A stretch of 64,000 nt of DNA from contig CBDEUK010000002.1 in the NCBI GenBank assembly GCA_965243205.1, forward strand, positions 2,112,001 through 2,176,000. Reading direction: 5' to 3'. The notes beneath the pieces are model-generated. The model had not been told where the DNA came from. It was given only the letters and a program-made list of their open reading frames with translations, and searched no databases. Positions 1-64,000 of this stretch are shown here, in pieces. The DNA comes from Gammaproteobacteria bacterium (GTDB taxonomy: Bacteria > Pseudomonadota > Gammaproteobacteria > Eutrophobiales > Eutrophobiaceae). The position numbers and the translations under genes are program-made. Position 1 is the first letter of the stretch. The number at the start of each line of letters is the position of its first letter.

Positions 1-1
1 G

Positions 2-118
2 CAGCAAGAAGAAGTAAGTATTAATATAAATTTAAACAGAGGTGATATTTCAACAACTGTTTGGACATCAGATTTATCATATGATTATGTAAAGATAAAT
101 GCAGAATATCGTACATAA
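2..118 (+). CDS. argJ: ArgJ ornithine acetyltransferase, 3' end only (runs off window start)
   Basis: Frame 2 translates [38 protein letters not shown], the characteristic ArgJ C-terminus; argJ-Nudix adjacency is common in gammaproteobacteria. Confidence 0.9.
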
Positions 119-123
119 ATATT

Positions 124-1074
124 ATGCATACAGATTTACCCATTCATGTAGCAGTTGGTGTTATCGAGAATGAAGAAGGTAATGTATTAATTTCTAAAAG
201 ATCATTAAGGCAAGACCAAGGTGGCTTGTGGGAATTTCCTGGAGGTAAGATACATCAGGGTGAATCTCATTTTGAAGCTTTAAATAGAGAATTAAAAGAA
301 GAGCTCAATATCAATACACTTCGTTCTCGTCCGTTAATTACAATTCATCACCAATACTCAAACTACTCAGTCGTTTTATATGTTCATAAAGTTATTCATT
401 GGGAAGACGAGCCTATTGGTAAGGAAGGCCAAGAAATTAAATGGTTAGAAAAAGAAAGTTTAATGCCGCATAACTTTCCCGAGGCAAATAAAACAATAAT
501 TAAAGCGACACAATTGCCTGATACTATTTTTGTCACACCAGAGCCAAGTTTATATGAAGAAAGGTTTTTTTTAACAAAGATTGAACAGATTCTTAAACAA
601 GGAATAAAGATAATTCAATTTCGATGCAAGAAAAAAAAATGTATTGAGCATTATGAAATTATAAAAAAGATAAAGTTATTGTGTGAAAAATTTGAGGCTA
701 AATTAATTATCAATACAGATACCGACTTTAAATATTTAACTGAATTTGATGGGTTACATTTGAGTAGTGAAAATCTAAAAAAATATGATAAAAGGCCTAT
801 TTCTAAAGAAAAACTATTAATGGTTTCTTGTCATAATGATAAAGAAATTGAAATGTCGAAAAAAATTGATGCAGATGCATTAATACTAGGTTCTGTTAAA
901 ACTAGTAATTCACATCCTAATGGAATGTATTTAGGTTGGGAAAACTTTGGAGCTATGACCAAGCGAACGAATATACCAATTTATGGTATAGGTGGATTAA
1001 ATGATGATGATAAAGAAACAGCGTGGAATTATGGAGCTCAAGGTATAGCGATGATTAGTGGGTTATGGGGTTAA
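124..1074 (+). CDS. Nudix (MutT-like) hydrolase fused to thiamine-phosphate-synthase-like (ThiE/TenI) domain
   Basis: Nudix box WEFPGGKIHQGESHFEALNRELKEELNI; C-terminal SCHN, TSNSHP and YGIGG motifs of the ThiE-like barrel. Confidence 0.9.
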   Translation: MHTDLPIHVAVGVIENEEGNVLISKRSLRQDQGGLWEFPGGKIHQGESHFEALNRELKEELNINTLRSRPLITIHHQYSNYSVVLYVHKVIHWEDEPIGKEGQEIKWLEKESLMPHNFPEANKTIIKATQLPDTIFVTPEPSLYEERFFLTKIEQILKQGIKIIQFRCKKKKCIEHYEIIKKIKLLCEKFEAKLIINTDTDFKYLTEFDGLHLSSENLKKYDKRPISKEKLLMVSCHNDKEIEMSKKIDADALILGSVKTSNSHPNGMYLGWENFGAMTKRTNIPIYGIGGLNDDDKETAWNYGAQGIAMISGLWG

Positions 1075-1091
1075 CCATAATATTTAAATAT

Positions 1092-1268
1092 TTACTCATC
1101 ATGATTGTTATTTTCATAAACAGAAAAATTTGATTCGTTATCTTTTATTGAATAATTTTCAGATAACCAATCGCCTAAATCAATAAGTCGGCATCGTTTT
1201 GAACAAAAAGGTAGATAGTTTTTTATTTCAGATTCATTAAAACTATTTTCGCAGACAGGACATTTCAT
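1092..1268 (-). CDS. yacG: DNA gyrase inhibitor YacG (58 aa, not in ORF track)
   Basis: Manual translation MKCPVCENSFNESEIKNYLPFCSKRCRLIDLGDWLSENYSI...; CPxC...PFCSxRCRLIDLGxW zinc motif; directly downstream of zapD. Confidence 0.92.
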   Translation of the reverse strand: MKCPVCENSFNESEIKNYLPFCSKRCRLIDLGDWLSENYSIKDNESNFSVYENNNHDE

Positions 1269-1272
1269 CTGA

Positions 1273-2043
1273 TTAATTCAAGCAACAAATTAGTTGGAAA
1301 TCGACATCTTGTTTAATTTGTTGTGGACGATTTTCAAAAATCTCTTGAGTCATAAAACGAATGGAGAATCTATGTTTGCCAGCACTAATTTCAGGAAAGT
1401 AATTAACATCATTATCTAATATGATTCTAAGCAAGTAGCAGTTTACACTTGGATCTAAATTTTTTTGGAAGAAGCCTGATGTAGCTATTTCGTTCGTAGG
1501 ACTGTTCATATTTCTTAGAATGTATAAGCATAAGTTGACAGATTTTTCGAAATTTGATAATTCACTGCACATACCATTGATTAATTCATTTCTAGTTTTT
1601 AACGGGAGATTTAACCAATAATGGTAGTTAGGAAGATCAAAGTTACAGCCACCGCCAGTGATCATACTTCGTTGTTTTACTGAGGTTATTAATTCATGAT
1701 TAGCAAATAATTTTGCAGGGTGAATATCATAGCCATGAAGCTGCTCGAGTTGTTCATTGAGATCATCTAATAAACTAGATAACTGATTATGGTCGACATT
1801 TGGGTTGTTAAATAAATTCTTAAGTAATCCTAGATGTCGCTCTAATTCTTTGATGAGTTCGCTCTTAATATCTGATCGGCTGAGTAAATCTATAACATCA
1901 AGAATGGTTTTTATAGTATCTCTAGTATCTTGTATCGATGTGCCAGAACTGCGTTCATGGATAATGTCGAACAAGTATTCTAGACGCAGAAAAGTCCTGA
2001 TACGTTCGTTGAGAGGCTGTTCGTAGATGATAGATTTTTGCAC
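1273..2043 (-). CDS. zapD: Cell division protein ZapD
   Basis: YEQPLNERIRTFLRLEYLF N-terminus, GGxCxFDLPxYHYWL, FPEISAGKHRFSIRF; coaE-zapD-yacG synteny. Confidence 0.93.
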   Translation of the reverse strand: MQKSIIYEQPLNERIRTFLRLEYLFDIIHERSSGTSIQDTRDTIKTILDVIDLLSRSDIKSELIKELERHLGLLKNLFNNPNVDHNQLSSLLDDLNEQLEQLHGYDIHPAKLFANHELITSVKQRSMITGGGCNFDLPNYHYWLNLPLKTRNELINGMCSELSNFEKSVNLCLYILRNMNSPTNEIATSGFFQKNLDPSVNCYLLRIILDNDVNYFPEISAGKHRFSIRFMTQEIFENRPQQIKQDVDFQLICCLN

Positions 2044-2105
2044 TTGGGTAAATTAGCGTGATTCAATGTTATTTTCCAGGGTTTCATTAAAAAAACACTA
2101 AAAAG

Positions 2106-2717
2106 CTATGAAATAGTCGAAGAAAGGCTAAGATAAAGGCTGTGAAGTTTGTTAACTTCATTTTTTAGATATTCCAATGAGAAACTGTTATCGATAATAT
2201 CATCTGCTAATTTCAATTTATCTTCTCTTGGTAGTTGAGAATTTATAATATTTTCAACATGTGTTTTTGAAACAGAATCTCTTTTCATGGTCCTTTCTAT
2301 TTGTAATTGAATAGGGCTATCAATATACACAACACGGTCTACGTGTTCAGTTCCATTTGTTTCGAATAATAAAGGTATTGCTATAATACAATAAGATGAT
2401 TGTACGAGATGTGCTTGTTCTTCGATTGATTGATATATTAATGGATGAAGAATTGAGTTTAATTGTTTGAGCTTTTTTTTATCTTGAAAAACTAATTCTC
2501 TTAGTTTCTTTCTATCAAGTGATTCTTTGTCAGTTAATAGAGTCGATCCAAAAACAGAAATTACTTTTTTTAAACCTTCACTACCAGGTTCAACAATATT
2601 TTTTGCTATTATATCTGCATCAATAATTGGAACGCCTAGTTTTTCAAAAAGATTACAAACAGTTGTTTTGCCGCTGCCAATACCACCTGTTAAACCTACC
2701 CGAAAAGGTTGATTCAT
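2106..2717 (-). CDS. coaE: Dephospho-CoA kinase
   Basis: VGLTGGIGSGKTTV P-loop, IIDAD, LDRKKLR, LHPLI; follows pilD. Confidence 0.95.
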   Translation of the reverse strand: MNQPFRVGLTGGIGSGKTTVCNLFEKLGVPIIDADIIAKNIVEPGSEGLKKVISVFGSTLLTDKESLDRKKLRELVFQDKKKLKQLNSILHPLIYQSIEEQAHLVQSSYCIIAIPLLFETNGTEHVDRVVYIDSPIQLQIERTMKRDSVSKTHVENIINSQLPREDKLKLADDIIDNSFSLEYLKNEVNKLHSLYLSLSSTIS

Positions 2718-2718
2718 C

Positions 2719-3594
2719 TTATAGATTTGCCCAGTTTAGATAGGAATTGATAATTTGTTCCCCCCAAAATACAGCGATCCAGCCTGCAATAGCGATATAA
2801 GGACCAAATGGAATTGGTTTAGATTTTTTATCCTTATCGAGCAATAATATTGTAATTCCGACTATTGCTCCTAGTATCGAAGACAATACAATAATAACCA
2901 AAAGATATTGATAGCCTAGCCAAGCACCAATCATGGAGAGTAATTTGAAGTCACCGTGTCCCATACCTTCTTTGCCTGTTATTAATTTAAAAACTATATA
3001 AACAGACCAAAAAGCTAAATAACCTAAAATAGCACCTAGCACTGAAGATTCTAAATTAGTAAATAGACTGAAATAATTGCAAAGAATACCTAGCCATAGC
3101 ATAGGTAAAGTAATATTGTCAGGTAATAGCTGATGATCAAAATCAATAAAGCTTAAAGCAATTAAGCTCCATGTAAAAAAAAGCAATAATAAAGTTTCTA
3201 GGCTAAACCCAAAAAAATATGCACAAATAAAAGATAGAATACCTGTTAATAGTTCCACAGATGGATAGCGGATTGAAATAGGCGCAGAACAGTTAGAACA
3301 TTTTCCTCTTAAGAATAAATAACTGATGATAGGAATATTTTCTATTGCAGTAATTCGATGATTACAATGTGGACAGGTTGATCGAGGAAATGATAGGTTA
3401 AATGGTTTATTATCAAAATTACTGGAATTACCAATTTCTAAAAAATCACAACAATCGCGTTTCCATTCTCGATGCAACATAATAGGTAGTCGATAAATGA
3501 CAACATTTAAAAAACTACCAACAGTTAAGCCTAGAATAAAAACGCATATCCACAAGAAAACATTAGAATGTTCTAAAAGATAGAAAAATTCCAT
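2719..3594 (-). CDS. pilD: Prepilin peptidase/N-methyltransferase
   Basis: GSFLNVVIYRLP, two CxxC pairs, IDFDHQLLPD, GMGHGDFKL, PFGPY. Confidence 0.96.
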   Translation of the reverse strand: MEFFYLLEHSNVFLWICVFILGLTVGSFLNVVIYRLPIMLHREWKRDCCDFLEIGNSSNFDNKPFNLSFPRSTCPHCNHRITAIENIPIISYLFLRGKCSNCSAPISIRYPSVELLTGILSFICAYFFGFSLETLLLLFFTWSLIALSFIDFDHQLLPDNITLPMLWLGILCNYFSLFTNLESSVLGAILGYLAFWSVYIVFKLITGKEGMGHGDFKLLSMIGAWLGYQYLLVIIVLSSILGAIVGITILLLDKDKKSKPIPFGPYIAIAGWIAVFWGEQIINSYLNWANL

Positions 3595-3624
3595 AATTCC
3601 AATGTTGTTTAGAATTTTTAGGGT

Positions 3625-4851
3625 TTATACCACTGAGCCAAGCTTGAAGATCGGCAAGTACATGCCAACAACAATGCCACCGATGACGACACCTAAAAAT
3701 GCCATAATCATAGGTTCTAGTAAGCTGGTTAACGCTTCAACAGCATCGTCGACTTCTTGTTCATACCAATCAGCAACTTTACCTAGCATCGTATCAATAG
3801 CACCAGATTCTTCACCAATAGCAACCATTTGCACAACCATGTTAGGGAATAATTGGGTATCACGCATGGCTGCTTGAAGTTGAGTACCAGTAGCAATTTC
3901 ATCACGCATTTTTATAGTTGCATCATGATAAACGATATTACCGCAGGCTCCTGCTACCGAGGTCATGGATTCTACTAAAGGCGTACCTGCTGCAAACATA
4001 GTTTCCAGAGTACGCGAAAAACGTGCTATCGCTGATTTTTCTAATATCTGTCCAATGACTGGAATCTTAAGAGACATTCGATCTAGAAAGTGTGCGAATT
4101 TTATGGATCGTTTTTTAGCCATACTAAAGCCAACAACAGCACCAACTATTATCCCTAACATTGCCCACCAATAATTTTGGAAAAATTTAGAGGTATCGAT
4201 CAATAACTGTGTTAGAGCAGGAAGATCAGCTCCAAAATTTGAAAATAATTCTTCGAATGCAGGTATTACAAACAACATCAAAATTGCTACGATAATAAAT
4301 GCAACAACAATTACCGCAGTTGGATAGAATAGCGCTGATTTGATTTTTGATTTCAGAGCTTCAGTCTTTTCCATATAGGTAGCTATCTTATGTAAGATAG
4401 CTTCTAAGATACCCGACTGCTCACCTGCTTGAACTAAGTTACAATATAGTTCATTAAATTGCAGCGGGTGTTTGCGTAGTGCTTCCGTTAAATTATTACC
4501 CGCTTCTACATCAGCTTTAATGCTTAATATTAAATCTTGCATGGCAGGGTTTTCATGGCCGCGGCCAGTGATCTCAAATGACTGAACTAATGGTACACCC
4601 GATGAAATCATCGTTGCTAATTGACGACTGAAGACAGTGATATCTTTGGAGGTAATCTTCTTTTTACCGCCACCGCCGAATAGAGGTTTTGGTTTCTTTT
4701 TAACTTTAAGAGGTTTTATACCTTGACGTCGTAGAGTTGCTTTGATCAGAGCATCGCTTTGCCCAGTCATTTCACCTTTAACACGTTTACCCGATTTGTC
4801 TTGGCCTTCCCAGACAAACATATCAGAACTTTTAACTGCAGCTTCAGCCAT
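3625..4851 (-). CDS. pilC: Type IV pilus platform protein PilC (GspF family)
   Basis: FSRQLATMISSGVPL, IKSALFYP, GEESG, LLEP, MYLPIF; between pilB and pilD. Confidence 0.95.
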   Translation of the reverse strand: MAEAAVKSSDMFVWEGQDKSGKRVKGEMTGQSDALIKATLRRQGIKPLKVKKKPKPLFGGGGKKKITSKDITVFSRQLATMISSGVPLVQSFEITGRGHENPAMQDLILSIKADVEAGNNLTEALRKHPLQFNELYCNLVQAGEQSGILEAILHKIATYMEKTEALKSKIKSALFYPTAVIVVAFIIVAILMLFVIPAFEELFSNFGADLPALTQLLIDTSKFFQNYWWAMLGIIVGAVVGFSMAKKRSIKFAHFLDRMSLKIPVIGQILEKSAIARFSRTLETMFAAGTPLVESMTSVAGACGNIVYHDATIKMRDEIATGTQLQAAMRDTQLFPNMVVQMVAIGEESGAIDTMLGKVADWYEQEVDDAVEALTSLLEPMIMAFLGVVIGGIVVGMYLPIFKLGSVV

Positions 4852-4856
4852 AATAA

Positions 4857-6578
4857 TTACTCAACAGTTACACGATTGATTTCAGCGAGGCTGGTTAAAC
4901 CAGCTTTCACTTTTTCTAACCCAGATTTTCGAATATCCCAAACGCCTTCAGCATTTGCCTGATCAGCAAGTTTGACAGCGTTGGCCCCTTCAATAATTAG
5001 TCGCTTCATATCTTCAGAAATCGGCATGACTTGGTAGATACCTGCACGGCCTTTATAGCCGCTTGGGCAATCAGCTCCACCATCTCCTGGCCCAAATACA
5101 GTGAATCCTTCTTTGATTTCTTCTTTAGTAAAACCTTCTTCCAATAAAGCATCTTCAGGCATTTCGATTGGGACTTTATAATCAGGATGTAAACGACGAC
5201 ATAAACGTTGTCCGGTGATTAAATTAATAGATGTCGCAACCGCAAATGCTTGAATGCCCATATCTTGTAAGCGGGTTAATGTTTGCGGGCCATCATTAGT
5301 ATGTAAAGTAGACATAACCATATGGCCTGTTTGAGCAGCCTTTACTGCGATAGATCCTGTTTCTAAATCACGTATCTCACCAACAAGAATGATATCTGGA
5401 TCTTGGCGTAAAAACGCTTTTAATGCTTTAGGGAAAGTCATTCCGGTTCGTTCGTCAACTTGCACTTGGTTTACGCCAGGTAAGTTAATCTCGACCGGAT
5501 CTTCAGCAGTCGAAATATTAATATCTTGTTTATTAAGAATGTTTATACCAGTATAGAGTGAAACCGTTTTACCACTACCAGTAGGGCCAGTTACTAAAAA
5601 CATTCCATAGGGTTTATGTAAGTTTTTCAAAAATAATTCTTTTTGGAAATCTTCATAACCAAGTTGGTCAATCTGTAGTGCTGCAGCGTCAGAATCTAAA
5701 ATACGCATTACAGTTTTTTCACCATACATAGTCGGACAGGTGCTGACACGAAAATCGATGGCTTTATTTTTAGTAATTTTTAATTTGATACGTCCGTCTT
5801 GCGGTACACGACGTTCCGAAACGTCAAGGCGAGACATGACTTTAATTCTTGCTGCTAGTTTGCCGGATAATGATAGTGGTGGTTTTGAGACTTCCTCAAG
5901 TACACCATCAATACGAAAACGTACTCGATAATATTTTTCATAAGGTTCGAAGTGTAAGTCTGAAGCCCCTTTTTTGATGGCATCCAGTAAAACTTTATTT
6001 ACGAATTTAACGACAGGTGCATCGTCGATATCACTGTCTTGGTCATCGTCAGTTGGAGTGTCATCACCAAATTCTATATCTTCTAGCCCTTCAAACTCTT
6101 CTCCATCCATATCATCAAGGCCACCGTCAGCTTCATCAAGTGCCTTATCAATTGTCGCGGCCAATTTATGTTCTTCTACCAGGATTGCTTCGGTAGTCAT
6201 GCTGGTGGCAAATTTAATCTCGTCCAATGCGACTAGGTTAGTTGGGTCAGATACGGCAACAAACAAGCGGGCCCCACGCTTAAAAATAGGTAAGGCATGA
6301 TGTTTTTTGATCATGTCTTCTTTTAATAATTTAGTAATTTCTGAGTCGAGTTCAAAGCAGTCTATATCAACGAGGGGGACGCCGAATTCATTGGAAGCGG
6401 CTAATGCTATTTTGTCACTATCAACGAGATTATGTTGAACCAGATATGAAACAAAAGGCTGTTTCTCAGATTGAGCCTTTTGAAAAGCATCCAGAGCAGC
6501 TTGTTCTTCGATCAATCCATCAGTGACTAGCTTACGTGCCAAGCCACTAAGATGTACTTTATTTGCTGGGACTACCAT
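4857..6578 (-). CDS. pilB: Type IV-A pilus assembly ATPase PilB
   Basis: ASDLHFEP, RRVPQDGRI, Walker A GPTGSGKT, AEDPVE, LRQDPDIILVGEIRD, His box TGHMVMSTLHTND. Confidence 0.96.
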   Translation of the reverse strand: MVVPANKVHLSGLARKLVTDGLIEEQAALDAFQKAQSEKQPFVSYLVQHNLVDSDKIALAASNEFGVPLVDIDCFELDSEITKLLKEDMIKKHHALPIFKRGARLFVAVSDPTNLVALDEIKFATSMTTEAILVEEHKLAATIDKALDEADGGLDDMDGEEFEGLEDIEFGDDTPTDDDQDSDIDDAPVVKFVNKVLLDAIKKGASDLHFEPYEKYYRVRFRIDGVLEEVSKPPLSLSGKLAARIKVMSRLDVSERRVPQDGRIKLKITKNKAIDFRVSTCPTMYGEKTVMRILDSDAAALQIDQLGYEDFQKELFLKNLHKPYGMFLVTGPTGSGKTVSLYTGINILNKQDINISTAEDPVEINLPGVNQVQVDERTGMTFPKALKAFLRQDPDIILVGEIRDLETGSIAVKAAQTGHMVMSTLHTNDGPQTLTRLQDMGIQAFAVATSINLITGQRLCRRLHPDYKVPIEMPEDALLEEGFTKEEIKEGFTVFGPGDGGADCPSGYKGRAGIYQVMPISEDMKRLIIEGANAVKLADQANAEGVWDIRKSGLEKVKAGLTSLAEINRVTVE

Positions 6579-6792
6579 GACTTAATTTAAGACTCCCAAA
6601 TTGAAATGAAATAGTAGTGTATAACCAAAGCTTGACCAATTCTCTGATCACATAACTGTCGTCTATTTCACAGCAATTATTGTTTTTTTGATGGACGGAA
6701 CTATTCCGACTATATTATCAATACAGAGATTAAAGCAAAAATACCAAGCTATTTCAATTATTTATACTAATTAATTCGTAAAATTTTTAAGT

Positions 6793-9369
6793 TTATTCAG
6801 TGTTGAACTTTAGCTGATTATTTTGATAATCGACTTTTATTGTATCCCCACTCGCAAAATCACCAGCTAATATTTTTTTCGCTAAATTTGACTCTAAATT
6901 TGTCTGAATAGCACGTTTTAGCGGACGAGCTCCAAACACTGGGTCAAAACCGGCTTCACCGATAAAGTCTTTAGCGGCATCAGAGATAATAATTTCAATA
7001 TCTTGTTCTTTGAGACGTTTGCTGAGCCGGTCAATTTGCACATCTGTGATAGCACGGATTTGTGCTTTTTGAAGTGCATGGAAGACGACAATTTCATCAA
7101 TACGGTTAATGAATTCAGGACGAAAATGTTGGCCAACCACTTCTAAAACCGTGGATTTTAACTGTTCGTAATCATTGTTCTCGGACTCTGATTGAATCAA
7201 TTCAGAACCTAGGTTTGAAGTCATAACAATCACGGTATTTCTAAAGTCGACAGTACGGCCTTGGCCGTCGGTTAAACGTCCATCATCTAATACTTGAAGT
7301 AATATATTAAAGACATCAGGGTGCGCTTTTTCAACTTCGTCCAATAGAACTAAAGAATAGGGTCGACGACGAATCGCTTCAGTGAGATAACCACCAGCAT
7401 CGTATCCAACATATCCAGGCGGAGCCCCGATCAAACGTGCGACAGAATGCTTTTCCATAAACTCTGACATATCGACTCTGACCATAGCGTCTTCAGTGTC
7501 GAAAAGAAATTCAGCCAAACTTTTACACAATTCCGTTTTACCAACACCGGTTGGCCCGAGAAACATAAATGAACCATTAGGGCGGTTCGGATCGGACAAA
7601 CCTGCACGTGAGCGACGAATCGCATTGGCAACTGCATCAATTGCTTCATTTTGACCAATTACCCGTTTATGTAATGCGTCTTCCATTTGCAGTAATTTTT
7701 CTTTCTCACCAGAAAGCATTTTTGCAACAGGAATCCCAGTCCATTTTGAAACCACTTCCGCAATCTCATTTTCAGAGACTTTATTGCGAAGTAATTTCAT
7801 ATCTTGCATTTCGGCTTGAGCAGCTATATCGAGTTGTTTTTCCAATTGAGGTATTAAACCGTATTGCAATTCAGACATACGGCTTAAATCACCGTTACGT
7901 TGCGCGGTTAAAAACTCTTGGCGTGCTTGTTCAAGTTTTTCTTTGATATTGTGAGTGCCTTGAAGCGCAGCCTTTTCGGATAGCCAGATTTCTTCTAGGT
8001 CAGAAAACTCACGTTCAATATTTGAAATTTCATCTTCTAAATCTTGTAAACGTTTTTTTGAAGCATCATCCGTTTCTTTCTTTAAGGCTTCGCGCTCGAT
8101 TTTCATTTGGATCAAACGGCGTTCTAAGCGATCCATGCTTTCTGGTTTGGAATCGATTTCTATGCTGATTCGACTAGCCGATTCATCGATCAAATCAATG
8201 GCTTTATCGGGTAGTTGTCGATCAGAAATATAACGATGCGATAACGTTGCGGCAGCAACAATCGCCGGATCAGTGATTTGTACGTTATGGTGTACTTCGT
8301 ATTTTTCTTTTAAACCGCGCAATATCGCAATGGCATCTTCAACACTGGGTTCATTGACCAGTACTTTTTGGAAACGTCTTTCTAAAGCTGCATCTTTTTC
8401 AATGTTTTCACGATATTCATCTAAGGTGGTCGCTCCTACACAATGTAATTCACCACGAGCCAGCGCCGGCTTCAACATATTCCCTGCATCCATAGCACCT
8501 TCGGCTTTACCTGCTCCGACCATGGTATGAACTTCATCTATGAATAAAATGATTTGACCTTCTTGTTTTGAAAGATCATTTAATACCGCTTTTAATCGCT
8601 CCTCAAACTCACCACGAAATTTAGCACCTGCGATCAAAGCGCCTAAATCTAAAGATAATAAACGTTTATTTTTTAAGGCATCCGGCACTTCGCCATTGAT
8701 GATACGTTGTGCCAAGCCTTCAACAATGGCTGTTTTTCCGACACCAGGCTCACCAATTAACACAGGATTGTTTTTGGTACGACGTTGTAAAACTTGTATG
8801 GTACGACGGATCTCTTCATCGCGACCTATCACCGGATCGAGTTTGCCGGATTCAGCTCGAGCTGTTAAATCAATAGTATATTTTTCTAAAGCTTGACGAT
8901 GTTCTTCGGCATTAGGATCATTGACAGCTTCACCGCCACGAATTTTTTCAATGGTGTTTGCTAGTGATGATTTAGTTGCTCCAGCAGTTGTTAATAATTC
9001 ACTGATTTCATTTTTATCCGCCATTGCTGCCAATAAAAATAATTCGCTGGAGATATATTGATCGTTTCTATCTTGGGCTAACTTATCTGAAATGTTTAAT
9101 AGACGTTCAAGATTTTTAGAGATGTGAACATTGCCTTGATTACCAGAAACAGTCGGTATGCGATTAAGAATCGATTCGAGTTCTTGCTTAATCTTAACGA
9201 TATTTCCGCCAGCATTTTGTAAAACATTTTTGATGCTGGAATTATTTTGATCGAGCATCGCTGTGAGTACATGAGCCGGTTCCATGAATTGATGGTCACG
9301 ACCCACAGCAATGCTTTGTGCATCCGCTAATGCCACTTGAAAGTTTGTCGTTAATCTATCAGGTCTCAT
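6793..9369 (-). CDS. clpB: ATP-dependent disaggregase ClpB
   Basis: Two AAA+ modules ([16 protein letters not shown]), coiled-coil middle domain, GARPLKR; 858 aa. Confidence 0.97.
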
Positions 9370-9409
9370 TGAAAATCCTCATAACACATATTAATTTGTT
9401 ATAAGAGAT

Positions 9410-9436
9410 ATATGGGCGTGATATAAACGAATCAAG
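9410..9436 (-). promoter_or_regulatory. Sigma32 (RpoH) heat-shock promoter of clpB
   Basis: Minus strand CTTGAT-N13-GCCCATAT, close to CTTGAA-N13/14-CCCCATNT, about 40 nt upstream of the clpB ATG. Confidence 0.75.
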
Positions 9437-9466
9437 TGATCATGTAACTTTTAACGTTGATCTAAA

Positions 9467-10885
9467 TCAATACACACCAATATCGATATACGATTTAGAA
9501 ATTTTATTGACCGCAACTGCAAAGGCTGCTGTTCGGAAATCATCTATCTTATCGTTAGAACGCAGAGTTGTTAGGATTTCTTGGAAAGCTAAACGCATCG
9601 TATCATCTAAACCTGAACGAACCAGATCTAACTCATCAGCACCTTTGATAAAATCTTCATGCAAATGTTTAGGAGCTGGTTTGCCAGTCATTTCTTCAAG
9701 ACCGCGTAAGATCGATTCGCCCTTTAGCTCATCATAACGACGTTCCATACGACCAAAACGAATCCGTGACAAGTTTCTAACCCATTCAAAATACGAAACG
9801 GTTACACCACCTGCGTTAACATACGCATCGGGTAGGATTATGACACCACGTTCTTTTAAGATTTGATCGGCTTCAAAAGTTACAGGGCCGTTAGCAGCTT
9901 CAACAATCAATTTGGCTTTTATGTTAGCAGCATTCTCACCATTAATTTGTGCTTCTAAAGCAGCAGGAATAAGGATGTCGCATTCTTTTTCCAGAGCTGA
10001 TTTACCGTTTTCATCAAACTCAGCATAAGGAAAACCTTTGATGGTTTTATGTTCAACAATATGCTGATAAAGTTTTTCGATTGGTATACCTTCATCATTA
10101 ATTAGAACACCATCGCGTTCGATGACCGCAGTGATTTTTGCGTCATCTTCTTCATCCAATAATTTGGCTGCGTAGTAGCCTACATTTCCTAAACCTTGAA
10201 TAACAATGTTTTTACCACCCAAGCCATCGCTTAAACCAGCTGCTTTGACTTCTTCTGGGTGACGAAAAAATTCTCTCATTGCGTAGACCACGCCACGACC
10301 AGTTGCTTCTTTACGACCACGGATACCACCGTGGCTAACAGGTTTACCAGTCACACAGCCCAAATAACTGATGTCCTCTGGATGTAGATGTTTGTAGGTA
10401 TCTGCCATCCAAGCCATTTCACGTTCGCCAGTTCCCATATCAGGTGCTGGTACATTCATGGCTGGACTTAAGAAACCTTTGCGGATTAGTTCTCTAGCAA
10501 AACGACGTGTGATCGCTTGCATCTCTTCACGAGTATATTCACGAGGGTCTATTAATAGACCACCTTTAGAACCGCCGAATGGTACATCAACAATCGCGCA
10601 TTTGTAGGTCATCAAAGCAGCCAGTGCTTCGACTTCATCTTGGTTCACGATAGGCGCATAGCGAATTCCACCTTTAGCAGGTAAACGATGAGTACTATGA
10701 ACGGCACGCCAGCCAGTAAAGATTTCGATTTTTCCACGAATGTTAACAGGAAATTGAACTTCAAGAGTGGCATTACAGGCTTTGATTGCATTGGCAATAT
10801 CGGATTCCATACCTAAAGCAGTGAATGCTCTATCGGCCATATGGTTAACACTTTCACTGAACGATAGTTGGTTAGTGGCTGACAT
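9467..10885 (-). CDS. gdhA: Glu/Leu/Phe/Val dehydrogenase, probably glutamate dehydrogenase
   Basis: PAKGGIRY, PFGGSKGG, VPAPDMGT, VTGKP, ATGRGV, QGLGNVG, EAANGP, NAGGVTVSYFEW. Confidence 0.85.
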   Translation of the reverse strand: MSATNQLSFSESVNHMADRAFTALGMESDIANAIKACNATLEVQFPVNIRGKIEIFTGWRAVHSTHRLPAKGGIRYAPIVNQDEVEALAALMTYKCAIVDVPFGGSKGGLLIDPREYTREEMQAITRRFARELIRKGFLSPAMNVPAPDMGTGEREMAWMADTYKHLHPEDISYLGCVTGKPVSHGGIRGRKEATGRGVVYAMREFFRHPEEVKAAGLSDGLGGKNIVIQGLGNVGYYAAKLLDEEDDAKITAVIERDGVLINDEGIPIEKLYQHIVEHKTIKGFPYAEFDENGKSALEKECDILIPAALEAQINGENAANIKAKLIVEAANGPVTFEADQILKERGVIILPDAYVNAGGVTVSYFEWVRNLSRIRFGRMERRYDELKGESILRGLEEMTGKPAPKHLHEDFIKGADELDLVRSGLDDTMRLAFQEILTTLRSNDKIDDFRTAAFAVAVNKISKSYIDIGVY

Positions 10886-10947
10886 CTTCGATTCCTCTTA
10901 GTTATTAGTTTAGTGCGTCCTAGCCCTAAACGATTAGCTAGGAAACA

Positions 10948-11679
10948 TCAGTAATCCATCCAAATTAAGCTTGCCATTCTTCCAGTCACACCATCGCGTC
11001 GATAGGAATACCAGAAGTCCGATTCTGAATAAGTACAATGTTCAGAGTCATATACTGTTTCAATTCCATGACGGTTTAATGTTGTTGTAACCATGCCTTT
11101 TAAATCCATTAACCAATGGTTTTCTCGGTTAGCCTCAAAAAATCGTTCAAATTCGTTATTCGTCTTTATAAAAACATCACGAACTGGTTTATCGATCTCA
11201 TAGTGTGTTTTACTAATACACGGACCTAACCAAGCCATTGTTGCCGGTGGAGATGAAAATGTTTTTAAGGCATTTTCGACGATGCCATTATAAAACCCTC
11301 TCCAACCTACATGGATTGCTGCAACTAAATGTCTTTTGGTATCACATAACAACAGTGGCAAACAGTCTGCGGTAAGAACTGCAACAACCATGCCGTGTTT
11401 TGAGGTGTAACTGCCATCACAATTTGCTTGTGTAATTAAAGGGTTAGCTTCAATCACTTTATTGCTATGGGTTTGATTTAGCCAATAAGGTTCGGAGGGT
11501 AATTGAAGTAAAGAGAATATTTGTTGGCGATTGTTTTCTATATCTGTTTCAGAATCATCCACATGTTTGGCGAGATTTAATTGTTCATATGGCGCTTTGC
11601 TGATGCCACCGATACGAGTTGTAGTACCGGCACGTAGCCAATCAGGGGCAGGCCAATTTGCTTCAAGCCAGCTCTTCAT
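10948..11679 (-). CDS. pgeF: Peptidoglycan editing factor / purine nucleoside phosphorylase PgeF (YfiH)
   Basis: LNLAKHVDD, WLNQTHS, TADCLPLL, HVGWRG, YSYRRDGVTGRM; overlaps rluD. Confidence 0.92.
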   Translation of the reverse strand: MKSWLEANWPAPDWLRAGTTTRIGGISKAPYEQLNLAKHVDDSETDIENNRQQIFSLLQLPSEPYWLNQTHSNKVIEANPLITQANCDGSYTSKHGMVVAVLTADCLPLLLCDTKRHLVAAIHVGWRGFYNGIVENALKTFSSPPATMAWLGPCISKTHYEIDKPVRDVFIKTNNEFERFFEANRENHWLMDLKGMVTTTLNRHGIETVYDSEHCTYSESDFWYSYRRDGVTGRMASLIWMDY

Positions 11680-12631
11680 TACTTAGTATTTCTATTAGTT
11701 GTTTAAAGTCTTCAGGCAGTTCAGCTTGCCAAGACATTTCCTCTCCAGTACTCGGATGTTCCAAGGTTAATTGAAAGGCATGTAGCGCTTGGCGTTTGAA
11801 TTTTCTAAGACTATTGGCAAGGTTTTCACTACAGCCTTTTGGCAGACTTAATCTTCCGCCATAGACTGGATCGCCAACGATAGGATGACGAATATGAGCC
11901 ATGTGAACCCGAATTTGATGTGTTCTGCCTGTTTCAAGTTGGCATGTAAGTAAAGCATAGTTTTGAAACTTAGTATCGATTCGATAATGTGTTATGGCTT
12001 CTTTACCTGTAAGGACAATGGCCATCCTCGTTCGATGTTTTGGATCACGTCCAATCGGTTGATGGACTGTGCCGCCTGCGGTGAACTTACCTTTTACAAG
12101 AGCTTTGTATTCACGTTTTATCTCGCGTTCCTGCATAGCGGCTACTAACGCTGTGTGCGATTCAGGGGTCTTGGCAATCACCATTAACCCAGTGGTTTCT
12201 TTATCTAAACGATGGACAATGCCTGCACGAGGTACAAGGTTTAGTGTTTCATCATGATGTAGCAATGCATTTAATAAAGTCCCAGTGCGATTACCTGCCC
12301 CTGGTTGAGTCACTAAGCCAGCCGCTTTATTAATGATAATAATCGTGTCATCTTCATAGATGATATTTAGTGGTATGGCTTCAGATTCATCGTGGGTTTG
12401 TTCAAGCCATTCAGCTTCTATTTTGATTTCCTCTCCGCCTAGCACTTTATGTCTTTGGTTTACCTGTTGTTGATCAACAAGAACATACCCTTGTTTAATC
12501 CAGTCTTGTAATCGTGATCGGGAATGTTCTTGAAACAGCTTGGCCAGGACTTGATCCAGACGCATACCTGCTAGCTTTTCAGGTACAAAGGCACTGAGTG
12601 CAATTGTACGGTTTTTTGTGGTTTCACTCAT
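11663..12631 (-). CDS. rluD: 23S rRNA pseudouridine 1911/1915/1917 synthase RluD
   Basis: S4-like N-domain, GIVHRLDKETTGL, LETGRTHQIRVHM, RQALHA; divergent from bamD. Confidence 0.95.
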   Translation of the reverse strand: MSETTKNRTIALSAFVPEKLAGMRLDQVLAKLFQEHSRSRLQDWIKQGYVLVDQQQVNQRHKVLGGEEIKIEAEWLEQTHDESEAIPLNIIYEDDTIIIINKAAGLVTQPGAGNRTGTLLNALLHHDETLNLVPRAGIVHRLDKETTGLMVIAKTPESHTALVAAMQEREIKREYKALVKGKFTAGGTVHQPIGRDPKHRTRMAIVLTGKEAITHYRIDTKFQNYALLTCQLETGRTHQIRVHMAHIRHPIVGDPVYGGRLSLPKGCSENLANSLRKFKRQALHAFQLTLEHPSTGEEMSWQAELPEDFKQLIEILSNEELA

Positions 12632-12676
12632 TGGATTGAAATTGCGCTAATGGGTTGATTGGGATAATCTGACACT

Positions 12677-13447
12677 ATGAAAGTATTACATATTATTATT
12701 TTAACTCTATTCTTATCCAGCTGTTCATTTTTTGAAGAAAAAGAAGATAAAACCGAAGCTTGGGGCGCTCAAAGATTGTATTCAGAGGCAAAAGATGCCT
12801 TGGATTCTGGTGATTTTTCTAAGGCGGTAGGCTTATATGAAAAATTGGAAACTCGTTTTCCCTTTGGTGTTTATGGCCAGCAATCATTATTAGATTTGGC
12901 GTATGCTTATTATAAAAATAATGATCATGACCAAGCAGTTTCTTCTTGTAATCGTTTTATTAAGCTTTATCCACAAAATAGACATGTTGATTATGCTTAC
13001 TATTTGCGAGGTTTAGTTAATTTTGAACGCGGACTAAGTTTTACCGATCGTGTATTGGATATTGATAAATCTCAAAGAAATCAAACTTCATCTGAGATTG
13101 CATTTAGAGATTTTGAGGAATTAACGGATAAATTCCCTGAAAGTGAGTATTCTGAAGATGCTCGCCAACGTATGATCTATCTCAGAAATATTTTAGCAAA
13201 GCATGAGTTACATGTTGCTAATTATTATTTACGCAGAGGCGCGTATTTAGCTGCTGCGAATCGTGCTCGAATAGTGGTTGAACAATATGAACGTACTCCT
13301 TCGATGCCTGAAGCATTAGCGTTATTAGCACGTTCATATAAAGTCATGGGAATGGATGATTTATCCAGAGATTCTCTACGAGTTTTACAGCTTAATTATC
13401 CAAATTATCCAGGCATAGCTGAAGTGGAAGAGATTGTTGTACGCTAA
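12677..13447 (+). CDS. bamD: Outer membrane protein assembly factor BamD (ComL) lipoprotein
   Basis: Lipobox LSSC, TPR helices, LAKHELHVANYYLRRGAYLAAANRA; divergent from rluD. Confidence 0.93.
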   Translation: MKVLHIIILTLFLSSCSFFEEKEDKTEAWGAQRLYSEAKDALDSGDFSKAVGLYEKLETRFPFGVYGQQSLLDLAYAYYKNNDHDQAVSSCNRFIKLYPQNRHVDYAYYLRGLVNFERGLSFTDRVLDIDKSQRNQTSSEIAFRDFEELTDKFPESEYSEDARQRMIYLRNILAKHELHVANYYLRRGAYLAAANRARIVVEQYERTPSMPEALALLARSYKVMGMDDLSRDSLRVLQLNYPNYPGIAEVEEIVVR

Positions 13448-15079
13448 TTATTTCTCTCGATAACCGGATGTAATTGGATAACGTCTATCTCTTCCAAACG
13501 CGCGTTTGGTAATGCGAATGCCCGGAGCGGATTGCCGACGTTTGTATTCATTCATGTCTACTAGTCTAACGACATGCCGTACATCATCTTCTGAAAAACC
13601 TTCAGCAATGATTTTTTCTGGACTCATATCCCGTTCTATATAATGCTCCAAGATCGGATCCAATATTTCATAACTTGGTAAAGAGTCTTCATCTTTTTGA
13701 TCGGGACGTAACTCTGCGCTGGGTGGCCGGTCGATGATTCTTTGTGGAATCACTGCTTCTTCATGATTTCGCCACTTACATAAATCGTAAACCAATAATT
13801 TAGGGACATCCTTTAATGGAGCAAAGCCACCTGCCATATCACCATACAAAGTCGCATATCCAACCGCCATTTCACTTTTATTTCCTGTGGTGAGTAACAT
13901 TTTTCCATAACGATTTGAAATCGCCATGAGTAAAGTGCCTCTACAACGTGCTTGAATATTTTCTTCTGTTGTATCATGAGCATGAGCTTCTTGTAGAAAT
14001 GGCTCAAGCGTTTTCATGAAGGCATTAAATGGTTTTTCGATCGGTAAAATGTGATGTTTTACATTCATGTTTTCAGCGAGCAATACCGCATCTTCGTTAC
14101 TCATATGAGAGGTGTATTTAGAGGGTAATAAATATACATCAACATTTTCAGAACCTAGGGCATCGACTGCCAAAGTCATTGTTAACGCTGAGTCAATGCC
14201 ACCAGATAGTCCTAAAATTACTGAGCTAAAACCATTTTTTTGAACATAATCTTTAATGCCTAAGCATAGAGCTTTGTAAATTAAATCCAATTGGGAAACG
14301 GTATTAAATGAATAGTCGTGTTGAAATGATTTGTTATTAAAATCATATTCAACAATATAACAATCTTCCTCGAAAGCAGGGGCTTCAAAATCAATATCGC
14401 CGTTTCGATTGATAGCCATTGAACAACCATCGAATAATAAATCGTCTTGCCCACCAACTAAGTTGGCGTAAACAATATCTACTTCTGAATCTTGTGCACG
14501 TTGCTTTAACATTGTTCGACGTTCTTGTTGTTTCATAGTATGAAATGGCGAGGCATTAATATTAAGAATTAATTCAGCTCCAGCTTGTTTTGCATTTTCA
14601 CTAGGACCTTTAAACCAAATATCTTCACAAATACTGAGTGCTATAGGTACGCCTTTAATAGAAAATACACAGTCTTTATGGTCTTCAACAAAGTAACGTT
14701 TTTCATCAAATACGCCATAATTTGGTAAGCGTTGTTTGTTATATGTATAAAGAATCTTCTTGTTATGTAGAACGCTACAGGTATTAAATAATTGATTATT
14801 TATATGAGATGGATAACCGATAACGACATAGATATCTTCACTGTGTTCTAATATTTGAAGTATTGCGGACTCAATTTGATGATACAAAGCAGCTCTTAAT
14901 AATAGATCTTCAGGTGGATAAGAAGTTAGAGTCAGTTCAGGAAAGACTAAAATATCAACATTCTTTAATTGCTTCTTTTGAGTTATAAGATCAATAATTT
15001 TCTGGCAATTGGACTCAATTGCACCAACTTGTAAATTGATCTGGGCTATTGCAATACGAAGTGTTTTCTCGGCAGGCAT
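13448..15079 (-). CDS. nadE: Glutamine-dependent NAD+ synthetase
   Basis: N-terminal nitrilase domain (FPEL, LPNYGVFDEKRYF, ICEDIW), GLSGGIDS, TGNKSE, NEYKRRQ. Confidence 0.95.
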   Translation of the reverse strand: MPAEKTLRIAIAQINLQVGAIESNCQKIIDLITQKKQLKNVDILVFPELTLTSYPPEDLLLRAALYHQIESAILQILEHSEDIYVVIGYPSHINNQLFNTCSVLHNKKILYTYNKQRLPNYGVFDEKRYFVEDHKDCVFSIKGVPIALSICEDIWFKGPSENAKQAGAELILNINASPFHTMKQQERRTMLKQRAQDSEVDIVYANLVGGQDDLLFDGCSMAINRNGDIDFEAPAFEEDCYIVEYDFNNKSFQHDYSFNTVSQLDLIYKALCLGIKDYVQKNGFSSVILGLSGGIDSALTMTLAVDALGSENVDVYLLPSKYTSHMSNEDAVLLAENMNVKHHILPIEKPFNAFMKTLEPFLQEAHAHDTTEENIQARCRGTLLMAISNRYGKMLLTTGNKSEMAVGYATLYGDMAGGFAPLKDVPKLLVYDLCKWRNHEEAVIPQRIIDRPPSAELRPDQKDEDSLPSYEILDPILEHYIERDMSPEKIIAEGFSEDDVRHVVRLVDMNEYKRRQSAPGIRITKRAFGRDRRYPITSGYREK

Positions 15080-15163
15080 AAAACTATGTGTGTTGGATTG
15101 TTATCTCTATAGTATTCAGTATTATAAGTCTTAGCTCAAGTGATTAGGTTATACTAACTTAAA

Positions 15164-16753
15164 ATGCCAAAAATCCATCAACAAAAAACCGAAACTGATT
15201 GGAAAGCACTGCACTATTTCAATCTATATCGAATCTTTATTGCAATATTTTTTCTGACCTTGGTTTTTACCTCGAATATTCCTGAGCCTCTAGGAGAGTA
15301 TAAGCCCGATCTTTTTTCTCTTTTGTGTAAAGTTTATCTGATTCTTGCTTTTTTAATTGCCTTTTTTTCTCAACATAGAAACTTTTCTCATCAAAGTTTA
15401 GTACTCATCAGTATATTTATTGATATTATTTTTCTGAGTTTGATGATGTATGCGAGTGGTGGTTTAAAGAGCGGATTTGGTTTGTTATTAGTCATTTCCG
15501 TTGCAAGCGGTAGTATATTGAGTACGCAAAAAATAGCTTTTTTTATCGCGGCTATTGCGACAATTTTTGTTTTATCGGTTGAGTTATACGCTTATTTTTT
15601 TGAATCTGCTTCCAGAGATAATTACACACAATCATCTATTCTTGGTTTAGCGTTTTTTATTACTTCTCTAACAGGAAATTATTTATCAACACGTTTAAGA
15701 GCCAGTGAAGTCCTAGCAGAAAGACGGGCAGCAGAGATCCAAAGCTTAGCTGAACTCAATGAGCAAATTATTGATCGTATGCAGTCTGGTATTATTGCAA
15801 TTGATAATAATTTTGTTATTCAATTAATGAATCGTTCTGCAAAAGAATTATTAAATTACCCTTACCAAAGCTATGGTCAGCCTTTAGACAAAGTCAGTGA
15901 AAATTTGGTCGATTTAGTTGAAGAATGGCAAGTTAATGACGTTACTGGAGCTTCAATAGTAACGCTTGATGATAATATAGAACTAAAAGTTGGTATTGCA
16001 GAGATTTTGAATAAACAACAACCTACGAATTCAATTTTTCTAATCTTTTTAGATGATGCAACTAAGGTGCGTCAACAAGCGCAAAATATAAAATTGGAGT
16101 CTCTCGGACGTTTAGCCGCGAGCATTGCACATGAAGTACGTAATCCCTTAGGCGCTATCAGTCATGCTGGACAACTGTTAAAAGAATCCTCATCACTTGC
16201 AAAAAGTGATGAACGTTTAACGGAAATTATTCAAACTCAATCAAATCGGGTTAATTCGATCATTGAAAATGTATTAAGTATTTCTCGACGGCAACAACCG
16301 AATATTGAAGAAATCGATTTACTTGATTGGCTAGAAAAATTTAAAAACGAATTTATAGAGCAACAAAGATTACAAGAAGACGACTTTATTATCTCCACTT
16401 CATTAGATAGTTTAGTTGTAAAGTTTGATAGTACTCAGTTACAACAAGTGTTGTGGAATCTTTGTCAAAATGCATTTCGTTACAGTCAAACTAATCCGTT
16501 GATAACTATTGAATGTAACATTAATGAAAATAACCAAAGACCTTATATGGATATTATAGATACAGGCTCAGGAATTAATGAAAATGAAGTCGAAAAATTA
16601 TTCGAACCTTTTTTTACCACTGATAAAGAAGGAACAGGTTTAGGTTTATATATATCAAGAGAACTGTGTGAAATTAATCAGGCCAATTTATATTTAGAAA
16701 ATAATTCAAATGAAGGATGTCGTTTTCGAATTGTTTTCTCATATCCTGAATAA
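15164..16753 (+). CDS. pilS: Membrane sensor histidine kinase PilS
   Basis: Multi-TM N-terminus with YFNLYR and ASGGLKSGFG, PAS region, SLGRLAASIAHEVRNPL, GTGLGLYI; next to pilA/pilR. Confidence 0.88.
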   Translation: MPKIHQQKTETDWKALHYFNLYRIFIAIFFLTLVFTSNIPEPLGEYKPDLFSLLCKVYLILAFLIAFFSQHRNFSHQSLVLISIFIDIIFLSLMMYASGGLKSGFGLLLVISVASGSILSTQKIAFFIAAIATIFVLSVELYAYFFESASRDNYTQSSILGLAFFITSLTGNYLSTRLRASEVLAERRAAEIQSLAELNEQIIDRMQSGIIAIDNNFVIQLMNRSAKELLNYPYQSYGQPLDKVSENLVDLVEEWQVNDVTGASIVTLDDNIELKVGIAEILNKQQPTNSIFLIFLDDATKVRQQAQNIKLESLGRLAASIAHEVRNPLGAISHAGQLLKESSSLAKSDERLTEIIQTQSNRVNSIIENVLSISRRQQPNIEEIDLLDWLEKFKNEFIEQQRLQEDDFIISTSLDSLVVKFDSTQLQQVLWNLCQNAFRYSQTNPLITIECNINENNQRPYMDIIDTGSGINENEVEKLFEPFFTTDKEGTGLGLYISRELCEINQANLYLENNSNEGCRFRIVFSYPE

Positions 16754-16783
16754 CAAACATCTTAGGTAGAATTCATAATAAAT

Positions 16784-16811
16784 AAAAAACCCCGCATAAG
16801 CGGGGTTTTTT
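16784..16811. terminator. Bidirectional intrinsic terminator between convergent pilS and pilA
   Basis: AAAAAACCCCGC-ATAA-GCGGGGTTTTTT hairpin with A and T tracts on both sides. Confidence 0.88.
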
Positions 16812-16828
16812 GTATAAGAAGTAAATAA

Positions 16829-17341
16829 TTATTTACATTCAGTTGGGGAATAGCGTGCTGGTATAGTACCACCCGCAGCTGCAGTTAACCCTCTGTTTGT
16901 AACAGCTGTAACTGAGTTTGCGCCAGTACATGCCCAATCTATATTGCCATTCAGGTTAGCGGCTGTGATTAATCCATTAGCAATATTTGGAGTAAGCATT
17001 AGAATATTAGCATCATTAAGCTGTGGAATATTAGCTACACTGTATGTAATTTGGAGAGCACCATTTCCTTGGACTTGGATATCAGTTACATATTTTGTTG
17101 CAACAAAGTTAGGCGCATTATACTCAACTTGAAATGCAGCCAAACCATTAAGACCATCAGCAGCTATAGCCTCAGCAACTCCAATTTTTGCAGCGCCAGC
17201 TAATGATAAACCTTCAGTTACTTTTGAACGTACGGTGTAATCTTGATAAGCAGGGATAGCAACTGCCGCTAAAATACCGATGATCGCAACAACGATCATT
17301 AATTCGATTAGGGTAAAACCTTTTTGAACTTGTTTTTTCAT
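16829..17341 (-). CDS. pilA: Type IVa major pilin
   Basis: QKG|[27 protein letters not shown] class III signal; C-terminal Cys pair; SD GAGGA. Confidence 0.95.
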
Positions 17342-17384
17342 TTGTGTATTTCCTCAAAAAATAAAATATTTAAATAATTCATCC

Positions 17385-17450
17385 TCTCTGGATTTGATTT
17401 GCTTACTCCCTAAGCGCCTCTGTGAGATATAAACAAATCCAATCCAGAGA
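17385..17450 (-). promoter_or_regulatory. Long inverted repeat in the predicted pilA 5' UTR
   Basis: TCTCTGGATTTGATTTG (17385) and CAAATCCAATCCAGAGA (ends 17450) form a 17-bp stem with 1 mismatch. Confidence 0.65.
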
Positions 17451-17464
17451 CTTGGTTCCTATAG

Positions 17465-17480
17465 AGCAGGATGTATGCCA
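17465..17480 (-). promoter_or_regulatory. Sigma54 (-24/-12) promoter of pilA
   Basis: Minus strand TGGCATACATCCTGCT = GG-N10-GC; pilA is classically RpoN/PilR-dependent; IHF-like AAACAAAGAGTTA at 17509-17521. Confidence 0.82.
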
Positions 17481-17582
17481 ATAAATTTATAGTAAAGAGT
17501 TCACTATAAAACAAAGAGTTATAGACAGTTTTGTGTTGTGGTTCACAAACAGTGATCTGACGTCAATAATACTGAAGGTCAT

Positions 17583-17605
17583 AAAGTGACGTAGAACGTC
17601 ACTTT
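17583..17605. promoter_or_regulatory. Perfect 10-bp inverted repeat: candidate PilR enhancer (UAS) and/or pilR terminator
   Basis: AAAGTGACGT-AGA-ACGTCACTTT, about 140 bp upstream of the predicted pilA +1 and 2 nt after the pilR stop. Confidence 0.55.
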
Positions 17606-17607
17606 TG

Positions 17608-18909
17608 TTATTTAATATCGAGCTTTTCTAACCGATAGCGTAGTGCCCTAAACGTAATCCCTAGTTTCTTAGCTGCTGCGGTTTTATTCCACTTAGATTG
17701 TTCAAGTGCTTCGATGATGGCTTCTCGTTCTAAATCGTCTTTCTTTCTATCCAATGAAGTTGATAAAGTATTATCAAGATTATTTTCAGGTAGATGTAAA
17801 TCATCCAATTGAATAATATCTTCTTCGCACATGGTAAGAGCGCGTTCTAAAATATTTTCCAGTTCACGAATGTTGCCCGGGAAGTGATAGCTTGCCAGTG
17901 TATTCATTGCAGTATCTGATAGTGAAGCTTTTTGATCTGAGTTATTAATCTTTTTCAAAATATAATTCACAAGATCTGGGATATCTTCTTGCCGTTCTCG
18001 TAGCGGCGGAATGTGTAATTCAATCACGTTGATGCGATAAAATAAATCTTGTCTGAAGTCACCATTATTGACCATCTCTCCAAGGTTTTTATGTGTTGCA
18101 CTTAAAATGCGTACATCAGTTTGGATTTCTTCCTCAGCGCCAACAGGGCGAATTTTTTTTTCTTGAATAGCACGCAATAACTTTACTTGCATGGATAATG
18201 GCAAGTCAGCAATTTCATCTAAGAATAAAGTGCCGCCATTGGCTACTTGAAATAAACCTTTCTTATCATTGATAGCGCCAGTAAAGCTGCCTTTTTTATG
18301 ACCAAATAATTCACTTTCCATTAGCTCGCTAGGTATAGCGCTACAGTTTACGGGTACAAATGGTTTATCAGCACGATTACCGTGTGAATGAATTAATCTT
18401 GCAACGAGTTCTTTACCCGTACCCGATTCACCGCTGATATAAACTGGGGCTTGGCTACGAGATAACTTAGTAATTTTTGTTTTGAGTTCTTGAATTTGTT
18501 TTGAATCACCAATCATTTCAATACGACTGGTTGTCATTGGATCATCAAGTTTAAGTGCTGAGCTTACTAATTTGCGTAGTACATTCAAATCGATCGGTTT
18601 ACTTAAAAAATCAAACGCACCATTTTTTAATGCTTTGATGGCCGTATCCATATTGCCATGTGCACTTATGACGGCAATTGGCATATTGGGATATTTCATT
18701 TGTACTGTTTCAACTAAATCCAAACCATCTCCATCAGGTAAGCGCATATCTGTTAAGCAAAGTTGGTATGAATTTTCTTTTAACAACATATAGGCAGTAC
18801 TTAGATCACTAGCACATGAACACTTTAGTTCCATGCGCTCTAAAGTGATCTCAAGTAATTCGAGAATATCGGGTTCGTCGTCAACGATTAAAACAGTAGG
18901 TTTAGACAT
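17608..18909 (-). CDS. pilR: Sigma54-dependent response regulator PilR
   Basis: REC (LTDMRLPDG), RSQAPVYISGESGTGKE, GSFTGA, FPGNIRELEN, HTH ending LGITFRALRYRL; adjacent to pilA. Confidence 0.9.
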   Translation of the reverse strand: MSKPTVLIVDDEPDILELLEITLERMELKCSCASDLSTAYMLLKENSYQLCLTDMRLPDGDGLDLVETVQMKYPNMPIAVISAHGNMDTAIKALKNGAFDFLSKPIDLNVLRKLVSSALKLDDPMTTSRIEMIGDSKQIQELKTKITKLSRSQAPVYISGESGTGKELVARLIHSHGNRADKPFVPVNCSAIPSELMESELFGHKKGSFTGAINDKKGLFQVANGGTLFLDEIADLPLSMQVKLLRAIQEKKIRPVGAEEEIQTDVRILSATHKNLGEMVNNGDFRQDLFYRINVIELHIPPLRERQEDIPDLVNYILKKINNSDQKASLSDTAMNTLASYHFPGNIRELENILERALTMCEEDIIQLDDLHLPENNLDNTLSTSLDRKKDDLEREAIIEALEQSKWNKTAAAKKLGITFRALRYRLEKLDIK

Positions 18910-18918
18910 CAGAATTGT

Positions 18919-19635
18919 TTATTGATGTTTGCTCGATAATTTTTGGCATTCTGTTTCTATCCATTCCTCAACTTCTTGTGTCAGTTGTTTAGCGGATTTA
19001 TCAGTACTTTCAATAACAGGCCCTATTACTATTGTAATTGTGCCTGGATATTTAATAAAACTATTCCGTGGCCAAAAGTAGCCAGAGTCATGTGCAACAG
19101 GCACGATTGGAAAACCAGATTTAGCCGCTAGCATCCCTCCACCGGGTAAATATGATTTTTTATCTCCAGGCGCTACCCGGGTACCTTCAGGATATATCAC
19201 CACCCATAAATCTTGAAGTAAACGTTTTGTGCCTTGGTCAACAATTTGTTTAAAAGCTTTAACAGCTGAACCTCTGTCGATGGCTATTGGTTCTAAACTC
19301 GCAAGTCCCCAGCCATAAATTGGTATCCATAATAATTCGCGTTTTAAGATCCATACTTGTGCCGGAAATATAAGTTGGTTAGCAATCGTTTCAAAAGCCG
19401 ATTGATGCTTCGACATAATAATTGCGGCTTTATCAGGGATGTTTTCTTTGCCAATCACTTCAAATGTTAAGCCACATGTTACGTTTAACCACCAAAGATT
19501 AAAACGTGCCCACAACACCATAACGGAATATCGAAATTTAAAAGGTAGAGGAAATAAAATGATGCCAATAGGCATAAAGATTAGCGTTGTGATGGCTAAG
19601 CCAAGATAAAAAATAATAGAACGAATAACTAGCAT
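18919..19635 (-). CDS. plsC: 1-acyl-sn-glycerol-3-phosphate acyltransferase
   Basis: KHQSAFET, ILKRELL, YPEGTR; glyQS-plsC synteny. Confidence 0.85.
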   Translation of the reverse strand: MLVIRSIIFYLGLAITTLIFMPIGIILFPLPFKFRYSVMVLWARFNLWWLNVTCGLTFEVIGKENIPDKAAIIMSKHQSAFETIANQLIFPAQVWILKRELLWIPIYGWGLASLEPIAIDRGSAVKAFKQIVDQGTKRLLQDLWVVIYPEGTRVAPGDKKSYLPGGGMLAAKSGFPIVPVAHDSGYFWPRNSFIKYPGTITIVIGPVIESTDKSAKQLTQEVEEWIETECQKLSSKHQ

Positions 19636-19659
19636 AAAGTTATTAGTAAAATATAAACA

Positions 19660-21735
19660 TTATTGTTGCAGTTTCGAAATATCTGCTATTTGTATAAATA
19701 ATTGTTGAACGGATTGTAATAAACTTAAACGATTATTTTTTAATGCTTCATCTTCAGCCATTACCATTACGTTATCAAAAAAAGCATCAATAGGATCTCT
19801 TAATGTTGCCAATTTTGAAAGTGCATTTTGGTAATCGTCATTTTGTAATAAGGGCTGTAAGTCACTTTGAATTGAATTTAATGCAGATACTAGAGTTTGC
19901 TCTGCTGCTTCAGTTAACAATTCAGAGTTGATATCTTTTGAGACAGTTGTTTTTTGTTTCTTAAGTATATTAGAGATACGTTTGTTGGCAGCAGCTAAAT
20001 CTTCGGCTTCGGGTAATTCTTGAAAAGCCATAACGGCTTTTATTTTGCTGTCAAAATCGAGTGGTTTCGTTGGTTGTGTTGCTAATACGGATTCAAAAGT
20101 TAAGGTGTCGATATTGTTATCTTGATAATAATTACGAAGACGTTCAATAATGAAATCGAATACCTGATCATGAGATTCTGTTTTATCAAAATCATGTTCG
20201 TATAAATAACATGCGTTGCTGATGAGTTTAGAAAGATCAATATCTAAATTGCATTCGATAATGATACGTATTGCACCGAGAGCAGCACGTTTTAAAGCAA
20301 ACGGATCTTTTTCACCAGTAGGGATTTGTCCAATAGAAAAAATACCAACAATGGTTTCTATTTTTTCAGCTAATGATAATATCTGTCCTGTTTTTGTTTC
20401 AGGTAAATCATCGCCTGAAAAACGTGGCATGTATTGTTCATCGATTGCTTTTGCAACATCATCAGGTTCACCACTTTGCTTTGCATAGTAATAACCGATA
20501 GCGCCTTGTAGATTAGGAAACTCGCCTACCATATCAGTGAGCAAATCACATTTTGCAAGTAAAGCAGCTCGTTCAATTGATTGAGAATCGATTTTTAAAC
20601 TGGCAGCGATTGCTCTTGATAATTTTGATACCCGTGAACTTTTCTCTGCCATTGAGCCTAGCTGTTTCTGATACAGTAAATTCTCTAATCCTGATTGATA
20701 ATCAGCAAGACTCTGTTTGGTATCTTGTTGCCAAAAGAACTGAGCATCTTTTAAACGTGGAGATAAAACTCTTTCATTTCCCTTACGGACAATTTCAATA
20801 TTTTTACTTTCAATGTTTGCGAAAGTAATAAACTTTGCTAACAGGTCACCATTTGAATCAACAATAGGAAAGTATTTTTGATGGTCTTGCATACTATAAA
20901 TAAGTGCTTCTTTTGGTAGAGCAAGAAATTCTTCGTCGAAGCTACCGACGACTGCCACTGGCCATTCATTAATAGATGTAACTTCATCCAATAAACCTGG
21001 GTCAATGATCGCTTCACCATTAACACTCTCAGCTGAAACCTTGATCTGATCAAGTATGATTTGCTTTCTTTGTTTGTAATCGACAATAACATGACCAGAA
21101 TCTTTTAATAGTGATTCATAGTTATTGATATTTGAAATAGTCATAGCATTTGGTGCATGAAAACGATGGCCATAACTTATATTCGAAGTTTGAGTTCCTA
21201 GTATTTCTGCATCAATAATATCTTCACCTAGTAATAACATGCTCCATTGAACGGGACGTACAAATTCAACGGTGTTATTACCCCAACGCATGCGTTTAGC
21301 AATTGGTAATTTATTGAGTGAGGTTTGAATGATATTCGGTAATAAGTCTTTAGCATGCTGGCCTTCAACATTCATGGTGTAAGCAAGCCATTGGCCTTTA
21401 TCCGTTTCTAATGTTTCTAATTGATCAACTGTTGTCTTGCATGATTGTGCAAAACCTTCAGCAGCTTTGGTTGGATTGCCTTCAGAATCATAAGCCGCTT
21501 TTACAGCAGGTCCACGGCGCTGCTCTTGTTTGGAAGCTTGTTCAGTTTGTAAGTTTTCAACTTTAACAGCCAAACGTCTAGGTGTCGCAAACCATTTGAT
21601 TGAATCATAACTTAGTTCGGCTGTTTTTATACCTGATTCAACTTGTTCGCATAATGATGTCGCTAAGCGAGCTAAGTCCTTAGGTGGTAATTCTTCGGTT
21701 CCAAGTTCGAATAATAAATGTTCTGAGCTACTCAT
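19660..21735 (-). CDS. glyS: Glycine-tRNA ligase beta subunit
   Basis: [47 protein letters not shown]. Confidence 0.96.
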
Positions 21736-22655
21736 GATGACTCACTGTTTTGCTTGAGTAATGGAAAGCCTAATTCTTCGCGTCTCGCATAATAGGTTTC
21801 AGCGACTGCTTTAGCCAGTTTGCGTATCCTTAAAATATAGCGTTGACGTTCAGTAACAGATATTGCGTGGCGAGCATCTAATAAATTAAAAGTATGAGAT
21901 GCCTTTAAAACCATTTCGTATGCAGGTAGGGGTAGGTTTTTTTCGATTAAGTTGACGGATTCTTTTTCGCAGACATCAAACCAATGAAACAATGATTTTG
22001 TTTCAGCATGCTCAAAATTATAAGTCGACTGTTCAACTTCGTTTTGATGATAAATATCACCATAAGTCACGATGCCATCATCGGATTGATGCCAAATTAA
22101 GTCATAAACGTTATCAACATCTTGCAGATACATGGCGATACGTTCTAAGCCATACGTTAATTCGCCTGTAACGGGTTTGCAGTCTAAACCTCCAACTTGT
22201 TGAAAATAAGTAAACTGGCTAATCTCCATTCCGTTTAACCAAACTTCCCAACCCAGTCCCCATGCTCCTAGCGTCGGTGATTCCCAGTTATCTTCTACAA
22301 AGCGGATGTCTTGTACCAATGGATCGATGCCTAGCTCTATTAAGGATTGTAAATAGAGCTCTTGAATCTCTAGTGGAGATGGTTTGAGGATAACTTGAAA
22401 TTGATAATAGCGTTGTAAACGATTTGGGTTTTCACCATAACGTCCATCAGTAGGTCGTCTGCAAGGTTGTGGGTATGCCACTCGCCAAGGCTCTGGCCCC
22501 AAGGAACGTAAAAAAGTCGATGGGTGAAAAGTACCTGCTCCCATTTCTAAGTCGAAAGGTTGTTCTAGAACGCAACCTTGCTCAGACCAATATTTTTGTA
22601 AGCGCTGAATGAGGCCTTGGAAGCTAATGACGTTGGGGTTACTCGAGTGTGACAA
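21732..22655 (-). CDS. glyQ: Glycine-tRNA ligase alpha subunit
   Basis: [40 protein letters not shown]; TTG at 22655 chosen because AGGA lies 6 nt upstream (ORF track start 22676). Confidence 0.95.
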
Positions 22656-22881
22656 AGGAATTCCTGCTATTTTCAAAATCGCCCAGAGTATAACTTGTGA
22701 AAGTTAGTATGTGTATGAATTTATGTTAAAAAAATTATTTTCTGGTGATCTTTATCGATGTAAAAAACGGCGTTTTTTAGCAACAATGGTTGCTGATTCA
22801 CAGTCAAATTTGTTTATTTCTAAAGCCTTGAATGAGATTGGACGATAGTGTTTCTAATTCTTATAACAAAGTGAGAGAGAA

Positions 22882-23430
22882 GTGCTGCATTTACCAGAAA
22901 CTGCCCATTTATATGTGCTATTAAATTGTGCACAGTTTAATCAAAAAACATATTTGGAGCCTGAATTGGAATCTTATCTGATTCAAACTCTGATGCGGTA
23001 TTCAGAAATGCTCGAAACAGAACAATATTCGACATTTTATGAGCCTGAACAAGTAGAAGAATTCAGTTTTGATAGCGATCATGATTATTTAAAAGAAATT
23101 GCCGATTACTGTTTAATTTGTACGGGTTTAATGTCAGATCGTTTTATTTTTGAGGAAACTAGCTTTGAGCGTTTACAAGAGGTTGGCCAAAACGCATTTA
23201 CGCTTTTATCAGATGCTGTGAAAACAGATGATAATATTTATAAAAAACTGAGTGTGAATTTTAGTCGTCTAGTTGAAATATTAAATTATTCACAAAATTT
23301 AATCGAAGAAGATAGTCAATTAGTTGCCTCATTGTCTAATAATACTAAATATTCAGTTATGGATTTTAGGGAATATGCTTATCATAAAGGAGAGCATTTT
23401 TTTTCTGATACGAATATCTTATTGCATTAG
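22882..23430 (+). CDS. Hypothetical helical protein
   Basis: 182-aa ORF, GTG start after GAGAG; LESYL...LKEIADYCLICTGL pattern; no catalytic motif recognised. Confidence 0.7.
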   Translation: MLHLPETAHLYVLLNCAQFNQKTYLEPELESYLIQTLMRYSEMLETEQYSTFYEPEQVEEFSFDSDHDYLKEIADYCLICTGLMSDRFIFEETSFERLQEVGQNAFTLLSDAVKTDDNIYKKLSVNFSRLVEILNYSQNLIEEDSQLVASLSNNTKYSVMDFREYAYHKGEHFFSDTNILLH

Positions 23431-23820
23431 TTGATTAGTATGGTCTTAGCAAGACAAAAAAAAATATCGGTCATTAATCGTTCTGCAATAAAAAGTCTAC
23501 GAGCTATTATGCAAGATGATTTTACTGAGTCAGTGCATACCTTTCTTGATGATTCATTATCTTTACATTCTAAATTGCATGCTTCGATAGAAAATAACGA
23601 TAGTAAAAATATTCGTAGTGTATGTAGTGAATATGCAGATACTTGTAGTTTTATGGGAGCTGAAATTTTGTCAGCTAAACTAGCTGAGTTGCAAGATTTG
23701 AACTTGAAAACTCAGCTAAAAGAAGTAAAAAATCTTATCAATCAAATTGATCAACTTTACGATTTGTGCCGTGTAGAATTACAAACAGAATTAAATAAAC
23801 AATTTAAAAAAGCCGTTTAA
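23431..23820 (+). CDS. Hpt-like four-helix protein apparently lacking the phospho-accepting His
   Basis: INRSAIKSLRAIMQDDFTESVHTFLDD...IRSVCSEYADTCSFMGAEILS resembles the Hpt pattern (..H.LK.SS..LGA..L) without His; start uncertain (23431 TTG or 23440 ATG). Confidence 0.6.
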   Translation: MISMVLARQKKISVINRSAIKSLRAIMQDDFTESVHTFLDDSLSLHSKLHASIENNDSKNIRSVCSEYADTCSFMGAEILSAKLAELQDLNLKTQLKEVKNLINQIDQLYDLCRVELQTELNKQFKKAV

Positions 23821-24042
23821 TAATTTTAGTTTTTCCAAAAAATCTACACGATTTAGTTTCTTATTTTAAAATAGTTTTTATTAATAGGGCTATTTCTAAG
23901 TTTATTGCGGAATTCGTGTATTTGTTAATCTTATCCTTTTAAGATAATCTCCTTCATATTCTTACCTATAAAGTCGCTGGATATAAATTAAGAATAATGA
24001 ACTACTATTATATGCAATTGCTTTCTTTGTCAGAGCATTAAA

Positions 24043-25413
24043 ATGAGAGGCATCAGTAAACCTGAGGGCAAAGAGGCCTTTTCTATTCTGGTCGTTGATG
24101 ACGAGCCAGGAATTCGAGATTTTCTTCAACGCGCGTTATCAAAAATTTACGGAGTGGTTGAAGTTGCTAATTCTGCGGAACAGGCAGAAGAGTTACGTCA
24201 TGAATATTATTTTGATTTGTTAATCATAGATATTTGTTTACCAGGATGTTCTGGCGTTGAATGGTTAAAGACAATTGCGCAAGGTGATTGTCAGTCAGAT
24301 GTGATATTTATGACGGCATTTTCGAACCTAGAAAATGCGATTGAAGCATTACGTTTAGGCGCAACAGATTTTATTCTTAAACCTTTTCGACTTGAAGAAA
24401 TGACAGCTTCGGTTGAACGTTGCATGGAGCGACGTCGTCTTGAGCGTGAAAACTTTGTTTTAAGAAGGCAAGTCGATCAGATCTACTCCTTCGAAGGAAT
24501 GATCGGCAAGAGTCCAAAAATTCAGGAAATGTGTCAGCTCATTAAACGCATTGCCCCTACACCTTCAGTAGTTTTAGTTGCAGGAGAAACCGGTACTGGC
24601 AAAGAATTAGTTGCTAACGCTATTCATCAAGAGAGTGGCCGTACTGGTCCTTTTGTTCCTATTAATTGTGGTGCGGTAGCACCTGAATTACTTGAATCAG
24701 AATTTTTTGGCCATAAGAAAGGTGCTTTTACAGGAGCAAGTGAAACTCGAGAAGGATTATTTTCTTACGCAGAAGCAGGCACTTTATTTTTAGACGAAAT
24801 AGGTGAAATGCCATTAACGCTACAAGCAAAATTACTACGGGTGCTTGAAGAAAAAAGCATTAGACCTATTGGTGGCGAAAGAGAAATGCCGATAAACGTA
24901 CGAATTATTGCTGCAACCAATCTCGATTTAGAAGAAGCAGTGGAAAAAGGAGAGTTTCGCAAAGATTTATTTTTTCGTTTAAATGTTTTGAATATACAAA
25001 TCCCTCCGTTACGTGAAAGAAAACAAGATATTGTTCCTTTAGTTGAATATTACTCATCAAAACTATCTAAACATTTAGGTGTAGAAGCGATTCCGTTTAG
25101 TCATAGCGATATTCAGATTATGGAAGATTACAACTGGCCGGGTAATGTTCGTGAACTAAAAAATATGGTAGAGCGATGCCTATTATTAGGTAGGTTACCT
25201 GTTGAGTTATTTAGCATGACTGAATTATCAACAGCAGAACAACAAGGATATCCAGATGTATGGTCATTAGCTGAAGTTGAGAAAGATCATATTATTAAAT
25301 TGATTCAAAAAATGGATGGTAATAAATCCAAAGCGGCCCAGGTTTTAGGTATATCACGCAAAACGCTCGATAGAAAACTACATGCATGGGAGCATGATAA
25401 CGAAAATGTTTAA
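24043..25413 (+). CDS. Sigma54-dependent (NtrC/AtoC family) response regulator
   Basis: REC (VVDDEP...IIDICLPG), GETGTGKE, GAFTGA, WPGNVRELKN, Fis HTH LGISRKTLDRKL. Confidence 0.93.
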   Translation: MRGISKPEGKEAFSILVVDDEPGIRDFLQRALSKIYGVVEVANSAEQAEELRHEYYFDLLIIDICLPGCSGVEWLKTIAQGDCQSDVIFMTAFSNLENAIEALRLGATDFILKPFRLEEMTASVERCMERRRLERENFVLRRQVDQIYSFEGMIGKSPKIQEMCQLIKRIAPTPSVVLVAGETGTGKELVANAIHQESGRTGPFVPINCGAVAPELLESEFFGHKKGAFTGASETREGLFSYAEAGTLFLDEIGEMPLTLQAKLLRVLEEKSIRPIGGEREMPINVRIIAATNLDLEEAVEKGEFRKDLFFRLNVLNIQIPPLRERKQDIVPLVEYYSSKLSKHLGVEAIPFSHSDIQIMEDYNWPGNVRELKNMVERCLLLGRLPVELFSMTELSTAEQQGYPDVWSLAEVEKDHIIKLIQKMDGNKSKAAQVLGISRKTLDRKLHAWEHDNENV

Positions 25414-27502
25414 ACGTTTTCGTACATTAATATCCAGTAGTTTGCGCTATAAATTACTGATATTGGTGTTGTTACCTGTATTATTAGTGTTATTAGCGGT
25501 AACCAGTTTGGCTTACTATTGGTTGAATGAAGTAAGTTACCGTCAGTTATTAAGGGAGGTAACTGATGATTTGAATGTCGCTAATGAAGCTTTTATAAAC
25601 ACTCAAAATCGATACTTGGCAGAATTAGCACTGTTTTCTGAGTCGTATCAATTTCAACATATCCTAAAAAAAAACTTATCTAGAGAACAAGAAATATTTC
25701 AAATACAGCCTTTATTAGATGATTTAAAAACAATTAAAGGATTTGATTTTATTCAAGTGATGGACAGTAATAGTTGTAATTATTTAGATAATAGAATATG
25801 TGATATTAAAAAAAGCCCTTTATACAATATCGCTATTTATGGTGTGCCAGCGACTGGCGTTGAAATTTTTTCTGCAGAAGATTTACAAGCATTGTCACCT
25901 GAATTAGCAGAAGAAGTTTATTTGCCTTTGATTCAAACCCAATATTCAGAGCCAACAGCTAATACATTTGAAGATAGAGGTATGGTTTTACATAGCTATT
26001 ACCCAATTATGGATGAAACTAATCGTGTTAAATTGATATTAATTGGGGGCGTTCTTCTAAATCGTAATTTTGTTTTTGTGGATACCCTACGTGACTTAGT
26101 TTATAGCAAAGGTAGTCTGCAAGAGGATAGTTTAGGAACAGTTACCATATTTCTTGATGATGTTCGTATTAGTACCAACGTTCCTGGACAGTTACACCTT
26201 CCTTCGCAAAGAGCATTAGGTACTCGAGTTTCCAAGGAAGTTAGAAAAAAAGTATTAACTGATGGTGAACATTGGATAGATAGAGCATTCGTTGTCAGTG
26301 AGTGGTATATCTCAGCCTATGAACCTATTTATGACGTCTATAATAATCGTATTGGTATGTTATATACAGGTTTTTTAGAAGCACCTTTTAGAGCCACATA
26401 CTTTACAGGTTTGACTGTGTTACTCATCTTATTTGTTAGTGTTATTAGCTTATCTATATTTCTTGCCATCGTCGGTGCTAAATTTATTTATAAACCTATT
26501 GAGATCATGACAAATGTTATTGAAACTATTAAAGAAGGTGAAGAACGGCGGATAGGTCAATTAGATTCACAAGATGAACTTTCAATTTTGGCTCGACAGT
26601 TTGACGACATGCTTGATCAATTACAACAACATAGAGATCAAATTCAGAATGCAGCAGATGAATTAGAGCTTAAAGTTGAAGATAGAACATACCAATTAAA
26701 GAATCAGAAACTTGAACTTGAGCAAAATATTGTTTTGTTAAAACAAACACGTGAAAAGTTAGTAGTTAGTGAAAAATTAGCTGTTATTGGTGAGTTGACT
26801 GCAGGTATAGCGCATGAGATTAATAATCCGACTGCTGTGATACTAGGTAATATGGATTTGTTGATTCAAGAGCTTGGTCAACAAGCGAATTCAGTTAACC
26901 AAGAAACAGAGTTAATTATTCAACAGGTATACCGTATTCGTTCGATTATTAATAACTTATTACTTTATTCGCGTCCTAATGATTATTATACGGCTTGGAC
27001 ACCAGTTGATATTAATGCTGTCGTCAATGATGCGTTGGTGTTAGTACATCATGATTTGAATCAGCATAGTGTGAATCTTCGCTTGGATTTATGTGCAACA
27101 AAAAATGTTAAGGGTAATCATCAACAGTTTCAGCAAGTATTATTAAATTTAATAGTCAACGCAATGCATGCTATCGAGAACAAAGGGCAAATAGTAATAC
27201 GTACTCGTGATTGGAAAGATGAAGGTGTATTAATGATGATACGGGATAATGGTTGTGGCATAGACGATGAGACATTACCTAGGATATTCGATCCATTTTT
27301 TACAAGAACTAAAAGTGGTACAGGACTTGGACTTTATATTTGTTATGGAATATTAAAACGATTTGGTGCTGAAATTGCGGTTCGTTCTCGCATAGGTGTC
27401 GGCACTTGTTTTTTTGTATGGTTCTATGAAAACCCGATAGAACAATTCACAAATAATTCTATCGCTGTATCAGAAGAACTAGATATAGAGCTTTTAAACT
27501 AA
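25406..27502 (+). CDS. Cache-HAMP sensor histidine kinase
   Basis: Two TM segments flanking a periplasmic Cache-like domain (GTVTIFLDDVRISTNV, WYISAYEPI), HAMP, AGIAHEINNP, GTGLGL; overlaps the regulator stop (start 25382-25406 uncertain). Confidence 0.9.
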   Translation: MFKRFRTLISSSLRYKLLILVLLPVLLVLLAVTSLAYYWLNEVSYRQLLREVTDDLNVANEAFINTQNRYLAELALFSESYQFQHILKKNLSREQEIFQIQPLLDDLKTIKGFDFIQVMDSNSCNYLDNRICDIKKSPLYNIAIYGVPATGVEIFSAEDLQALSPELAEEVYLPLIQTQYSEPTANTFEDRGMVLHSYYPIMDETNRVKLILIGGVLLNRNFVFVDTLRDLVYSKGSLQEDSLGTVTIFLDDVRISTNVPGQLHLPSQRALGTRVSKEVRKKVLTDGEHWIDRAFVVSEWYISAYEPIYDVYNNRIGMLYTGFLEAPFRATYFTGLTVLLILFVSVISLSIFLAIVGAKFIYKPIEIMTNVIETIKEGEERRIGQLDSQDELSILARQFDDMLDQLQQHRDQIQNAADELELKVEDRTYQLKNQKLELEQNIVLLKQTREKLVVSEKLAVIGELTAGIAHEINNPTAVILGNMDLLIQELGQQANSVNQETELIIQQVYRIRSIINNLLLYSRPNDYYTAWTPVDINAVVNDALVLVHHDLNQHSVNLRLDLCATKNVKGNHQQFQQVLLNLIVNAMHAIENKGQIVIRTRDWKDEGVLMMIRDNGCGIDDETLPRIFDPFFTRTKSGTGLGLYICYGILKRFGAEIAVRSRIGVGTCFFVWFYENPIEQFTNNSIAVSEELDIELLN

Positions 27503-27558
27503 TTTTTTAAAATGTTTAAAGGTTTTGCTTTATAGCAGTAACTATACAAATAGTTTTA

Positions 27559-27607
27559 TAGGACAAAATGATACACCTTGCCATTTCTATTGGGTCAATC
27601 TGACCCA
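27559..27607. promoter_or_regulatory. Two candidate enhancer sites for the adjacent sigma54 activator
   Basis: Perfect TGGGTCA-ATC-TGACCCA (27591-27607) and degenerate TAGGACA-AAA-TGATACA (27559-27575), centres 32 bp apart. Confidence 0.65.
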
Positions 27608-27659
27608 TTTTTTCATATCATTTTATATTGTTATCACCTAACTCATTGAGTTTATTAGG

Positions 27660-27675
27660 TGGAATAGTAATTGCT
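27660..27675 (+). promoter_or_regulatory. Sigma54 promoter of the OFA transporter
   Basis: TGGAATAGTAATTGCT = GG-N10-GC with TTGC; IHF-like site at 27639-27651 (ACTCAATGAGTTA on minus strand). Confidence 0.78.
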
Positions 27676-27781
27676 CTACTAGCGAAAATTAATAAAAAAA
27701 GTTTTTAACTTACTTGGGATTACAAAACCAAGGTGGTTTAAAAATAATTATTATAAAAAGCTGTCGTGGGAGCAGAAGTTC

Positions 27782-29521
27782 ATGTCGAAGTTGTCGGGAT
27801 TCAAATCCATTTTTTTGAAGGAGCGTTTGCGTGCAAAACCTGGGTTCAATCGTTGGTTAATCGCTCCAGCCTCTATTGCCATTCATCTATGTATCGGTTC
27901 CGTTTATGCCTGGAGTATTTTTAATCCTGCTTTGATAAAACAACTTGGTGTGATCACAAGTGCTGCAGATGATTGGAGTTTTGCTTCTGTCGTTTGGATC
28001 TTTTCAACGGCGATTGTTTTTCTTGGTTTAGCTGCTGCCATAGGTGGCAAATGGCTAGAAGAAGTTGGTCCAAGAGCTACGGGTTTTCTAGCTGCTTGTC
28101 TTTGGGGTGGAGGTTTTCTAATTGGTAGCGTAGGCATTTCTACTCATCAACTATGGTTAATTTATGTAGGTTACGGCGCAATCGGTGGTTGTGGTTTAGG
28201 TTTGGCTTATGTAACCCCAGTAAGTACATTAATTCGTTGGTTTCCTGATCGAAGAGGTATGGCTACGGGTATTGCCATTATGGGTTTTGGTGGCGGTGCC
28301 ATGATTGGTGCGCCTTTAAAAAATTATTTGTTAAGTCTTTTTTATGTCGCGCCTGAATATTTAGGAAAGGTTAGTGATGTTAGTTTAATAACAGAAGGCG
28401 GGAGACGTTTTGCTGAGGTTTCAGGTAATAAAATAGAAGTTGTTGTTGCTTCAGTTGCTGATATGGCAAAAATGCCTGTCCAAGGCCCAGAGGGTGTTTA
28501 TGTCGTTGGCACTGGAGATACTGGAGTTGCTAGTGTTTTTATTACCTTGGGTATTGTTTATTTCGTCATCATGACAATAGCGGCTTTTTCATTTCGTATT
28601 CCCTCCAAAGATTGGAAGCCAGAAGGTTGGCAAGAACCCGAACCAGATAATTCTAAGAAGGCACTCATTACAAATGATCATGTGCATATTGACCAAGCTT
28701 TAAAAACATCACAGTTTTATCGTTTATGGATAGTACTTTGTTTTAATGTAACGGCAGGTATCGGTGTGATTGGTGTGGCGAAAACGATGATCACGGATAT
28801 CTTTAGTCCAAGTTTGCCAGATATTGTTGATGCAAGTTTTGCAGCTACTTATGTATTGATGATCAGTGTATTCAATATGTGTGGGCGTTTTATGTGGGCT
28901 TCCTTATCTGATTATATAGGTCGTAAAAATACCTATCACATCTTTTTTGTTTTAGGCATGTTGTTGTATATCTCAATCCCATTTTTTGCAGAACAGGTTT
29001 CAGCAAGCCCTGGAGTGACATGGTTGATCATGTTCTATGCAGTCACAATGATCATCTTCACTATGTATGGTGGAGGTTTTGCAACAATACCTGCTTATCT
29101 TGCTGATATTTTTGGCACACTGCATGTTGGTGGGATACATGGAAGATTATTAACTGCTTGGAGTACAGCAGGGATACTAGGTCCTTTTGCTATTACATTC
29201 TTAAGACAGCGTTCGGTTGATAATGCCATTTTATCGTTATCCGAAAAAGTTGATCCAACTTTATTTCAAGAAAAATTTGGTTCGAGTATTAATAATTTAC
29301 AAGAACTGATCACTGCGAAAACAGTAACGATACCTAAACTTATGGAGATTGTTCCTGTGGGAACAATCGACCCAACTCCTAGCTTGTATAACACAACCAT
29401 GTACGCGATGGCATTTCTATTATTTATCGCATTTCTATCGAATTTAACGATCAAAAAAGTCGATAGCAGACATCACATACAGAATACTCATCCTGAGTTA
29501 GCGATAAATAACGCGAATTAG
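27782..29521 (+). CDS. OFA family (oxalate:formate antiporter-like) MFS transporter
   Basis: IHLCIGSVYAWSIFN, GLGLAYVTPVSTLIRWFPDRRGMATG, MYGGGFATIPAYLADIFG, IHGRLLTAWS. Confidence 0.88.
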   Translation: MSKLSGFKSIFLKERLRAKPGFNRWLIAPASIAIHLCIGSVYAWSIFNPALIKQLGVITSAADDWSFASVVWIFSTAIVFLGLAAAIGGKWLEEVGPRATGFLAACLWGGGFLIGSVGISTHQLWLIYVGYGAIGGCGLGLAYVTPVSTLIRWFPDRRGMATGIAIMGFGGGAMIGAPLKNYLLSLFYVAPEYLGKVSDVSLITEGGRRFAEVSGNKIEVVVASVADMAKMPVQGPEGVYVVGTGDTGVASVFITLGIVYFVIMTIAAFSFRIPSKDWKPEGWQEPEPDNSKKALITNDHVHIDQALKTSQFYRLWIVLCFNVTAGIGVIGVAKTMITDIFSPSLPDIVDASFAATYVLMISVFNMCGRFMWASLSDYIGRKNTYHIFFVLGMLLYISIPFFAEQVSASPGVTWLIMFYAVTMIIFTMYGGGFATIPAYLADIFGTLHVGGIHGRLLTAWSTAGILGPFAITFLRQRSVDNAILSLSEKVDPTLFQEKFGSSINNLQELITAKTVTIPKLMEIVPVGTIDPTPSLYNTTMYAMAFLLFIAFLSNLTIKKVDSRHHIQNTHPELAINNAN

Positions 29522-29660
29522 AAAACATTTTTTATTCAACAGGATAAGAACTGAAATTAATTATTATGAGCGAGAGAAAGAAGAAGAGTGAAATTTATGT
29601 ATAACCATGAAGAAATGACCTCCTCCTCTTGTAGGTTACTTGCTATATAGCAAGGAGAGC

Positions 29661-29699
29661 TTGGCCGCCTTAACCCTCCGTAAAGGCGGTCAAATTTTT
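29661..29699 (+). terminator. Intrinsic terminator downstream of the OFA transporter
   Basis: TTGGCCGCCTT-N11-AAGGCGGTCAA stem (one G.U pair valid on + strand) followed by ATTTTT. Confidence 0.65.
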
Positions 29700-29836
29700 A
29701 AATATAAATTCATTAAATATGAAAAAAATTTTTCTAAGCAGAAAAAATCATAACAATTTTAGGAATATTATCTATTAACTTTTATTGAGTATGGAGTTTA
29801 AATTTTTATAAAACAATTTGAAGAGGAGATATCGCG

Positions 29837-30178
29837 ATTAATACATTAAACAAAATAATATTTTTTTTATGGCTATTAAATTTTTCTGGGTATGCGTTGA
29901 GTAGTGGAGACGAATCAATTGGAGATAAAGAAGCAGGAGAAAAAAGATATAAAAAAACTTGCATCAATTGTCACGGCCCTGCAGGTAAAGGCGCCGCGAG
30001 TTATCCGAAAATATCAGGCAATGAAATTTCTTATACGAAATCAAAATTAGAGACTTATAGAGATGGGATCGAAATTGGTCCGAATTCAGGATTGATGATC
30101 ATGATGGCTAAACCTTTAACGGATGAAGAAATTGAAAATTTAGCTGCTTATTTAAAAGATGCGAAATATAAAAATTAA
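29837..30178 (+). CDS. Monoheme class I cytochrome c (c553/c4-like), probable ATT start
   Basis: CINCH heme motif, YPKISG, distal Met cluster GLMIMMAKPL; in-frame signal peptide and GAGGAG lie upstream of the ORF-track TTG (29897). Confidence 0.85.
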   Translation: MNTLNKIIFFLWLLNFSGYALSSGDESIGDKEAGEKRYKKTCINCHGPAGKGAASYPKISGNEISYTKSKLETYRDGIEIGPNSGLMIMMAKPLTDEEIENLAAYLKDAKYKN

Positions 30179-30273
30179 CAAATTTAAAGGGGAGGGGAAT
30201 CAAAAATTACAAACCAAGTTATGTTTTAAAAGAAGTTAAATACCAAAATTAAAAAATTAAATTTAGGAGAAGA

Positions 30274-31575
30274 ATGATGATTAAATTTAATAAAGTTTTA
30301 TCGACTTTCACCGCGTCAGCTGTGATGTTAGTCGGCTTAGTATCAACTACCCATGCGATGGATGTACCAACAATTAAATCTTCGGAGTTAATGACTGGAC
30401 TTGAAAATCCTTGGGATATGGCTTTTTTACCTGATGGCACAATGTTTTTTACAGAAAAATGTAAAGGCCTTTCAGTCAGAACAACATCGGGTGATGTAAA
30501 CGCGCTATATGGAATGAAGGATTCTAAAGGTTATAAAAGTTCTGGTAGCGATCTTTTCTGTGACGGTCAAGCAGGTATGTTAGGAGTTGTTCCTGATAGA
30601 AACTTTGCTGATAATCGCACACTCTACGTCTATTCAACTTCTACCAAATATCATGGCGATGGTTGTAAAACCAATTTTGAACGATGTGATGGAAACATCG
30701 TTATGAGATTTAAAGTCAGTACAGATCTTAAGAGTGTTTCTGACCGTACCGATATCGTTAAAGATATTCAATATAAACCGTTCAAGTCTAATCAACCATT
30801 TGGTGGCCCTGGTGCACATAATGGTGGTCGATTACGCATTGGGCCAGGGGGATACCTTTGGGTAACGGGTGGTGATCGTCATAGAGGTGTTTGTCCACAA
30901 GATCCTAAGTTACTGTGCGGTAAAGTACTAAGGATTGATGGTAATGGTAATGCACACCCTGATAATAATCCTCCTGCTGGTTTCGATAGCCGTATCTACA
31001 CTTATGGACATCGTAATGTTCAAGGTATCGATTTTCGTCCAAGCGATGGCCGAGCATTCACCTCTGAACATGGGCCTTGGCATAACGATGAAATTACTGC
31101 ATTAGTAAATGGTGGTAATGCGGGTTGGGATCCTAAAGAAAAAACAGCTGGTAGAAGCGCATGCCCAGATCAATATTGTGGTTATGAGCCGAATCAAATG
31201 GAAGCTGTTGATCCTGCTGTACGCTCAGCCTATACACCTATGAGTGATACACGCTTTGATGATTTAATGCCAGCTGCTTGGAATAACAATGGTTTTTCTC
31301 AAGGTACTGGTTCTGCCGCATTCTTAAAAGGTAGTAACTGGGGTATTTATGAAGGTCGTTTAACCGTTGGTATCATGGGTATTGCTTTTGGTGATACTCC
31401 AGCGGGTTCACGTATCGACATCATCGACTTATCTACGGATGGTTTAGGAATCAAAAACATTACACGTATGCCACTTGGTTTCACAAAACGTTTCCGTGGT
31501 CTAGTAATGGGCCCAGATAATGCGTTGTATGCAGCTACTGACGAAGGTGAAATTTATAAAATCACCGCTGAATAA
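30274..31575 (+). CDS. Periplasmic PQQ-dependent sugar dehydrogenase family (soluble GSDH beta-propeller) protein
   Basis: Signal peptide ending THA, GLENPWDMAFLPDG, HNGGRL, TYGHRNVQG, SEHGP; SD AGGAG. Confidence 0.87.
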   Translation: MMIKFNKVLSTFTASAVMLVGLVSTTHAMDVPTIKSSELMTGLENPWDMAFLPDGTMFFTEKCKGLSVRTTSGDVNALYGMKDSKGYKSSGSDLFCDGQAGMLGVVPDRNFADNRTLYVYSTSTKYHGDGCKTNFERCDGNIVMRFKVSTDLKSVSDRTDIVKDIQYKPFKSNQPFGGPGAHNGGRLRIGPGGYLWVTGGDRHRGVCPQDPKLLCGKVLRIDGNGNAHPDNNPPAGFDSRIYTYGHRNVQGIDFRPSDGRAFTSEHGPWHNDEITALVNGGNAGWDPKEKTAGRSACPDQYCGYEPNQMEAVDPAVRSAYTPMSDTRFDDLMPAAWNNNGFSQGTGSAAFLKGSNWGIYEGRLTVGIMGIAFGDTPAGSRIDIIDLSTDGLGIKNITRMPLGFTKRFRGLVMGPDNALYAATDEGEIYKITAE

Positions 31576-31590
31576 GCAGTAACTAACTAT

Positions 31591-31630
31591 AATAAATACT
31601 CGCGTTATGAAAGTAGCGCGGGTATTTATT
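31591..31630. terminator. Terminator hairpin between convergent genes
   Basis: AATAAATACTCGCGTTAT-GAAA-GTAGCGCGGGTATTTATT, stem with G.U pairs and GNRA loop. Confidence 0.75.
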
Positions 31631-31661
31631 TCTATAAAAAATTTGATAAATGTTAGGTAAG

Positions 31662-32039
31662 TTATTCCTTACACAGAATATTAGCGAGTTGTATAGTAGA
31701 GGAATTTATATCGATAGTTTTCTTTGGCTTTTCTTTAGTATCAGTTGCCATTGCCGGTGTGGTCCAGTTCTTATCGATATAAAATGTGCTTTCTAATGTT
31801 GTTTCAGAATACTCGGAGCAATCAATTTTTATCAAACTTTGATAGCTTGAGGCAGCCATTACAGAAGTTTTGTATCGAACTCTATTCCAAACGTTAACAA
31901 AGTTACCATTCTTTTGTACGCGAGCATTATCGAAGAAAAAGATATCTCCATTTGCCTTAGTTAAATACTCTATCCAATCAGCCATCGAGCTACACGAGAA
32001 CGATAATAGAAATAAGAACAGTAGTTTTTTCATATCCAT
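31662..32039 (-). CDS. Small exported hypothetical protein (surface-adhesin-E-like fold possible)
   Basis: Signal peptide MKKLLFLFLLSFSCSSMA|DW; IDC...C-terminal C pair typical of this small beta-rich family. Confidence 0.65.
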   Translation of the reverse strand: MDMKKLLFLFLLSFSCSSMADWIEYLTKANGDIFFFDNARVQKNGNFVNVWNRVRYKTSVMAASSYQSLIKIDCSEYSETTLESTFYIDKNWTTPAMATDTKEKPKKTIDINSSTIQLANILCKE

Positions 32040-32067
32040 ATAAATTAATTTATCATCGAATAGAATA

Positions 32068-33114
32068 TTAACGTACTAATTTATCTAGTGATATAGCCAT
32101 ATCATCGTATTTGAATTTAGGTATTTCAAATACCCAAGGTGACATTTGTTGATTTAATAATTGAATTTCAGTCTCAGGATTCATTTCATCGTTATCTGTT
32201 GATTCTTCTGTATTAGAAACTTGAGGTGCTTTATATTCAAACTGAAAATTAGCATAGTTTTTGTCTGAATCTTTTTTCAGTCTTATATTTACTACCAAAC
32301 CACGAAAGCTTTCTACGGTTGTTAAAATTGAATTTTCAGACATATCAATCGATTGAGTTGAACGAACACTATCAGCTCGCACATCTTCAAGTAATCTTGC
32401 AATACGATTTAGTATAACTTCTGATTGTGGTTTTTTGTCATCAGGTATATTGCTTAAATTAAAATTAACTTGCCCTTCATCGTTACGTGATAATGTAAAT
32501 GTTTCTGTATTAGGGTGAGTAATATTTACAGATTTAATTTCACTTGAATCTAAATTAATGATGTCCTGTTGAAACCAATCTTTTTCTTGGCTACTAGCAG
32601 TGATATTACCTTGGACTAATAATGCATGCTCCTCATTCGGTTTGCGAACATATAAGGCAGGAACGCTTTCATTAGACTCGCGTTTTTTACCAATGATAAT
32701 GCTTTCGATTAGTTCACCGTTCTCATCGAGTAAAGAAACTAATTTAGATTGACTGCTTCTTTCATACGGCCCTTCAACAGCGAGTCTAGAATATAATTCA
32801 GGATTTTTAGTTTTCTCTGAATCTATCTTTAATTCAGTAAGTCCCACAATGAGAGATTTTACTTTTTCAGAGATAGCAGGAAAGTTATCGCTGCTTTGTA
32901 TTACCCAGTTGTTTTTGTTATGACTTAATATAACTTGCTCTTCGAAGCCTTTTATTTCAACAATTTTTATTCTGTTAATGTCTTGAGTAAGTTCAGGAAA
33001 TAAAAAACGTTTATCAATCGAAGTTGTTGGAGCACGTTTATCCCAAAAAATACTGGCTGCATAGATTGAACCAATGGTAATTACGATTAAAAAAGCAAGA
33101 TGACGAAATTTCAT
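32068..33114 (-). CDS. DUF4340-type membrane-anchored periplasmic protein of Gld-like ABC system
   Basis: N-terminal anchor, KTKNPELYSRL, IIGK...LYVR...W pattern; last gene of gldA/F/G-like operon. Confidence 0.75.
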   Translation of the reverse strand: MKFRHLAFLIVITIGSIYAASIFWDKRAPTTSIDKRFLFPELTQDINRIKIVEIKGFEEQVILSHNKNNWVIQSSDNFPAISEKVKSLIVGLTELKIDSEKTKNPELYSRLAVEGPYERSSQSKLVSLLDENGELIESIIIGKKRESNESVPALYVRKPNEEHALLVQGNITASSQEKDWFQQDIINLDSSEIKSVNITHPNTETFTLSRNDEGQVNFNLSNIPDDKKPQSEVILNRIARLLEDVRADSVRSTQSIDMSENSILTTVESFRGLVVNIRLKKDSDKNYANFQFEYKAPQVSNTEESTDNDEMNPETEIQLLNQQMSPWVFEIPKFKYDDMAISLDKLVR

Positions 33115-33119
33115 AATAC

Positions 33120-34976
33120 TTAAGTATGACGGTTACGATAAATAGCGAGTCCCAAAGAAAAGACAATGATTAATAAAGGTATTAAACCGATATTTATAAA
33201 ACGTAATTGATTTCCAAGTCGTTCTATATTCTTTTTTAAATCATGTTGAACAGAACGCAATTCTTTTCGAGTTTTGACACGTTCTTGTCTGAACTTCTCA
33301 ATCTCTTCGTTTTCTGCTTTGCTAAGTACAGCAACGCTCTCTTCCCCACGTTGAGTTTGAATTTCGAGTATCTTATCTTCTGTTTCTTTTAATTTAGTTA
33401 GTAGCTTTTGTTCGCGATCACGGAATTGTGATTCTGCTTCACGACGAATAGCTTCGACTTTTTCGAATGGCCTTGAGAAAACACCGCGACTTCTTAAACT
33501 TATCAGGTCTGTATTACCTGATAAGTTATCGATAGAGTTAATAATAAAGTCACCATTGTTTGCAATCGGTTGAGGAATACTCATACCAAACATATTTTGT
33601 TCACGAATCCAAAACAAGTCTCGAAGAATATCTGTATCAGCAGCAAGAATTAAATTAATTTCACCTTCACTAACAAATTTATCATCTGCTTCTTCATCTT
33701 CCCCCAGAAGTGGTTTGCCATCAGGAAAAGCCGATTTTACTTTACCACTTACTCTCGCAATTAAAGTCTGTTTCCTTTCTTCTGATTTAAAATTATCTAA
33801 CATCACTTTAGGATCACGTTGAAATAAAATTAAATCACGTTCGATTTGCATCGATTGTAGGGTTGTTTCAATAAGAGGGGTGATATTAATGTTCGAACCT
33901 TCAGTCTTTTCAATGATGCCTGAAGTACCCAAGTTAATAATGTTTAAATTATTCGTGGTGAAATCATCTTGATTAAAATTTTCTTTACCTAAACTTAACC
34001 AGGGTAAATAAGATACCTCTTCAGGACCTTTTGCAGTACGTGATTGAACACGCATAGCGGCATTAGAATCACCAGCAATTTTTTCTTTAACAACATTAAC
34101 GCCCCAAAGGTTGAATAAAATATCTAAGTCGGAATCCAAGTCAGGCATTACATTGGGGTTATCTGCTGGAGGTTGAGAAGAATCACCTTCCGCTAATGGA
34201 TCCAAGAACACCATTGCTTTACCACCGCGCAATAAGAACTGATCAATTGCATACAAAATAGGTTCTTTTAAATCTTTTGGATGTACGATCATTAATACAT
34301 CTATATCTGGGTTAATTTCACTGGCTTTGAAATTAATATTTTCGATATCAAAAAAATCATACATGTTTTTAATAACAGTCCATGTTTCTAAATTGGTTTC
34401 TTTATTGCCTAAAATAGGCAAAGAACTAATGACGCCAATCAATGGTTTTTTTGGATACGCTAATCCATAAATTAATTTAGAAAGGTCGTATTCTAATGAA
34501 GCTTGTTTGTCAGCTTGAAACATTGGGATAATGGCTTCGTCATCCGTTGAGTTAGCACCAACCAAACCAAAGTAAGCTCTATCACCCGCTGCATTGACTT
34601 GAATGCCTTGTAAACCATAGCCAACGGCCTCATCTTCTTCTTCCGAAAAAGGTTCAGGGTCAGTAATGGTTAATGTTAAATTTCCATTCGATTTTGCAGC
34701 ATACTCCTCCAACAAATCTCGAACACGAACGCCATACTGCAACATGCCTGGGTTAAAACCCGTTAACTCATTTTGTGAAAAATAAAATTTTAATGAAATA
34801 GGTTCTTCAAGGTTTTCTAATATATTGATAGTACCTTGAGATAGTGTGAATAATTTATTTTCTGTTAAATCTACACGCCAATTAGTAAAGACACTATTCA
34901 CTAAAACGACACTGGCAATGAATAAAATGATGCCAAAGACTAATCCTGTTCCTGAAGCAATTTTTCTTAATAACAT
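33120..34976 (-). CDS. GldG-like ABC-type uncharacterised transport system auxiliary protein
   Basis: RVDLTENKLFTLSQGT, DPEPFSEEED, LEYDLSKLI, AIDQFLLRGGK, N- and C-terminal TMs. Confidence 0.85.
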   Translation of the reverse strand: MLLRKIASGTGLVFGIILFIASVVLVNSVFTNWRVDLTENKLFTLSQGTINILENLEEPISLKFYFSQNELTGFNPGMLQYGVRVRDLLEEYAAKSNGNLTLTITDPEPFSEEEDEAVGYGLQGIQVNAAGDRAYFGLVGANSTDDEAIIPMFQADKQASLEYDLSKLIYGLAYPKKPLIGVISSLPILGNKETNLETWTVIKNMYDFFDIENINFKASEINPDIDVLMIVHPKDLKEPILYAIDQFLLRGGKAMVFLDPLAEGDSSQPPADNPNVMPDLDSDLDILFNLWGVNVVKEKIAGDSNAAMRVQSRTAKGPEEVSYLPWLSLGKENFNQDDFTTNNLNIINLGTSGIIEKTEGSNINITPLIETTLQSMQIERDLILFQRDPKVMLDNFKSEERKQTLIARVSGKVKSAFPDGKPLLGEDEEADDKFVSEGEINLILAADTDILRDLFWIREQNMFGMSIPQPIANNGDFIINSIDNLSGNTDLISLRSRGVFSRPFEKVEAIRREAESQFRDREQKLLTKLKETEDKILEIQTQRGEESVAVLSKAENEEIEKFRQERVKTRKELRSVQHDLKKNIERLGNQLRFINIGLIPLLIIVFSLGLAIYRNRHT

Positions 34977-34985
34977 GTTTTTACC

Positions 34986-35720
34986 TCAGTCTGCTTTCTT
35001 TTGATCAATGATAATCACATTGGCGTATAACCAAATCGCAACCAATGCAAAGAAATAAAAAACATCTCTAAAATCAATCACACCTTTTTTAATCGATTCG
35101 AAATGTGTTAAGAAACTGAATGATGCGACTGCGTCGACTAACCATTGTGGAACCCAATCTGGAAAAAAATCTAATACTGCAGGAAAGCCACATAGAATGA
35201 ATAGAAAACAAACCACAACTGTCACTACGAATGCAATAACTTGGCTTTTTGATAAAGCCGATAAACAAGAGCCAATGGCTAGAAAACCTGCGGCCATTAA
35301 AAAGCTACCAATATAACTGGCTAAAATAACGGTGTTATCAGGTTCACCTAAATAATTCACCGTGATCCAAACAGGAAATGTGAGAATCAATGCAACACCA
35401 GTAAAACACCAAGCTGCTAAGAATTTACCGATCACTGCGTCCAAAGTATTAATGGGTAAAGTCATGAGTAATTCGATGCTGCCACTTTTACGTTCTTCAG
35501 ACCAAAGACGCATGGCAATGGCTGGAATTAAGAATAAATACAACCAAGGATGAAATTGGAAAAATGGTTCTAAATCAGCTTGGTTACGTTCGTAAAACTG
35601 GCCTATCTGAAATGTGAAGGTTCCTGTTAATAATAAAAAGATCACAATGAATACATAAGCAACGGGTGTTGCAAAGTAACCATAGAGTTCTCGTTTGAAG
35701 ATCGCGATTATGTTCTTCAT
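34986..35720 (-). CDS. GldF-like ABC-2 permease
   Basis: FKRELYGYFATPVAYV, MRLWSEERKSGSIELLMTLP, GKFLA. Confidence 0.88.
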   Translation of the reverse strand: MKNIIAIFKRELYGYFATPVAYVFIVIFLLLTGTFTFQIGQFYERNQADLEPFFQFHPWLYLFLIPAIAMRLWSEERKSGSIELLMTLPINTLDAVIGKFLAAWCFTGVALILTFPVWITVNYLGEPDNTVILASYIGSFLMAAGFLAIGSCLSALSKSQVIAFVVTVVVCFLFILCGFPAVLDFFPDWVPQWLVDAVASFSFLTHFESIKKGVIDFRDVFYFFALVAIWLYANVIIIDQKKAD

Positions 35721-36478
35721 GATTGAGCCTCCATGCCTTCTGATTCATAAAATTTATTGGTGATATCACGAAACACATCATCCATGCGACCTGTTTCAGA
35801 TTGTTCAAGTAATTCTTTTGGCGTGCCGTCGTAAAGTATTTGTCCAGAGGCAATAATAATGGCGCGATCACAGACTGCGTCAACTTCTTCCATAATATGA
35901 GTCGAGATAATAATGGCTTTGTCTTTGGCCATTTCTTGGATCAATAAACGTACTTCGTGTTTTTGGTTAGGATCGAGGCCATCGGTTGGTTCGTCCATAA
36001 TCAAGACTTCTGGATCATGTAATATAGCTTGAGCAACCCCGACGCGGCGTTTGAAACCTTTGGATAGTGTTTCAATGGTTTGATATTTTACAGATTCCAA
36101 ATGAATTCGAGCGATGGATTTATCAACGGCATTGGTTCTTTCTTCACCATAAAGACCGCGAATCTCGCCAACAAAATGCAGGAAACTATTAACGGTCATT
36201 TCACCATAACTAGGCGCGCCTTCAGGCAAATAACCAAATTTTTGTTTGGCTTCTATGGGATTATCAAGAACATTAAAACCACAGATAGAAACCGAACCTG
36301 AGGTAGGCTCTAGAAAACCAGTGATCATTTTCATTGTTGTGGATTTACCAGCGCCATTCGGCCCAAGAAAACCCAAAACTTCGCCCTTATTTATAGTGAA
36401 TGATACACCTCTGACCGCATGGATAGGGCCAAAGCGTTTCACAAGGTTGTTGACTGAGATAGCCGCTTCAGTATTCAA
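35717..36478 (-). CDS. GldA-like ABC transporter ATP-binding protein
   Basis: GPNGAGKST, signature LSKGFKRRV, DEPTDGLDP, STH. Confidence 0.92.
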   Translation of the reverse strand: MNTEAAISVNNLVKRFGPIHAVRGVSFTINKGEVLGFLGPNGAGKSTTMKMITGFLEPTSGSVSICGFNVLDNPIEAKQKFGYLPEGAPSYGEMTVNSFLHFVGEIRGLYGEERTNAVDKSIARIHLESVKYQTIETLSKGFKRRVGVAQAILHDPEVLIMDEPTDGLDPNQKHEVRLLIQEMAKDKAIIISTHIMEEVDAVCDRAIIIASGQILYDGTPKELLEQSETGRMDDVFRDITNKFYESEGMEAQS

Positions 36479-36619
36479 GACAGTAGTTACCTTAATTGTT
36501 TTATGTTTATTTAGACCATTATTTCGAATGGCAGGCTATTCTGCACAAATAAACACCATCGTCAATTGCATGACTAAGACTATCTAGGCGAATAGTTGTT
36601 CAAACAGAAGTTTTTTGAC

Positions 36620-37483
36620 CTAATTTTCTCGTTTTAAGCGAAATAGTGAAGAAATATCTTCATCTCCGAAACCTTGTTCCATCAATTTTTGATAATGGAT
36701 CAAGGTCATTTCAATCATTGGCCAAGCCTTTTCTGCATTATCTTTTTTAGCCATTTGTTGGCAAATAGTAAGATCTTTATGATGTAGCGCAAGTTTAAAA
36801 CCTGGGTCAAATTTACCGGCCAGCATGGTTTTACCTCGATGTTCCAAAAACCAATTACCTGCTGCTCCAGAGGAAACCACATCCACTACTTTATCCATTT
36901 CCAATCCCATCGTAACGCCAAATGCTAGAGATTCTGTTACCGCTTGGTTAATACCTGCGGCCATCATTTGATTGACAGCTTTGGTCGCTTGGCCTGAACC
37001 TGTTGATCCCATGTAAACAATATTTTTAGCAATAGCATTCAGAGTGGGGCGGGTTTTTTCAAGAATATTTTCCTCGCCGCCAACCATCATCGCTAATGTA
37101 CCATGTTTGGCACCTTCAACGCCGCCAGAGACAGGGCAATCTAAAAAGTGAACATTCTTGGTCTGTAAGATATTAAAAGCTGTTTCGGCTGTTGTTGAGC
37201 TAACGGTAGATGTATCCACTACGATAGCATTTGTAGGTAAAGAGTCCACAATGCTATTAACCATCTCTAATACATCTTCATCCCGTGACACACAGAGAAT
37301 GATCAGTTCACATTGACTAGCAAGATCCGCTGGGTTTTGCGTCTGTTTACAGCCAAGCTCTTTAGCAAGGGCTTCAGCTTTCGAGCTAGTTCGATTCCAT
37401 ACTGCTTCCAAAGTATTAACTTTTGCAAGGTTTCGAGCCATATGGGCACCCATTGCACCAAGACCAATAACACCCGTTTTCAT
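36620..37483 (-). CDS. 3-hydroxyisobutyrate dehydrogenase / tartronate semialdehyde reductase family NAD(P)-dependent oxidoreductase
   Basis: GVIGLGAMG, DCPVSGG, TKAVNQ, GFKLALHHKDL. Confidence 0.9.
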   Translation of the reverse strand: MKTGVIGLGAMGAHMARNLAKVNTLEAVWNRTSSKAEALAKELGCKQTQNPADLASQCELIILCVSRDEDVLEMVNSIVDSLPTNAIVVDTSTVSSTTAETAFNILQTKNVHFLDCPVSGGVEGAKHGTLAMMVGGEENILEKTRPTLNAIAKNIVYMGSTGSGQATKAVNQMMAAGINQAVTESLAFGVTMGLEMDKVVDVVSSGAAGNWFLEHRGKTMLAGKFDPGFKLALHHKDLTICQQMAKKDNAEKAWPMIEMTLIHYQKLMEQGFGDEDISSLFRLKREN

Positions 37484-37677
37484 TAACAAAGCTCCAATGA
37501 TTAATTTTTATTGAACCATAACAAGAAAAAATACTTATTTATAGGTAAGCGGGAACAAATCACTTTCAGATAATATTATGAGGGTTTAGCATCATTCTCT
37601 TGCATTGTAATAAAGATGATATAAATCTTAATTACTCTTTAATTAATATATTTTTAGTGCCAACTCTAGTGAGGACA

Positions 37678-38337
37678 ATGTTTGTGATGAGCATTTTTAA
37701 ACCGTTCTTTTTTGCATATTGTTGCTTATTCATAAATTCTGCTTTTTCCACCACGGTTCTACAAATTCACCTCGACGATATGCTGCTCCAATCAGAATTA
37801 GTTTTTGAGGGAGAGGTACTGTCTTCTGAATCTAAATGGAATAGAAAAAAAACATTCATACATACATATGTTAATTTCAGAGTAGATGACGTTATCAAAG
37901 GAAATTACTCTGGAAATACTCTAACTCTAAGTTTTGCGGGTGGAGAAATAGATGGCGCAGTGTTACAAGTTTCTGGAATGAAATATCCTGATATTGGTGA
38001 AAAAGGTGTTTTTTTTATTGAGCAGTTAAACAAGCCACAAGTGAACCCATTTATTGGTTGGGGCCAAGGTCATTTTATAATTGCTAAAGACCAATCTGGA
38101 ACAGATCGAGTTTTAACTGAAAACAAGAAGATGGTACTAGGTTTGGAGCAAATGGAATCAACAGTTTCACGGGCTTTGAGATCTAATAGGATGCAACCAT
38201 TCGCTCATGGGGTTGCTGAAGGACTCAGGCTTGGGCAGGATAATGAGCCTTTAAGAAACGCAATGGAAAAACGAGTTTTTATATCCTCTATAAAACAAAG
38301 GTTAGTAAGATTAATGGATCAAGGATATGTTGAATAG
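37678..38337 (+). CDS. Exported hypothetical protein, partner of downstream matrixin
   Basis: Signal peptide ending SAFS|TT; SELVFEGEV...IKG...GG beta-rich pattern; GAGGA near 37671 (start 37678-37687); stop overlaps next start. Confidence 0.72.
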   Translation: MFVMSIFKPFFFAYCCLFINSAFSTTVLQIHLDDMLLQSELVFEGEVLSSESKWNRKKTFIHTYVNFRVDDVIKGNYSGNTLTLSFAGGEIDGAVLQVSGMKYPDIGEKGVFFIEQLNKPQVNPFIGWGQGHFIIAKDQSGTDRVLTENKKMVLGLEQMESTVSRALRSNRMQPFAHGVAEGLRLGQDNEPLRNAMEKRVFISSIKQRLVRLMDQGYVE

Positions 38338-39467
38338 TGTTTATTAAAGTAATTACTTGTGTGTTTTGTTTCTTTATGAGTTTTTCTGTCAATGCATTTG
38401 TTTTAACAGGAAGTTCTTGGCCAGCAGGTGAGACTGAAGTTTATGTCAATTTTTCTGCATCTAATACATTTTCAGATACCCCAAATGTTGTGGTTCCAGG
38501 GGGGCCTTCAATAAGCGAATTACAAACTGCTTATATCGAAGCGATGGATATTTGGACTAATAACTCTACTTTTCAATATATTCCAAATACTGGAGTAGGT
38601 TTTGGAGCTCCCTGTACTTCATCATTTAATACTGCGATATTTTCAACAACTCCTGAATGCGATAGTAGTGTTTTTGGTGAAAATACTCTCGCAGTACAAT
38701 GGACGTTTAGACCTTTTGAAGGCAGTACAACTACTATTAAAACACTAACCGTTTTCAATAATGCTTTTGAATGGGATATCTATACTGGACCATGGACAGG
38801 TGTGGCTGAATTTAAACGAGTGGCCGTACATGAGCTTGGACATGGATTGGGACTTGGGCATTCCGCAGATTCTTCTGCAATCATGTGGTTTCAAGCTGGG
38901 AACACTGAAACTCCACAGATGGATGATCTAAATGGAGTTGCAGCCCTGTATGATTTAGATTCGGATGGAGTTGGTATTGCTTCAGATAACTGTCCTGATG
39001 TTGCAAATAATACTCAAACTGACACTGATTCTGACGGGCAAGGAGATGCTTGTGATAGTGACGATGATAATGATGGAATAAACGATACAGTCGACAATTG
39101 CCCAATCAATGCTAACGCTGGGCAAGCAAATTTTGATAATGATTCTGAAGGTGATGTTTGTGATTTGGATGATGACAATGATGGGCTGACTGATTTAGAA
39201 GAAATTAATACATATAATACCAACCCTTTTAATTCAGATTCAGATAACGATGGATTAAGTGATGGAGATGAAATCAATATTTATTCTACTGATCCAAATT
39301 TATCCGATACTGATAATGATGGTATTAACGATGGAGATGAAGTAACGAACGGAACCGATCCTCTTGTTAATGAGTCTGTGATAATCCCTGCTATGCCAAT
39401 GTTAGCCTTACTGATATTAGGTTTGTTCTTAATACAAGCGAATAAGTTAACTCATCGTAAAATTTGA
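38337..39467 (+). CDS. Matrixin-family (metzincin) metalloprotease with TSP3/Ca-binding repeats and C-terminal sorting/anchor segment
   Basis: Signal peptide VNA|F, HELGHGLGLGHS zinc motif plus Met-turn AIMW, Asp-rich repeats, IPAMP-hydrophobic-basic tail. Confidence 0.85.
   Translation: MFIKVITCVFCFFMSFSVNAFVLTGSSWPAGETEVYVNFSASNTFSDTPNVVVPGGPSISELQTAYIEAMDIWTNNSTFQYIPNTGVGFGAPCTSSFNTAIFSTTPECDSSVFGENTLAVQWTFRPFEGSTTTIKTLTVFNNAFEWDIYTGPWTGVAEFKRVAVHELGHGLGLGHSADSSAIMWFQAGNTETPQMDDLNGVAALYDLDSDGVGIASDNCPDVANNTQTDTDSDGQGDACDSDDDNDGINDTVDNCPINANAGQANFDNDSEGDVCDLDDDNDGLTDLEEINTYNTNPFNSDSDNDGLSDGDEINIYSTDPNLSDTDNDGINDGDEVTNGTDPLVNESVIIPAMPMLALLILGLFLIQANKLTHRKI
38955..39366 (+). repeat. Thrombospondin type 3 / DxDxDG calcium-binding repeats (protein level)
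   Basis: DNCPDVAN..DTDSDGQGDACD, DNCPINAN..DNDSEGDVCD, and three D.DNDG..D..E units; boundaries approximate. Confidence 0.8.
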
Positions 39468-40865
39468 ATAATGCTTTGCGATTACGTGGGCAATACAACA
39501 CGTTAATTTTTTAGCCATAGGAATATGCAAAAACTCATTCGGGCCATGCGCATTTGAACCTGGTCCGAGTACTCCAGTAATCACAAACTGTGCTTCAGGA
39601 TATTTCTCTCCTAACATACCCATAAATGGTATCGACCAACCTTCGCCCATAAATACTGCTGGTTTTTCAAAGTAAAAATTAGAAGCTTCTTGTAAGCATT
39701 GTTCTAACCAAGGTTCTACTTCAGGTGCCATCCAACCTGAAGCTGCCCAGTCTGGTTTGAATTCAATATGTGCTCCGTAAGGTGGTTTGGCCTCAAGTAA
39801 ATTTTTTAACTCTAAAGAAGCTTTTTCACCATCACATGTAGGTGGTAAACGCATTGAAAGTTTGATGGATGTTTGAGGTCTTAAAACATTTCCTGCGGAT
39901 TGAATTTCAGGAACACCGTCTATACCTATATATGATAAAGCTGGCCGCCAACTACGATTTAAAATTAATTCTGCAACGTTATCATCCATGGCTTGAGTTG
40001 AAGCAGTAAAAGGGAAGCGATTAAATAAATCTTCTCCAATGTTCTTAGCTGCTTGTTCAGCTTGCTCAACACGTGACTGAGGAATCTCGACATGGAATTC
40101 ATTAGCAATAATTTCACCTGAAGTTGCATCTTCTAAGCGATCTAATAATTGTCGAATGATGCGAAAGCTTGAAGGCACAATACCACTGGCATCGCCAGAA
40201 TGAACACCTTCATCTAATACCTGAACAGATAGTTCGCCACCAATCAATCCGCGTAAAGACGATGTCATCCATAATTGTTCATAGTTGCCACAGCCTGAAT
40301 CTAAACAAATCACTAATGAAGGCTTACCAATTTTTTCTGCGAGATGATCAATATAAAACGGTAAGTCATAACTACCACTTTCTTCACAGGCTTCGATAAT
40401 AATGACACATCGAGCATGAGGTATATTCTGTTGTTGTAAGGCTTGGATGGCTGTAATTGAAGAGAAGAAGGCATAGCCATCATCGGCTCCTCCACGACCA
40501 TATAACTTATCGTTTTCTAGTTTAGGCTTAAAAGGTGCTAAGTCATCGCGCCAACCAGTCATCTCTGGTTGTTTATCCAAATGACCATATAACAAAACAG
40601 TGTCATTAATTTGACCATCAATTTCGATATAGATTAATGGCGTACGGTTTTCTAATCGAACCACTTGATGCGTTAAGTTATTAATCTTTTTTTGTTGTAA
40701 CCATGTACAAAATTGTTCAACGGCTTCTTCCATATAACCATGACTCTGCCAGTCAACATCAAATGCTGGGGATTTATTCGGAATTTTGATGTATTCGGTC
40801 AATTCATGAACGATAGATTCATCCCATTGTCTATTAATAAAGTTTTCGATTTGTTGTTGATTCAT
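39447..40865 (-). CDS. M20 family metallopeptidase (Dug1/CNDP-like)
   Basis: YGHLDKQP, YGRGGADDG, EESGS, VHSG, NAHGPNE; 3' end overlaps matrixin 3' end by 21 nt. Confidence 0.9.
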   Translation of the reverse strand: MNQQQIENFINRQWDESIVHELTEYIKIPNKSPAFDVDWQSHGYMEEAVEQFCTWLQQKKINNLTHQVVRLENRTPLIYIEIDGQINDTVLLYGHLDKQPEMTGWRDDLAPFKPKLENDKLYGRGGADDGYAFFSSITAIQALQQQNIPHARCVIIIEACEESGSYDLPFYIDHLAEKIGKPSLVICLDSGCGNYEQLWMTSSLRGLIGGELSVQVLDEGVHSGDASGIVPSSFRIIRQLLDRLEDATSGEIIANEFHVEIPQSRVEQAEQAAKNIGEDLFNRFPFTASTQAMDDNVAELILNRSWRPALSYIGIDGVPEIQSAGNVLRPQTSIKLSMRLPPTCDGEKASLELKNLLEAKPPYGAHIEFKPDWAASGWMAPEVEPWLEQCLQEASNFYFEKPAVFMGEGWSIPFMGMLGEKYPEAQFVITGVLGPGSNAHGPNEFLHIPMAKKLTCCIAHVIAKHYSNFTMS

Positions 40866-40971
40866 AGTTTTTTGTATTGAACAAGAAAATTAGTTGCTAT
40901 TGTGGCACAATTATAATGCTTAAATCATAAACCAATAACCGATTCGTTGAAGGGGAGTCGAGGAGATAACA

Positions 40972-41139
40972 ATGAGCATCAAACTAGTTTTCAAACTATT
41001 AGTGGTATCTGTTTTATCTTTCGTATTATTTGGTTGTAATAAAGATGGAGCCGAAACATCTGGTTCTACAAGTTTAGATGATAGTTCTCATATCGTTGTT
41101 TACCAAGATGAGATCTATAAAAACTGGCCATATCAGTAA
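40972..41139 (+). CDS. Small lipoprotein (55 aa, not in ORF track)
   Basis: GAGGAG SD 6 nt upstream; MSIKLVFKLLVVSVLSFVLFGCNKDGAETSGSTSLDDSSHIVVYQDEIYKNWPYQ*; lipobox LFGC; C-terminal motif repeated in next gene. Confidence 0.85.
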   Translation: MSIKLVFKLLVVSVLSFVLFGCNKDGAETSGSTSLDDSSHIVVYQDEIYKNWPYQ

Positions 41140-41169
41140 TTTTAAAATTTGTTTTATAGGAGTTTTTTC

Positions 41170-42042
41170 ATGTCAGAAGTATTCAATCTAAAAGTACTAT
41201 CTATAAGTATTTTGATATTTGCACTACAAGCATGTAGTAAAGACGAACAAGAAAAGGTGAGTGATAAGTCTAATGAACCTTCTAATGTTGTTAATGTTGA
41301 ATTGAAACCTGAAAAAACTCCTGAGTCTGAAAAAGTTGAAACACCTCAAGAGGAAGCTCAATCAACAGTTGATGAGTTAATTCCTGAACCTAAACCTGAA
41401 TTATTTCATGAAGTGGTAACGCAAGAACAGATTTATAAAAACTGGCCTTACCAAGAAGAGATGCGTAATTTACCCACGCAAACATCGGTTGAACCAGAGC
41501 CTGAGACCATTATTGAAAAAGCAACCGAGGCCGTAGAAGAAAAGGCAACGGAAGTAAAAGAAGCTGTCGTTGAAAAAGTATCTGTAGCAACTGGTGCTAG
41601 TAAAGATATGGTTAGTAATGTTGTCGATAAAGTGGTTCCCGCACCTACTCCAGCTGCAACTGGAGGAGCAGAGCATGTTATTAACGCAAAAGGTTTGACC
41701 GCTTTTGATAAACCGATTCTTTATGTTGCACCTGGGGACACGATTCATTTTAAGAAATTAAATGGTGGCCATAACAGTGAGTCAGTTTTCACACCTGAAG
41801 GTGCGGAAGGTTGGAAAGGCGCTATGAATAAAAATATTTCAGTAACACTGACAGTGTCTGGTATGTATGGTTACATTTGCTTACCTCATGCGGGTTTGGG
41901 TATGAACGGCGTTATCGTTGTTGGTGATGCAGGTGATAAAGAAGCGGTTATGGAAAAACTTCGAGGATTGGAACAAACCGATCCTGCACGTAAATTATTA
42001 GGCAAAGTGAATAAAGTAAAACCTGAGAATTACGTAAAATAA
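41170..42042 (+). CDS. Lipoprotein with long acidic tether and C-terminal pseudoazurin/plastocyanin-like type-1 copper domain
   Basis: AGGAG then ATG 41170; lipobox LQAC; PGDTI, GHNSES, YICLPHAGLGMNG give His-Cys-His-Met ligands. Confidence 0.87.
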   Translation: MSEVFNLKVLSISILIFALQACSKDEQEKVSDKSNEPSNVVNVELKPEKTPESEKVETPQEEAQSTVDELIPEPKPELFHEVVTQEQIYKNWPYQEEMRNLPTQTSVEPEPETIIEKATEAVEEKATEVKEAVVEKVSVATGASKDMVSNVVDKVVPAPTPAATGGAEHVINAKGLTAFDKPILYVAPGDTIHFKKLNGGHNSESVFTPEGAEGWKGAMNKNISVTLTVSGMYGYICLPHAGLGMNGVIVVGDAGDKEAVMEKLRGLEQTDPARKLLGKVNKVKPENYVK

Positions 42043-42061
42043 TTTTTAGTAAACATCGAAT

Positions 42062-42090
42062 AAAAAAGCCCGCTATATGTGGGTTTTTTT
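42062..42090. terminator. Bidirectional terminator between cupredoxin gene and ppk2
   Basis: AAAAAAGCCCGC-TATAT-GTGGGTTTTTTT. Confidence 0.8.
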
Positions 42091-42961
42091 ATTTTGACAT
42101 TAAACGTTTTTTATAGCCTTCAAATTTTTCTTTTTCGTCCTTTGAAACTTTTGGATAATGCATATCCATATTTTTCATAGTGTTTAAAATAATCTCAGCC
42201 ACTCGCATACGCATAAAAGGTTTATCGTCTGCAGGTATGGCGTACCAAGGTGCCCAAGGTTTAGAAGTCGTACGTAATGTCTCTTCATAAGCATGCATAT
42301 AATCATCCCATAATTTACGTTCATCCAAATCACCTTCATTAAATTTCCAATGTTTTTCAGGTTCTTCTAAACGACTTAAGAAGCGTTGTTTTTGTTCTTC
42401 TTTAGAAACGTTGAGCCAGAACTTGATAATCACAGTTCCGTTTTGTGCAAGATGTTTTTCAAACTGATTTATAGACTCAAATCGATCTTGCCAAATAGTC
42501 TCACGATTTATTTCTGCTGGAAGTCGTTGGTAATTTAAGTACTCTGGATGAACACGAACGACTAAGACTTCCTCGTAATAACTACGGTTAAATACGCCAA
42601 TGCGACCTCGTTCAGGTAATGCTTTGGTGGTACGCCATAAAAAGTCGTGATCTAATTCCTCAGCACTGGGTTTTTTGAAACTATGAACCTGACAGCCGGC
42701 TGGGTTTAAACCACGGGTGACGGCACGAATAGTACTGTCTTTACCAGCTGCATCCATCGCTTGAAAGACCAATAAAATAGCGTGATGGTCATGCGCATAC
42801 ATAATTCGTTGATAATCATCCATTTCATCGATGTATTTATTCAAACGTTTTTTACACTCTTTACGATCAGGGGCTGCATCAGGCGGAGCTGTAGGGGAAG
42901 ATTCGAGGCTGAAATTGCCTTTGAAAGAAACCAAGTAAGGGCTTTCAACAGAGTACTTCAT
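42089..42961 (-). CDS. ppk2: Polyphosphate kinase 2 family protein (class III-like)
   Basis: FQAMDAAGKD, FKKPSAEELDHDFLWR, FNRSYYEEVLVVRVH, APWYAIPADDK. Confidence 0.9.
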   Translation of the reverse strand: MKYSVESPYLVSFKGNFSLESSPTAPPDAAPDRKECKKRLNKYIDEMDDYQRIMYAHDHHAILLVFQAMDAAGKDSTIRAVTRGLNPAGCQVHSFKKPSAEELDHDFLWRTTKALPERGRIGVFNRSYYEEVLVVRVHPEYLNYQRLPAEINRETIWQDRFESINQFEKHLAQNGTVIIKFWLNVSKEEQKQRFLSRLEEPEKHWKFNEGDLDERKLWDDYMHAYEETLRTTSKPWAPWYAIPADDKPFMRMRVAEIILNTMKNMDMHYPKVSKDEKEKFEGYKKRLMSK

Positions 42962-43108
42962 TATAATTTCTCAGTAATGATAACTTTTCCTGTTTGCGGC
43001 ATTAGAGAACTATTCTTTAACACTATACAGTAACTAACTATCACCTTTAAAGTCTTAAAGTATTACACTGCTATCGGTTACACTTAGAAAAAATATCTAG
43101 GAGATTTT

Positions 43109-43642
43109 ATGACCATTCGAAGTTTTGATGGCAATATACCAAAAATTGCTGAAACTGCTTATATAGATGAGACAGCATTGGTGATTGGTAATGTTAACAT
43201 TGGTGAGCATAGTTCTATATGGCCCATGACAGTCGTACGTGGTGATGTTCATTCTATTCAAATTGGTAAATATACAAATATTCAAGATACATCGATCTTA
43301 CATGTGACACACGATGGTGAATTTTCTCCTGGGGGCTACCCACTAACGATAGGTGATTATGTGACTGCAGGTCATAGAGTCACTCTACACGCCTGTACTG
43401 TTGGTGATTATTGTTTGATCGGTATGTCTGCAACGATAATGGATGGTGCAGTAATAGGCGATAAAACCATCATTGGGGCAGGCAGTTTAGTGCCAACTGG
43501 AAAAAAATTAGAGGGCGGTTATTTATATGTCGGTTCACCGATAAAGAGAGTACGGGAACTGAATGAAAAAGAACTGGCCTTTTTGGAATATTCAGCCACG
43601 CATTACGCGAAGTTGAAAGATAGACATAAAACCATCGATTGA
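43109..43642 (+). CDS. yrdA: Gamma carbonic anhydrase family protein (YrdA-like)
   Basis: VRGDV, TNIQD..LH, GH..TLH.C hexapeptide repeats, SATHY. Confidence 0.88.
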   Translation: MTIRSFDGNIPKIAETAYIDETALVIGNVNIGEHSSIWPMTVVRGDVHSIQIGKYTNIQDTSILHVTHDGEFSPGGYPLTIGDYVTAGHRVTLHACTVGDYCLIGMSATIMDGAVIGDKTIIGAGSLVPTGKKLEGGYLYVGSPIKRVRELNEKELAFLEYSATHYAKLKDRHKTID

Positions 43643-43655
43643 ATGATTATTAATT

Positions 43656-44159
43656 ATGAAGTTAACACGAAGAATGTTATTAATCGCGACCTCAGTCAGT
43701 GCTATTTCGGTCGCGACCTACCGTTTGTTTAGCGCAAGTAAACCTGAAAGTTTATTAACGACTGTCTTACCCGAGTTTTTAGATACTTTAATTCCTAGTG
43801 ATCAAACCCCATCGGCTTCACAGCTGAACGTAGATGAAGATATGATTGACTATCTTCAAGAAAAGTTACGATATAAAAATATTGTGATGTTTGGATGTGC
43901 ATGGCTTAACAAACAAGCCAATGAAATTTTTTCTGAGGACTTTTTGAATTTAGATACACAACAAAAAATACAAATTGTTGAGAAATTAGAATCCACGAAA
44001 CAAAACCAAACAGCACAGTTTTTCTTTCATCATATAAAAGACAAAGCATTTGAGTTTTACTATTCCAAACCACAAAGTTGGATCGGTCTTGAGTTTCATC
44101 AACCACCACAGCCTCTTGGATACAATGATTACAATCAAAGGACCATTCACACTTCATGA
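43656..44159 (+). CDS. Gluconate 2-dehydrogenase subunit 3-like (Tat hitch-hiker) small subunit
   Basis: Tat-like LTRRMLL, DTLIP..TPSA, FYYS...PQPLGY; overlaps the GMC gene. Confidence 0.8.
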   Translation: MKLTRRMLLIATSVSAISVATYRLFSASKPESLLTTVLPEFLDTLIPSDQTPSASQLNVDEDMIDYLQEKLRYKNIVMFGCAWLNKQANEIFSEDFLNLDTQQKIQIVEKLESTKQNQTAQFFFHHIKDKAFEFYYSKPQSWIGLEFHQPPQPLGYNDYNQRTIHTS

Positions 44160-45826
44160 GTGATGAATACGATGTTGTTATTATAGGTTCTGGTGCGGGT
44201 GGCGGTGCTTGTGCCTGGACATTGAGCAAACAGGGTGTGAATGTTTGTTTATTAGAAGCAGGTCCCGCATATGACTATCAAAAAGATTATCGTCTAGAAC
44301 ATAATGACTGGGAAGTATATGGTTTTCCAGAAAAACAAAGCTCATCTAATCGACAAACATTTGGTGAATTTCAGTCATTAGATCGTAAATGGTCTGATTT
44401 ATTTTCATGGAATCATGAAACAGGCCGGTTGAATAAAACCGATAAACGAATAGTTTTCGCATATCATCATGTTCGAGGTGTTGGAGGTTCAACCTTGCAT
44501 TTTAGTGGAGAGGCTCATCGCATGAATCCTGAGTCGATGAATCTCAAAACCAAATTTGATGTTGCGGCTGATTGGCCCGTGAGTTATGCGGAACTCGAAC
44601 CTTATTATCAACTGGCTGAAAAAATCATTGGCGTTGCTGGCGGTGTAGATAATCGTTGTTGGCGTTCTGAGCCATATCCTTTGCCAGAGCATGAGTGGAA
44701 TTATCACAGTCATTTATTGAAATCAGGTTTTGCAGAAAATGGTATGAATTTACAGAGTAATTCATTAGCTATTTTATCTAAGCCATACAACGATAGACCA
44801 GCATGTAATCACTGTAATAATTGTACTAAAGGTTGTCCTCGAGCGGATAAAGGCAGTGTTGATGTCACTTTTATTCGACAAGCCAGGGCCTTTGATAACT
44901 TTACTCTAAAGGTAGAAGCCACAGTAACTCAAATTAAAAGTACTGAGAATGACAAGGTAACGGCAGTTACTTATTTTGATAGCAATGGCAACGAACAATC
45001 ATTGACGGCACGAGTGATAGTAGCTGCATGTGGAGCAGTTGAAACTCCTAGGTTATTACTCAACTCTGAAAGTAATCATGCCAAGCAGGGTTTGTCCAAT
45101 GACTCAGGGCAACTAGGAAAGAATTTTATGGAAACAGTCTTTTGGCATACCAATGCGTTACATGAAGAACCATTGGGTAGTCATCGTGGTATTCCATCCG
45201 ATGTGGTGTGTTGGGACTTTAATAACCCAGATTCTATTGAAGGTGTTATAGGCGGTTGTCGATTCAGTTCTGGTGTGGGGGAAACCGATTTAGTTGGTCC
45301 TGTGAATTATGCTAAGCGTGTTGTAAATGGTTGGGGGCTAAAACATAAACAAACTATGCGTGAACAATTTGGCAAAGTTATTTCCATAGGTGCTGTTGGA
45401 GAAAGTTTGCCGCATGCGAAAAGTTTTATTGATCTAGATCCCAATGAAAAAGATCAATTTGGTTTAGCAAAAGCAAGAATTCACAGTTTTGTTGATGAAA
45501 TGCAATTAAATCGTCTATCTTTTATGAAGCAGCGTTGCCGTGATGTTGTAAAAGCCAGTGGCGCTGAGACTATTTTTGAAGAGTATGGTAACTATGATTA
45601 CTTCAGCGCAACTCATGTTTTTGGGACTTGTCGTATGGGTAATGATGCTGAAGATTCAGTAGTTGATCGATTTGGCCAAAGTCATCGATTCAAAAATTTG
45701 TTTATTGCCGATGCCAGTGTGTTCCCTAGTTCAGGCGGTGGGGAAGCACCTTCCCTTACGATTGAAGCTCTGGCTCTTAGGACAGGCGATAGAATTGTGG
45801 ATTTATTGCAGAAAAAACAGCTATAG
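44156..45826 (+). CDS. GMC family flavoprotein oxidoreductase large subunit
   Basis: GSGAGG FAD motif, GVGGSTLHF, CNHCNNCTKGCP, HVFGTCRMG, DASVFP. Confidence 0.92.
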   Translation: MSDEYDVVIIGSGAGGGACAWTLSKQGVNVCLLEAGPAYDYQKDYRLEHNDWEVYGFPEKQSSSNRQTFGEFQSLDRKWSDLFSWNHETGRLNKTDKRIVFAYHHVRGVGGSTLHFSGEAHRMNPESMNLKTKFDVAADWPVSYAELEPYYQLAEKIIGVAGGVDNRCWRSEPYPLPEHEWNYHSHLLKSGFAENGMNLQSNSLAILSKPYNDRPACNHCNNCTKGCPRADKGSVDVTFIRQARAFDNFTLKVEATVTQIKSTENDKVTAVTYFDSNGNEQSLTARVIVAACGAVETPRLLLNSESNHAKQGLSNDSGQLGKNFMETVFWHTNALHEEPLGSHRGIPSDVVCWDFNNPDSIEGVIGGCRFSSGVGETDLVGPVNYAKRVVNGWGLKHKQTMREQFGKVISIGAVGESLPHAKSFIDLDPNEKDQFGLAKARIHSFVDEMQLNRLSFMKQRCRDVVKASGAETIFEEYGNYDYFSATHVFGTCRMGNDAEDSVVDRFGQSHRFKNLFIADASVFPSSGGGEAPSLTIEALALRTGDRIVDLLQKKQL

Positions 45827-45901
45827 AATTCGATTTTAGGGTTCGTTTTCGTTACTATTGCCCGCCATTTTTATGGGCTAACAGTTAATTTTCGAGATTT
45901 T

Positions 45902-47794
45902 ATGAACCAGTACCCTGAACAGTTTGATGTGATTGTTATCGGCGGTGGCCATGCCGGAACCGAGGCTGCGCTGGCGTCTGCTCGTATGGGTTCAAAAACC
46001 TTACTATTGACGCAAAATATCGATACATTAGGACAAATGTCCTGTAATCCGGCGATTGGTGGTATTGGCAAAGGTCACTTAGTTAAAGAAATCGATGCAA
46101 TGGGCGGCATCATGGCGTTAGCAGCGGATTATTGCGGTATTCAATTTCGCCGGCTCAATGCGAGCAAAGGCCCAGCGGTTCGAGCGACGCGTGCTCAGAT
46201 CGATCGCAGTTTATATCGTCAATTTATTCGTAATTATCTCGAAGCCCAAGGTAATCTCAGTATCTTCCAGCAATCGGTAGAAGACTTAATCGTTGAGGGT
46301 GAACAAGTCGTTGGCGCGACTACTCAAATGGGTTTGCAGTTTTATGCTAAAAGTATCGTGCTAACAGTAGGTACGTTTTTAGGCGGTAAAATTCATATTG
46401 GTGAATCTAATTACCAAGGTGGGCGCGCAGGAGATGCACCATCAAATGCTTTGGCTCAACGTTTACGCGAATTGCCATTCAGAGTAGAGCGCTTAAAAAC
46501 AGGTACTCCTCCGCGTATCGATAGCAAAACAATTAATTTTGATGACTTACAAGCTCAGCCTGGAGATGAGCCTGTGCCGGTTTTTTCTTTTATGGGAAAG
46601 ACCGAATATCATCCGCAACAAGTACCTTGTTACATAACACACACGAATCAGAAAACGCACGATATTATTCAAGCCGCTTTAGATCGATCACCAATGTTTA
46701 ATGGCAGCATTGAAAGTGTAGGGCCACGTTATTGTCCTTCAGTCGAAGATAAAGTAGTGCGTTTTGCGGAAAAAACCTCACATCAAATCTTTATTGAGCC
46801 TGAAGGCTTAACGACTAAGGAGATATATCCGAATGGTATCTCAACCAGTTTACCGTTCGATGTACAGTTTGACCTAGTTCGCTCCATTGAAGGTTTTGAA
46901 AATGCCCATATCACTCGTCCTGGCTATGCTATCGAATACGATTTTTTTGACCCCAGAGATTTACATCCTTGGTTAGAGACGAAGCATTTAAAGGGCTTAT
47001 TCTTCGCTGGGCAAATTAATGGTACAACAGGTTATGAAGAGGCTGGTGCACAAGGTTTATTAGCTGGAATCAACGCCGCTCGATTAGCGAATGATGAATC
47101 TACTTGGTATCCACGTCGTGATGAGGCCTATTTAGGAGTGATGGTGGATGATCTCATTACAAAAGGTACGATGGAACCGTATCGTATGTTTACAAGTCGT
47201 GCCGAGTACCGTCTCATTTTACGTGAAGATAATGCTGACTTACGATTAACTGAAGTTGCACATGAGTTCGGTTTGGTTTCGGATGAACAATGGCGACGCT
47301 TTAGTGAAAAGCAAGATGCTATTCAGGCTGAACAAAAACGCTTGGAAACGACTTGGATTTCGCCAGAAAAAACTGATGATGAATTATGTCAGGCTGTATT
47401 AGGCCAATCCTTGAAACACGAAGCGAATTTGATGCAGCTATTGAAACGCCCTGAAATCAATTATTCAGATGTCATAAAATTTATCGAACAAAATAGCGAA
47501 ATTGATCCATTGGTTGCGGAACAGGTTGAGATTCAAGCCAAATACAGTGGATATATTGATCGCCAACATGAAGAAATTGCTCGTAATCGGTCGCAAGAAG
47601 AAACGCCTATGCCTGCAGATTTTGATTATTTAAAAGTCAAAGGTTTATCCGCTGAAGCTGTGCAAAAACTGAATCAGCATCAGCCTGAGAATCTTGGAAT
47701 GGCTTCAAGAATTCCAGGTATTACGCCGGCAGCAATTTCAATTTTACGAATTTATTTAAAAAAATATTATTCCAGTTTGAAACAAAGTGCTTGA
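45902..47794 (+). CDS. mnmG: tRNA uridine-5-carboxymethylaminomethyl(34) synthesis enzyme MnmG (GidA)
   Basis: [51 protein letters not shown]. Confidence 0.97.
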
Positions 47795-48425
47795 TAAAAC
47801 CTTGGATCTCACTCATCTAGAACAGCCTTTCCATTTGGCACTAGAAGCCTTCGATTTTCGTGTCGTTGGTGGGTTTGCGCCGTATCGCCATTATTTGGAG
47901 CTACTTACAAAATGGAACAAGGCCTATAACTTAACAGCGATTAGAGAGCCAAAAGCCATGCTAACCAACCATATTTTGGACAGCTTGGCCGTGTCGCCTT
48001 ATATCAAAGGAGATAATTGCTTAGATGTTGGTACAGGGGCAGGTTTACCAGGTTTGATTCTAGCAATGGCCAATCCAGGCCAGTTTTGGACCTTGCTGGA
48101 CAGCAATATCAAAAAAACTCGCTTTGTGAACCAAGTGATCATGGAGCTTGGATTAAAGAATGTCACTGTAGTGCATGATCGCGTTGAAGAATTCGACGAT
48201 CAGCAAGCATATGATGCTGTTATTTGTCGTGCTTATACTTCTTTAGCCGCTTACTATCAGGGATGCCATAAGTTTATAAAAGAGGATGGTCAGCTATTCG
48301 CAATGAAAGCAAGCTTGCCCAAGGAAGAGATTGTTGGCTTGAAAGAATATACTAATAACATTGAATATTATCCGATCCACGTACCCGGTTTGGATGCTGA
48401 GCGCGGACTGGTCAGTTTTTACTAG
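47787..48425 (+). CDS. rsmG: 16S rRNA m7G527 methyltransferase RsmG (GidB)
   Basis: [28 protein letters not shown]. Confidence 0.95.
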
Positions 48426-48565
48426 GCATAATCAAAAAACGTTATTCCGATCCGCCAAGAAAGCGTTATTATAGAAACATAATCAAAAGTGTAATTTTTC
48501 GCTAGTTTCATCAAGCGCAATTACTATCATTACAATAATAATATGATGAAGGATTAGTAACTCTC

Positions 48566-49339
48566 ATGAGCAAGACCATGGCCATTGTGAATCAGAAAGG
48601 TGGGGTTGGTAAAACCACTACCAGCGTGAATCTGGCCGCCTCATTAGCCGCGACCAAACGTAAAGTACTGTTGATAGACATCGATCCGCAGGGCAATGCA
48701 ACGATGGGCAGTGGTGTTGATAAGATGCAATTGGATAGAAGCACTTATGATGTGTTGATGGATGGTATGCCAATCCAGGATGCTTTGGTCAATCTTGAAG
48801 GGATGGGATTTGATATCTTACCCAGCAATGCTGATCTTACTGGTGCTGAAGTTGGACTGATTGATGAAATGGCGCGTGAGATTCGATTACGCAAAGCACT
48901 TGAGCCGATTAAGGATGATTATCAATATATTTTCATAGATTGTCCGCCTTCATTAAGCATGTTAACAGTGAACGCATTAGTCGCTGCGGATTCTGTGATT
49001 ATTCCAATGCAATGTGAGTATTATGCTCTAGAAGGTTTAACCGCTCTCATTGATACCATTGATAAGATTCAACAATTGCTTAACCCTAATTTGAAAATCG
49101 AAGGACTTCTTCGAACGATGTATGACCCTAGAAATAACCTAGCCAGCCAAGTTTCAGATCAGTTACTCGAACATTTTGGTGATAAGGTTTATAGGACAGT
49201 CATTCCGCGTAATGTACGTTTGGCTGAAGCACCGAGTTATGGTTTGTCGGTATTGAAGTACGATAAAACGTCGCGTGGCGCACTAGCATATTTAGCCTTA
49301 GCTGGTGAAATGCTTCGCCGTGAAGGCATAGCGGCGTAG
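48566..49339 (+). CDS. parA: Chromosome partitioning ATPase ParA (Soj)
   Basis: NQKGGVGKTTT, DIDPQGNAT, IDCPPSL, QCEYYALEGL, IPRNVRLAEAPS. Confidence 0.95.
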   Translation: MSKTMAIVNQKGGVGKTTTSVNLAASLAATKRKVLLIDIDPQGNATMGSGVDKMQLDRSTYDVLMDGMPIQDALVNLEGMGFDILPSNADLTGAEVGLIDEMAREIRLRKALEPIKDDYQYIFIDCPPSLSMLTVNALVAADSVIIPMQCEYYALEGLTALIDTIDKIQQLLNPNLKIEGLLRTMYDPRNNLASQVSDQLLEHFGDKVYRTVIPRNVRLAEAPSYGLSVLKYDKTSRGALAYLALAGEMLRREGIAA

Positions 49340-49348
49340 AGGTTATAT

Positions 49349-50224
49349 ATGGCAGCGAAAAAACGTGGCTTAGGCAAAGGTCTAGATGCATTATTAAGTC
49401 CTCGAACACTTAAGGATGTAGAAACAGCTCAACCAAACGATCAGCTCACGACACTTGCCGTTGATTTAATGCAACGTGGTCAGTATCAACCACGTAAAGA
49501 TATGGATAAAACCGCATTACAAGAGTTATCCGATTCCATTAAAGCTCAAGGTTTAATTCAACCTATTCTTGTAAGGCCAATTACTGGTAGTAAGCAAAAA
49601 TACGAAATCGTTGCAGGAGAGCGTCGTTGGCGTGCTTCGCAGATGGCGGGTTTGCATGAAGTGCCGGTAGTGATCCGCGAGATCGATGATCACTCAGCCA
49701 TGTGCATGGCATTGATCGAAAATATCCAGCGCGAGGATTTAAATCCCTTAGATGAAGCTGAGGCTCTATATCGATTAATTGAAGAGTTTGATATGACTCA
49801 TGAAGCTGTTGCCGAGTCAGTAGGCCGTTCGCGTTCTTCAGTTTCTAATTTATTACGCTTGCTTGAATTGGATACCAAAGTAAAAGCCCTGGTAAAAGAA
49901 CGTAAGTTAGAAATGGGACATGCTCGGGCGTTGCTTTCTTTGGCTAAAAATAAGCAGCAAGTGGTTGCCAACGAGATTGTTAAAAAAGGCTTATCGGTAA
50001 GAGCAACAGAGGCCTTGGTTCGATCCTATAGTGCCGAAAAGAAATCGGTTAAGCCAACAGTGAAAAGCAATAAAGATCCAAATATTAGCAATTTAGAGCA
50101 GGATTTATCCGAAAAGCTAGGCGCCAAAGTTGAGATTCAACACAGCAAAAAGGGATCGGGCCGATTATCCATTCAATATCACAGTCTAGATGCTCTAGAA
50201 GGCATCCTTGGTCACATAAAATAG
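49349..50224 (+). CDS. parB: Chromosome partitioning protein ParB (Spo0J)
   Basis: GLGKGLDALL, QPRK, AGERRWRA, ENIQREDL, HTH GRSRSSVSNLLRLL. Confidence 0.95.
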   Translation: MAAKKRGLGKGLDALLSPRTLKDVETAQPNDQLTTLAVDLMQRGQYQPRKDMDKTALQELSDSIKAQGLIQPILVRPITGSKQKYEIVAGERRWRASQMAGLHEVPVVIREIDDHSAMCMALIENIQREDLNPLDEAEALYRLIEEFDMTHEAVAESVGRSRSSVSNLLRLLELDTKVKALVKERKLEMGHARALLSLAKNKQQVVANEIVKKGLSVRATEALVRSYSAEKKSVKPTVKSNKDPNISNLEQDLSEKLGAKVEIQHSKKGSGRLSIQYHSLDALEGILGHIK

Positions 50225-50255
50225 TTTTAATTCATTATATTTTGTCCCTGAAGCA

Positions 50256-50284
50256 TTGATCACTCCTGAAATGGCCTTTATACT
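50256..50284 (+). promoter_or_regulatory. Sigma70 promoter of the atp operon
   Basis: TTGATC-N17-TATACT followed by GC-rich discriminator TCGCGCC. Confidence 0.7.
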
Positions 50285-50372
50285 TCGCGCCTGCACGAGC
50301 ATACTGGATAAGTAATCAGATACTTGGCAAAACTTAAACCTGAGTGGTTATAAACGCAACCCACTGAATAAA

Positions 50373-50762
50373 TTGCAAAAATCAGTACATAACAATAATA
50401 AAGCGGTTGCGTATAAAGGTTTGCAGGTCCTGTTGGTCATCTGCCTAGTCGTGGCACTGATGTTACTAATATTGTTCAGCAAAACAGAGGCATACTCTGC
50501 GTTATTGGGAGGAGTGGCTTATATTGTGCCGAATTACTGTTTCACTAGGTTCGCATTTCGATACTCAAGTGAAGATTCAGCGGCATTAGCCCTAAGATGG
50601 TTTTTTATTGGAGAAGCGATAAAACTTATCGTAACAGCCATCATCATCGCGTTATGTCTAATGTATGTTAAGCCTTTGCATGTTTTTGCATTTTTTGCAG
50701 TGTTCGTGCTGGCTATGATGATAAATTTGAAATTCTTACTTAAGAATATGACAGCATATTAA
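50373..50762 (+). CDS. atpI: ATP synthase protein I
   Basis: SALLGG...PN..F, GEAIKL, four hydrophobic helices; first gene of atp operon. Confidence 0.85.
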   Translation: MQKSVHNNNKAVAYKGLQVLLVICLVVALMLLILFSKTEAYSALLGGVAYIVPNYCFTRFAFRYSSEDSAALALRWFFIGEAIKLIVTAIIIALCLMYVKPLHVFAFFAVFVLAMMINLKFLLKNMTAY

Positions 50763-50786
50763 GTAAGGATAAAAAACAATAATTAA

Positions 50787-51725
<939 letters not shown>

Positions 51726-51747
51726 TTTTTAGTTTTTTGTTTATTAA

Positions 51748-52032
<285 letters not shown>

Positions 52033-52081
52033 GGTCAAACTTAAAAGTAATAGAAAGCCCATTTAATAACAGGTGATTTAA

Positions 52082-52552
52082 GTGAATTTTAATGCAACCT
52101 TAATAGGCCAATTAGTTACCTTCGCAATCTTCGTCTGGTTTACCATGAAGTTTGTTTGGCCGTTGTTATTGCAACAAATGCAAGATCGTGAAAAACGTAT
52201 TGCAGATGGTTTAGCAGCAGCGGACGAAGGCACTCAAAAATTGGCCGAAGCTGAAGTGAAACTTCATGACGCAATTGAAGAAGGTAAGCAACGTGCAGCT
52301 GAAATCATTGCCCAAGGACAAAAACGTGGTGATGAAATCATTGAAGAAGCTAAACAAACTGCTCGCGAAGAAGGCGAACGTTTAAAGGCGGCTGCTCTAG
52401 CTGAGATTGAACAGGAACGCACCAAAGTAAAAGAGGAATTAAAATCTCAAGTAGCGGCGTTAGCGTTATCTGGCGCTGAGCAAATCTTGATGCGTGAAGT
52501 TGATAAAAATGCCCACAATGATGTATTGGGCAAAATCAGTTCTGCCTTATAG
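52082..52552 (+). CDS. atpF: F0F1 ATP synthase subunit b
   Basis: NATLIGQ..F..FVWFTMKFVWP, IADGL coiled coil. Confidence 0.95.
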   Translation: MNFNATLIGQLVTFAIFVWFTMKFVWPLLLQQMQDREKRIADGLAAADEGTQKLAEAEVKLHDAIEEGKQRAAEIIAQGQKRGDEIIEEAKQTAREEGERLKAAALAEIEQERTKVKEELKSQVAALALSGAEQILMREVDKNAHNDVLGKISSAL

Positions 52553-52561
52553 GTCGATAGT

Positions 52562-53101
52562 ATGCAGGAGAATATTACTATCGCGAGACCTTATGCTGAA
52601 GCAGCATTAGACACAGCAAAAGAAGAATCGGCAATGGACGCATGGTCCAGTATGTTAGAGATCTTAAGTATGATTGCTAAAGACAAAGACATGCAAATGC
52701 TGATCAGTAACCCAAGAGTTGAATCAAGCGTTTTGCATGAGATTGTTACCGAGGTATGTGGTGACAAAGTTACGAGTAATTCATGCAAAAACTTTATTCA
52801 AATTTTGATTGAAGCTGGTCGTTTAGAACAGGCTCCAGAGATACAACAACTGTTTGAACTAGAGCGTGCTGCTCAAGAAGGTTCTGCCAAAGTTGAAGTT
52901 TTTTCTGCATTTCCATTAGAGCAAAATCAACAAGATGAAATTGCGAATGCTATGGAAAAACGCTTAGGTAAAAAAGTGGTTATCAATACAGAAATCGATG
53001 AGTCCTTGATTGGTGGTGTTGTCATCCGTACAGGCGATTCTGTGATTGATGCTTCCGTTAAAGGCAGATTGACATCTTTAACGAATGAGTTTGCAGAATA
53101 A
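52562..53101 (+). CDS. atpH: F0F1 ATP synthase subunit delta
   Basis: TIARPYA, LIGGVVIRTGDSVIDASV. Confidence 0.95.
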   Translation: MQENITIARPYAEAALDTAKEESAMDAWSSMLEILSMIAKDKDMQMLISNPRVESSVLHEIVTEVCGDKVTSNSCKNFIQILIEAGRLEQAPEIQQLFELERAAQEGSAKVEVFSAFPLEQNQQDEIANAMEKRLGKKVVINTEIDESLIGGVVIRTGDSVIDASVKGRLTSLTNEFAE

Positions 53102-53164
53102 ATAAGGTTTTTAATTTTAGTAATAACGTTGCAGTTATAAGTGAATTTTTAACGAGGAAATATC

Positions 53165-54706
53165 ATGTCCATCAGTGCAACAGAAATCAGTGATCTGATT
53201 AAGAAAAAAATCCAGAATTTAAATCTGGAAACCGATGCGCGTACCGAAGGTACTGTAGTCAGCTTGTCTGACGGTATCGCCCGTATCCATGGCTTAAGCG
53301 ATGTGATGCAAGGTGAGATGATCGAGTTCCCTGGCAATACCTATGGTCTTGCTTTGAACTTGGAACGAGACTCAGTCGGCGCGGTAATTTTAGGTTCTTA
53401 CGAGCACATCTCCGAAGGTGATGTCTGTAAATGTACTAAAAGAATTCTTGAAGTGCCTATTGGTGAAGAGTTATTAGGTCGTGTTGTTAACTCATTAGGG
53501 GCACCAATTGATGGTAAAGGTGACATCAATGCAAGTATGTCATCACCAATCGAAAAGATTGCGCCAGGGGTTATTGATCGTAAGTCGGTTGACCAACCTG
53601 TTCAAACAGGTTTGAAATCAATCGACTCAATGGTACCAATTGGCCGTGGTCAGCGTGAGTTAATCATTGGTGACCGTCAAACAGGTAAGACTGCTGTTGC
53701 GGTTGATACCATCATCAATCAAAAAGGTACAGGTGTTAAATGTATCTATGTTGCGATTGGTCAAAAAGCTTCATCGATTGCGACTGTCATTCGTAAGTTA
53801 GAAGAACATGGCGCGATGGAACATACCATCATCGTAGCGGCTTCTGCTTCTGACTCAGCAGCAATGCAATTTATTGCACCATATGCAGGTTGTACCATGG
53901 GTGAATATTTTCGTGACCGTGGTGAAGATGCATTAATTATTTATGATGATTTAACCAAACAAGCGTGGGCTTATCGTCAAGTATCATTATTATTAAAACG
54001 TCCACCGGGTCGTGAAGCGTATCCTGGTGATGTTTTCTATTTACATTCACGTTTGTTAGAACGTGCTTCTCGTGTAAATGAAAACTACGTTGAAAAATTC
54101 ACAGATGGAAAAGTTAAAGGCAAAACCGGTTCTTTAACCGCATTGCCGATTATTGAAACTCAAGCGGGTGACGTATCGGCTTTCGTACCAACCAACGTGA
54201 TCTCAATTACCGATGGCCAGATCTTCTTAGAAACTGATTTATTTAACTCGGGCTTCCGTCCTGCTATTAACGCGGGTCTATCTGTATCTCGTGTGGGTGG
54301 TGCAGCACAAACCAAGATCGTTAAGAAGCTTGGTGGTGGTGTACGTTTAGCCTTAGCGCAATATCGTGAATTAGCAGCGTTTGCTCAGTTTGCTTCTGAT
54401 TTAGATGATGCAACACGTAAGCAGTTAGAACGCGGCCAACGCGTTATGGAATTAATGAAACAGAAACAATATACGCCATTAAGTGTTGGTGAAATGGGTG
54501 TGACTTTGTTTGCTGTAGAACATGGTTATATCGATGATGTGGAATTAGAAAAAATCATTCCATTCGAAGAAGCATTACATAGCTATATGAATACTGAATA
54601 TTCTGATTTGATGAAAGATATCAATGAGTCTGGTAATTACTCAGATGAAATTGCAGATAGCATCAAAGCAGGTATCGAAAGCTTTAAAGCAAACGGTACT
54701 TGGTAA
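53165..54706 (+). CDS. atpA: F0F1 ATP synthase subunit alpha
   Basis: [30 protein letters not shown]. Confidence 0.98.
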
Positions 54707-54746
54707 TTCAGTATTCAGGTTAGACAACAGAAAGGTACAAAACTAA

Positions 54747-55610
54747 ATGGCTGTTGGAAAAGAGATACGAACCAAAATCGCTAGTGTAAAAAATACACAA
54801 AAAATTACCAAAGCGATGGAAATGGTTGCTGCGAGTAAAATGCGTAAAGCGCAGGATAGAATGGATGCTGCACGTCCGTATGCAAAAGGTATTCGTAACG
54901 TGATGGCTCACCTTGCTCACGCAAATCCTGAGTATAAGCATGAGTTTTTAATTCCTCGCGAACAAGTTAAACGAGTCGGCTTATTAATCATCTCAACCGA
55001 TCGTGGTTTATGTGGTGGATTAAACTCAAATCTATTCAGAGCAACCTTAGGACGCATGCGTCAATGGGATGAAGCGGGTGTTGAGTTTGATATTTGTTTA
55101 GTCGGTGCTAAAGCCGCTGGTTTCTTCAACAGCATTGGTGCAAAAGTGACTGCTCAAGTAACCCATCTTGGTGACCAACCAGCACTAGAAGATCTTTTGG
55201 GTAATATTAATTTATTACTTGATTCATATAAGGCTGGTGATATTGATGAGATTTATCTGATCAGTAATGAATTTGAGAACTCTATGACGCAAACTCCAAC
55301 AGTTGAGCAACTGGTTCCTATTAAACCTGTTGAAAGCGATGAATATAAACATCACTGGGATTATATCTATGAGCCTGATGCGAAAGAAGTTTTAGATGTA
55401 TTGCTTCAACGCTACATTGAGTCTGTTGTGTATCAAGCTGTTGTTGAGAACATTGCTTGTGAACAATCAGCACGAATGGTTGCGATGAAGAGTGCGTCAG
55501 ACAACGCTGGTAAATTGATTGATGAATTACAATTAGTTTATAACAAAGCACGACAAGCGGCGATTACTCAAGAGCTATCAGAGATTGTCAGTGGTGCAGC
55601 AGCTGTTTAA
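54747..55610 (+). CDS. atpG: F0F1 ATP synthase subunit gamma
   Basis: [35 protein letters not shown]. Confidence 0.97.
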
Positions 55611-55630
55611 TAAAGAATTTAACAAACTAG

Positions 55631-57064
<1,434 letters not shown>

Positions 57065-57078
57065 GCTAAGGCAGAATT

Positions 57079-57498
57079 ATGGCATCAACAATTCAAGTCG
57101 ACATCGTCAGTGCTGAAAAAGAAATCTTTTCAGGTGAAGCTGAAATGGTCTTTGCACCTGCTTCTCAAGGTGAAGTCGGTATAGCACCAGGACATACGCC
57201 ATTAGTTTCAGCGTTATCACCTGGAGAGGTTTTGGTTATATTACCGGGTGGTGATAAACAAGGTTTTTATGTTTCTGGTGGTATGTTAGAAATCCAACCG
57301 AATGTTGTCACGGTTTTATCTGATGCAGCAGAACATTCAGAAGATTTAGATGAAGCAGCTGTATTAAAAGCGAAAGAAGAAGCTGAAAAAGCTTTTAAAG
57401 ACAATGATGGAACCATTGATTACGCCAAGGTATCTCAGCAATTGGCTGAAGCATCAGCGAGGTATCAAGCCTTACAGAGACTCAAAGGTCGACGCTAA
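57079..57498 (+). CDS. atpC: F0F1 ATP synthase subunit epsilon
   Basis: DIVSAE..IFSG, GI.PGHTPL, VSGGMLEIQP. Confidence 0.95.
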   Translation: MASTIQVDIVSAEKEIFSGEAEMVFAPASQGEVGIAPGHTPLVSALSPGEVLVILPGGDKQGFYVSGGMLEIQPNVVTVLSDAAEHSEDLDEAAVLKAKEEAEKAFKDNDGTIDYAKVSQQLAEASARYQALQRLKGRR

Positions 57499-57504
57499 AA
57501 ACTT

Positions 57505-57533
57505 AAAAACGCCCTATCAGGGCGTTTTTTTTT
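57505..57533 (+). terminator. Intrinsic terminator of atp operon
   Basis: AAAAACGCCCT-ATC-AGGGCGTTTTTTTTT. Confidence 0.9.
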
Positions 57534-57625
57534 ATCTTGAAAATACAATGTATAGATAAAATTAAAAAACTTTGGCATATTCGAATCTCAGTTATCAAAA
57601 ACAAATATATTAATGGAGCCTATGC

Positions 57626-58996
57626 ATGGCTAATAATCTAAGTGTTGTTATTCTCGCAGCGGGTAAAGGGACGCGTATGTACTCTGCTTTACCAAAAGTC
57701 TTACACCAATTATCTGATAGATCGTTACTTGAACATGTTTATACAACGGTTCAAGAATTAGATCATAGAGATGTGTATGTAGTTTATGGTTTTGGTGGCG
57801 ATATTGTTCGTGAACATTGCAAAGACATGTTTGTTAACTGGTGTGAACAAGCTGAACAACTTGGAACAGGCCATGCGGTAGCACAAGCTACGCCAGATAT
57901 TCCTGATGAAGATGATGTTCTGATTCTATATGGCGATGTACCTCTAACATCAAAAGAAACATTACAAAAACTTGTAGCTGCAGGACAAAAATCTGGTTTT
58001 GGTTTGTTAACAGTAGATATGGGTAACCCAACGGGTTATGGAAGAATTGTCCGCAATGAACAAGGTAAAGTTACAAAAATTGTAGAACAGAAAGATGCAA
58101 ACGAAAGTGAATTAGCGATTACCGAAGTAAATACGGGAATGATGATGATTAACGGAGCTAGCTTAAAAAAATGGTTATCATCATTAAAGAATGACAATGC
58201 TCAAAGTGAATATTATTTAACGGATGTGATTGAGATGGCTGTTAATGATGGTATCGAAATTCTTACGGTACAGCCTGATTCGCCAATTGAAGTGAATGGA
58301 ATCAATAATCGTAGCCAATTAGCTGAAATGGAGCGCTACTATCAATTGATACAAGCACATAACTTATTGAGACAAGGTGTGACTTTACGTGATCCTGCAA
58401 GATTTGATTTAAGAGGTGATTTAACCATAGGACAAGATTGCGTTATAGATATCAATGTAATTATGGAAGGTAATGTGACGATTGGTAATGATGTCACAAT
58501 CGGAGCTAATTGCATTATTAAAAATGCGGTCATCGGTGATGAAGTTGAAATTAAACCTAACACTGTTATTGAAGATGCTGAAATTGGCGTGCAATCGACC
58601 ATTGGTCCATTTGCACGACTACGACCAGATACCAAACTTGCTGAACAAACGCATATTGGAAATTTTGTTGAAATTAAAAAGTCTTTTGTTGATAAAGGAT
58701 CAAAAGTAAATCATTTAAGCTATGTCGGTGATAGCGAAGTGGGTATGAATGTGAATGTTGGCGCTGGTACAATTACCTGCAACTACGATGGTGCTAACAA
58801 ACATAAAACGATTATTGGAGATAATGTTTTTGTTGGTTCAGATACGCAATTAGTTGCACCTGTAAAAGTTGGATCGGGTGCGACCATTGGCGCTGGTACT
58901 ACAGTTACTAAAGATATTGAACCGACTGATTTAGTAATCAGTCGTGTTGAACAAAAAGCTATTTCTGGTTGGAAACGTCCGCAAAAGAAAAAATAA
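57626..58996 (+). CDS. glmU: Bifunctional UDP-GlcNAc pyrophosphorylase / glucosamine-1-phosphate acetyltransferase
   Basis: [21 protein letters not shown], hexapeptide repeats, CNYDGANKH. Confidence 0.96.
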
Positions 58997-59785
58997 ATGA
59001 AAGTTGGTTATTATCAATATAGACCTTTATTTAGTAAGGTCAAAAAAAATTTAAATAAAGTAATAAAAGCGCTTGATGGAGCTGATGCTGATTTGCTCGT
59101 GTTACCTGAGTTGGCCTTTAGTGGTTATTACTTTCAATCGAAAGATGAATTGGCTTCATTATCAGAAGATGTAAATGACTCAATCATTATTGATGAGTTA
59201 TCAAAGCTTTGCAACAAGAATAATTACTACATTGTTAGTGGTTTTACTGAGAAGTCAGGTAATGAATGTTATAACAGTTCAGTCTTAATAGGACCTCAAG
59301 GTTTAATTCATACGTATCGGAAATTACATCTTTTCAATGAAGAAAAAAATTATTTTACTGAAGGAGATACGCCTTTAGTAGTACATGATATTAATGGAAT
59401 TAAAATCGGTATGATGGTGTGTTTTGATTGGGCCTTTCCTGAAGTAACACGTACTTTAGCTTTAATGGATGTTGATATTATTTGTCATCCATCTAATTTG
59501 GTCTTAACGTTTTGCCAGCAAACAATGTTAAGTCGTTGTTTAGAAAATCGAGTATTTGCAATCACAGCGAATCGTTATGGTGCTGATAAACGTCCTCAAG
59601 GCGAATTAAAATTTACTGGTAATAGTCAAATTGTTGCTCCAGGGGGCGAGTTACTGCATCGTGGACCATCACAACGTGATGAATTATATATAATTGATAT
59701 TGATCCTAAGCTTGCCAGGCAAAAAAATATTACCAAATTAAACGACCTTTTAACCGATCGTCGTCCCGAATATTACAAATTATAA
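58997..59785 (+). CDS. Nitrilase / carbon-nitrogen hydrolase family protein
   Basis: Glu-Lys-Cys triad motifs LPEL, YRKLHLF, VCFDWAFPE. Confidence 0.88.
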   Translation: MKVGYYQYRPLFSKVKKNLNKVIKALDGADADLLVLPELAFSGYYFQSKDELASLSEDVNDSIIIDELSKLCNKNNYYIVSGFTEKSGNECYNSSVLIGPQGLIHTYRKLHLFNEEKNYFTEGDTPLVVHDINGIKIGMMVCFDWAFPEVTRTLALMDVDIICHPSNLVLTFCQQTMLSRCLENRVFAITANRYGADKRPQGELKFTGNSQIVAPGGELLHRGPSQRDELYIIDIDPKLARQKNITKLNDLLTDRRPEYYKL

Positions 59786-59800
59786 CCCGTAGGAGATAAA

Positions 59801-60280
59801 ATGACTTTTGCTACAGCCGATCTATATGATGAGCATGAAGAACAATTACAAGTTGCTTTACCATTATTCAACAATTACGGTGGAAAAGATAAGTTTTATG
59901 GTGAAATAGTCACTATAAAATGCCATGAAGATAATACATTTGTGCGCAGTTTATTAGAGCAAGATGGTTCGGGAAAAGTTATGGTGGTTGATGGTGGAGA
60001 ATCAATGCGATGCGCATTAGTAGGAGACAATCTTGCAGAGTTAGGTAAGAAAAATAATTGGCAGGGAATTATTGTATCTGGGTGTATTCGAGATTCTGCT
60101 GTTATTAAAAATATTGATATCGGTTTAAAGGCTATGGGAACCAATCCTCGCAAAAGCATCAAGAAAGAACGTGGAGATTTAGATATGAGCGTAACTTTTG
60201 CAGGGGTGACGTTTACTTCTGGTCACTATGTCTATTGTGATGAAGATGGCATAGTCGTTTCTGCTAAAGCCTTAATTTAA
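59801..60280 (+). CDS. rraA: RraA family protein (RNase E regulator / HMG aldolase-like)
   Basis: TADLYD, EDNT.V, VVDGG.S.RCALVGD, GCIRD, DEDG. Confidence 0.88.
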   Translation: MTFATADLYDEHEEQLQVALPLFNNYGGKDKFYGEIVTIKCHEDNTFVRSLLEQDGSGKVMVVDGGESMRCALVGDNLAELGKKNNWQGIIVSGCIRDSAVIKNIDIGLKAMGTNPRKSIKKERGDLDMSVTFAGVTFTSGHYVYCDEDGIVVSAKALI

Positions 60281-60293
60281 ACTATATACCTAC

Positions 60294-61133
60294 ATGATTA
60301 TCTATTACCCGATCGCAATATATCTTGCGTATCGGGTATATTATTTTTCTTCTCAAGCAAACTTACATTATCAAACTTCGATTTCATATTTAAATTTTTC
60401 TAGTCAGTCAGAATTAGCGTGGAAGTCATTTTTAGAAGCGTTGTCATTAAATCTATATGATGGTGCTTCTGAAATCAGAGATAATATTATAATTTCCTCT
60501 GAGCAAGCAGTATCAGCTTTAAATAACGCAACTAATTATTCAATTGTATTTACTATATTAAGTTTTTTGTATTTTATTTATTTAATCTTTATAAAAAAAA
60601 CTACTAAGAATCAGATAATCATTCATAGTATTTTTTTAGCTTTTATATGTCTTGTGGTTGGAATATCTTCAACGATGTTGAACTTAATAGCTTTTAGGGA
60701 TTTGCCAGTTATAGGAATGGTTGTTTTAAAATTTGAATCTAAAACAGTTTTTACAGTATTAGAGACGTTTTGGCTGCATAGTAAATATTTCGTATTTACA
60801 TTGATACTATTGTTTAGTGTTATTGTTCCGATAATAAAATTGAGTTTATCATTTCTAATTGCATTAAATGTGAAAAGTAAGAATACAAGTAAATTCACAT
60901 CTTTTTTGAACGCAATTGGAAAATGGTCAATGACTGATGTATTTGTTGTTTCTATTTTATTAGCATTTTTTTCGATGAATATCGATGAATCAACTGATGC
61001 ATGGTTAGGGCATGGTTTGTATTTTTTTGCAATTTATTCAATTTTATCAATAATAATAGGCCAGTTAATCAATAATATACATAGCTTATCCGTTGACGAG
61101 GTTAAGGAGATTAAAGATGAAACAAAAACTTGA
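60294..61133 (+). CDS. Paraquat-inducible protein A (PqiA)-domain membrane protein
   Basis: LFSVIVPIIKL...IGKWSMTDVFVV...GLYFF PqiA-like motifs in the C-terminal half; very AT-rich. Confidence 0.72.
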   Translation: MIIYYPIAIYLAYRVYYFSSQANLHYQTSISYLNFSSQSELAWKSFLEALSLNLYDGASEIRDNIIISSEQAVSALNNATNYSIVFTILSFLYFIYLIFIKKTTKNQIIIHSIFLAFICLVVGISSTMLNLIAFRDLPVIGMVVLKFESKTVFTVLETFWLHSKYFVFTLILLFSVIVPIIKLSLSFLIALNVKSKNTSKFTSFLNAIGKWSMTDVFVVSILLAFFSMNIDESTDAWLGHGLYFFAIYSILSIIIGQLINNIHSLSVDEVKEIKDETKT

Positions 61134-61425
61134 ACAAATATATCAAGATCCAGAGTTTCAGAATTTAGTTAAGAGAAAAAGCCGTTTTAGTTGGTTGTTA
61201 GCTATTTTTGTAATGGGTCTCTATTTCAGTTTCATTTTAGTGGTTGCGTTTTCTCCAGAAACATTTGCAATAAAAATCTCTGAAAGTTCTGTTGTAAGCA
61301 TTGGTATACCTATCGGTGTATTAGTGATTGTAGCTAGTTTTATATTGACAGGTATCTATGTCTATAGAGCAAATAAAGAGTTTGATAAGGCCAATCAAAT
61401 TTTAATAAATAAATACCAAGAATAG
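61117..61425 (+). CDS. DUF485 (YjcH-like) membrane protein, ActP partner
   Basis: [24 protein letters not shown]; AAGGAG before ATG 61117; directly upstream of actP. Confidence 0.88.
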
Positions 61426-61435
61426 GCAATCAATA

Positions 61436-63097
61436 ATGCTAAATAAATCTTTTGGAATTTTTTTACTGGCTATTTCTTTTGTTAATAACTGTTTCGCGGA
61501 TGCTTTAACAGGTGATGTAGAAAAACAAAATATTAATATCACTGCAATAACTTTATTTTTAATGTTTGTGGCAGCAACATTATTTATTACTTATTGGGCG
61601 GCAAGAAAAACTAAAACAACAAAAGATTTTTATGCCGCAGGAGGTGGGATCACTGGTTTCCAAAATGGCTTAGCCATTGCTGGAGACTTCATGTCTGCAG
61701 CATCTTTTTTAGGCATATCAGGTTTAGTATTTTCTACAGGTTTTGATGGCTTACTGTATTCGATTGGTTTTCTTGTTGGTTGGCCAATTATTTTATTTTT
61801 ATTAGCAGAGCGTTTGCGTAATCTTGGTAAATATACATTTGCCGATGCAGTAACGTTTCGCTTGAGTCCGTTACCGATAAGAAGTTTAGCTGCCAGCGGC
61901 ACTTTGGCAGTTGTTCTGTTGTATCTAATTGCACAGATGGTTGGCGCTGGTAAATTAATACAATTGTTATTTGGGCTTGAATACTATGCTGCGGTGATCA
62001 TTGTTGGGGTACTCATGATTTTATATGTGACTTTTGGCGGTATGCTTGCGACTACATGGGTACAAATTATTAAAGCAGTATTATTATTGTTTGGTGCTAG
62101 TTTTATGGCGTTTATGGTAATGGCTAAAATGGATTTTTCTTTTGAAACCTTATTCAACTCTGCTATTGAAGCACATACAAAAGGTATTGCTATTATGTCA
62201 CCTGGTGGTTTAGTGTCTGATCCTGTGTCTGCTATTTCTTTAGGTTTAGCGTTAATGTTTGGAACTGCAGGTTTACCACATATCTTAATGCGTTTCTTTA
62301 CCGTTCCAGATGCAAAAGAAGCCAGAAAATCTGTTTTTTATGCAACTGGTTTTATAGGTTATTTTTATATTCTTACATTTATTATTGGCTTTGGAGCGAT
62401 CGTTTTATTATTAGCTAATCCACAATTTCTTGAACCTGGAACATCTAAGATTGTTGGTGGTAATAACATGGCTGCGATACATCTAGCACAAGCTGTAGGT
62501 GGCGATATGTTTTTAGGTTTTATTTCAGCCGTTGCATTTGCAACGATTTTAGCCGTTGTTTCAGGCCTAACCTTATCAGGCGCTTCTGCTATTTCACATG
62601 ATCTTTATGCAAGTGTTATTCGTTCGGGTAAAGCGAATGAAACTGAAGAAGTAAAAGTTTCTAGGATAGCCACAATCTGTTTAGGAATACTTGCGATCTT
62701 ATTGGGCATTATTTTTGAGAAACAAAATGTTGCCTATATGGTTGGGTTAGCATTCGCAATTGCAGCCAGTGTTAACTTCCCAATTTTATTTTTATCTATG
62801 TATTGGCAAAAACTTACTACTAGTGGCGCATTTATTGGGGGTTCGGTTGGTTTATTCACGGCAATCATTTGCATGATCCTTGGGCCCACTATATGGGTGG
62901 ATACACTGGGAAATGATACGGCTATTTTTCCTTATAAGCATCCGGCTTTGTTTTCTATGACTGCAGCGTTTGTCGTTATATTTATAGTATCTTTATTAGA
63001 TAACAGCGAACGAGCAAAAAAAGAATCAGCTGATTTTATTCCTAAGTTTGTACGTTCACAGACAGGATTAGGCGCTGAAGGTGCTAGTAATCACTAA
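61436..63097 (+). CDS. actP: Cation/acetate symporter ActP
   Basis: [56 protein letters not shown]. Confidence 0.93.
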
Positions 63098-63102
63098 ACT
63101 AA

Positions 63103-63999
63103 TTACAGTTGTTTCATTACAGTTTCAGCCGCCGCTATAGTTTTCGCTATATCATCATCGTTATGTGCTGAAGAAACAAAACCTGCTTCAAATGATGATG
63201 GCGCTAAATAAACGCCTTGTTCTAACATGCCGTGGAAGAAACGATTAAATTTATCACCATCACAATTCATAACTTGAGCAAATTGTTCAACCTTAGATTC
63301 TTCTGAGAAAAATAAACCAAACATGCCGCCAACTTGATTGCTGGTAAAAGGAATAGATAGTTTATCAGCAACATTTTGAATTCCAGAAACAAATCCTTGG
63401 GTCTTTTCTGCAAGTGTTTCGAAGAAGTTTGTTTCGCTGATTAATTTTAAAGTTGTTAACCCCGCAGCCATAGCGACAGGATTACCAGATAAAGTACCTG
63501 CTTGATAGACTGGGCCATCAGGTGCAATGTGATCCATAATATTTGATTTGCCACCAAATGCACCAACAGGCATACCGCCGCCAATGACTTTACCTAAAAC
63601 GGTTAAATCAGGTTCGATATTATAGATTGATTGTGCTCCGCCTAGCGCCACACGAAAACCGCTCATCACTTCATCAAAGATTAAAACTGAACCATGGCCT
63701 GAACATTGTTCTCGAAGTGTTGATAAAAACTCGTCTGTACCAGGGACACAGTTCATATTGCCTGCAATCGGCTCAACAATGATAGCTGCGATATCACTAC
63801 CAATCTCATCCATTACTTGTTTAACTTGTTCAGGATTATTATATGAAAGTGTTATCGTATGTTGGGCCAAGTCAGCAGGTACACCAGGTGAAGTGGGTAC
63901 GCCAAGCGTTAGGGCACCAGAGCCTGCTTTGACAAGTAATGAATCTGCATGACCGTGATAACAACCTTCAAACTTTATGATTTTATCGCGACCTGTGAA
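63103..63999 (-). CDS. hemL: Glutamate-1-semialdehyde 2,1-aminomutase, 5' end outside window
   Basis: Frame stays open to window end ([22 protein letters not shown]...); [31 protein letters not shown]; ORF-track start 63870 is internal. Confidence 0.95.
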
Positions 64000-64000
64000 C

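Follow-up and report, generated by a model that had tools for sequence, protein, structure and literature searches.

We found that two adjacent genes in the window, by which we mean the whole 64,000-nucleotide stretch of DNA analyzed here, encode a 55-aa lipoprotein (40972-41139) and a 290-aa lipid-tethered pseudoazurin (41170-42042) that have a 16-residue tag, HxVVxQxxIYKNWPYQ, in common. With moderate confidence, we suggest that this tag would be a docking peptide for a common third-party partner, with the XoxF system as the favored candidate. The anatomy of the tag, its conservation, the selection on the peptide and its interchangeable cargo can be read from the sequences. We infer both that the tag has a binding partner and what that partner is.

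The two genes form a single transcription unit with two AGGAG ribosome sites, closed by a strong hairpin (Table 1). A 106-nt spacer separates the small ORF from a divergent M20 peptidase gene, and the gap between the small and the long ORF is 30 nt. The hairpin at 42058-42094 has a folding energy of -19.2 kcal/mol (z -5.05), which 0 of 200 shuffles matched, and was missed by a terminator pattern scan; it supports the operon and terminator that had been predicted for this pair. The Shine-Dalgarno sequence and lipobox of the small ORF, the lipobox of the next gene and the common 16-residue motif were likewise confirmed from sequence, and the exact 55-aa product is already recorded as a called gene in a protein collection. 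For the lipobox criterion [LVI][ASTVI][GAS]C, the tetrapeptides concerned are LFGC in the small protein and LQAC in the long one, with the cysteine at residue 22 in each, and by this lipobox both are putative bacterial lipoproteins (signal peptidase II substrates). Conservation was assessed in 120 tag-bearing proteins, namely 119 cluster representatives and the window's own. Among these, a lipobox is present in 118 and the residues after its cysteine are mostly G-D/G-D/S. The mature small protein of the window has 34 aa, a disordered Ser/Asp-rich tether followed by the C-terminal tag, and mature small proteins in the set have 34-67 aa. In the long protein, the linker around the tag is acidic and Pro/Glu/Val-rich.

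Table 1. Features of the gene pair and its surroundings (positions in the window)
Feature	Position	Strand	Remark
TATAAT, possible -10 box	40912..40917	+	Read directly; weak; consensus scan gave no + strand promoter there
Shine-Dalgarno AGGAG of small ORF	40961..40965	+	6 nt 5' of ATG
Small lipoprotein gene, 55 aa	40972..41139	+	Member of family of 154 protein clusters
Lipobox LFGC, small protein (Cys22)	41026..41037	+	
Tag copy 1, HIVVYQDEIYKNWPYQ	41089..41136	+	Extreme C-terminus of small protein, directly 5' of stop
Shine-Dalgarno AGGAG of long ORF	41158..41162	+	7 nt 5' of ATG
Lipid-tethered pseudoazurin gene, 290 aa	41170..42042	+	ATG at 41170
Lipobox LQAC, long protein (Cys22)	41224..41235	+	
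Linker 1, acidic, Pro/Glu-rich	41236..41406	+	No structure predicted; AF2 pLDDT 32-47 over residues 23-80
Tag copy 2, HEVVTQEQIYKNWPYQ, within linker	41407..41454	+	AF2 pLDDT 58-67, higher than both flanks
Linker 2, Glu/Val/Ala/Lys-rich	41455..41664	+	Partly predicted helical (residues 111-155)
Pseudoazurin domain (residues about 166-290)	41665..42039	+	Pfam match residues 175-251; PDB pseudoazurins residues 174-273
Cu ligand codons	His 41770-41772, Cys 41878-41880, His 41887-41889, Met 41902-41904	+	
Hairpin, A-run before and T-run after	42058..42094	.	Likely two-way terminator, common to convergent PPK2 gene
PPK2 gene, convergent	42089-42961	minus	

The two copies of the tag are identical at 34 of 48 nucleotides. 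Six of the 16 codons are identical, six differ synonymously and four non-synonymously, and the 60 nt located 5' of each copy agree at just 20 positions. The back-translated YKNWPY pattern was observed twice in the window compared with 0.04 expected, a count that 0 of 100 shuffles reached, and these two sites are the only ones in the entire 2,793,537-base genome. Across the 120 tag-bearing proteins, the tag residues V, Y, D, Y, W and P are invariant, the tether N-terminal of the tag is unconserved, and the C-terminus lies exactly two residues past WP in 111 proteins. The family consensus of the tag is GV[VI]YQ[DE]EIY[AK]NWPY, and the C-terminal consensus of the small-lipoprotein family is KAEGV[VI]YQDEIYANWPYN. 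Within the genus of the window, the constraint on the tag is looser, with NWPE endings and T in place of Y, a point against the docking reading. Under the invariant residues, synonymous codons are free to vary (29 small-type and 17 linker-type DNA versions). On these counts, the tag is neither a chance repeat nor a recent DNA copy. Because the window copies differ at six synonymous codons and relatives vary synonymously under invariant residues, selection acts on the peptide and not on the DNA, as the original prediction had read from the codon differences.

The C-terminal domain of the long protein had been predicted to be pseudoazurin-like, with His-Cys-His-Met type-1 copper ligands, and several lines of comparison agreed with this. 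The protein scored 39.9 bits against Pfam Copper-bind (PF00127; E 5.8e-10), above the gathering score of 21.2. Its best family was the NCBIfam pseudoazurin equivalog (TIGR02375, E 5.6e-23), where its 80.9 bits lie below the cut-off of 109.85; by these scores it is a divergent pseudoazurin and not an equivalog under NCBI's rule. The solved structures nearest to the domain are pseudoazurins (3tu6 at 5.5e-20), and the ligands His201, Cys237, His240 and Met245 stand in the usual order and are invariant in all seven aligned tethered pseudoazurins. The AF2 model comprises beta strands at 168-251 followed by helices at 257-266 and 271-282, which corresponds to a cupredoxin fold ending in the helix pair characteristic of pseudoazurin. 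When this model was searched with Foldseek, ranks 1-26 were all pseudoazurins (TM to target 0.62-0.68), at a domain pLDDT of about 70-85, that is, moderate confidence. The tag itself was modeled as a short helical turn (pLDDT 58-76) between linkers at 32-50, and it is not predicted to fold together with its own protein.

The small lipoprotein makes up the core of an unnamed family, which comprises 154 protein clusters. Within one family of uncultured Gammaproteobacteria, 38 of 126 genomes proved to encode this lipoprotein, and the tag is present in eight genera. Our homolog searches recovered the small ORF as a conserved gene family, with the motif kept in 120 of the 121 proteins examined. Of 29 loci fetched, 22 have the small gene directly upstream of a gene for a lipid-tethered carrier, which is a pseudoazurin in six and a XoxG-like cytochrome c in 16. 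The tag is repeated in the linker of 14 of these 22 carriers (6/6 pseudoazurins and 8/16 cytochromes c), and the companion small proteins of the eight tag-free carriers still have it. Some genomes carry the small protein alone. The constant element is the small lipoprotein and not the tethered carrier. Tag-free genomes keep a lipid-tethered pseudoazurin at the same locus, without the tag and without the small gene; therefore, tethering works without the tag.

A tag profile search of 1.84 billion representatives gave 40 matches at E<=0.001, of which 17 were read as sequences. These included small lipoproteins and pseudoazurins, each with one or two tags, as well as a XoxG-like cytochrome and a cytochrome c5-like protein. 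The domains recorded with the tag are pseudoazurin, XoxG-like cytochrome c and cytochrome c5-like. With truncated fragments and tag-only lipoproteins set aside, all tag-bearing proteins that were read contain an electron carrier. The sole solved relative of the XoxG-like cargo is XoxG (6onq, 2.4e-5). The best NCBIfam match of one such cargo, P0131, is TIGR03874 ('c-type cytochrome, methanol metabolism-related'), at 46.5 bits below the cut-off of 161.75, and a soluble cytochrome paralog scored 16.1 bits against TIGR03872 (MoxG), below the cut-off of 147.8. The cytochrome cargo, which is absent from the window pair, is by these scores only a distant relative of XoxG / cytochrome cL. Three unrelated cargo types thus occur on one constant tag, which fits a docking or positioning module. 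The original prediction had offered docking on a periplasmic redox enzyme or oligomerization; the docking half gains from the interchangeable electron-carrier cargo, and the oligomerization half is weakened, as set out below.

We propose that one unit would give rise to two lipid-anchored periplasmic proteins. The small protein would be a peptide on a string, consisting of a lipid, a disordered tether of ~17 residues and a tag of 16-17 residues, and the long protein would consist of a lipid, a linker, the same tag, a further linker and the pseudoazurin. The tag would act as a short linear docking motif for a third, conserved protein of the cell envelope. The small lipoprotein would keep this partner at the membrane or fill one of its sites. 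Tag-bearing carriers would be stationed close enough to the same partner for their linkers to span the distance, and electrons would thus be transferred on a tether and not by free diffusion. The favored partner would be the lanthanide-type XoxF alcohol/methanol dehydrogenase system (XoxF or XoxJ); an electron-taking membrane complex (caa3 or cbb3 oxidase, or bc1) would be the alternative. Both the cargo and the second tag copy are improbable as targets, because genomes of genus g20 (G020 and G075) have one tag-bearing protein each and no XoxG-like cytochrome (single search), and because 8/22 carriers are tag-free.

The clade is, by its predicted proteins, rich in lanthanide-type XoxF dehydrogenases. 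PQQ alcohol dehydrogenases scored above the curated cut-off in 32 of 37 family genomes (G000 included), and the main XoxF is 75-92% identical between genera. An alignment of XoxF from tag-bearing (eight sequences) and tag-free (six sequences) genomes contained no column that separated the two groups. We speculate that the pair may represent the first example of periplasmic short-linear-motif docking in respiration. A lipid-anchored peptide would recruit soluble XoxF to the membrane, directly or via XoxJ, and tag-bearing interchangeable acceptors would be parked on the same enzyme, yielding a membrane-bound methanol-oxidation assembly held by a 16-residue peptide. We regard this fuller picture as possible but unlikely.

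As a separate observation, the place beside xoxF is usually held by xoxG, and in most of this family a pseudoazurin occupies that position, which bears on who accepts the electrons of XoxF. A soluble pseudoazurin gene adjoins the main xoxF in 23 of 36 family relatives; of the 18 loci retrieved around pseudoazurin genes (L025-L042), 14 have xoxJ as the next gene. This arrangement, like the abundance of XoxF in the clade and the XoxG-like cargo, is context that favors XoxF as the partner. The genus to which the window belongs has a soluble pseudoazurin that does not adjoin xoxF, which counts against this reading.

Instead of a dehydrogenase, the tag might dock on an electron-accepting membrane complex (caa3 or cbb3 oxidase or bc1), in which case the carriers would be parked at the oxidase and the small lipoprotein would be an accessory subunit or a second-site filler. 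Indeed, the genome encodes caa3 (CoxB with a fused haem c domain), cbb3 (CcoO, CcoP) and cytochrome c1; all three cargo types, the c5-like one included, are by established knowledge plausible oxidase donors, and membrane-tethered oxidase donors such as cytochrome cy are known. However, an integral membrane complex has no need of a tag-only lipid anchor, and CoxB was found in 21 of the 23 family genomes searched irrespective of the tag. We consider docking on an oxidase unlikely. Since both XoxF and caa3 CoxB are near-universal in the family and the tag occurs in just 38/126 genomes, presence and absence single out neither partner.

It is rather unlikely, in our judgment, that the tag binds the carrier domains themselves, with the small lipoprotein as a non-covalent anchor or cap for soluble pseudoazurin or cytochrome c and the linker copy folding back or recruiting a second carrier. 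Soluble paralogs of both carrier types do occur in the genome (a pseudoazurin 84% identical to the tethered domain and a 135-aa cytochrome), and genus g20 has the small protein with soluble pseudoazurin only; the one pseudoazurin match in G020 is the soluble copy that adjoins xoxF. However, the folds of pseudoazurin and of the XoxG-like and c5-like cytochromes are unrelated, and a single, almost invariant peptide would need to bind all three. Moreover, when the full tethered pseudoazurin was modeled with AF2, a weak test, the tag reached a pLDDT of only 58-67.

Alternatively, the tag could be a general envelope-positioning element that interacts with peptidoglycan, an outer-membrane protein or the membrane interface and sets the height of the lipoprotein in the periplasm, with no redox-specific partner. 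Aromatic residues abound in the tag (Y, Y, W, Y), which always stands some way from the lipid (by 19-75 residues in the 16 tag-bearing carriers that were measured), and some carriers have a long Ala/Glu/Lys spacer (95-111 aa) C-terminal of it. Such an element would be expected on other lipoproteins as well, but among the proteins read it was confined to electron carriers and tag-only lipoproteins or fragments, which makes this explanation quite improbable.

Pairing of the two tag copies, by which the small lipoprotein would oligomerize with the carrier, is highly improbable. Both copies are encoded side by side in 14/22 carrier loci, and natural two-tag proteins exist (P0123, P0124 and P0146). 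However, the tag is missing from 8/22 carriers while the small protein keeps it, G020 and G075 have a single tag-bearing protein each, and AF2 modeled the two tags of P0123 as separate short helices with no strand pairing, again a weak test. Finally, a second small gene in G001, of the same genus, closely resembles the 5' part of the carrier gene, so small genes may arise by duplication, but it is scarcely credible that the shared peptide is a functionless remnant of partial gene duplication, given its invariant residues in 120 proteins, saturated synonymous sites, unconserved flanks and presence in eight genera.

Several other routes to a partner were followed. The neighborhood was rejected as a pointer, since the conserved neighbors are housekeeping genes (an ABC transporter, the M20 peptidase and a hexapeptide protein, near the mnmG-parA-parB region). 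No partner gene travels with the pair among the fetched neighborhoods, and three atypical contexts (L047 beside ExbB/ExbD/TonB-like genes, L056 and L058) had nothing in common. Cytochrome c peroxidase was rejected as an obligate partner: PF03150 was found in 10 of 23 family genomes and was absent from the tag-bearing G015 (100% complete) and G020 (98% complete). No NirK scored above the cut-off in the genome, and its Cytochrom_D1 matches are propeller ORFs of 323-354 aa, not full cd1 enzymes. A NosZ propeller search of the genome gave no match, and neither did its control.

The small lipoprotein and its tag had not been recognized as a described system, and our searches bear this out. Pfam and NCBIfam returned only sub-threshold noise for the small protein of the window, five typical members and P0123; the tag profile reached a best E of 0.77 against the PDB; and the ESM Atlas gave no usable match for the small lipoprotein or tag. 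A single-sequence homolog search with the small protein returned the window's own product alone, and a 'longer' search with the alignment gave one match, by a method that is weak according to the tool's own note. In the literature searched, there was no match to the tag strings and nothing on-topic for pseudoazurin together with XoxF, lanthanide or methanol dehydrogenase.

The way in which small periplasmic carriers find their partners is usually ascribed to diffusion and transient electrostatic encounters, and the linkers of the few tethered carriers known to us are all without features. In the present case, an almost invariant peptide sits in the linker; this peptide is also made alone as a lipoprotein and is combined with three unrelated carrier folds. 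If the tag is a docking motif, it would be a portable and genetically simple way of wiring a dehydrogenase or oxidase to a carrier, and it would account for a marine metagenomic family of more than 150 mini-lipoproteins now called 'hypothetical'. It would also help to trace the electrons that leave lanthanide-dependent alcohol dehydrogenases in uncultured marine bacteria resembling methylotrophs.

Among known systems, the neisserial Lip (H.8 antigen) and Laz proteins have the AAEAP/H.8 epitope in common; their genes are not known to be adjacent in Neisseria, and we know of no function for the H.8 element. Laz, a lipid-modified azurin, is a lipoprotein electron carrier (PMC6277709). As in the window pair, a near-peptide lipoprotein and a lipid-anchored cupredoxin carry the same element in an unstructured N-terminal part, and some relatives of our proteins have Ala/Glu/Lys repeat linkers of similar appearance. 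However, the cargo is azurin there and pseudoazurin here, and the element is a low-complexity AAEAP repeat there and a unique aromatic tag here, with no sequence similarity; neither window protein contains AAEAP repeats. We therefore treat Lip/Laz as an analogy only. The lipoproteins LpoA and LpoB, which end in folded domains and regulate peptidoglycan synthases, similarly present a small binding element to an envelope partner on a lipid anchor and a long disordered stalk, but they have no tie to redox carriers and no sequence similarity to the proteins studied here.

Tethered carriers include cytochrome cy of Rhodobacter, c552 of Paracoccus and the lipoprotein cytochromes c of Gram-positive bacteria. 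In these as in our pair, a carrier on a long, flexible, membrane-fixed linker may shuttle between complexes without free diffusion; they use a transmembrane helix, or a lipid with a featureless linker, and to our knowledge none has a conserved internal linker motif or a tag-only companion lipoprotein. Cytochrome cGJ is a XoxG-XoxJ fusion of verrucomicrobial methanotrophs. Like XoxG/cytochrome cL and cytochrome cGJ, the proteins described here may physically couple a carrier to a component of the XoxF system, and the cytochrome cargo of the relatives is distantly XoxG-like. In cytochrome cGJ, however, the coupling is a gene fusion to XoxJ, whereas here it would be a lipid anchor with a putative docking tag, and the cargo in the window is a pseudoazurin.

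The two adjacent lipoprotein genes of the window share a 16-residue peptide (the tag), and what the original prediction observed here was borne out in every checkable point. The small lipoprotein terminates in HIVVYQDEIYKNWPYQ. The larger protein runs from its lipobox through an acidic linker carrying the second tag copy and a second linker to a C-terminal cupredoxin. A gap of 30 bases with a second AGGAG separates the genes, and the unit is closed by a hairpin that was not picked up by a simple pattern scan. The cupredoxin is a pseudoazurin: the protein scores above the Pfam Copper-bind cut-off, its top NCBIfam family is TIGR02375, yet under the equivalog cut-off, its closest solved structures are pseudoazurins (3tu6, 5.5e-20), and a PDB fold search with the AF2 model gave exclusively pseudoazurins as top matches. 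In 7/7 aligned sequences, none of the four copper ligands varies.

The conserved gene order around the pair (ABC transporter genes, dehydrogenase, M20 peptidase, the pair, hexapeptide protein, mnmG, parA, parB) is a housekeeping stretch, and no redox partner gene lies beside the pair in this neighbourhood. Elsewhere in the window, a Gluconate_2-dh3 small subunit gene adjoins a GMC flavoprotein dehydrogenase gene without the usual cytochrome c subunit and is followed by mnmG; this cluster was seen again only at the locus of a same-genus genome. An ORF with no Pfam match precedes the gene for a secreted matrixin-like metalloprotease with thrombospondin type 3 repeats.

Features of the tag system and its setting. 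Coordinates without a prefix are window positions; G, genome (G000, the window's own); C, contig; L, fetched locus.
Feature	Location	Strand	Details
Small lipoprotein gene	40972-41139	+	55 aa; signal peptide and lipobox LFGC (Cys22)
AGGAG of small lipoprotein gene	6 nt 5′ of ATG	+	
Tethered pseudoazurin gene	ATG at 41170	+	290 aa; lipobox LQAC (Cys22)
Tag copy 2	41407-41454	+	HEVVTQEQIYKNWPYQ; within acidic linker of tethered pseudoazurin
Hairpin closing two-gene unit	42058-42094		Folding: -19.2 kcal/mol, z -5.05
Upstream neighbour of pair			M20 peptidase gene, divergent
Downstream neighbour of pair			PPK2 gene, convergent
ORF before metalloprotease gene	37600-38337		245 aa
Matrixin-like metalloprotease	38337-39464		
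Gluconate_2-dh3 and GMC genes	43656-45823		
mnmG	45902-47791		
Main XoxF gene, window's genome	C2:209642-211606		75-92% identity to orthologues in other genera
Example pseudoazurin-xoxF loci	L031 (G020:C1:730750-734151), L025 (G007:C1), L042 (G008:C84)		
Corresponding loci, own genome	G000:C2:209642-212714 and C2:2279314-2279772		
Cytochrome with ten CxxCH sites	G000:C2:1668780-1671290		503 aa
Cytochromes with Ala/Glu/Lys linker 2	L054:5773-6696 and L059:3966-4832		
Small gene in divergent genome	L047:1911-6228		

Two matches to back-translated YKNWPY lie in the window, where 0.04 would be expected, and the rest of the 2.79-Mb genome has none. The two 48-nt tag copies are identical at 34/48 nt; 6 of their codons differ synonymously and 4 non-synonymously, and the 60 nt preceding each copy are unrelated (20/60 identical). 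In 29 small-type and 17 linker-type DNA versions of the tag, the invariant residues are encoded by freely varying synonymous codons; the peptide is therefore what is under selection. Separately, G001, a genome of the window's genus, has two tandem small tag-bearing lipoprotein genes before the tethered pseudoazurin gene (L004/L052), and both small proteins terminate in NWPE, not NWPY. The second is closely similar to the carrier gene's 5′ portion, and partial duplication can thus give rise to small genes.

An alignment of nine small proteins, used as a search query, retrieved 154 protein clusters at E<=0.01, of 65-111 aa, without a Pfam domain and nearly all named 'hypothetical'. The tag is present in 120 of the 121 family proteins examined (120 listed and the window's own), the exception being a K-for-N variant. 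Among the tag-bearing proteins, V, Y, D, Y, W and P of the tag are invariant in 120/120, a lipobox is found in 118/120 and the chain terminates two residues past WP in 111/120; the family consensus is KAEGV[VI]YQDEIYANWPYN. The mature chain has 34-67 residues (median 56), and the window's protein is the shortest member and among the most divergent. When 61 related genomes were searched in six frames, the window's arrangement also turned up in other genera of its bacterial family. A 30-column tag profile, run against 126 genomes of that family, matched 38, with 25 of the 81 good-quality genomes and 8 of the 34 genera represented; seven matches in genus g21 were weak and partial. In the 24 genomes taken from other families in the class, matches were confined to signal peptides or low-complexity stretches, and the loci from public genome contigs all come from uncultured Gammaproteobacteria MAGs. 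No Pfam, NCBIfam, PDB or Atlas entry covered the tag in our searches, and literature searches returned nothing on it. In a single case, judged by eye, the small gene of one divergent genome adjoins rpsL and ExbB/ExbD/TonB-like genes.

Directly 3′ of the small gene, 22 of 29 fetched loci encode a tethered electron-carrier lipoprotein, either a pseudoazurin (n=6) or a monohaem cytochrome c (n=16); of the seven loci without an adjacent carrier, two stop at a contig edge. The tag is repeated in the linker, as YLPSQVVYQEEIYKNWPYTEAP, in 6/6 pseudoazurins and 8/16 cytochromes, and the remaining eight tethered cytochromes are without it. A profile search of 1.84 billion representatives yielded 40 proteins at E<=0.001. 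The proteins read, 17 of these and one from a further search, include small lipoproteins with two tags, one two-tag pseudoazurin and, as a third kind of cargo, a cytochrome c5-like domain (P0138, P0122). Among them, the tag is fused to no domains other than electron carriers, and the remaining proteins are tag-only lipoproteins and fragments; the search matches P0139 and P0144 were judged non-members. The constant part of the system is the small lipoprotein. In three genomes (G022, G024, G028), a lipid-tethered pseudoazurin still occupies the corresponding locus, with the tag and the small gene both absent.

A second short conserved element, resembling EKA[VI]QLPAE.P, precedes the tag position in the linkers of 11/22 carriers (L044, L048, L049, L051, L054, L055, L059, L060, L062, L063, L068), and also occurs in carriers without the NWPY tag. 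In the L054 and L059 cytochromes, linker 2 is a 95-111-residue Ala/Glu/Lys repeat (AEAKAAAEVKA..., 41-48% Ala) that looks like a rigid helical spacer.

PQQ alcohol dehydrogenases score above the curated cut-off in 32 of 37 family genomes. The window's genome encodes three, each with WDYDG, a sequence signature of lanthanide enzymes. The usual occupant of the gene position beside xoxF is xoxG. A soluble pseudoazurin gene adjoins the main xoxF in 23 of 36 family relatives and is followed by xoxJ in 14/18 loci fetched around pseudoazurin genes (L025-L042). Because its gene takes the normal xoxG place, pseudoazurin may, in this clade, accept the electrons of lanthanide-dependent XoxF under physiological conditions; literature searches turned up no report of it as an XoxF partner. 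The genus of the window itself has its soluble pseudoazurin gene away from xoxF. The cytochrome cargo resembles XoxG distantly (6onq at 2.4e-5; TIGR03874 under cut-off). Searches found no XoxG-like cytochrome in G020 or G075 of genus g20, the former showing a soluble pseudoazurin only. The window's genome has soluble paralogues of both carrier types and no NirK above cut-off. It also encodes the ten-CxxCH cytochrome beside two monohaem cytochromes.

In AF2 models, the tag is a brief turn of helix with intermediate confidence, flanked by disordered linkers; this fits a peptide folding only on a partner. The layout is lipid, floppy linker, nearly invariant aromatic-acidic peptide, and then nothing or a second linker and one of three unrelated carriers, an anatomy that looks like a short linear docking motif. 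Since neither the other tag copy nor the cargo is a likely target, a shared third-party partner is favoured, and we give docking on such a partner about an even chance. Within this reading, the XoxF system is a tentative and rather improbable candidate. We lean to it because XoxF is the conserved soluble periplasmic enzyme whose acceptors the carriers appear to be, because anchoring a soluble protein to the membrane would be the most sensible role of a tag-only lipoprotein, and because the extreme conservation of XoxF parallels that of the tag. However, genomes without the tag conserve XoxF just as well, no alignment column of XoxF follows tag presence, and the window's own genus combines a relaxed tag with a soluble pseudoazurin that is unlinked.

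Also in contention as the target is an oxidase or bc1. The window's genome encodes caa3 and cbb3 oxidases, cytochrome c1 and cytochrome c peroxidase. The tag also remains a candidate for a general envelope-positioning element. Docking on the carriers themselves likewise remains, but is unlikely because the cargo folds differ. Pairing of the two tag copies also remains, but is unlikely given genomes holding a single tag-bearing protein (one each in G020 and G075 in the searches run) and a small protein that keeps its tag where the carrier is without it; in genus g14, the small gene adjoins such a carrier. Cytochrome c peroxidase was excluded as an obligate tag partner.

Lipid-tethered electron carriers are already known. 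The neisserial lipoproteins Lip and Laz have in common an H.8 element that is not known to have a function. This pair is the nearest parallel, consisting of a peptide-like lipoprotein (Lip) and a lipid-modified azurin (Laz; PMC6277709). However, the H.8 element is a low-complexity repeat without similarity to the tag, and the neisserial cargo is azurin, whereas that of the window is pseudoazurin. The Ala/Glu/Lys linker 2 of the L054 and L059 cytochromes recalls the neisserial AAEAP repeats. Overall, tethered periplasmic carriers are a known kind; what is new here is the conserved putative docking tag and its tag-only companion lipoprotein.
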